A stretch of 22,606 nt of DNA from the UHGV virus genome UHGV-1468108, one strand, 5' to 3'. A program made the translations under genes and the position numbers. Under the pieces are notes generated by a model that did no database searches, was not told where the DNA came from, and worked only from the letters and a program-made list of their open reading frames with translations. Of the stretch, positions 1-22,606 are shown one piece after another. The DNA comes from a virus. Within the stretch, counting starts at the first letter, position 1; the number at the start of each line of letters is the position of its first letter.

Positions 1-362
1 GAGAGCTATTCACTGATTACTCCGATCACCCTCGCAAACTTGTCACGCTAAACCCAAAACTCAAATCAACAGCAGCCGGTCGCTATCAGCTTCTTTCCCG
101 TTGGTGGGATGCCTATCGTAAGCAGCTTGGCCTGAAAGACTTCTCTCCGAAAAGCCAGGACGCTGTGGCGCTGCAACAGATTAAGGAACGTGGCGCTTTG
201 CCGATGATTGATCGCGGCGATATTCGTCAGGCAATCGACCGTTGCAGCAATATTTGGGCTTCATTGCCCGGTGCTGGCTACGGTCAGTATGAACACAAGA
301 TCGATAGTCTGATTGCCAAATTCAAAGAAGCTGGCGGGGTGGTTAATGAAACTTCGCTATAA
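1..362 (+). CDS. R: Endolysin, lambda R-type lytic transglycosylase; 3' portion, 5' end outside window (codon frame begins at nt 3)
   Basis: Frame-3 translation ELFTDYSDHPRKLVTLNPKLKSTAAGRYQLLSRWWDAYRKQLGLKDFSPKSQDAVALQQIKERGALPMIDRGDIRQAIDRCSNIWASLPGAGYGQYEHKIDSLIAKFKEAGG is near-identical to the lambda R C-terminus as I recall it; stop at 360-362. Confidence 0.85.
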   Translation, partial: ELFTDYSDHPRKLVTLNPKLKSTAAGRYQLLSRWWDAYRKQLGLKDFSPKSQDAVALQQIKERGALPMIDRGDIRQAIDRCSNIWASLPGAGYGQYEHKIDSLIAKFKEAGGVVNETSL

Positions 363-807
363 GCTGGTTATTTCTGCTTTTCTCCTGACTTTATTCGGTT
401 CTCTCGTCTGGTCAGCTAATCATTACCACAATAAAGCCATTGAATACAAAAAACAGCGCGACGAAAACGCTATGGCATTAGATTCGGCTATGGCGACGAT
501 CTCTGATATGCAGAAGCGTCAACGTGACGTAGCAGAACTCGATGCCAGATATACAAAGGAGCTTGCTGATGCTAACGCGACTATCGAAAGTCTCCGTGCT
601 GATGTTTCTGCTGGTCGTAAGCGCCTGCAAGTCGCCGCCACCTGTGCAAAGTCAACGACCGGAGCCAGCAGCATGGGCGATGGAGAAAGCCCAGGACTTA
701 CAGCAGATGCTGAACTCAATTATTACCGTCTCCGAAGTGGAATCGACAAGATAACCGCGCAGGTTAACTACCTGCAGGAGTACATCAGGACTCAGTGCCT
801 GAAATAA
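346..807 (+). CDS. Rz: Rz i-spanin (inner-membrane spanin subunit)
   Basis: ATG at 346 overlaps the R stop. N-terminal transmembrane segment (KLVISAFLLTLFGSLVWSA) followed by a charged helical region; AIEYKKQRDENA...MQKRQRDVAELDARYTKELADA resembles lambda Rz. The listed ORF start at 313 is a TTG inside R and is not used. Confidence 0.85.
   Translation: MKLRYKLVISAFLLTLFGSLVWSANHYHNKAIEYKKQRDENAMALDSAMATISDMQKRQRDVAELDARYTKELADANATIESLRADVSAGRKRLQVAATCAKSTTGASSMGDGESPGLTADAELNYYRLRSGIDKITAQVNYLQEYIRTQCLK
569..754 (+). CDS. Rz1: Rz1 o-spanin lipoprotein, embedded in the +1 frame of Rz
   Basis: Fully nested in Rz in another frame. Signal peptide MLTRLSKVSVLMFLLVVSAC with lipobox-like VSAC, then proline-rich CKSPPPVQSQRPEP, the typical Rz1 architecture. 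Start chosen at the ATG at 569 to give a ~20-aa signal peptide. Confidence 0.7.
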   Translation: MLTRLSKVSVLMFLLVVSACKSPPPVQSQRPEPAAWAMEKAQDLQQMLNSIITVSEVESTR

Positions 808-868
808 TTTTTTTGCAAATCACAAAGTCCATTTAATGAGCCTCGCGATGCGGGGCTTTTTGCAATAA

Positions 869-893
869 ATGCGTACCGCAACGCATGTTTTTT
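869..893 (+). terminator. Rho-independent terminator candidate after the lysis cassette
   Basis: ATGCGT (869-874) and ACGCAT (881-886) form a 6-bp stem, followed by GTTTTTT. Confidence 0.45.
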
Positions 894-1008
894 ACACCGA
901 ACCTGCCCCTTTGGAATGGGCCTTTGAGGATACCAGTTAGTGCTGGCGAGCCTCGGTGGGCTGGTTTCCTATGCGGCAAAGGTTCATTTCAAATGGTAGG
1001 TAAACGTT

Positions 1009-1530
1009 ATGAATATCGTGCCACTTAATTACAAAGGTGAAATTGTCAGTTTCAACACTGATGGTTGGATCAACGTCACAGGTGTTGCTGAGAGATTTGG
1101 GAAACGCATTGATAACTGGATGCGTTTGGCAGAAACGCTTGAATACGTTCGTGCTTTAGACGAAGCGTTGACCGGGAAAGAATCTCAAATTTTACATCCC
1201 TCACAATCGAGGTATGTAAAAACCAGCAAGGCACGAAAGGACAGGGGTGGTGGTACGTGGCTACATCCAAAACTTTCAGTTGCATTTGCCCGTTGGTGTG
1301 ATGCTCGTTTTGCTGTGTGGTGCGACCTGCACATTGATAGTCTGCTTCGCGGTGAACTGACTGAGCAGCAGAAATATGAGCAAGCATGTCGCATTCGCGA
1401 TGACCGGAAATCAAAAGCCAGCAATGGGGCAAGAGAGATGGCTCGCTGGCGATGGGATAAGCCGGTTATTGAAGCAAATGTTGAGTACTGGCGCGAGCAA
1501 CTGCAGTTGACTCTCGATATCGCGTGCTGA
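1009..1530 (+). CDS. KilA-N domain protein
   Basis: 173-aa ORF; the N-terminal half (NYKGEIVSFNTDGWINVTGVAERFGKRIDNWMRL ... WLHPKLSVAFARWCDARFAVWCD) matches the KilA-N / APSES-like DNA-binding domain pattern. Sits between the lysis genes and the packaging genes. Confidence 0.6.
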   Translation: MNIVPLNYKGEIVSFNTDGWINVTGVAERFGKRIDNWMRLAETLEYVRALDEALTGKESQILHPSQSRYVKTSKARKDRGGGTWLHPKLSVAFARWCDARFAVWCDLHIDSLLRGELTEQQKYEQACRIRDDRKSKASNGAREMARWRWDKPVIEANVEYWREQLQLTLDIAC

Positions 1531-1888
1531 TGGCAAACGCAAAACTGCGTTATCGGAAAAATCAAAGCATTACGAGAACTGAGCAACGGCTATCCATTAC
1601 AAAGCCCATCTACGGGTGGGCTTGATAATGAAACCGGAGTTAATTTCTGGTCACTAATTAACGGCAGTACAGCGAAACAACCCAAGCCAGTAAGTGGGGA
1701 AATAACACTGGCAGCCACTGAAAGATGAACCTCCTGCCTTATGGCAAAAAAGATTCTTTGTGGTGGCGGACTGATGGAAAGACATCGGTTATTGCAGAGA
1801 CCATTCAATGAGTGGTCTCGACAATGGCTTATACCCTACACGGGATAACTTAACTGATATCCCTTTTAACGGATAAACGGAGCCAACA

Positions 1889-2131
1889 ATGGCAGAGATT
1901 ATTCCCATGACTGAAGAACAGAAATTCCAGTTAGAGATTTACAAGCTGGTCATGAACCAGAACGCAGCCGCAGAAGAAGCATTTCAATTCATTGGCACTG
2001 ACGAGTTGAAGCTTGAGCTATTCAAAATTCACTTCCAGTCAGGCGGCGCTAATTCAGATATCACGACCCGCACTATCGAAGCGGTGCGTAAATCGAAGGA
2101 AGCGTTAGACCTGTTCACTACCGGAGCATAA
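1889..2131 (+). CDS. Hypothetical 80-aa protein upstream of the small terminase (positionally like P22 orf80)
   Basis: ORF with GGAG 8 nt upstream of the ATG; ends 2 nt before the terS start. No recognisable domain. Confidence 0.5.
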   Translation: MAEIIPMTEEQKFQLEIYKLVMNQNAAAEEAFQFIGTDELKLELFKIHFQSGGANSDITTRTIEAVRKSKEALDLFTTGA

Positions 2132-2133
2132 AC

Positions 2134-2574
2134 ATGGCGCGCCCAACAAAGTATCAAGAGGCGTACGCCGAACAGGCACGCAAACTGTGCTTGCTGGGCT
2201 ATACAGACGCAGAGCTTGCTGATTTCTTCGAAGTCAGTGAGTCAACTATTAACAAGTGGAAGCTTGATTATCCTAAGTTTTCGGAGTCCATAAAAAAGGG
2301 TAAGGCCGTCGCTGATGCAGAAGTTAGTGATCGTCTTTATCAACGCGCTATGGGCTTCGTGGCTCCAGACATCGATATTCGTGTTATTGAAAACAGAATT
2401 GTCGAAACTCCGCTTGAGAAGTATTACCCGCCTGATACAACCGCCGCCATCTTCTGGCTTAAGAACCGACAGAAGGATAAATGGCGCGACAAGGTTGATC
2501 ACGAATTAACAGGCAAAGACGGCGGCGCAATCCAGATTGAAACATCACCGATGAGCACTCTATTCGGAAAATGA
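2134..2574 (+). CDS. terS: Terminase small subunit (HTH-containing TerS)
   Basis: N-terminus MARPTKYQEAYAEQARKLCLLGYTDAELADFFEVSESTINKWK is a typical TerS helix-turn-helix; lies directly upstream of and overlapping terL (ATGA). Confidence 0.65.
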   Translation: MARPTKYQEAYAEQARKLCLLGYTDAELADFFEVSESTINKWKLDYPKFSESIKKGKAVADAEVSDRLYQRAMGFVAPDIDIRVIENRIVETPLEKYYPPDTTAAIFWLKNRQKDKWRDKVDHELTGKDGGAIQIETSPMSTLFGK

Positions 2575-3986
2575 CCTCGATTAATCCTATCTTTGAACCG
2601 TTCATTGAGGCGCATCGCTACAAAGTCGCCAAAGGCGGTCGAGGTAGCGGTAAATCATGGGCAATTGCGAGGCTGCTTGTTGAGGCGGCGCGTCGGCAGC
2701 CTGTGCGTATTCTCTGCGCTCGTGAACTGCAAAACAGTATCAGCGATTCGGTAATCCGGTTGCTTGAAGACACCATAGAGCGGGAAGGGTATTCGGCTGA
2801 GTTTGAAATTCAGCGTTCAATGATTCGTCATCTCGGAACGAATGCTGAATTCATGTTCTACGGCATAAAAAACAACCCGACGAAGATTAAATCGCTCGAA
2901 GGCATTGATATCTGCTGGGTGGAAGAAGCGGAAGCGGTAACAAAGGAATCGTGGGATATCCTGATCCCAACCATCCGTAAGCCGTTCTCTGAAATATGGG
3001 TGAGCTTTAACCCGAAGAACATCCTCGACGATACCTATCAGCGATTCGTAGTAAACCCTCCCGATGATATTTGTCTGCTGACGGTGAACTACACCGACAA
3101 CCCGCACTTTCCTGAAGTTCTCCGGCTGGAGATGGAAGAGTGTAAACGCAGAAATCCGACACTGTATCGTCACATCTGGCTTGGTGAGCCGGTAAGCGCA
3201 AGTGATATGGCAATCATCAAACGTGAATGGCTTGAAGCCGCAACCGATGCGCACAAGAAACTCGGATGGAAAGCGAAAGGCGCTGTTGTCTCTGCGCATG
3301 ACCCATCAGATACAGGGCCAGATGCTAAAGGTTATGCATCGCGTCACGGTTCGGTGGTTAAGCGCATTGCCGAAGGTCTACTGATGGACATCAACGAGGG
3401 TGCTGACTGGGCTACTTCTCTGGCGATTGAAGACGGCGCTGACCACTACCTGTGGGATGGCGATGGCGTTGGTGCCGGGCTACGCAGACAGACAACGGAA
3501 GCATTCTCCGGTAAGAAAATCACCGCCACGATGTTTAAGGGCAGCGAATCGCCGTTCGATGAAGATGCACCGTATCAGGCCGGAGCATGGGCTGATGAAG
3601 TCGTGCAGGGCGACAACGTTCGCACTATTGGCGATGTGTTCCGCAATAAGCGAGCGCAATTCTATTACGCGCTGGCTGACAGGCTGTATCTGACATATCG
3701 GGCGGTTGTCCACGGTGAGTATGCAGACCCCGACGACATGCTGAGTTTCGACAAAGAAGCAATAGGCGAGAAGATGCTGGAGAAGCTGTTTGCAGAACTT
3801 ACGCAGATTCAGCGCAAATTCAATAACAACGGGAAGCTGGAGCTTATGACTAAGGTCGAAATGAAGCAGAAGCTCGGTATTCCATCTCCTAACCTGGCTG
3901 ATGCGCTGATGATGTGCATGCATTGCCCGGAGTCGGCTGCGCAACCCGACTATTCCAGTTACTCAATTCCTTGTGGTGTAGGTTGA
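2571..3986 (+). CDS. terL: Terminase large subunit (PBSX / Terminase_3-like)
   Basis: 471 aa with Walker A VAKGGRGSGKS near the N-terminus, plus size and position between terS and portal. Confidence 0.85.
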   Translation: MTSINPIFEPFIEAHRYKVAKGGRGSGKSWAIARLLVEAARRQPVRILCARELQNSISDSVIRLLEDTIEREGYSAEFEIQRSMIRHLGTNAEFMFYGIKNNPTKIKSLEGIDICWVEEAEAVTKESWDILIPTIRKPFSEIWVSFNPKNILDDTYQRFVVNPPDDICLLTVNYTDNPHFPEVLRLEMEECKRRNPTLYRHIWLGEPVSASDMAIIKREWLEAATDAHKKLGWKAKGAVVSAHDPSDTGPDAKGYASRHGSVVKRIAEGLLMDINEGADWATSLAIEDGADHYLWDGDGVGAGLRRQTTEAFSGKKITATMFKGSESPFDEDAPYQAGAWADEVVQGDNVRTIGDVFRNKRAQFYYALADRLYLTYRAVVHGEYADPDDMLSFDKEAIGEKMLEKLFAELTQIQRKFNNNGKLELMTKVEMKQKLGIPSPNLADALMMCMHCPESAAQPDYSSYSIPCGVG

Positions 3987-3987
3987 T

Positions 3988-6186
3988 ATGGCAGAAAAAA
4001 AGATGACTGACTGGCATCGCAAGGTGCTGTGCAACTTTGATAATGCCTGGTCAGCAACGCAGGATATGCGTGAGCAGATTATTGAGGCTCAACGTTTCGT
4101 CAGGGTGTCCGGCGCACAGTGGGAAGGTAGCACAAACGCTGGTTACTCGTTTGATGAGGGCAGGTTTGAGCATTACCCGCGCTTTGAACTGAATAAGATT
4201 GCCCGTGAATGTGATCGCATCATTGGCGAGTATCGACAGAATCGCATCAGCGTTAAATTCAGACCGAAGGACGATAAGGCATCGGAAGCGTTAGCCGAAA
4301 AGATGAACGGCAAATTCCGCGCTGATTATCAGGAAACATCCGGTGGCGAAGCGTGTGATAACGCATTTGATGATGCTGTAACGGGCGGATTTGGTTGTTT
4401 CCGCATGTGTGCCGATTACGAAGATGAAATGGATCCGAGTAACGAGCAGCGACGCATCAGCCTTCTTCCTGTTTACGACCCAGCGACATGCGTCTTCTTC
4501 GATCAGGACAGCAAACAATATGACCGCTCTGATGCTATGTGGGCTATGGAAATGTTCTCCATGACGCCCAAAGCGTTCGAGGCTGAATACCCTGATTCCA
4601 TCGCGGCAAGCCTTTCTCGAGATGACACTGGCACTCAATATGACTGGTCAACGCCAGATGCCATCTATGTTGGACGCTACTACGAAGTTCGCATAGAGAA
4701 GGTGAAGCTCACGGCGTGGCGCAACCCTGTTAGCGGAGAAACGGCAATCTATGATGAAGAGCAAATCAAAGATGTTGTTGACGAGCTGACCGATGGCGCA
4801 TTCGAACTGATTGGTGAGCGGACAGTGAAGAAACGCCGAGTTTATTGCGGTCTTCTGTCTGGTGCTGAATGGCTGGAAGAGCCGAAGCGTATTCCGGGCG
4901 AACATATTCCTCTCATCCCGGTATATGGGCGTCGTTCATTTGTTGATAATCAGGAGCGAATCGAAGGCCACGCAGCAAAAGCGATGGATGCGCAGCGTCT
5001 TGAGAACCTGATGGTTTCCATGATTGCAGATAACGCTACTCAGGCTGGCGGTGATGGCATTCCTGTAGTTGATGTTGACATGATTCCTGGTCCTCTCGCC
5101 ACTCATTGGGCAGAGCGCAACAAAAAGCGCCCGGCGTTCCTGCCGATGGTCAGTCTGAAAAACAAAAACGGAGATATTACTGCGCAGGCTCAGGTCAGCA
5201 GTTATACGCCTCCGACACAAATGCCTCCAGCTCTTGCCGGGCTATTGCAGTACACCGGAACGGCTATTCAGCAAATTACAGGTGCGTCGCAGCTTGAGAA
5301 CATGCCGAGCAACGTCGCCACCGATACCGTTGATAGCATCTTTAACCGGATGGATACGCAGTCCTATATCTACATGGACAACATGGCTAAATCCATGCGT
5401 CGCGCTGGCGTTGTGTGGCTTTCTATGGCGCGTGAGGTCTATGGCAGTGATACGCCGATGCGTATCGTTAATGAGGACGGCAGCGATGACGTGGCGCTGA
5501 TGACTGGTGAAGTGGTTGACCGTCAGACAGGGCAGGTTATCGCGCTTAATGACCTTTCGCAGGGCAACTATGAAGTGACTGTCGATGTCGGTCAGTCGTT
5601 CGCTACTCGCCGTGATGCAACGGTTAAGTCGTTACTTTCCATGCTGGCACTTATCCCGCCAGGAACGCCGAAGCATGACCTTGTATCGTCGATGATTCTC
5701 GACAATATGGACGGCGAAGGGATGGACGACCTGAAAGAATACAACCGCAATCAGTTGCTTCTGTCTGGAGTTATCAAGCCGAGAACACCAGAAGAACAGC
5801 AGATGGTTGAGCAGGCGAAACAACAACAGGCCAGTCAGCCAGATCCGGCTATGGTTGCAGCGCAAGGTCAGCTTCTTGCAGGTCAGGCTGAATTGCAGAA
5901 AGCGCAGAACGAACAGGCAGCCATTCAGGTTAAAGCATTCCAGGCACAGACTGATGCTCAGGTTGCAGCGGCAAACGTTGTGAAAATCCTCGCATCTGCC
6001 GATAGCCAGCAGAAATCTGATATCCGCGAGGCTCTGAAACTGCTCGGACAGTTCCAGCAACAGCAAGGAGACAATGCCCGTGCTGATGCAGAGCTTGTCC
6101 TGAAAAGTCAGGCACAGGGCCATGCGCAGCGCATGGACATCAGCAGCATCCTGCAAAAATCAACTCAGCAACAAGCACAGCAGTAA
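3988..6186 (+). CDS. gp1: Portal protein, P22 gp1-like
   Basis: 732 aa. Recognisable matches to P22 portal as recalled: GEHIPLIPVYG, RRVYCG, and the C-terminal PRTPEEQQMVEQAKQQQASQPDPAMVAAQGQLLAGQAELQKAQN barrel-helix region with a Q-rich tail. Confidence 0.92.
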   Translation: MAEKKMTDWHRKVLCNFDNAWSATQDMREQIIEAQRFVRVSGAQWEGSTNAGYSFDEGRFEHYPRFELNKIARECDRIIGEYRQNRISVKFRPKDDKASEALAEKMNGKFRADYQETSGGEACDNAFDDAVTGGFGCFRMCADYEDEMDPSNEQRRISLLPVYDPATCVFFDQDSKQYDRSDAMWAMEMFSMTPKAFEAEYPDSIAASLSRDDTGTQYDWSTPDAIYVGRYYEVRIEKVKLTAWRNPVSGETAIYDEEQIKDVVDELTDGAFELIGERTVKKRRVYCGLLSGAEWLEEPKRIPGEHIPLIPVYGRRSFVDNQERIEGHAAKAMDAQRLENLMVSMIADNATQAGGDGIPVVDVDMIPGPLATHWAERNKKRPAFLPMVSLKNKNGDITAQAQVSSYTPPTQMPPALAGLLQYTGTAIQQITGASQLENMPSNVATDTVDSIFNRMDTQSYIYMDNMAKSMRRAGVVWLSMAREVYGSDTPMRIVNEDGSDDVALMTGEVVDRQTGQVIALNDLSQGNYEVTVDVGQSFATRRDATVKSLLSMLALIPPGTPKHDLVSSMILDNMDGEGMDDLKEYNRNQLLLSGVIKPRTPEEQQMVEQAKQQQASQPDPAMVAAQGQLLAGQAELQKAQNEQAAIQVKAFQAQTDAQVAAANVVKILASADSQQKSDIREALKLLGQFQQQQGDNARADAELVLKSQAQGHAQRMDISSILQKSTQQQAQQ

Positions 6187-6276
6187 TTAACTCATAACGT
6201 GCAATGGCTGTCTTTATGAGGCCTGGCACCCTATTGCCTTCCGATGGGCTGAACATCGAGTAAACAGGGGTAACAA

Positions 6277-7170
6277 ATGGACCAGATGGCAGAAAACACA
6301 CCAGAAGTTGAAATCGAACCCGACGCGTCAGAGCAGATTCCTGATGATGTCGAACTGGCTGAAGAAGTCGAAAAAGCAGATGGCAGTGAGTCCTCAGGAA
6401 ATGATGCAGAGGAAGATACTGACACTGATGACGACGAATCAGAACAGGAATTCTACTTTGGTGACGAAAAGCTGGATTCGCCAACCAGCGAAGATGGCGC
6501 AGAGCATGGACTGGTAAAACACCTGCGCAAGACGATTAAAGAGAAAGACCGTGAGCTGAAAGAGCTGATGCGTCAGTCTCAGAAACCCGTCGAGCAGCAG
6601 CCGGTAATCACTCAACCACCGCGAATGCCAAAACTGGATGATGAGGACATCGGTTTCGATGAAGAAATCTACCAGCAACGCATGGCTAAGTGGGCAGAGG
6701 ATAACGGCAAGTACCAGCAACAGGAGATGGCTCGCAAGCAGAAGGAGCAGGAGCTTCAGGCTGCCTATCAAGATCGATTATCCAAATATCAGCAACGTGT
6801 TAAGGCTCTCAAAGTTCCTGGCTATCAGGAAGCTGAGCAGGCCGTACTCGAGGAAATTCCCATCGAGACACAAAACGCGATCCTGTTTGAGTCAGAGAAG
6901 CCGGAAATCGTTGTTCTGGCGCTCGGTCGCAACGCTGAACTGCGCAAGCAACTGGCAGAAGCTACCAACCCCGTAGCAATTGGTCGTCTGCTGGAACGTA
7001 TCGAATCGAAGGCCAGAATCATGCCAAAAGCAAAAACCACGGCAGCCACAACCCCGACAGTTAAGGGGAGCAACGGCGCAGTAATCAACAACCTCGACAA
7101 ATTGAAAGCCAAGGCGCTGGAAACTGGTGACTGGACGCCGTATTTCGCCGCTAAAAAGGCAAAAAAATAA
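6277..7170 (+). CDS. gp8: Scaffolding protein, P22 gp8-like
   Basis: 297 aa; acidic N-terminus, helical middle, basic C-terminal helix-turn-helix (…DKLKAKALETGDWTPYFAAKKAKK); between portal and coat as in P22. Confidence 0.8.
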   Translation: MDQMAENTPEVEIEPDASEQIPDDVELAEEVEKADGSESSGNDAEEDTDTDDDESEQEFYFGDEKLDSPTSEDGAEHGLVKHLRKTIKEKDRELKELMRQSQKPVEQQPVITQPPRMPKLDDEDIGFDEEIYQQRMAKWAEDNGKYQQQEMARKQKEQELQAAYQDRLSKYQQRVKALKVPGYQEAEQAVLEEIPIETQNAILFESEKPEIVVLALGRNAELRKQLAEATNPVAIGRLLERIESKARIMPKAKTTAATTPTVKGSNGAVINNLDKLKAKALETGDWTPYFAAKKAKK

Positions 7171-7188
7171 CCTATCGGAGCATTAAGC

Positions 7189-8442
7189 ATGGCTAACCAA
7201 TTAGCAAAAGACCTTGAAATCATGTTCGAAAACTACGTTGAAGGCTTTGAGGCCGCCTGCGTAGTTTCCCGTAACGCTAAAAAATTCCGTCCCGGTGATA
7301 CAGCAATGCAGCGAGCAGGTGATGTTCTGTATCGTCCGCAGCATTACCACATGAACATTGAAGAAGGCCTCGATCTCAGCAGCAAAACGCCAACAGCACT
7401 GGTTCAGCGCCTTGTTCCTTCTGTGTTCAAGGAGCCGAAAAACATTCTGTACACTCTGGATGCGCGTGAAATGCGTGACCCTGAGCATAAAACTGAAGCT
7501 GGTCGCGCCGCAGGTATGCGCCTTGCTGCACAGATTGACTCTGACCTGATTTCCATGGTCACGCAGCGTGCTACTAACGTGATCACAATGGCTGACTCAA
7601 CCACTGGTTCACAGGGCCGTGATTTGTGGAACTGTGCGGCAGGTATTGATGCCACCATGACGGCGATTGGTGTACCACAGGGTATCAACCGCCGCTCTTT
7701 CTGGAACCCCTTCAACTACAAAGACCTTGCTGGCGAGCTTGGTCACCGTGCCTATGCTCAGGGCGCAACCCTGACAGCATACGAAAAAGCGCAGATCCCT
7801 CCGGTTGCTTCCTTTGATAGCTACAAGACCGATATTTCTGGTCGTGTTCCGAAGGGTACAGCAACTTCCCTGACGCTGGCGGCTGAACCTGCGCACAAGG
7901 TTGAAGCGAAAGATGCCAACGATATGCCAGTGGATAACCGACAGGGGACCATTACGGTATCTGCATCTGGTTTGCAGGTTGGCGATGCGTTCACCATTGC
8001 AGGGGTGAATTCCGTACACCAGATCACCAAAGATACCACCGGGCAGCCGCAGGTATTCCGCGTTCTGGCAGTAAGCGGAACGACAGTAACTATCTCCCCG
8101 AAAATTCTGCCGCCTGACAACGCGGATGTCGCCAGCCGACCATATGCAAACGTTGATGCTAACGCGGCAAATGGTGCAGCAATTACCATTCTCAACAAAA
8201 ATGCCGCACCGGCTAACCTGTTCTGGGCTGATGGTTCTGTTGAACTGATGTACGGCAAACTGGCGTTCCCGACTGGTCAGGGTCCACAGGTAATGACAGC
8301 AACCACCGAGCAGGGCGCTACGCTGATCATGTCTTACGCCTTCGACCACATCAAAGGTGTAACCACAGCTCGTTTCACCACTCTGTACGGTTGCTCGGTA
8401 CTGGTTCCTGAATATACGGGCATCGTTATTGCCGGGCAGTAA
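7189..8442 (+). CDS. gp5: Major capsid (coat) protein, P22 gp5-like
   Basis: 417 aa; motifs such as RPYANVDANAANGAAITILNKNAAPANLFWADGSVELMYG parallel P22 coat; GGAG ribosome-binding site; followed by a strong terminator. Confidence 0.9.
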   Translation: MANQLAKDLEIMFENYVEGFEAACVVSRNAKKFRPGDTAMQRAGDVLYRPQHYHMNIEEGLDLSSKTPTALVQRLVPSVFKEPKNILYTLDAREMRDPEHKTEAGRAAGMRLAAQIDSDLISMVTQRATNVITMADSTTGSQGRDLWNCAAGIDATMTAIGVPQGINRRSFWNPFNYKDLAGELGHRAYAQGATLTAYEKAQIPPVASFDSYKTDISGRVPKGTATSLTLAAEPAHKVEAKDANDMPVDNRQGTITVSASGLQVGDAFTIAGVNSVHQITKDTTGQPQVFRVLAVSGTTVTISPKILPPDNADVASRPYANVDANAANGAAITILNKNAAPANLFWADGSVELMYGKLAFPTGQGPQVMTATTEQGATLIMSYAFDHIKGVTTARFTTLYGCSVLVPEYTGIVIAGQ

Positions 8443-8447
8443 TTTTG

Positions 8448-8472
8448 GTGGGGCTTCGGCCCCATTTTTATT
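8448..8472 (+). terminator. Rho-independent terminator immediately after the coat gene
   Basis: GGGGC-TTCG-GCCCC hairpin (8450-8463) followed by ATTTTTATT. Confidence 0.6.
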
Positions 8473-8483
8473 GGGAGAAGGCA

Positions 8484-8672
8484 ATGGCACGAACAATGCT
8501 CTATAAGCCTGGCAACATGATCACCTGTGGTCAGTTTGCTGTCGATTACATCATTGTTGATGACGAAGAAGTTAAATCTCACCTGAAAAAAGGTTGGGTA
8601 AAAACTCCTGAAGAAACCGCAACGAAGCAAAAAGTGGCTAAGGCGGAAGAAGATGGCGAAAACGAAGGGTGA
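8484..8672 (+). CDS. Small hypothetical protein between coat and gp4
   Basis: ATG at 8484 preceded by GGGAGAAGG; 62 aa; its 3' end overlaps the gp4 start. The listed ORF start at 8445 is a TTG lying in the terminator and is not used. Confidence 0.4.
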   Translation: MARTMLYKPGNMITCGQFAVDYIIVDDEEVKSHLKKGWVKTPEETATKQKVAKAEEDGENEG

Positions 8673-9114
8673 TCTCGTTCTAAAGGCTTTACGAAAAGCC
8701 GGGCTGTATTCCAATGCCACGTTGACAGATGCTGACCCTCAGGCAATTGAAGATGCCATTAATGACCTCGAAGACATGATGGCAGCATGGCAGGCGAAAG
8801 GTATCGAGCTTGGGTATCAGTTTGCTGATACAGAAAACGGCATCATGCCGTTACCTGACGATGATTCAGGTATCCCTGCATGGGCAAATGATGGCGTCGC
8901 TTTGAAACTCGCTGTGCAAGTGTGCATGGATAACGTCATTCAGCCGTCGGATGCTCTCCTTACCGCTGCTGACTGTGCATATCAGACAATCTGTATCGCT
9001 TTAACCAAAATACCACCACTTGAGCGGCGAAATGACATGCCTCGCGGTAGTGGTAACAAAAGCGCGTTTACGTGGAATCGGTTTTACATCGAGAAAGATG
9101 ATCCGAGTACGTGA
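8653..9114 (+). CDS. gp4: Head completion / tail accessory factor, P22 gp4-like
   Basis: KTKGDLVLKALRKAGLYSNATLTDADPQAIEDAINDLEDMMAAW and the C-terminal RNDMPRGSGNKSAFTWN match P22 gp4 as recalled. Confidence 0.85.
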   Translation: MAKTKGDLVLKALRKAGLYSNATLTDADPQAIEDAINDLEDMMAAWQAKGIELGYQFADTENGIMPLPDDDSGIPAWANDGVALKLAVQVCMDNVIQPSDALLTAADCAYQTICIALTKIPPLERRNDMPRGSGNKSAFTWNRFYIEKDDPST

Positions 9115-9123
9115 GGTGAATAA

Positions 9124-9228
9124 ATGCCGATTCAGCAACTTCCGCTTATGAAAGGTGTCGGCAAAGATTTCCGAAACGCTGACTATATCGACTATCTGCC
9201 AGTGAATATGCTGGCAATTTTGATATAA
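9124..9228 (+). pseudogene. Truncated 5' remnant of gene 10 (codons 1-31 plus 3 junk codons and a stop)
   Basis: GAGGTG ribosome-binding site plus ATG; [31 protein letters not shown] is near-identical to the P22 gp10 N-terminus, then the frame reads ILI-stop where the AT-rich insertion begins (~9217). Confidence 0.7.
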
Positions 9229-9889
9229 TAAGTACATGAAAAATCGAAACTTTAAGGAGTAGATATGCTTTCTGAGAATGCTAAAGATATACCTGGATTT
9301 GAAGGTGTTTATGCCGTAACAGAAGATGGCAGGGTATATTCTCACTCACGTGTTGTTAAGGCTGCGCATGGCAGCACGCAACTCAGAAAGGGGCGCTGGT
9401 TAAAGCCTAAAATCAATCAGGGAAGGGTGCTTTATAATATCGGAGCAAAATGGACTTTTGCCCATCGAATCGTTGCAATGACATTCCTGCCAAATCCTGA
9501 AAACAAGCCTCAGGTAAATCATATTGATGGCAATCCACTCAATAATAACGTCAATAATCTTGAGTGGTGCACTCAAAGCGAAAACATCAAACATGCATAC
9601 GCCACCGGATTAAAGAAGCCAATCAAGTTTTTCGGAACCAAGCACCCAAAACACAAGTTGAGTGATGACGATGTTCTTGCAATCAAGTCATCAAAAGAAA
9701 GCTTGTCAGTAATTGCGGCTAAGTACGGGATATCTAAGACCTGGGCAAGTAGGCTAAAGCGTGATGCTAACTGGGTTCATATAAAGGTTGATTCCAATGG
9801 CAATACAACAACTACCACTAATGAAGGGATTGGGGAAAAGTGCGGTTAATGCTGATTATATAGACCAACTTCCAGTCAATCTTTTAGCT
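9217..9889 (+). mobile_element. Inserted segment: HNH homing-endonuclease gene plus a recoded copy of gene 10 codons 1-31
   Basis: AT-rich block interrupting gene 10. Its boundaries are defined by where gp10 homology is lost (after codon 31 of the remnant) and regained (codon 32 of the downstream copy). Confidence 0.6.
9265..9849 (+). CDS. HNH homing endonuclease (NUMOD4 + HNH_3 + C-terminal HTH)
   Basis: AAGGAG ribosome-binding site. IPGFEGVYAVTEDGRVYSHS is a NUMOD4-type motif; HRIVAMTFLPNPENKPQVNHIDGNPLNNNVNNLEWCTQSENIKHA is an HNH_3-type motif; the C-terminal region has an HTH-like KLSDDDVLAIK...SVIAAKYGISKTWASRLKR. AT-rich; the 3' end overlaps the gene 10 start in another frame. Confidence 0.85.
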   Translation: MLSENAKDIPGFEGVYAVTEDGRVYSHSRVVKAAHGSTQLRKGRWLKPKINQGRVLYNIGAKWTFAHRIVAMTFLPNPENKPQVNHIDGNPLNNNVNNLEWCTQSENIKHAYATGLKKPIKFFGTKHPKHKLSDDDVLAIKSSKESLSVIAAKYGISKTWASRLKRDANWVHIKVDSNGNTTTTTNEGIGEKCG

Positions 9890-11215
9890 ACGCCCAAGGA
9901 GGTGTTGAATTCATCGGGATATCTTCGCTCATTCCCGGGCATTGCAAAACGTTCTGATGTGAACGGTGTATCTCGCGGCGTCGAGTACAACATGGCGCAG
10001 AATGCTGTTTATCGTGTGTGTGGTGGCAAGCTGTACAAAGGAGAAAGTGAAGTCGGTGACGTTGCCGGAAGTGGTCGCGTATCAATGGCGCATGGTCGTA
10101 TATCACAGGCGGTAGGGGTTAACGGGAAACTGGTCGAGTATCGCTATGATGGCACGATTAAAACCGTCTCAAACTGGCCTACAGACAGCGGATTCACGCA
10201 GTATGAGTTAGGATCAGTCCGCGACATTACGCGCTTACGTGGGCGTTATGCGTGGTCAAAAGACGGCACTGATTCATGGTTTATCACTGACCTTGAAGAC
10301 GAATCGCATCCTGACCGTTACAGCGCACAATATCGCGCAGAATCGCAGCCTGACGGCATCATCGGCATAGGAACATGGCGAGACTTCATCGTCTGCTTTG
10401 GTTCATCGACGATTGAATATTTCTCCCTGACTGGCGCAACCACAGTTGGTGCTGCTTTGTATGTCGCACAGCCATCACTGATGGTGCAGAAAGGCATTGC
10501 CGGGACTTACTGCAAAACGCCATTCGCTGATTCGTATGCGTTCATCAGCAATCCGGCAACAGGTGCGCCGTCTGTATACATCATCGGCTCCGGTCAGGTG
10601 TCACCAATCGCCAGCGCGAGCATTGAGAAAATCCTCCGCTCCTACACTGCTGATGAACTGGCTGATGGTGTGATGGAATCGCTGCGATTTGATGCTCATG
10701 AGTTGCTGATTATCCACCTTCCGCGCCATGTTCTCGTGTACGACGCATCTTCAAGCGCCAATGGTCCGCAATGGTGTGTGCTGAAAACAGGTCTGTATGA
10801 CGATGTGTACCGCGCTATCGACTTCATTTACGAAGGCAATCAGATAACGTGCGGCGATAAACTGGAGTCCGTGACCGGGAAATTGCAATTCGACATCAGC
10901 AGCCAGTACGACAAGCAACAGGAACACCTGCTGTTTACTCCACTGTTCAAAGCGGATAACGCCAGATGCTTCGATCTGGAGGTGGAATCATCCACTGGCG
11001 TAGCTCAGTACGCCGACCGCCTGTTCCTCTCTGCAACCACTGACGGCATAAATTACGGGCGTGAGCAGATGATTGAACAGAATGAACCGTTCGTTTACGA
11101 CAAGCGTGTTTTGTGGAAGCGTGTCGGGCGCATCAGGAAAAACATTGGCTTCAAATTGCGCGTTATCACGAAGTCACCTGTCACTCTGTCTGGCTGCCAG
11201 ATAAGGATTGAGTAA
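9797..11215 (+). CDS. gp10: Tail accessory / plug protein, P22 gp10-like (complete gene, divergent 5' codons)
   Basis: [52 protein letters not shown]...LSGCQIRIE matches P22 gp10 along its whole length as recalled. ATG at 9797 chosen over the listed TTG at 9788. Confidence 0.9.
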
Positions 11216-11979
11216 TGGCGGATTCGAATCTCAATGTGCCGGTAATCATTCAGGCTGCACGGCTCGACACATCAGTCCTTCCACGCAATATCTTCTCGCA
11301 GTCGTATCTGCTTTACGTTATCGCACAGGGCACTGATGTTGGTAACGTGGCTAACAAGGCCAACGAGGCCGGACAGGGCGCTTATGATGCACAGGTCAGG
11401 AACGATGAGCAGGATGTGATTCTCGCTGACCATGAGCAGCGAATTTCTGCTGCGGAAGCAACGCTTGTTAATCATGAGGAGCGAATCAGCCAGGCAGAAT
11501 CAACTCTTCAGGAACATGAAACGCGCATCGATGCTCTTGAGTATGCCACTACTCGTAAGAAATCAGAGGTTGTTTACTCTGGCGTATCAGTAACAATCCC
11601 GACAGCGCCTACCAACCTTGTTAGCCTGCTGAAAACGCTCACGCCGTCATCCGGCACGTTGGCACCATTCTTCGACACCGTTAACAACAAGATGGTTGTG
11701 TTCAACGAGAACAAAACTTTGTTCTTCAAGCTGTCTATTGTCGGGACGTGGCCCAGCGGAACCACCAACAGGTCAATGCAGCTAACATTTTCCGGCTCTG
11801 TTCCTGACACACTGGTCAGCAGTCGTAATGCGGCGACAACAACCGACAACATCCTGTTAGCTACGTTCTTCAGCGTGGATAAAGACGGATCTCTTGCCAC
11901 AAATGGCAGTACGTTAACCATCCAGTCAAATGGTGCGGCGTTTACTGCCACAACCATCAAGATAATCGCGGAGCAGTGA
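11215..11979 (+). CDS. gp26: Tail needle protein, P22 gp26-like, with a divergent C-terminal domain
   Basis: N-terminus [43 protein letters not shown]...[20 protein letters not shown] matches P22 gp26; followed by heptad repeats ([37 protein letters not shown]) and a beta-rich C-terminal ~130 aa unlike P22. Confidence 0.85.
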
Positions 11980-12434
11980 TGATTCAGTTCAAACCAACGC
12001 GAAACATCGACCTGATCGAAGCAGTCGGAAATCACCCTGACATTATTGCCGGGAGCAACAACGGTGATGGATACGACTACAAACCTGATTGCCGTTACTT
12101 TGAGGTGAACGTGCACGGGCAGTTCGGCGGCATTGTTTACTATCAGGAGATTCAGCCGCTGACATTCGATTGCCACGCCATGTACCTGCCAGAGGTTCGT
12201 GGATTCAGCAAGGAAATCGGGCTGGCGTTCTGGCGATACATTCTGACTAACACCACCGTTCAGTGCGTCACATCGTTCGCTGCACGCAAATTCCGCCACG
12301 GTCAGATGTATTGCGCAATGATTGGCCTTAATCGTGTAGGAACCATCAAGAAATACTTCAAAGGCGTGGATGACGTGACGTTTTACAGCGCCACACGCGA
12401 AGAACTAATCGACTTCCTGAATCACGGGAGATAG
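11979..12434 (+). CDS. gp14: P22 gp14-like internal virion assembly protein
   Basis: Position and size between gp26 and gp7 as in P22. Start ambiguous: GTG at 11976 or ATG at 11979. Confidence 0.65.
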   Translation: MIQFKPTRNIDLIEAVGNHPDIIAGSNNGDGYDYKPDCRYFEVNVHGQFGGIVYYQEIQPLTFDCHAMYLPEVRGFSKEIGLAFWRYILTNTTVQCVTSFAARKFRHGQMYCAMIGLNRVGTIKKYFKGVDDVTFYSATREELIDFLNHGR

Positions 12435-12436
12435 CT

Positions 12437-13129
12437 ATGTTATATGCATTTAAGCTGGGCAGAAAACTGCGCGGCGAGGAACCTTATTGCCCTGAAAAAG
12501 GCGGGAAAGGTGGCAGTTCTGATAAAAGCGCAAAGTATGCCGCAGAAGCTCAGAAGTATGCCGCAGACCTGCAAAATCAGCAGTTCAACACCATCATGAA
12601 CAACCTGAAGCCGTTTACTCCTCTGGCTGATAAGTATGTCGGAAGCCTCGAAAACTTATCGTCTCTGGAGGGGCAAGGTCAGGCGCTTAACCAGTATTAC
12701 AACTCTCAGCAGTACAAAGATCTTGCTGGTCAGGCTCGCTATCAGAGTCTGGCGGCAGCGGAAGCAACAGGTGGATTGGGTTCCACCGCAACCAGTAATC
12801 AGTTAGCAACAATCGCACCAACGCTTGGTCAGCAATGGCTATCTGGTCAGATGAACAACTACCAGAATCTGGCAAATATTGGTCTTGGCGCACTGCAAGG
12901 TCAGGCAAACGCCGGGCAGACATATGCCAACAACATGAGTCAGATTTCGCAGCAAAGTGCGGCTCTTGCAGCGGCAAATGCCAACAGACCATCAGCAATG
13001 CAATCTGCTATTGGCGGAGGTGCGTCTGGTGCTATTGCTGGGGCCGGACTTGCGAAATTAATTGGCTCATCAACTCCGTGGGGGGCTGCGATCGGCGGCG
13101 GTCTTGGTCTGCTTGGCTCGTTGTTTTAA
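12437..13129 (+). CDS. gp7: Ejection (E) protein, P22 gp7-like
   Basis: 230 aa (P22 gp7 is about 229 aa); GGGAG ribosome-binding site; Q/A/G-rich with a C-terminal Gly-rich hydrophobic segment; syntenic position. Confidence 0.7.
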   Translation: MLYAFKLGRKLRGEEPYCPEKGGKGGSSDKSAKYAAEAQKYAADLQNQQFNTIMNNLKPFTPLADKYVGSLENLSSLEGQGQALNQYYNSQQYKDLAGQARYQSLAAAEATGGLGSTATSNQLATIAPTLGQQWLSGQMNNYQNLANIGLGALQGQANAGQTYANNMSQISQQSAALAAANANRPSAMQSAIGGGASGAIAGAGLAKLIGSSTPWGAAIGGGLGLLGSLF

Positions 13130-13139
13130 GGAGTAATCA

Positions 13140-14555
13140 ATGGCTACGTGGCAACAGGGTATTAATTCTGGTGGTTTTCTGGCTGGCATCGGTACGCAAA
13201 ATGAGAATGCGCCAAAGGCAAGCGACATTAACGCAACGCTTGGTCTGATCCGCGAAAACAATGAACTGGCTCGCTCAGGTGCAAATAACGTTGGTCTGAC
13301 CGCGTTACGTGGTCTGGCTGGAGTTGCTGATATTTACAATCAGGAACAGCAACAGAAAGCGATTAGTGCGTTCAATAAGGTTCACGCTGATGCATGGGCT
13401 TCTGGTGATCCATCGGGACTATTTAAGTTTGCCCAGGAAAATCCAGCGTTTGTTGCACAGGCACAACAGGCGTTTTCCGGTCTTAATGATCAGCAACGCA
13501 ACGATATGGGCGATTTAGCCATGAGGGCTAACGTCGCTCTTTCTCAGGGACCGGAAGCCTACAGTAAATTCATTACTGACAACAAGGACAGGTTAAATCG
13601 CGTGGGGGCGAATGCTGACTGGATGATTCAGACAGGTATCCAGAATCCAGAGCAGCTATCACACATGTTGACTACTATGTCTCTCGGTGCGCTTGGACCA
13701 GAAAAGGCGTTTGCTGTTCAGGACAAGATGGCTGGTCGTGAAATTGACCGAGGCAAACTTGCAGAGACAATCCGCAGCAATCAGGCTGGAGAAGCACTTC
13801 AGGCGAGAGGGCAAAACCTTTCCTATCAGTCAGCAATGACTGGACACAATATCGCAGCACAACGCTTGGCTCTGGATCAGCAAGAGTTCGGGTTTAAGAT
13901 GCAGCAAGCACAGGAAAAGGCTCAGCAGTTGATTAGCGAAGCACCTAAGCTGTCAGTAAACATGGAAAAAGGCATCGAGACGGCTGTAAACAATGCTACA
14001 GCATCATCAAACTCAGCCAATTCCATGAGTGCGCTTGCTCAACAGTTCAGAGCAGAAAAACCAACGACAGGTTTGTTCGGTAACGCACAGAACATGTTCG
14101 CAAAACTTACCGGAAGCGATACAACATTGCGTGATTTGCGCATCCGCCAAAATGCCCTTGTTAACAGTCAGGTTCTTAAATTCCTACCTCCCGGCCCCGC
14201 AACGGATAAAGACGTTGAGATCGTTCGGCAGGGTGCACCAACTGACATGGATAACCCTGAGACGGTCGCAAGATGGCTTGATGCGATGGCAAACCTTGAG
14301 CGACGAAACGCGCAGTTTAATGAGTTTAAAGCCGAGTGGATGAGCGCGAATGGCAATCCAGGACAATCGCGTAATGGCGGTCAGATATTGGGGTTGGATG
14401 TTAAAAAAGGTGAATCATTGGGGAGTGCCGTTAAGCGGTATATGTCAATGAATACTGACGCAGCGCCAGCACAAGATTCAACACCTTCAGGAGAACCACG
14501 GAATCAGGTTGGATCATATACCTCAAAATCAGGCATTCAATTTACGGTGGAATGA
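13140..14555 (+). CDS. gp20: Ejection (E) protein, P22 gp20-like
   Basis: 471 aa (same length as P22 gp20 as recalled); AAGGAG ribosome-binding site; syntenic position. Confidence 0.72.
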
Positions 14556-16393
14556 TGAAAGTAACTGCAAACGGTAAGACATTTACCTTTCCTGATGGTA
14601 CGAGCACCGAAGATATTGGCACCGCCATTGATGAGTATTTTGCTGGTCAGGCTGTTCAGCAACAAACAGTTAATCAGGCCAATAATGCACCAACACGGGA
14701 AGAACCATCATTGATGCAACAAGCTGGTGATTGGCTCACAGGTGGTCAAAGTGCAGGGCAAATTGCAGAACAGGCTGGTCGTGGTCTGGTAAACATACCA
14801 TTTGACGTATTGCAGGGTGGCGCAAGTCTGATTAATGCAATCAGCCAGGGGCTTGGCGGCCCCAAGGTTTTGAATGATGTTTATCGCCCTGTCGAGCGAC
14901 CGACAGACCCTTATGCGCAAGCTGGAGAAACAATTGGCGGGTATTTAGTTCCAGGAGTTGGAACGGCAGGAAGCATGGCTATTGGATCACTGGCAGAGGC
15001 CGCAAATCAGAAAGGCGATTTCGCACAAAATGCAGCTAAAAATGCCGGAGTTAACCTTGCCGCTCAGGGTGTTCTTTCCGCAGCAGCAAAGGGAATAGGG
15101 CGTGGAATAACGGCTATAAAAGGTGATATTGCGCCAGAAGTGGCGAAGAAAATTGCCACATCAGAATCGATGGGCGTGACACCAATGACATCTGATGTTA
15201 TCCCGCCGAAAAATGCTTTCACTCGCGGACTTACTCAGGATGCTGAGGGGGCTTTGCTCGGGACAGGCTCAAAGCGAGCTGAGCAATATGCAACGCGTAG
15301 TAAGCTGGTAAGCAATTATTTTGACCGTTTTGGTGAGTACAACCCTGATGATGTGGTGAAATCTCTTACCACCACGTTAAGGGGGCGGAAGGATGCCGCT
15401 GGCGCTGTTATCAATGACGTCACCAATAAAATGGGTAATGCCGCAGTTGATACCACAAATACCATGAATGCTCTGAATACAGCGATCGCAAGACAGGAAC
15501 GGCTTGGGACGTCTGCCAATCAAAGCCTGCTTACATCCTTGCGTAACCTACGTGAAGAATTAGCAAACCCTGCAACTGATTTGGATGTTACGTTTGATCT
15601 CTTGCGTCAGCACAGAACAGCATTTAGATCTAATGTTCAGGGAGATGCTATGGTCTTCCCCAACCAGGCAAAAGCAGCTACCAATATGGTAGAGAATGCA
15701 ATGTCAAAAGACCTTCGTAACGCAGTTGCTAAAAACCTCGGTGCATCAGACGCAGCAAAATACCTTAAAGCAAATTCCGATTATGCAAACGTTTATAATA
15801 AGGTGCTTAATAAAAACATTGCCAACAAGCTCAACAAGGCAAGCAGTGAAGCCAGTCCTGAACTTATAAATACCGTTGTATTAAGCAGAAAACCATCTGA
15901 CGTGAAACGAATCTGGAGCGCACTGGATGATAAGGGGAAAGATGCTATGCGTGCAGCTTACGTCAGCAAAATAGCGGAAAAGGCCGGGGACTCTCCAGCC
16001 AAGTTCATCACTGAAGTTAATAAGCTGAAATCTCAGTCAGGCGGTGAAATTTACAACACTATTTTTTCTGGAAAGCACATGAAAGAGCTTGATGCTCTTC
16101 ATGAAGTTCTACAGCAAACAGCAAGGTCAGACACCGCAAATGTAGTAACTCAGACGGGGCAATCGCAAGCCAACAGGATAAGGACGATTGGCGCAACTGC
16201 GACCCTTGGCGTATCAATGGGGCTTGAGGCTGGTTTTGGTGCAATGATGCGCTTGTATGAGTCCAAAGCAGCAAGGAATATGCTTCTTCGTTTGGCAAAC
16301 ACCAAAGCAGGAACACCAGCCTATGAAAGAGCGATAAATAACGCTGCGAATGCCATCAGACCGCTGTTTGCTACTGAGGCAACACAGCAGTAA
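14552..16393 (+). CDS. gp16: Ejection (E) protein, P22 gp16-like
   Basis: 613 aa (P22 gp16 is about 609 aa); start overlaps the gp20 stop; syntenic position. Confidence 0.72.
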
Positions 16394-16417
16394 CGTATGG
16401 GAAATTGGATTCAATCG

Positions 16418-16807
16418 CTAACATTTTCTTTTTACTTTTCCAACAAAAGCTTTGGTTGAATCCATATTTCCATAACCGGAAATGGTTTTTGACATTAAAA
16501 CTGTTCCAGTAGGATGTATTACCCATGAGTCGATAACGCGTTGAGTTTCGCCATTCGCGCCGATTCCTATGATGGAGTTTTTAGACAATGCTTTGTAAGC
16601 CATGCCGCCCGCATCTGTCCCAGAATATGTGATGCTGGCATCTTCACCGCTTGTCTTAATGATGAATGTTCCACTAAAACCATCTTCTTCCGGATGGAAA
16701 TTATTTCGTTCTGAATAGCTTATTCCGCGCATATCTCCAACGACCCAGCACTCTGCTGTAGCCCCAAAAGATATGAATAAGAACATAGCAGCAAGAAATT
16801 GCTTCAC
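16418..16807 (-). CDS. Small secreted hypothetical protein (signal peptide) at the sie locus
   Basis: GTG start with AAGAGG 5 nt upstream gives MKQFLAAMFLFISFGATAECW..., a signal-peptide-like N-terminus, then a ~105-aa Gly/Ser/Thr-rich mature part. AT-rich. The longer listed ORF (to 16879) has no ribosome-binding site. Confidence 0.5.
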   Translation of the reverse strand: MKQFLAAMFLFISFGATAECWVVGDMRGISYSERNNFHPEEDGFSGTFIIKTSGEDASITYSGTDAGGMAYKALSKNSIIGIGANGETQRVIDSWVIHPTGTVLMSKTISGYGNMDSTKAFVGKVKRKC

Positions 16808-17024
16808 ACCAACCTCTTTAGTTTTTCTAGTTACTTTATCACGATAGGATATGCAAATTGATAAAACTAAATTGCGCACATGATAACTCAGTAATAATTG
16901 TTAATGAAAACATGATCACCTATATTGCACAAGGCGAAACAGGAAGCATAATCTGGTTTCATGAGTGTGATCACGTTTGGGTAAATCAAAGTCAAGAGGA
17001 AATACTTGAAATTATCAAAAATAA

Positions 17025-17606
17025 CTATCTAAACGTTGCACACGACTCATCTATCCATTTTTCATAAAATTGTATACCGAGATAGGCAAGAACAGATGGA
17101 TGTATATCAACAAGCTTTTCGCCAAGATGTTCTGTTGGAGGTGGATAATCTTTGCCTTGGTTTCTTACGGTTATAGGCATAGTTGTTGCTGGATGAAACT
17201 CAACTATCATAGGGTCGCCTTCGTATTTTGCTATTTCCCCTGTTGAATCAATGATTAACTCTTTAATATAATGGCTTCTTGCTCCCGGAAATGCCCCAAG
17301 AGTAGTATAAGGAGGTTCAAGCTTTGAGATTTCCATAGTGGAATGATGATCAGCATTTCTTGCTTGGTGAAGGTAAGCAAGTGTTTTGTCTGTTTTTCTA
17401 AGCATGAACTTTTGGTTGAAGTGGCTGCTAAATTTTCCACTAACCGGCTTTGTTGCACAGAGCAACTTACTGAAAGACTTTTCTATATGCCCAAGACATT
17501 CTCGCCAGTGCATTTCAAAATCATCATGGTTTGTAGATGATTTCATCTGCTCTAGGCACTTTTTAGCTGCGATGATTTCTTTTTTTGCTGGGTTGTAATC
17601 GATCAT
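17025..17606 (-). CDS. Hypothetical 193-aa protein translationally coupled to mnt; possible HEPN-like accessory protein
   Basis: ATG overlaps the mnt stop (ATGA on the minus strand) with AAGGA upstream; AT-rich; predicted helical N-terminal half containing LHQARNADHH, an R-x4-H-like motif. Confidence 0.55.
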   Translation of the reverse strand: MIDYNPAKKEIIAAKKCLEQMKSSTNHDDFEMHWRECLGHIEKSFSKLLCATKPVSGKFSSHFNQKFMLRKTDKTLAYLHQARNADHHSTMEISKLEPPYTTLGAFPGARSHYIKELIIDSTGEIAKYEGDPMIVEFHPATTMPITVRNQGKDYPPPTEHLGEKLVDIHPSVLAYLGIQFYEKWIDESCATFR

Positions 17607-17857
17607 TTTGCATCCTTGCCATACATGTTTTTAAGTGTCTCAAATACCACAGACTTGAACTGTTCAGCCTGCATCTCGGCTAATCGTTCAGCTTCATTGC
17701 GATAACCTTTTACAGGAGATGGTCTCGATAGAGCATCTTGGACGATTTGCAACAATTCTGAGTTCATTGATCTACCATTTGACTCTGCTCTGTATTTTAA
17801 TTTTTCTCTTACTTCCAAAGGCATGCGGAAGTTAAAGTGCGGATCATCTCTAGCCAT
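17603..17857 (-). CDS. mnt: Mnt repressor (ribbon-helix-helix)
   Basis: MARDDPHFNFRMPLEVREKLKYRAESNGRSMNSELLQIVQDALSRPSPV is near-identical to P22 Mnt as recalled; GGAG ribosome-binding site; divergent from arc. Confidence 0.9.
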   Translation of the reverse strand: MARDDPHFNFRMPLEVREKLKYRAESNGRSMNSELLQIVQDALSRPSPVKGYRNEAERLAEMQAEQFKSVVFETLKNMYGKDAK

Positions 17858-17879
17858 GCCATCACTCCAAGTTAGTGTA

Positions 17880-17932
17880 TTGACATGATAGAAGCACTCT
17901 ACTATATTCTCAATAGGTCCACCGTGGACCTA
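17880..17932. promoter_or_regulatory. Overlapping divergent Pant / Pmnt promoters with Arc and Mnt operators
   Basis: Pant -35 TTGACA (17880-17885), 17-nt spacer, -10 TATATT (17903-17908). On the minus strand, Pmnt -35 TTGAGA (17913-17908) and -10 TATCAT (17890-17885). Arc operator ATGATAGAAGCACTCTACTAT at 17886-17906. Perfect 17-bp palindrome AGGTCCACCGTGGACCT (Mnt operator) at 17915-17931. Confidence 0.8.
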
Positions 17933-17947
17933 TATTGTGAGGTGAAT

Positions 17948-18109
17948 ATGAAAGGAATGAGCAAAATGCCGCAGTTCAATTTGCGGTGGCCTAAAGAAGT
18001 ATTGGATTTGGTACGCAAGGTGGCGGAAGAGAATGGTCGGTCTGTTAACTCTGAGATTTATCAGAGAGTAATGGAAAGTTTTAAGAAGGAAGGACGCATT
18101 GGCGCGTAA
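17948..18109 (+). CDS. arc: Arc repressor (ribbon-helix-helix)
   Basis: [53 protein letters not shown], 53 aa, essentially P22 Arc; GAGGTG ribosome-binding site. The listed ORF start at 17885 is an upstream in-frame extension and is not used. Confidence 0.9.
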
Positions 18110-18190
18110 AGTTGAAGCCCCAACTGCGGGAACAGTCAGGGCTTCGGTTGTCAGTAAATCCGTGGAGAAAAACCAACATGAATAGTATAG
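18110..18190 (-). ncRNA. sar: Possible sar-like antisense RNA across the arc-ant intergenic region and ant start (approximate bounds)
   Basis: In P22 a small antisense RNA is transcribed leftward across the ant ribosome-binding site. This 68-bp intergenic region contains the inverted repeat GAAGCCC...GGGCTTC (18114-18145). Positional inference only. Confidence 0.3.
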
Positions 18191-19113
18191 CAATTTTAGA
18201 AGCAGTGAACACCTCTTACGTACCATTCAACGGTCAGCAAATTATCACCGCCATGGCTGCCGGAGTTGCATATGTTGCGATGAAGCCAATCGTTGAAAAC
18301 CTCGGAATGAGCTGGGGTACTCAGCAACAAAAACTTATGAAACAACTAGATAAGTTCAAATGTATTCATATGAATATGGTTGCTGCTGATGGAAAGCTTC
18401 GTAAGCTACTCTGCCTTCCTTTGAAGAAGTTAAATGGATGGCTGTTCAGCATCAACCCTGAGAAAGTTCGTGCTGACATCTGCGATAAACTGATTCAGTA
18501 CCAGGAGGAATGCTTTAGCGTGCTGCATGACTACTGGACTAAAGGCCATGTAGTTAACCCACGCAAAGCTAAAAAGGCGTTGCCGGGTAAAATTACCACT
18601 GAACAGCAGGAAGCCATTAAACAACTCGTCATGAGTCGCGGTCAGTCTCTGCCAAAAGAAAAACAGGCGAAGGCGATGATCACCATGTGGTCGTCACTGA
18701 AATCCCATTTTGGATGTTCGTACAAAGAAATCAGTGAGGAGCAGTTTACCGAAGCACTATCACTTGCAGCTCGAGTTCCACTTGAAGGTGAGTTCATTGG
18801 CAAACAAGAGAAGAAAACAAACGAGCTTTCTGCAAAAGAAGCAAACAGCCTTGTATGGTTATGGGATTATGCCAACCGCTCACAGGCATTATTCCGCGAA
18901 CTGTATCCGGCGCTAAAACAAATTCAATCGAACTATTCCGGCAGATGCTACGACTACGGTCATGAATTCTCGTATGTTATCGGAATGGCGAGAGACGTTT
19001 TAATAAACCACACACGAGATGTTGATATTAATGAGCCAGGCGGACCGACGAATCTTTCCGCATGGATGAGACTTAAGAATAAAGAATTACCTCCTTCAGT
19101 ACATAACTACTGA
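18178..19113 (+). CDS. ant: Antirepressor Ant
   Basis: ATG at 18178 with GGAG upstream; N-terminus [21 protein letters not shown] is antirepressor-like; directly downstream of arc. The listed ORF start at 18112 is not used. Confidence 0.8.
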
Positions 19114-19131
19114 CAGATAACCAACGCAACG

Positions 19132-19157
19132 ACCCAGCTTCGGCTGGGTTTTTTTAT
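19132..19157 (+). terminator. Rho-independent terminator after ant
   Basis: ACCCAGC-TTCG-GCTGGGT hairpin followed by a T7 run. Confidence 0.6.
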
Positions 19158-19213
19158 GCCCAAAATTCACCGTAGCCATGCTGCGGCGATTCCTTGTATC
19201 TGGAGCAAATTAA

Positions 19214-21145
19214 ATGACAGATATCACCGCAAATGTTGTGGTAAGCATGCCTTCGCAACTCTTCACTATGGCGCGTTCTTTTAAAGCCGTAGCCAATGGC
19301 AAAATTTATATCGGCAAAATTGACACTGACCCGGTAAATCCTGAAAACCAGATTCAGGTTTATGTGGAGAACGAAGACGGTTCTCACGTTCCTGTATCGC
19401 AACCAATCATCATTAACGCTGCTGGTTACCCGGTATATAACGGACAGATTGCCAAATTCGTAACTGTGCAAGGCCATTCTATGGCTGTTTATGATGCGTA
19501 TGGTGCACAGCAGTTCAAATTCCCAAATGTGCTGAAGTACGACCCGGATCAGTTCACAAATCGCCTAGCCGATGTTTATGGCTCAACGCTGGTTGGAGGA
19601 GCGTATTTTTCTGATATAAGAACTTATTCTGAGAAATCAAAAAAAATATATTGCCTTGGGAGGTTAGAGTTATTTGATGGCGGAGAAGGATGGTTTTATT
19701 TAGATGATACAGACACTACGAGCGATGATGATGATGGAATCATTTTGGTTGGGGCTTCCGGTAGGAGATGGAAGAGGGTAATAGAAGGGAGCTACAAACC
19801 CGAATGGTGGGGAGCAGATCCTACTGATACCGTTGATTGCCATGCAGCATTTACAAAATGCATCGCTGCTGCACGGGGTAAAGAAATTAGTTTAAGTGGT
19901 AAATATAAATTTTCAAAACCACTTGTTATTGACTTTAATGATGAGGCGAGCCTGAAAATAACAGGTACTGGCTCTTATAATCATATGGCAAATGCCAAAA
20001 CTAAAAACCTTTGCTATTTAAATTTTGATTCTATACCGCAAAATTCGCGTGCCATTACTTTTAAGGGAGTAAGAGGTCTGGTTTTAGAAGATTTTCATAT
20101 ATCGCATCGTGCCGGTGGTAGTTCGATGTCAGTCGCTTTATGGCTGACTAAAATAGATGATTTTAGATTAACTGGTATTACTGTGGATTCCGATACTGGA
20201 CCTGGGGGGCAAGGTATCCGCTTTGGGGAATCTGATGGCACAGACTGTGCTTTCATGGGGAATATCTCTCATTGCAAAGTGTGGATGCATGGAGGTGGCC
20301 CTTCTTTCTGTGTGCAACCGGCATGTACTTCATTGCTGTTTGAAAACTGTTATGGCATTGGTGGTTGTTTCTATTTCCAAAATTGTATCTATTGCTCTAT
20401 GAACACTTGTGCAAGTGAAGGAAGTGAAGTTTCTGGGTATGGCTATATACTGCATTCTGTTGAAGGGTTTACTGCTATCAACTGCGCAGGGGAAGGAAAT
20501 AAGTTAGGTGTTTTTTATCTAACTACAGGGTGTTCTCAAGTAGTTCTTACCTCCCCATATGGCGCAGGGAATGGAAATCTTACTGGAGACATAGATGGAG
20601 CCCTGGTTAAGTTGGATGGCACATCCGGTGCCAATAGTAATATTTTGATAGAAAACCCAGTATCACATTCGCAGGTAGGTAATGTGACATCTGATATTAA
20701 TGCTGTAGGCGTCAATGGGCACACAGAAATAACTAATGTGTATTCAGAAAAACTAACAAAAGGAATAGCTGGTTCTGATTCCTGGATTCAGAACTATTTA
20801 ACAATTACAGGAGATTTGAGTTGTCGCGACTTTATACCTGGGATCCCTGGTTGGACAGCTCCAGGAGGTGCGTTAATTGAAGGAAAATTTACAAGAAATA
20901 ATAAGATTGTATCTTTTTCGGTTAAAGTGTCGCCAACAAACTATCTTTCATGTGAACATGGTCTATCAAAAACGACACTTCCGTCATTTGGAGGGCTGTT
21001 ATATGGAGGTGCAGCACAGGTTTCGAATACTGCTGGTACGAACTATGGATCTGCGATGATCGATACTAACGGTGTGGTTTGGATGCCAAACATAACCAGT
21101 ACGTCAAATGCAATAATCATAAGTGGGTCTGTGTTAACAAACTAA
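19214..21145 (+). CDS. gp9: Tailspike protein: P22 gp9-like head-binding domain fused to a divergent receptor-binding domain
   Basis: N-terminal ~115 aa ([13 protein letters not shown]...[25 protein letters not shown]...[15 protein letters not shown]...NVLKYDPDQ) match the P22 tailspike head-binding domain. The remainder is AT-rich and Cys-rich ([56 protein letters not shown]) and unlike P22. Confidence 0.9.
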
Positions 21146-21180
21146 TAAATTGATGTGATGGGGCATGGATGGGGCAAAAA

Positions 21181-21229
21181 TTAGCGCAAAACAACTCAAA
21201 ATCATCACAGGTTAAGATTCGTCTTGCGC
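21181..21229. terminator. Inverted repeat between convergent tailspike and integrase; possible bidirectional terminator
   Basis: TAGCGCAA (21182-21189) pairs with TTGCGCTA (21221-21228) around a ~31-nt loop; T-run on the minus-strand side (AAAAAT on + at 21176-21181). Confidence 0.3.
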
Positions 21230-21236
21230 TAATGAT

Positions 21237-22391
21237 TCATGCTTTTCCGTCAATGAAATCAGCCCACCACTGCATCATTTCTCTGCGCTTATCCAGATAC
21301 TGAGCATGGTTGTAAATCCCGCGCACAGATCCGCCGTTGGCATGTGCCAGTTGCACTTCAATAGCATCAGCGGGCCATTCGTGCTCGTTCATAATCGTGC
21401 TGAATTCATGCCTGAATCCGTGACCGCTTTCCAGACCTTCATAGCCGATTTGTTTGATTACAAGCAGCACCGCATTCTCGCAGATTGGCTTCTTCTTATC
21501 GTTTCGCCCGGCAAAAACAAACTCTGATACTGGTTTGGTGATGGAGCTTAACGTAGTGAGAAGTTCAACCACCTGGTCTGACATCGGGACCACATGAATT
21601 TTGCGTCCTTTCATCACACTGGCGTCGATGGTGATAATCCTGTTTTCAAAATCGACGTTCTTCCATAGCATGGAACGAAGCTCTTTCGTTCTTAGGGCAG
21701 TGTAGCGTAAAACTTTGGTCGCAATGAGCGATACGATACTTCCTGAAAATGTTGCCAGTGCTTTGTTGAATGCAGGGATCTGGTCTGCTGGAAGAAACGG
21801 GAAGTTCTTCTTGCGGTATCCTTTCATGGCGTCTGCAAGGTCAGGTGCCGGGTTATATTTAGCCCTTCCGGTGACAATAGCGTAACGGAAAACCTCGCCG
21901 CATCTTCTGCGTGCTTTGTTGGCTCGCTCCATTGCACCGCGATCTTCAAATCTGCGGATTACTTCCAACAGTTGCATCGGCTCAATATCCTGAATCTCAA
22001 GACCGCCGATGATGGGTAAAATGTCGTCATCAAACATTTTGGCAAGTTCAGTTGCATAGCCTACTGACCAGACTTGCTTCTTGTGCTCGTACCATTCCTT
22101 GTAAATCGCACTAAAGGAATTGTTGTTAGACGAAGCCTTTTTCGCTTTTACCGGATCGATGCCAACCGAGATGTCTTTCCTCGCGGTCCATGCTTTATCC
22201 CTTGCCTCTTGCAAAGTCATAAGCGGATATTTTCCGACGGTCAGGATTTTCTCCTTACCGTCAATCTTGTAGCGAAGCTGCCATACCTTTTTCCCGGATA
22301 CAGGGACATAAAGGTACAGGCCATTACCATCGAGAAGGCGGTATGGTTTTTCTTTCGGCTTTGCTGCTTCAATCTGCTTAACGGTGAGCAT
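21237..22391 (-). CDS. int: Tyrosine integrase, P4-type (DUF4102-like N-terminal arm-binding domain)
   Basis: MLTVKQIEAAKPKEKPYRLLDGNGLYLYVPVSGKKVWQLRYKIDGKEKILTVGKYP is the typical P4-family N-terminus; the C-terminal catalytic region has HGFRHEFST...LAHANGG...RGIYNHAQY (R, H-x-x-R and Tyr nucleophile context). Alternative GTG start at 22427. Confidence 0.85.
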   Translation of the reverse strand: MLTVKQIEAAKPKEKPYRLLDGNGLYLYVPVSGKKVWQLRYKIDGKEKILTVGKYPLMTLQEARDKAWTARKDISVGIDPVKAKKASSNNNSFSAIYKEWYEHKKQVWSVGYATELAKMFDDDILPIIGGLEIQDIEPMQLLEVIRRFEDRGAMERANKARRRCGEVFRYAIVTGRAKYNPAPDLADAMKGYRKKNFPFLPADQIPAFNKALATFSGSIVSLIATKVLRYTALRTKELRSMLWKNVDFENRIITIDASVMKGRKIHVVPMSDQVVELLTTLSSITKPVSEFVFAGRNDKKKPICENAVLLVIKQIGYEGLESGHGFRHEFSTIMNEHEWPADAIEVQLAHANGGSVRGIYNHAQYLDKRREMMQWWADFIDGKA

Positions 22392-22552
22392 GGGTAAAAA
22401 TCCGGTGGGTAAAATTATTTTATCCACTTTTTACCCGTCATGGAGTGCGGCTGTCAACGATCTGACGCGAACCATTACGAACTGTTAATCTACGGAAGGC
22501 TTGATATTCAGGGGATTTTGCGGACTGGTACGGATGGGAGCGAACTGATAAA

Positions 22553-22606
22553 TGGTGTCCCCTGCAGGAATCGAACCTGCAATTAGCCCTTAGGAGGGGC
22601 TCGTTA
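22553..22606 (-). tRNA. argW: tRNA-Arg (CCU anticodon, argW-like), 3' 54 nt; runs off the window edge
   Basis: The minus strand reads ...TAACGAGCCCCTCCTAAGGGCTAATTGCAGGTTCGATTCCTGCAGGGGACACCA: anticodon stem-loop with CCT, T-arm GGTTCGATTCC, acceptor stem and CCA end. Could be the chromosomal gene at the attachment junction or the phage-borne attP copy. Confidence 0.8.

What the first reader, a model, noticed from the sequence alone, without database searches (positions are those of the whole stretch)
16418..17857. Unrecognised two-gene cargo at the sieA position, co-transcribed with mnt
In P22 the interval between gene 16 and mnt holds the superinfection-exclusion gene sieA. Here it holds two AT-rich minus-strand genes instead. 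One is a 193-aa protein whose start overlaps the mnt stop (ATGA coupling), so it should be expressed from Pmnt in the lysogen. It contains LHQARNADHH, an R-x4-H arrangement reminiscent of HEPN RNase active sites found in abortive-infection and toxin proteins. The other is a ~129-aa protein with a signal peptide. Their position, expression context and foreign composition make them candidates for a new exclusion or abortive-infection module; the HEPN reading rests on a short motif only.
Basis: inference. Interest (0 to 1): 0.75.

Follow-up and report, generated by a model that had tools for sequence, protein, structure and literature searches.

The report
Two independent prophage cargo genes beside mnt
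Next to the mnt repressor of a P22-like E. coli prophage sit two separately swappable accessory genes: a secreted relative of phage 434's Hex exclusion protein, and a member of a large unstudied protein family whose one invariant motif looks like a HEPN RNase active site.

Summary
ORFs of 193 aa (17025-17606, minus) and 129 aa (16418-16807, minus, GTG start) exist. The 193-aa ORF overlaps the mnt stop by ATGA. Both lie in DNA of 35-41% GC, against about 44-52% in the virion genes to the left.

- **Not one module.** These are two independently assorting cassettes. orf129 fills the sieA slot; orf193 fills the slot that holds orf59a in P22.
- **orf129 is not unrecognised.** It is a homologue of phage 434 Hex ("heterologous exclusion", which excludes P22) and of Sf6 gp38: same PHROG family, BLASTP E 4e-12. 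It is predicted to be a secreted eight-stranded beta-barrel.
- **orf193 belongs to a large unnamed family.** At least 1,772 clusters at 50% identity match it, with no Pfam, NCBIfam, PADLOC or PDB hit. W34, R83, H88 and P157 are the only invariant residues. The R-[N/D/H]-x3-H motif sits at the end of helix 3 of a predicted four-helix bundle, where HEPN domains carry it.

Best reading: a Hex-like periplasmic exclusion protein plus a solitary latent HEPN-like RNase co-expressed with Mnt. Confidence is moderate.

The parts
17603..17857 (-). mnt, an Arc/Mnt ribbon-helix-helix repressor. Its last ~13 codons belong to the mosaic segment that carries orf193.
   Evidence: Pfam Arc 2.8e-27 and Repressor_Mnt 3.4e-11. 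87.6% nt identity to P22 mnt. Similarity to P22 weakens over the 3' part of mnt and is lost near its end. In other E. coli prophages the orf193 segment ends at 17643.
17885..17913 (-). Pmnt-like promoter (TTGAGA-17-TATCAT), overlapping the divergent Pant (17880-17908, +)
   Evidence: Promoter scan. The region differs from P22 Pmnt/Pant/Oarc/Omnt at 2 positions in ~135 bp.
17025..17606 (-). orf193, a member of a large uncharacterised family; candidate HEPN-like RNase with a beta-sheet insert
   Evidence: ORF. ATGA overlap with mnt. phrog_23516, unknown function, 3.6e-119. 1,772 representative clusters at E<=1e-3. AF2 model pLDDT 82.8: helices 5-23, 27-55, 62-72, 74-87; strands 90-148; helix 170-191.
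17343..17360 (-). Codons for R83-N-A-D-H-H88, the family-invariant R-[N/D/H]-x3-H motif at the end of predicted helix 3
   Evidence: Sequence. R83 and H88 are present in 151/151 sequences; position 84 is N 79, D 39, H 18. The helix ends at residue 87. HEPN definition from PMC3710099.
16808..17024 (-). 217-bp spacer that travels with orf193. No terminator-like hairpin found. Ends in the RBS of the sieA-slot gene.
   Evidence: Nearly identical (2 mismatches) in prophages where a SieA-type gene follows instead of orf129. RNA fold z-score -0.63. No minus-strand terminator hit in the spacer.
16813..16818 (-). Shine-Dalgarno AAGAGG serving the GTG at 16807-16805. The cassette swap junction lies immediately after the GTG.
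   Evidence: The homology with phage Emek starts just upstream of this RBS.
16418..16807 (-). orf129, a Hex-family (phrog_2651) secreted small beta-barrel protein sitting in the sieA slot
16754..16807 (-). Predicted Sec signal peptide (residues 1-18, cleavage ATA|EC)
   Evidence: Hydrophobicity and the -3/-1 rule. Low-pLDDT N-terminal helix. The signal peptide is variable but the mature N-terminus ECW is invariant in homologues, including Hex.

Best explanation
The interval between gene 16 and mnt in this P22-like E. coli prophage is a two-slot accessory-gene hotspot, filled here by two unrelated, independently exchangeable genes.

Slot 1, the sieA slot. orf129 is a Hex-family protein. It is made with a cleavable signal peptide and exported to the periplasm, where it folds into a small eight-stranded beta-barrel, probably closed by a Cys20-Cys129 disulfide. 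I infer that it interferes with entry of superinfecting P22-like phages from the periplasmic side. That would make it a functional substitute for the inner-membrane protein SieA that it replaces.

Slot 2, the mnt-distal slot. orf193 is transcribed from Pmnt and translationally coupled to mnt, so it should be made in the lysogen. It is a solitary enzyme whose core is a four-helix bundle carrying an invariant R-[N/D/H]-x3-H at the end of helix 3. I infer that it is a divergent HEPN-type, metal-independent RNase that stays latent until infection triggers it. The 60-residue beta-sheet insert between helices 3 and 4 is the likely sensor or oligomerisation element. Once triggered it would cleave RNA and abort the infection.

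Shown here: gene structure, coupling to mnt, homology to Hex, family size and invariant residues, independent assortment, and the absence of a conserved partner gene.

Inferred: export, the disulfide, RNase activity, latency and triggering, and both phage-resistance phenotypes.
For: orf129:
- Same PHROG as 434 Hex, with an end-to-end BLASTP match of E 4e-12.
- Both proteins share a signal peptide, the ECW mature N-terminus, a central (E/D)-(S/T)-W-x-I motif, STK(A/S)FVG and a C-terminal Cys.
- Hex was named for excluding P22 from Salmonella(lambda imm434) lysogens (PMC3564112).
- In related prophages a SieA-type gene (phrog_7745, 6e-108) starts at the very same RBS and GTG.
- Hex homologues occupy lysogen-expressed positions in 434, Sf6, HK446, HK633 and Sf101, downstream of cI. 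In Salmonella phages Emek and ST-35 they occupy the sieA slot.

orf193:
- ATGA overlap with mnt and a P22-like Pmnt.
- 1,772 clusters in the family.
- The only invariant residues are W34, R83, H88 and P157. Near-invariant are R70, D73, Y78, A82 and H160.
- The motif position and the polar residue after R match the published HEPN definition.
- E31-x3-R35 lies in helix 2, with E/D at position 31 in 111/151 sequences.
- The gene is solitary with hypervariable neighbours: 561 neighbours fall into 516 clusters.
- The closest relatives sit as opposite-strand or terminal inserts in prophages.
Against: Against a HEPN assignment for orf193:
- No sequence profile links orf193 or 143 relatives to any HEPN family or to any Pfam, NCBIfam, PADLOC or PDB entry.
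- Foldseek against the PDB gives nothing significant. The best E is 0.42, and a HEPN chain appears only at rank 15 with probability 0.18.
- Local model confidence around the motif is the lowest in the protein (pLDDT about 65).
- The large insert lies between helices 3 and 4, not between 2 and 3 as is usual for HEPN.

Against a defence role for orf193:
- In environmental genomes many neighbours are housekeeping genes. Only about 8-10 of 150 immediate neighbours hit defence models.
- tblastn found no orf193 homologue in 50,697 phage records.

Against the periplasmic exclusion reading of orf129:
- The only biochemical paper on Hex proposes a cytoplasmic role, blocking RecA-stimulated repressor cleavage.
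- Identity to Hex is only 27%, so specificity may differ.
Confidence: 0.45

Rival explanations
1. orf193 is not a HEPN RNase or a defence gene. It would be a four-helix-bundle enzyme or binding protein of some other, possibly housekeeping-type, function that has been picked up as a prophage moron. The R/H pair would serve different chemistry.
Confidence: 0.3
2. mnt-orf193 works as a toxin-antitoxin-like pair. The ribbon-helix-helix protein would neutralise or tightly autoregulate a toxic orf193, stabilising the prophage (addiction) rather than, or as well as, defending against phages.
For: The 4-nt ATGA overlap follows the classic antitoxin-then-toxin order. The mosaic segment carrying orf193 includes the 3' end of mnt. 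The 62%-identical relative P0002 is likewise preceded, with a 4-nt overlap, by an 83-aa Arc/Mnt-like RHH protein in a context that is not immI. In another prophage a ClpP-like gene is coupled to mnt in the same way.
Against: Across about 105 family loci there is no conserved upstream partner. P22 Mnt is a well-characterised Pant repressor with no toxin partner (established knowledge). The same mnt occurs with other cargo or none. The HepS precedent shows that solo HEPN proteins need no antitoxin.
Confidence: 0.12
3. orf129 acts as published for 434 Hex. It would stabilise lysogeny from inside the cell by blocking RecA-stimulated autocleavage of the prophage repressor, and would not act on incoming phage.
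For: Shkilnyj et al. 2013 report that hex deletion raises spontaneous induction 30-fold in a recA+ host only. A 6-kDa Hex fragment inhibits RecA-stimulated cleavage of the 434 and P22 repressors in vitro.
Against: Hex and orf129 both carry a conserved N-terminal signal peptide followed by an invariant ECW. Both are predicted as compact beta-barrels with terminal cysteines. The paper never considers export; it contains no occurrence of 'signal' or 'periplasm'. It used a refolded internal fragment, and full-length Hex was lethal when over-expressed. Here the gene replaces sieA, an entry-exclusion gene, at the same start codon.
Confidence: 0.15
4. The two genes form a single co-functional exclusion or abortive-infection module.
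For: They are adjacent on the same strand, and no terminator was detected between them. They co-occur in 7 complete E. coli genomes.
Against: orf193 occurs in 14 genomes without orf129; the two inspected carry a SieA-type gene instead. orf129 occurs in about 140 genomes without orf193. The cassette boundary lies exactly at the orf129 start codon. Homologues of each gene occur elsewhere without the other.
Confidence: 0.05

Closest known systems
Phage 434 Hex ('heterologous exclusion') / Shigella phage Sf6 gp38 (PHROG phrog_2651)
   Same: orf129 is homologous over its full length (27% identity, BLASTP E 4e-12; the same PHROG at 1e-60 and 1e-58). It shares the signal peptide, the ECW mature N-terminus, the central (E/D)-(S/T)-W-x-I and STK(A/S)FVG motifs, and the C-terminal Cys. 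It is likewise a small accessory gene at a lysogen-expressed position of a lambdoid or P22-like prophage.
   Different: Hex and gp38 lie downstream of cI in the PRM operon. orf129 lies in the sieA slot between gene 16 and mnt, as in Salmonella phages Emek and ST-35. Identity is low, so target specificity is unknown. No exclusion phenotype has been measured for this branch.
P22 SieA (types A, B and C), an inner-membrane superinfection-exclusion protein
   Same: Same genomic slot. In sister prophages a SieA-type gene starts at the identical RBS and GTG. It is prophage-expressed and targets P22-like DNA delivery (PMC10883804).
   Different: There is no sequence similarity. SieA is a multi-pass membrane protein with the FxRYPxEAxxFNK motif, whereas orf129 is a soluble secreted beta-barrel with no transmembrane segment after the signal peptide.
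HEPN superfamily RNases (Anantharaman et al. 2013)
   Same: Predicted four-helix up-down core. Invariant R-x4-H with N, D or H after the R, at the end of helix 3. An acidic residue in helix 2. Members are often solitary, mobile, conflict-associated genes.
   Different: No significant sequence-profile or Foldseek match to any HEPN family. A ~60-residue beta-sheet insert lies between helices 3 and 4. There is an additional near-invariant P157-x2-H160 element before helix 4.
HepS of Salmonella prophage Gifsy-1 (solo HEPN abortive-infection anticodon nuclease, Nature 2026)
   Same: A single, roughly 200-aa prophage-encoded protein at an accessory-gene position, expected to be made in the lysogen, with no conserved inhibitory partner and a canonical R-x4-H. 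It is the best functional model for how orf193 could work.
   Different: No detectable sequence relationship. The orf193 family profile found nothing in the PDB sequence set or in the LT2 Gifsy-1 record, and tblastn found nothing in the phage collection. I could not retrieve the HepS sequence itself for a direct comparison. The trigger and the RNA target of orf193 are unknown.
P22 orf59a, the mnt-distal gene of the Pmnt operon
   Same: Same position, immediately downstream of mnt on the same strand.
   Different: Unrelated sequence (phrog_3202, 59 aa). It is separated from mnt by ~100 bp rather than overlapping it, and it is followed by an annotated terminator that has no counterpart here.

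Membership tests
Hex family (phrog_2651; phage 434 Hex, Sf6 gp38) | Significant full-length sequence similarity to 434 Hex | tested here: met
   BLASTP E 4e-12 over residues 1-129 vs 1-132. Both proteins hit phrog_2651, at 1.6e-60 and 1.4e-58. tblastn hits to 434, Sf6, HK446, HK633 and Sf101.
Hex family (phrog_2651; phage 434 Hex, Sf6 gp38) | Shared architecture: N-terminal signal peptide, mature N-terminus ECW, C-terminal Cys, ~110-residue beta domain | tested here: met
   Alignments. AF2 model of orf129. Hydrophobicity and cleavage-site check.
Hex family (phrog_2651; phage 434 Hex, Sf6 gp38) | Location downstream of cI in the PRM operon | tested here: not met
   Here the gene lies between gene 16 and mnt. 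Hex and gp38 lie after cI. This is a positional trait, not a defining molecular one.
Hex family (phrog_2651; phage 434 Hex, Sf6 gp38) | Excludes superinfecting P22-type phage when expressed from a prophage | not testable with these tools
   The phenotype is known only for 434 Hex, from genetics cited in PMC3564112.
HEPN superfamily | Conserved R-x4-6-H motif with a polar N, D or H after the R | tested here: met
   R83 and H88 are present in 151/151 family representatives. Position 84 is N 79, D 39, H 18, G 14. Definition from PMC3710099.
HEPN superfamily | Motif located at the end of helix 3 of a four-helix up-down bundle | tested here: inconclusive
   The AF2 model places R83 in helix 74-87 and H88 just after it, with helices 5-23, 27-55 and 170-191 completing the bundle. 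However, local pLDDT is about 65, the alignment behind the model held only 8 sequences, and I could not inspect the coordinates.
HEPN superfamily | Significant sequence-profile match to a known HEPN family | tested here: not met
   There were no HEPN matches at all. orf193 had no Pfam hit at E<=1, and its 143 relatives gave only scattered weak hits to unrelated families. NCBIfam, PADLOC and PDB sequences searched with a 144-sequence profile gave nothing relevant.
HEPN superfamily | Significant structural match to solved HEPN domains | tested here: inconclusive
HEPN superfamily | Acidic residue in helix 2 (E-x3-[KR]) | tested here: inconclusive
   E31-x3-R35 lies in helix 27-55. Position 31 is E or D in 111/151 sequences; position 35 is K or R in only 66/151.
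HEPN superfamily | Metal-independent RNase activity dependent on the R and H residues | not testable with these tools
   Needs biochemistry.
HepS-like solo HEPN abortive-infection proteins | Sequence or structural homology to HepS | tested here: inconclusive
   The family profile found nothing in PDB sequences or in the LT2 Gifsy-1 record. tblastn found nothing in phages. The HepS sequence itself was not available to me.
HepS-like solo HEPN abortive-infection proteins | Stand-alone gene with no conserved partner | tested here: met
   In 120 loci, 561 neighbours fall into 516 clusters, and no recurrent upstream or downstream gene appears.
Type II toxin-antitoxin pair (RHH antitoxin + toxin) | Conserved upstream antitoxin gene overlapping the toxin gene | tested here: not met
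   The arrangement is seen here (Mnt) and for the 62% relative in L134, but it is absent across the wider family.
SieA | Multi-pass inner-membrane protein with the FxRYPxEAxxFNK motif | tested here: not met
   Neither ORF has the motif or transmembrane helices beyond the orf129 signal peptide. The SieA-type gene of sister prophages does have the motif.

The most novel reading that the evidence does not exclude
orf193 would be the first recognisable member of a very large, wholly unannotated family (at least 1,772 clusters at 50% identity, spread across Proteobacteria, Bacteroidota, Acidobacteriota, Planctomycetota and others). The family would be a new branch of solo HEPN-type RNases with a beta-sheet sensor domain inserted between helices 3 and 4, acting as single-gene abortive-infection systems. 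Here it is wired to the prophage's Mnt repressor by translational coupling. Alongside it, Hex-family proteins would be periplasmic beta-barrels that block DNA delivery by P22-like phages. That would reinterpret the published cytoplasmic RecA-related mechanism of 434 Hex and would explain why hex and sieA are interchangeable at one start codon.
Probability: 0.3. Interest if true: 0.7.

Novelty: new variant of a known kind. Interest (0 to 1): 0.55.

Why it matters
If orf193 is an active solo HEPN-type nuclease, a family of at least about 1,800 sequence clusters now labelled only 'hypothetical protein' would become a candidate single-gene anti-phage system. It is missing from Pfam, NCBIfam and PADLOC v2.0.0 (2023), and it offers a tractable E. 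coli example whose expression context (Pmnt) is already well understood from P22.

The orf129 result ties a 1980 genetic phenotype, Hex exclusion of P22, to a predicted secreted beta-barrel that swaps with sieA at a single start codon. This gives a concrete, testable hypothesis for how Hex excludes P22, and it questions the cytoplasmic mechanism in the literature.

The locus also shows that the gene 16-mnt interval of P22-like prophages is a two-slot hotspot with clean cassette boundaries. That is useful for mining further exclusion genes.

Tried and rejected
- **Sequence libraries, negative for orf193.** No hit in Pfam, NCBIfam or PADLOC; none of 143 relatives hit a HEPN family in Pfam, where only scattered weak hits to unrelated families appeared. 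PDB sequence searches with the single protein and with a 144-sequence profile gave only noise.
- **Foldseek against the PDB.** Nothing significant. The afdb50 fold library was unavailable.
- **The search for related loci.** I replaced it with a hand-built degenerate pattern over D73-H88, which returned 120 loci, nearly all true family members.
- **Conserved partner gene.** All-vs-all clustering of neighbours, Pfam and PADLOC scans of the adjacent genes, and a targeted search for short upstream ORFs found none.
- **Plus-strand 69-aa ORF in the spacer (16858-17067).** No PHROG or Pfam hit, and no similarity to the small convergent ORFs beside orf193 relatives. I treat it as spurious.
- **Terminator between orf193 and orf129.** None found, so read-through from Pmnt cannot be excluded. 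I found only a weak extended -10-like sequence by eye upstream of orf129, which the promoter scan did not list.
- **Direct comparison with HepS.** The LT2 Gifsy-1 record has no ORF with R100-x4-H105 among the candidates I checked, so the comparison could not be made.
- **E. coli HS prophage HS1.** I checked it for the same spacer upstream of its tested sieA. Its immI region is organised differently, so the published 106-bp promoter fragment cannot be transferred.
- **Second R-x4-H at R35-H40.** Not conserved in the family.
Full report
**What is in the sequence**

The window is the late region plus the immI region of a P22-like prophage of E. coli. It is 100% identical over 16300-17900 to strain WL164.

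From left to right the region holds:
- gene 16, a DNA-transfer protein (14552-16393, +);
- a minus-strand ORF ending at 16418;
- a 217-bp spacer;
- orf193 (17025-17606, -);
- mnt (17603-17857, -);
- the divergent Pmnt/Pant promoters;
- arc, ant and the tailspike gene.

The mnt stop and the orf193 start share ATGA. The promoter-operator region differs from P22 at only 2 positions in about 135 bp. By the P22 paradigm, mnt and any gene coupled to it are expressed in the lysogen. This is an inference from established P22 biology, supported by the annotation.

GC content falls to 0.35-0.41 across the two ORFs, against about 0.44-0.52 in the virion genes to the left. The GTG at 16807 has a strong AAGAGG Shine-Dalgarno sequence and yields a normal signal peptide, MKQFLAAMFLFISFGATA|EC. 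PGAP's ATG at 16786 would remove the charged N-terminal region.

**Two slots, not one module**

P22 itself carries sieA, with its own promoter, and orf59a, followed by the mnt terminator, between gene 16 and mnt.

In 5,426 complete E. coli genomes:
- orf193 occurs in 21, always at 99% identity or more and always abutting an Arc-family (mnt) gene;
- orf129 occurs in 147;
- the two occur together in only 7.

The other 14 orf193 prophages lack orf129, and the two I inspected (MB53 and YA-1) carry a SieA-type gene there. That gene hits phrog_7745 at 6e-108 and contains the FGRYPGEAKGFNK motif (motif from PMC10883804).

Aligning the two arrangements shows near-identity (2 mismatches) through the spacer, the RBS and the GTG, then complete divergence from the next base onward. 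So orf129 and sieA are alternative cassettes at one start codon.

The orf193 segment (window 16805-17643) includes the last ~13 codons of mnt. The ATGA coupling is therefore part of that cassette.

Other prophages fill the mnt-distal slot differently. One has a ClpP-like gene that also abuts the mnt stop. Another has nothing on that strand and a P63C-domain gene on the other strand. Phage Emek has two small ORFs there.

No terminator-like hairpin separates orf193 from orf129. Read-through from Pmnt is possible but not shown.

**orf129 is a Hex homologue**

orf129 hits PHROG phrog_2651 at 1.6e-60. tblastn finds 27%-identical full-length matches next to the cI repressor genes of phages 434, Sf6 (gene 38), HK446, HK633 and Sf101.

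The 434 protein is Hex. It hits the same PHROG at 1.4e-58 and aligns end to end with orf129 at BLASTP E 4e-12. The two share:
- a signal peptide;
- an invariant ECW at the predicted mature N-terminus;
- a central (E/D)-(S/T)-W-x-I motif;
- STK(A/S)FVG;
- a C-terminal cysteine.

According to Shkilnyj et al. (PMC3564112), Hex stands for heterologous exclusion. Salmonella lysogenic for lambda imm434 excludes P22, and hex mutants do not (Susskind and Botstein 1980, as cited there).

A secreted barrel that swaps with sieA is most simply read as another entry-exclusion protein acting from the periplasm. SieA blocks the ejection-protein conduit of P22-like phages (PMC10883804).

This conflicts with the published proposal that Hex acts in the cytoplasm on RecA-stimulated repressor cleavage. 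That proposal rests on a refolded 6-kDa internal fragment, and the paper never considers export. I keep it as a rival.

**orf193 belongs to a large unnamed family**

A word-indexed search found only 7 relatives. An exhaustive profile search found 1,772 representative clusters at E<=1e-3, of which 1,297 are at 1e-10 or better. Nearly all are 185-205 aa.

In an alignment of 151 sequences (orf193 plus 150 representatives, the representatives each under 50% identical to one another):
- the only invariant residues are W34, R83, H88 and P157;
- R70, D73, L75, L76, Y78, A82 and H160 are conserved at 90% or more;
- the consensus around the motif is RKxDPLLxYLx[QHN]AR[NDH]A[DE]xH;

No relevant match appeared in Pfam, NCBIfam, PADLOC or the PDB sequence set: orf193 itself has no hit, and the scattered weak Pfam hits among its 143 relatives go to unrelated families, none of them HEPN. 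All 252 hits of a second profile search are labelled 'hypothetical' and carry no Pfam domain. They include proteins from Acinetobacter lwoffii, Teredinibacter turnerae, Pseudomonas fluorescens and Hydrogenophaga. tblastn finds no homologue in 50,697 phage records.

**Is orf193 a HEPN protein?**

The published definition (Anantharaman et al. 2013, PMC3710099) has four elements:
- a four-helix up-down bundle;
- a polar N, D or H after the R;
- often an acidic residue in helix 2.

The AF2 model (pLDDT 82.8, pTM 0.65) has helices 5-23, 27-55, 62-72 and 74-87, then six strands (90-148), then helix 170-191. R83 lies in the last turn of helix 74-87 and H88 lies just after it. Position 84 is N, D or H in 136/151 sequences. 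E31-x3-R35 sits in helix 2. All of this fits the definition.

Three points count against the assignment:
- The motif region has the lowest local confidence in the model.
- The big insert lies between helices 3 and 4 rather than between 2 and 3.

An R-x4-H also arises by chance in 29% of shuffles of this protein. The case therefore rests on family-wide invariance plus position, not on the motif alone. I rate 'HEPN-type RNase' at roughly even odds.

**Genomic context of the family**

A degenerate DNA pattern over D73-H88 pulled 120 loci from species-representative genomes, nearly all true family members. They come mostly from Alpha-, Beta- and Gammaproteobacteria, Bacteroidota and Acidobacteriota.

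The neighbourhoods are hypervariable. The 561 neighbours fall into 516 clusters, and no partner recurs. The commonest adjacent Pfam families are IS1595 transposase (5 loci), resolvase, IS110, AAA_15/21, Fic, NYN and RtcB (two loci, both in MAGs labelled Pyrinomonadaceae). About 8-10 of 150 adjacent genes hit defence models: SoFic, AriA/Old, type I RM, PD-T4-6 and PD-Lambda-5. This is a solitary, mobile gene with at most a weak link to defence islands.

The closest relatives are informative:
- P0004 (47% identity) sits at a prophage end next to a tailspike gene.
- P0003 (49%) is an opposite-strand insert among siphophage tail genes.
- P0002 (62%) is preceded, with the same 4-nt overlap, by an 83-aa Arc/Mnt-like RHH protein (23% identical to Mnt) in a context that is not immI.

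The last case keeps a toxin-antitoxin-like reading alive for the enterobacterial branch, although the wider family lacks any such partner.

**Closest functional precedent**

HepS of prophage Gifsy-1 is a solo, constitutively expressed HEPN protein with no inhibitor. It is inactive at rest, is activated by a phage tail-tip protein, and then cleaves tRNA anticodon loops (PMC13043305). orf193 could work in the same way, but I found no sequence link between them. I also could not obtain the HepS sequence for a direct test.

**Verdict**

The secreted protein is a new positional variant of a known exclusion family, Hex. orf193 is a member of a large uncharacterised family that is best read, with moderate confidence, as a divergent solo HEPN-type nuclease. 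The two are independent cassettes in a two-slot hotspot, not a module. Interest is moderate (0.55). The value lies in the size and total lack of annotation of the orf193 family, in a tractable and well-understood expression context, and in a concrete reinterpretation of Hex.

Noticed in passing
L006:2501-2905 (phage 434 hex) compared with window 16418-16807: 434 Hex has a typical cleavable signal peptide (MIRIAALLSILLTTSANS|ECW) and, by homology with orf129, a beta-barrel fold with terminal cysteines. The only mechanistic paper (PMC3564112) proposes a cytoplasmic anti-RecA role and never mentions export. It also reports that full-length Hex is lethal when over-expressed, and it studied a 6-kDa refolded fragment.
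   Followed up: partly
window 16786-16807; L001:4119-4487: RefSeq/PGAP annotates orf129 as 122 aa from the ATG at 16786. The upstream GTG at 16807 has a strong AAGAGG RBS, restores the charged start of the signal peptide, and matches the MK... starts of homologues. PGAP also starts the SieA-type gene of MB53 24 codons upstream of this shared GTG, whereas the PHROG SieA profile matches 1-164 from the GTG.
   Followed up: yes
L136:2602-3392 (E. coli SMN013SH2): In this P22-like prophage a 178-aa gene annotated as a ClpP-like protease subunit abuts the mnt stop codon, sharing one base. It is another mnt-coupled cargo in the same slot as orf193. orf129 is present there too.
   Followed up: no
L134:1328-2157 (Logan SRR22936687 contig): The 62%-identical orf193 relative is preceded, with a 4-nt overlap, by an 83-aa Arc/Mnt-like RHH protein (Pfam Arc E 0.014; 23% identical to Mnt over the full length). 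Its neighbours are a DUF4113 fragment and a 210-aa membrane protein, so this is not an immI context. It could be a portable RHH-orf193 pair.
   Followed up: partly
window 16858-17067 (+): A 69-aa plus-strand ORF spans most of the spacer and overlaps the orf193 3' end. It has no PHROG or Pfam hit and no similarity to the small convergent ORFs found beside orf193 relatives. It is probably spurious.
   Followed up: yes
window 18112-19113 (+) compared with L001:5804-7014: In the window the ant reading frame is one 333-aa ORF, listed from a TTG start. In strain WL164 the equivalent stretch is annotated as an 89-aa hypothetical protein plus a 292-aa P22AR C-terminal-domain protein. The two sequences must differ to the right of 17900, or ant is split in WL164.
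   Followed up: no
L001:333-2256 (E. coli WL164, left of gene 16): In WL164 the tail-needle and gene-20-like ejection-protein genes are annotated as partial pseudogenes in an inverted arrangement. This suggests that its otherwise identical prophage is rearranged and defective. The window itself shows an uninterrupted run of late-gene ORFs.
   Followed up: no
window 17489-17506 (orf193 R35-H40): A second R-x4-H (RECLGH) lies in helix 2 right after the invariant W34. R35 could be the basic residue of an E31-x3-[KR] element, but H40 is not conserved in the family.
   Followed up: yes
L008 and L072 (MAGs labelled Pyrinomonadaceae): An RtcB RNA ligase gene lies immediately upstream of the orf193 homologue on the same strand, 7-78 bp away. 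RtcB reseals the 2',3'-cyclic phosphate ends that HEPN RNases produce. The pairing appears in only 2 of 120 loci; the two RtcB genes are 82% identical, so this may be one event.
   Followed up: no

Follow-up and report, generated by a model that had tools for sequence, protein, structure and literature searches.

The tailspikes of P22-family phages are the closest described systems to the gene studied here. P22 gp9, Sf6 gp14, HK620 gp9 and the endosialidase spike of CUS-3 share the head-binding anchor domain PF09008, and spikes of this family also share the ...YDPDQ junction, a gene position after ant and beside int, and a beta-helix body behind the anchor. That modules are swapped at the P22 junction is textbook knowledge. 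Tailspike receptor modules decide which strains are infected, and they are used in serotyping tools, engineered phages and tailocins.

Outside this family, the only isolated-phage protein that carries a module like the one described below is gp17 of Shigella phage Sd1 (Drexlerviridae, Wilsonroadvirus), annotated as "putative structural protein / tail fiber protein". It matches the C-terminal 528 aa of our protein with 52.6% identity over 96% of that length, and it is the only close match in BFVD (E = 2 × 10−54, TM 0.74). However, the N-terminal adaptor of gp17 (227 aa) is that of a siphovirus lateral fibre, and Sd1 has a lytic 48-kb genome. An exchange of anchors and receptor-binding domains that follows the same logic is described by Pas et al. 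(2023; PMC10408124) and in the BASEL completion paper (PMC11990801), neither of which mentions Sd1 or this subtype; the spikes in the E. coli HS preprint are different ones.

Three further tailspikes are related in structure. CBA120 TSP2 (an O157-specific tailspike, PDB 5W6P/6W4Q) is the best structural match, but it has 13% identity, an Ackermannviridae-type anchor and no detectable sequence-level relationship. The Klebsiella K2-2 TSP (8IQ5/8IQ9) and the tailspike of Acinetobacter phage AM24 (5W5P), which are the top Foldseek matches, share the linker of about 100 aa (PF27114) and the first rung. The profile matches were E = 1 × 10−18 to 5W5P and about 1 × 10−7 to Klebsiella K2 spikes. However, this similarity is limited to residues ~126–240, the helix bodies are 12–14% identical, and both proteins are capsule depolymerases of other genera.

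Here, we analysed a stretch of 22,606 nt from the virus genome UHGV-1468108 (the window), in which an ORF on the plus strand (19214–21145) encodes 643 aa from an ATG start. With a probability of about 0.85, we read this gene as the tailspike of a CUS-3-like temperate Escherichia phage of the P22 family (Lederbergvirus-type), in which a conserved anchor is joined to a swapped beta-helix receptor cassette. It is the sole tailspike gene of that phage, and residues 1–115 plug the spike into the tail hub. CUS-3 matches 64% of the window at 95% identity. The gene order is a P22-type late operon, then Mnt/Arc/Ant, the tailspike and the integrase; the tailspike gene thus stands where the late operon ends, with the immI genes (mnt/arc/ant) before it and the integrase gene next to it, as in P22-like tailspikes. 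The features of the locus are listed in Table 1.

Table 1. Features of the tailspike locus, with positions in the window and the basis of each assignment.
Feature	Position	Strand	Basis or remark
Terminator-like hairpin and T-run after ant, just 5' of the tailspike gene	19131..19150	+	Consensus scan; putative, role from position alone
Ribosome-binding site GGAG	19202..19205	+	9 nt 5' of the ATG, read from sequence
Head-binding (virion anchor) domain, residues 1–115	19214..19558	+	PF09008; alignment with Sf6 gp14 and P22 gp9 N-termini
LKYDPDQ junction, residues 107–113; 5' recombination boundary of the receptor cassette	19532..19552	+	Collapse of DNA identity; prophage comparisons
Linker beta domain, PF27114 (Phage_tail_beta), about residues 126–223, followed by PEWWGA (helix start)	19589..19882	+	Precomputed Pfam match
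Right-handed parallel beta-helix, about residues 224–515; presumed glycan-binding/depolymerase body	19883..20758	+	Predicted
Cysteine-dense rungs, residues 345–440; ladder C354/C379/C399/C424, E402 and E427 inside, D468 just beyond	20246..20533	+	
C-terminal beta-sandwich domain, residues 529–643	20798..21142	+	Secondary structure of the model
3' flank travelling with the cassette, to the 3' end of the integrase gene	21146..21241		Similarity to other P22-like phages returns at ~21242–21259
CUS-3-type tyrosine integrase, at the prophage end that adjoins the tailspike gene	21237..22427	-	Pfam Phage_integrase, Phage_int_M, Arm-DNA-bind_3

An earlier note on this DNA, made from the letters and ORF translations, had described the first ~115 residues as P22-like, and this was borne out. 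PF09008 (Head_binding) covered residues 1–113 over the complete profile (positions 1–113 of 113, E = 5.5 × 10−66), and the anchor aligned to PDB entries 7SG7, 1LKT and 2VKY. The N-termini of the Sf6 and P22 tailspikes could be aligned with the window protein to residue ~115–119 and no further. At the DNA level, the anchor was 87–97% identical to P22-like phages and E. coli prophages (87–93% to Sf6, HK620 and CUS-3). Nucleotide similarity ended at nt 339–347 of the gene, around codon 114, in 28 phage records and 1,138 E. coli records. In a multiple alignment with CUS-3, HK620, Sf6 and an E. coli prophage, identity was 80–100% through ...YDPDQF and random directly after it, so LKYDPDQ, which had been proposed as the junction, does mark it. 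The CUS-3 "boundary sequence" bsq1 was also considered as the domain junction and was rejected, as it lies upstream of the spike gene.

Beyond the junction, the receptor domain is unlike the P22 endorhamnosidase in sequence, as had been claimed, although its fold class is still the same, a right-handed parallel beta-helix. The P22, Sf6 and HK620 PDB entries were matched through the head-binding domain only in sequence and profile searches, and the C-terminal 528 aa gave BLASTP E-values of 2.7 against Sf6 and 0.10 against HK620. The complete protein matched PHROG 8280 ("tail spike protein with colanic acid degradation activity") with E = 3 × 10−117, but residues 116–643 alone gave no match; the hit therefore reflects the shared anchor and is uninformative on colanic acid.

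The cassette encodes a PF27114 linker, a right-handed parallel beta-helix and a C-terminal beta-sandwich. The monomer model has stacked three-stranded rungs of ~22–25 residues with a right-handed turn, in agreement with the suggestion that structure prediction be used to look for such a helix. The PF27114 match was precomputed for the exact protein and its relatives, and its coordinates were taken from the alignment with 5W5P; our own Pfam scan, with a Pfam set that lacks PF27114, returned nothing past residue 113. PF12708 and PF13229 were without a match to the window protein at E ≤ 1 and were found in 8 and 3 of 26 relatives, respectively, and a search of NCBIfam returned no family. Gly/Asn-rich repeats had also been described in this region. 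The glycine part of that description stood (13.1% vs. 7.4%), while asparagine was not enriched (6.1% vs. 5.4%) and neither TRF nor self-BLASTP detected sequence repeats. The periodicity is structural and comes from the beta-helix rungs, not from sequence repeats.

By analogy with other beta-helix tailspikes, the spike would assemble as a trimer. Its target would be a host surface polysaccharide, most likely an uncommon O-antigen of E. coli or E. albertii and less likely a capsule, and cleavage of this polysaccharide may allow the virion to descend to the outer membrane. E402, E427 and D468 were kept in 25 of 26 family members and stack on successive rungs. Judging from this conservation and the rung register, the catalytic carboxylates are probably among these three residues. 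It is rather unlikely, yet worth weighing, that the module is a binder that leaves its glycan uncleaved, or that it acts as a lyase, deacetylase or epimerase-like enzyme instead of a glycoside hydrolase. All structural matches lie at 9–17% identity, and a hydrolase, a lyase and a non-catalytic binder are not separable from matches at that level. However, carboxylates on successive rungs are typical of beta-helix glycosidases (GH28 and the P22, HK620 and Sf6 spikes), and CBA120 TSP2 has been described as an enzymatically active domain. Among isolated phages, only Sd1 has a related module, and its growth on rough E. coli B gives no hint of the glycan, as the spike may be dispensable on that host.

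The many cysteines that had been noticed past the junction were confirmed. All 17 Cys of the protein lie after residue 115, and they make up 3.2% of residues compared with 0.8% in the other window proteins (p = 3 × 10−6). Eleven fall within residues 340–445, i.e., 11 in 106 residues (p = 2 × 10−9). Such a density, together with six lineage-specific cysteines beside the ladder, might indicate disulfides or a metal-binding cluster, so that the stretch would be functionally special. We consider this improbable. C354, C379, C399 and C424 occupy rung residue 8 in four consecutive rungs and four more cysteines lie at rung ends, which is the geometry of a parallel beta-helix stacking ladder and not of paired disulfides. 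The ladder cysteines were kept in 21–26 of 26 family members, whereas the non-ladder cysteines swap freely with Ser, Ala, Thr and Tyr in relatives and have no co-varying partner. CxxC or CxxH spacing is absent from the stretch. Thus, the stretch is best explained, as far as its sequence pattern tells, as an interior beta-helix ladder and not as a special cysteine-rich domain. The ladder cysteines would be reduced and, stacked in the turn that follows the first strand of each of the four rungs, would stabilise the helix core.

We compared synonymous and nonsynonymous changes in the module. The counts were 29.5 nonsynonymous to 1.5 synonymous (Fisher p = 8 × 10−8 against the anchor, binomial p = 0.013 against neutrality), a signal that comes from four distinct DNA alleles with very few synonymous changes. 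In the C-terminal domain, the comparison with a related prophage locus (L022) gave 18 nonsynonymous and 0 synonymous changes within 245 nt (p = 0.006), and two linked C-terminal haplotypes that differ at 13–14 residues were found across 14 cluster members. The replacement excess, which is thus concentrated in the C-terminal domain as two haplotypes, may reflect adaptation of receptor recognition.

Alternatively, the C-terminal replacements could have been written by a diversity-generating retroelement (DGR) and not by selection on point mutations. The 18:0 ratio, the discreteness of the haplotypes, as from single events, and the many changes that hit the first and second nucleotides of AAY (Asn) codons of haplotype A would suit this explanation. 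However, a template repeat was not seen, as no second copy of 20801–21145 occurs in the window or in loci L004–L008 and L022, and the ORFs of the 22.6-kb window, outside which the early half of the prophage lies, include no reverse transcriptase. The integrase gene lies only 91 nt past the tailspike stop codon, and the replacement excess also extends over residues 151–512, about 1.2 kb, which is beyond the reach of a DGR. No DGR is known from the CUS-3, Kapi1 and N7 backbones, which are closely related. As far as the window and these loci show, a retroelement origin is thus very improbable, and adaptation of receptor recognition is the likelier reading. If the glycan is identified, the C-terminal domain with its many replacements would offer a compact natural experiment in the retuning of spike specificity. 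More tentatively still, and with the odds somewhat against it, the module may found a small family of glycan depolymerases (~60 clusters at 50% identity) that is characterised by the Cys ladder and the E/E/D triad, with specificity set by the fast-evolving C-terminal beta-sandwich. If so, the C-terminal haplotypes in E. coli and E. albertii prophages would recognise different variants of one surface glycan.

The earlier note had also claimed that the gene becomes AT-rich past the junction, and it had named uniform GC content and codon usage beforehand as evidence against a swap. Base composition was not uniform. Overall GC content changed modestly, from 44.6% on the 5' side to 40.8% on the 3' side (47.6% for the window), and GC3 dropped strongly from 46.1% to 29.9%. 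We calculated the GC3 expected from the amino-acid composition of the module and the codon preferences of the late operon. The module had 0.277 observed against 0.478 expected (z = −9.2), whereas the head-binding part did not deviate from late-operon preferences (z = −0.7). The small overall drop, and the fact that other accessory genes of the window are equally AT-rich, could suggest that the low GC content is no sign of foreign origin and only follows from the residues of which a Gly/Ser/Thr/Asn-rich beta-helix is made. However, this explanation is hardly credible, as the deviation in GC3 remains when amino-acid composition is fixed, all backbone relatives cease to resemble the gene in DNA at the junction, and diverged backbones carry the same cassette. 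Related modules occur in phages of 42% GC.

The exchange itself could be followed in three independent prophage comparisons. The last backbone-type difference was at nt 318 of the gene, and a near-identical block began between nt 319 and 451, which corresponds to the LKYDPDQ junction. Synonymous differences were frequent in the anchor (pS 0.20–0.32) and rare in the module (pS 0.003–0.007), and the upstream immI region was unrelated in the compared prophages. These comparisons agree with the proposed module swapping at the usual junction. From the junction onward, the locus is a horizontally acquired cassette of ~1.69 kb (~19556–21241) with foreign, AT-rich codon usage. It circulates as a unit: prophages with strongly diverged anchors and neighbouring genes carry it in nearly identical form. 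The module was swapped in recently from AT-rich phages. Because module swapping at the P22 junction is already well established, this finding extends existing knowledge and does not change it.

The putative hairpin upstream of the gene matches the position of tANT, annotated upstream of gene 9 in HK620, and no convincing intrinsic terminator was found 3' of the tailspike gene. The 3' flank was identical at 214 of 220 positions in the related prophage loci L007 and L008, and the integrase gene had 95–97% DNA identity to those of CUS-3, N7 and Kapi1. The window is a metagenome scaffold and the prophage is known from sequence, but a decaying remnant of a defective prophage without present function is just as implausible as the compositional explanation, given a 643-codon ORF that is intact with its ribosome-binding site, a complete and intact P22-type late operon upstream, and 101 full-length near-identical copies in E. 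coli and E. albertii.

These 101 proteins carry the NCBI name "phage tailspike protein"; the cluster includes WP_244599908.1 and, from E. albertii, WP_256876447.1. In general, the module is rare: it formed 61 representative clusters among 1.84 billion proteins, was absent from 5,426 complete E. coli genomes by megablast and sensitive blastn, and was not found in JGI metagenomes. This rare module, none of whose relatives is characterised, moves between four virion architectures and between diverged P22-like prophages, with the junction mapped precisely. Identification of its glycan would extend the E. coli / E. albertii toolbox by a new specificity. Modules with 52–53% identity were found on three other adaptors, namely Sd1 gp17 (Drexlerviridae lateral fibre), a Kuravirus-like podovirus and a Guernseyvirinae-like siphovirus. 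The Sd1 subtype is 78–85% identical among lytic phages and ~52% identical to the prophage subtype. Among GTDB species representatives, the sole relative was in Collimonas, with 36% identity.

We compared the tailspike, which an earlier note had proposed to be P22-like over residues 1 to ~115, up to LKYDPDQ, with known head-binding domains. Residues 1-113 matched the full length of Pfam Head_binding (E = 5.5e-66), and the alignment with the Sf6 and P22 tailspike N-termini ended at residue ~115-119. DNA matches to the gene were found in 28 phage records and 1,138 E. coli records, all of which ended at gene nt 339-347. Against CUS-3, HK620, Sf6 and the closest E. coli prophage, identity was 80-100% through ...LKYDPDQF and the alignment then became random directly, so the proposed boundary holds.

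Composition also changed at this point. GC content was 44.6% before the junction and 40.8% after it (whole window, 47.6%), and GC3 fell from 46.1% to 29.9%. Expected GC3 values were obtained by applying late-operon codon preferences with the amino-acid composition fixed. The module deviated strongly (observed 0.277, expected 0.478, z = −9.2), and the anchor, that is, the head-binding part, did not (z = −0.7). All 17 cysteines of the tailspike lie beyond residue 115, 11 of them inside residues 340-445, and Cys reached 3.2% versus 0.8% in the other proteins of the window (p = 3e-6). Gly was enriched as well (13.1% versus 7.4%). Thus, what the earlier note had observed, an AT-rich and cysteine-rich region past the junction, was confirmed except for its "Gly/Asn-rich repeats": the Gly enrichment stood, and neither Asn enrichment nor sequence repeats were found in the tailspike.

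Three further prophage copies (L007, L008 and L022) then served for comparison with the window. In the anchor, 20-32% of synonymous sites differed (pN/pS 0.03-0.10); in the module, just 0.3-0.7% did. In all three comparisons, after the final backbone-type difference, at gene nt 318, no other occurred until nt 452; therefore, the near-identical block starts at the junction. It extends to ~gene nt 2100, within the int 3' end. Upstream, the immI region of L007 is unrelated to that of the window, and those of L008 and L022 are mosaic; similarity to other P22-like phages returns at window ~21242-21259. The gene is thus chimeric: a foreign cassette of ~1.7-1.8 kb adjoins the anchor at a sharp junction. 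Recombination at this conserved junction and within the int-proximal flank has recently spread the cassette among diverged backbones, which agrees with the suggested module swapping at the usual junction.

Coordinates of the tailspike gene, its cassette, related genes and other ORFs of the window
Feature	Location	Strand	Remarks
Tailspike ORF	window 19214-21145	+	643 codons; ATG start; GGAG 9 nt upstream
Cassette, by comparison	window ~19556 to ~21241-21313
C-terminal domain alleles	window 20798-21142 (residues 529-643); L022:7585-7929		18 nonsynonymous, 0 synonymous
Shigella phage Sd1 gp17	L001:5314-7572		lateral spike of Drexlerviridae siphovirus
Kuravirus-like 72-kb contig	L002:5031-7946 and 8001-10037		SU10-type adaptor and portal genes
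44.8-kb siphovirus contig	L003:8001-9956		Guernseyvirinae-like tail genes
Collimonas sp. MAG relative	L015:626-1942		NZ_DATMRB010000138.1; betaproteobacterial
HNH/NUMOD4 ORF	window 9265-9849	+	194 aa; homing-endonuclease-like
AT-rich ORF	window 16418-16879	-	153 aa
AT-rich ORF	window 17025-17606	-	193 aa
Arc ORF	window 17885-18109	+	74 aa mechanically
Arc gene of public record	L004:8753-8896		47 aa

Outside a linker of ~100 aa, sequence searches of Pfam, NCBIfam and the PDB gave no match for the C-terminal 528 residues, and direct BLASTP of this region against the Sf6 and HK620 receptor domains was non-significant (E = 2.7 and 0.10, respectively), as expected from the claim that it is unlike known receptor domains. 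The linker (~residues 126-223) is the recently defined domain PF27114 'Phage_tail_beta', and is common at the sequence level to the Acinetobacter phage AM24 spike (5W5P, E = 1e-18) and Klebsiella K2 spikes. An AlphaFold model from 19 sequences was confident over residues 130-643 (pLDDT mostly 85-95) and poor only for the anchor, where the alignment is shallow and the structure already known. The Foldseek result was concordant. On the basis of both, the module is predicted with high confidence to be a right-handed parallel beta-helix, a fold that had been raised earlier, with a C-terminal beta-sandwich. Its fold class is the same as that of other tailspikes, and its sequence family is separate.

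In the predicted-rung layout, four consecutive rungs (HC-KVW, NC-YGI, TC-ASE and NC-AGE) each have a cysteine as residue 8, in the turn following their first strand: C354, C379, C399 and C424, respectively. C371, C391 and C440 lie at rung ends. The four ladder cysteines were conserved in 21, 26, 25 and 25 members, respectively, of a 26-member family alignment, in which the other cysteines swap with Ser, Ala, Thr or Tyr and have no co-varying partner. Parallel beta-helices are known for stacks of identical residues. Given this and the identical rung position, we infer from the secondary structure of the model that the cysteine richness probably reflects a buried ladder plus some lineage-specific small-residue-to-Cys substitutions. 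A disulfide or metal motif is unlikely in view of the same-position ladder on consecutive rungs and the lack of co-varying partners for the other cysteines. E402 and E427 occupy position 11 of two successive ladder rungs, and D468 lies two rungs beyond; all three are kept in 25 of the 26 sequences, with Y231, Y380, Y393 and N453, and are candidate catalytic-site residues.

Between the window and L022, the module showed 29.5 nonsynonymous and 1.5 synonymous differences, a replacement excess (Fisher p = 8e-8 versus the anchor; binomial p = 0.013 versus neutrality) that is thin in that it comes from four DNA alleles with one or two synonymous changes. Residues 541-643 accounted for 18 of the nonsynonymous differences and none of the synonymous ones (p = 0.006). 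Among 14 cluster members, two linked C-terminal haplotypes were found, LIINYEHLVNNNS and SAMSTAQTIDSTA. Haplotype A carries L554, I555, I565, N576, Y577, E581, H582, L584, V603, N605, N610, N626 and S631, and haplotype B has, at the same sites in order, S, A, M, S, T, A, Q, T, I, D, S, T and A, with systematically smaller side chains. The copies also show reshuffling of two more blocks, at residues 151-166 and 296-437. We favour adaptive retuning of receptor recognition as the explanation; point mutations in the Sf6 tailspike have been reported to widen host range (PMC9400499). A DGR would also yield such a C-terminal replacement block, but is unlikely to have written it: neither a template repeat nor a reverse transcriptase was found in the window or related loci, the integrase begins 91 nt past the tailspike stop codon, and the excess covers 1.2 kb of helix.

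The module is rare. A word-indexed search of 5.8 billion clusters gave 13 matches, just 8 of which span the helix, and extra matches from a profile search were limited to the linker domain. An exhaustive HMMER search of 1.84 billion representatives detected 61 proteins at E <= 1e-3 and 25 at E <= 1e-30. The module was absent from 5,426 complete E. coli genomes, sensitive blastn included, and was not found in JGI metagenomes; IMG/VR held two prophage copies at 98% identity (L007 and L008) and Sd1. Among GTDB representatives the sole relative, 36% identical, was from Collimonas. It spans the helix and C-terminal domain and lies in a betaproteobacterial MAG; the module family therefore extends beyond enterobacterial phages.

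Outside prophages, the closest relatives make up a 'lytic' subtype (78-85% identity among members, 52-53% to the window) that sits on three unrelated adaptors. In the Kuravirus-like contig, the module gene adjoins a second beta-helix spike of 971 aa. The Kuravirus-like and Guernseyvirinae-like adaptors terminate in a common ...NPVGNADWKPQTDPxLREDLA motif that is similar to the P22 ...YDPDQF..RLA junction. The likeness hints at one exchange site common to temperate and lytic platforms, and is in line with the conserved exchange motifs that Pas et al. 2023 (PMC10408124) described. Lytic-subtype genomes have ~42% GC and a module GC3 of 32-36%; phages of this kind could plausibly have donated the AT-rich cassette.

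By analogy with its family, the tailspike would form a trimer attached to the tail through the anchor, and would bind and cleave a host surface polysaccharide, letting the virion reach the outer membrane. The receptor is most likely O-antigen, because this is the general target of single-spike P22-like prophages and of Kuravirus, Kagunavirus and Drexlerviridae lateral spikes (PMC10408124, PMC11990801); a capsule, as for CUS-3 and HS phages, is possible. The PHROG label 'colanic acid degradation' was discarded, since that match is due to the shared anchor only. The interpretation in the earlier note is supported, and the tailspike pairs a well-known scaffold with a receptor-module subtype that is new and uncharacterised. 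A generic annotation already exists: the identical protein is public at NCBI as 'phage tailspike protein' of E. coli (WP_244599908.1 and others). E. albertii has a 644-aa variant, and 101 members fall into the cluster at 90% identity.

The window, a metagenome scaffold (ENA ERZ28578782), contains the late half of a CUS-3-like prophage of the P22 family, and CUS-3 itself matches 64% of the window at 95% identity. Homologues of terminase, portal, scaffold, coat, gp4, gp10, needle, gp14, gp7, gp20 and gp16 are followed by Mnt/Arc/Ant, the tailspike and a CUS-3-type integrase. The HNH/NUMOD4 ORF (PHROG 59; Pfam NUMOD4 and HNH_3) separates two head-completion genes, the gp4-like and the gp10-like one, and overlaps the latter at its start. 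It has 42% GC versus ~50% in its neighbours and probably represents a mobile element inserted into the late operon. Two further ORFs, both AT-rich (39-40% GC), lie where P22 and HK620 carry their sieA/hkc morons, in the interval from the gene-16 homologue to mnt. They matched only PHROGs of unknown function (2651 and 23516), with no match in Pfam, NCBIfam or PADLOC, and are candidate superinfection-exclusion or defence genes. The Pfam Arc match begins at residue 25 of the Arc ORF, whose true start is probably an internal ATG.
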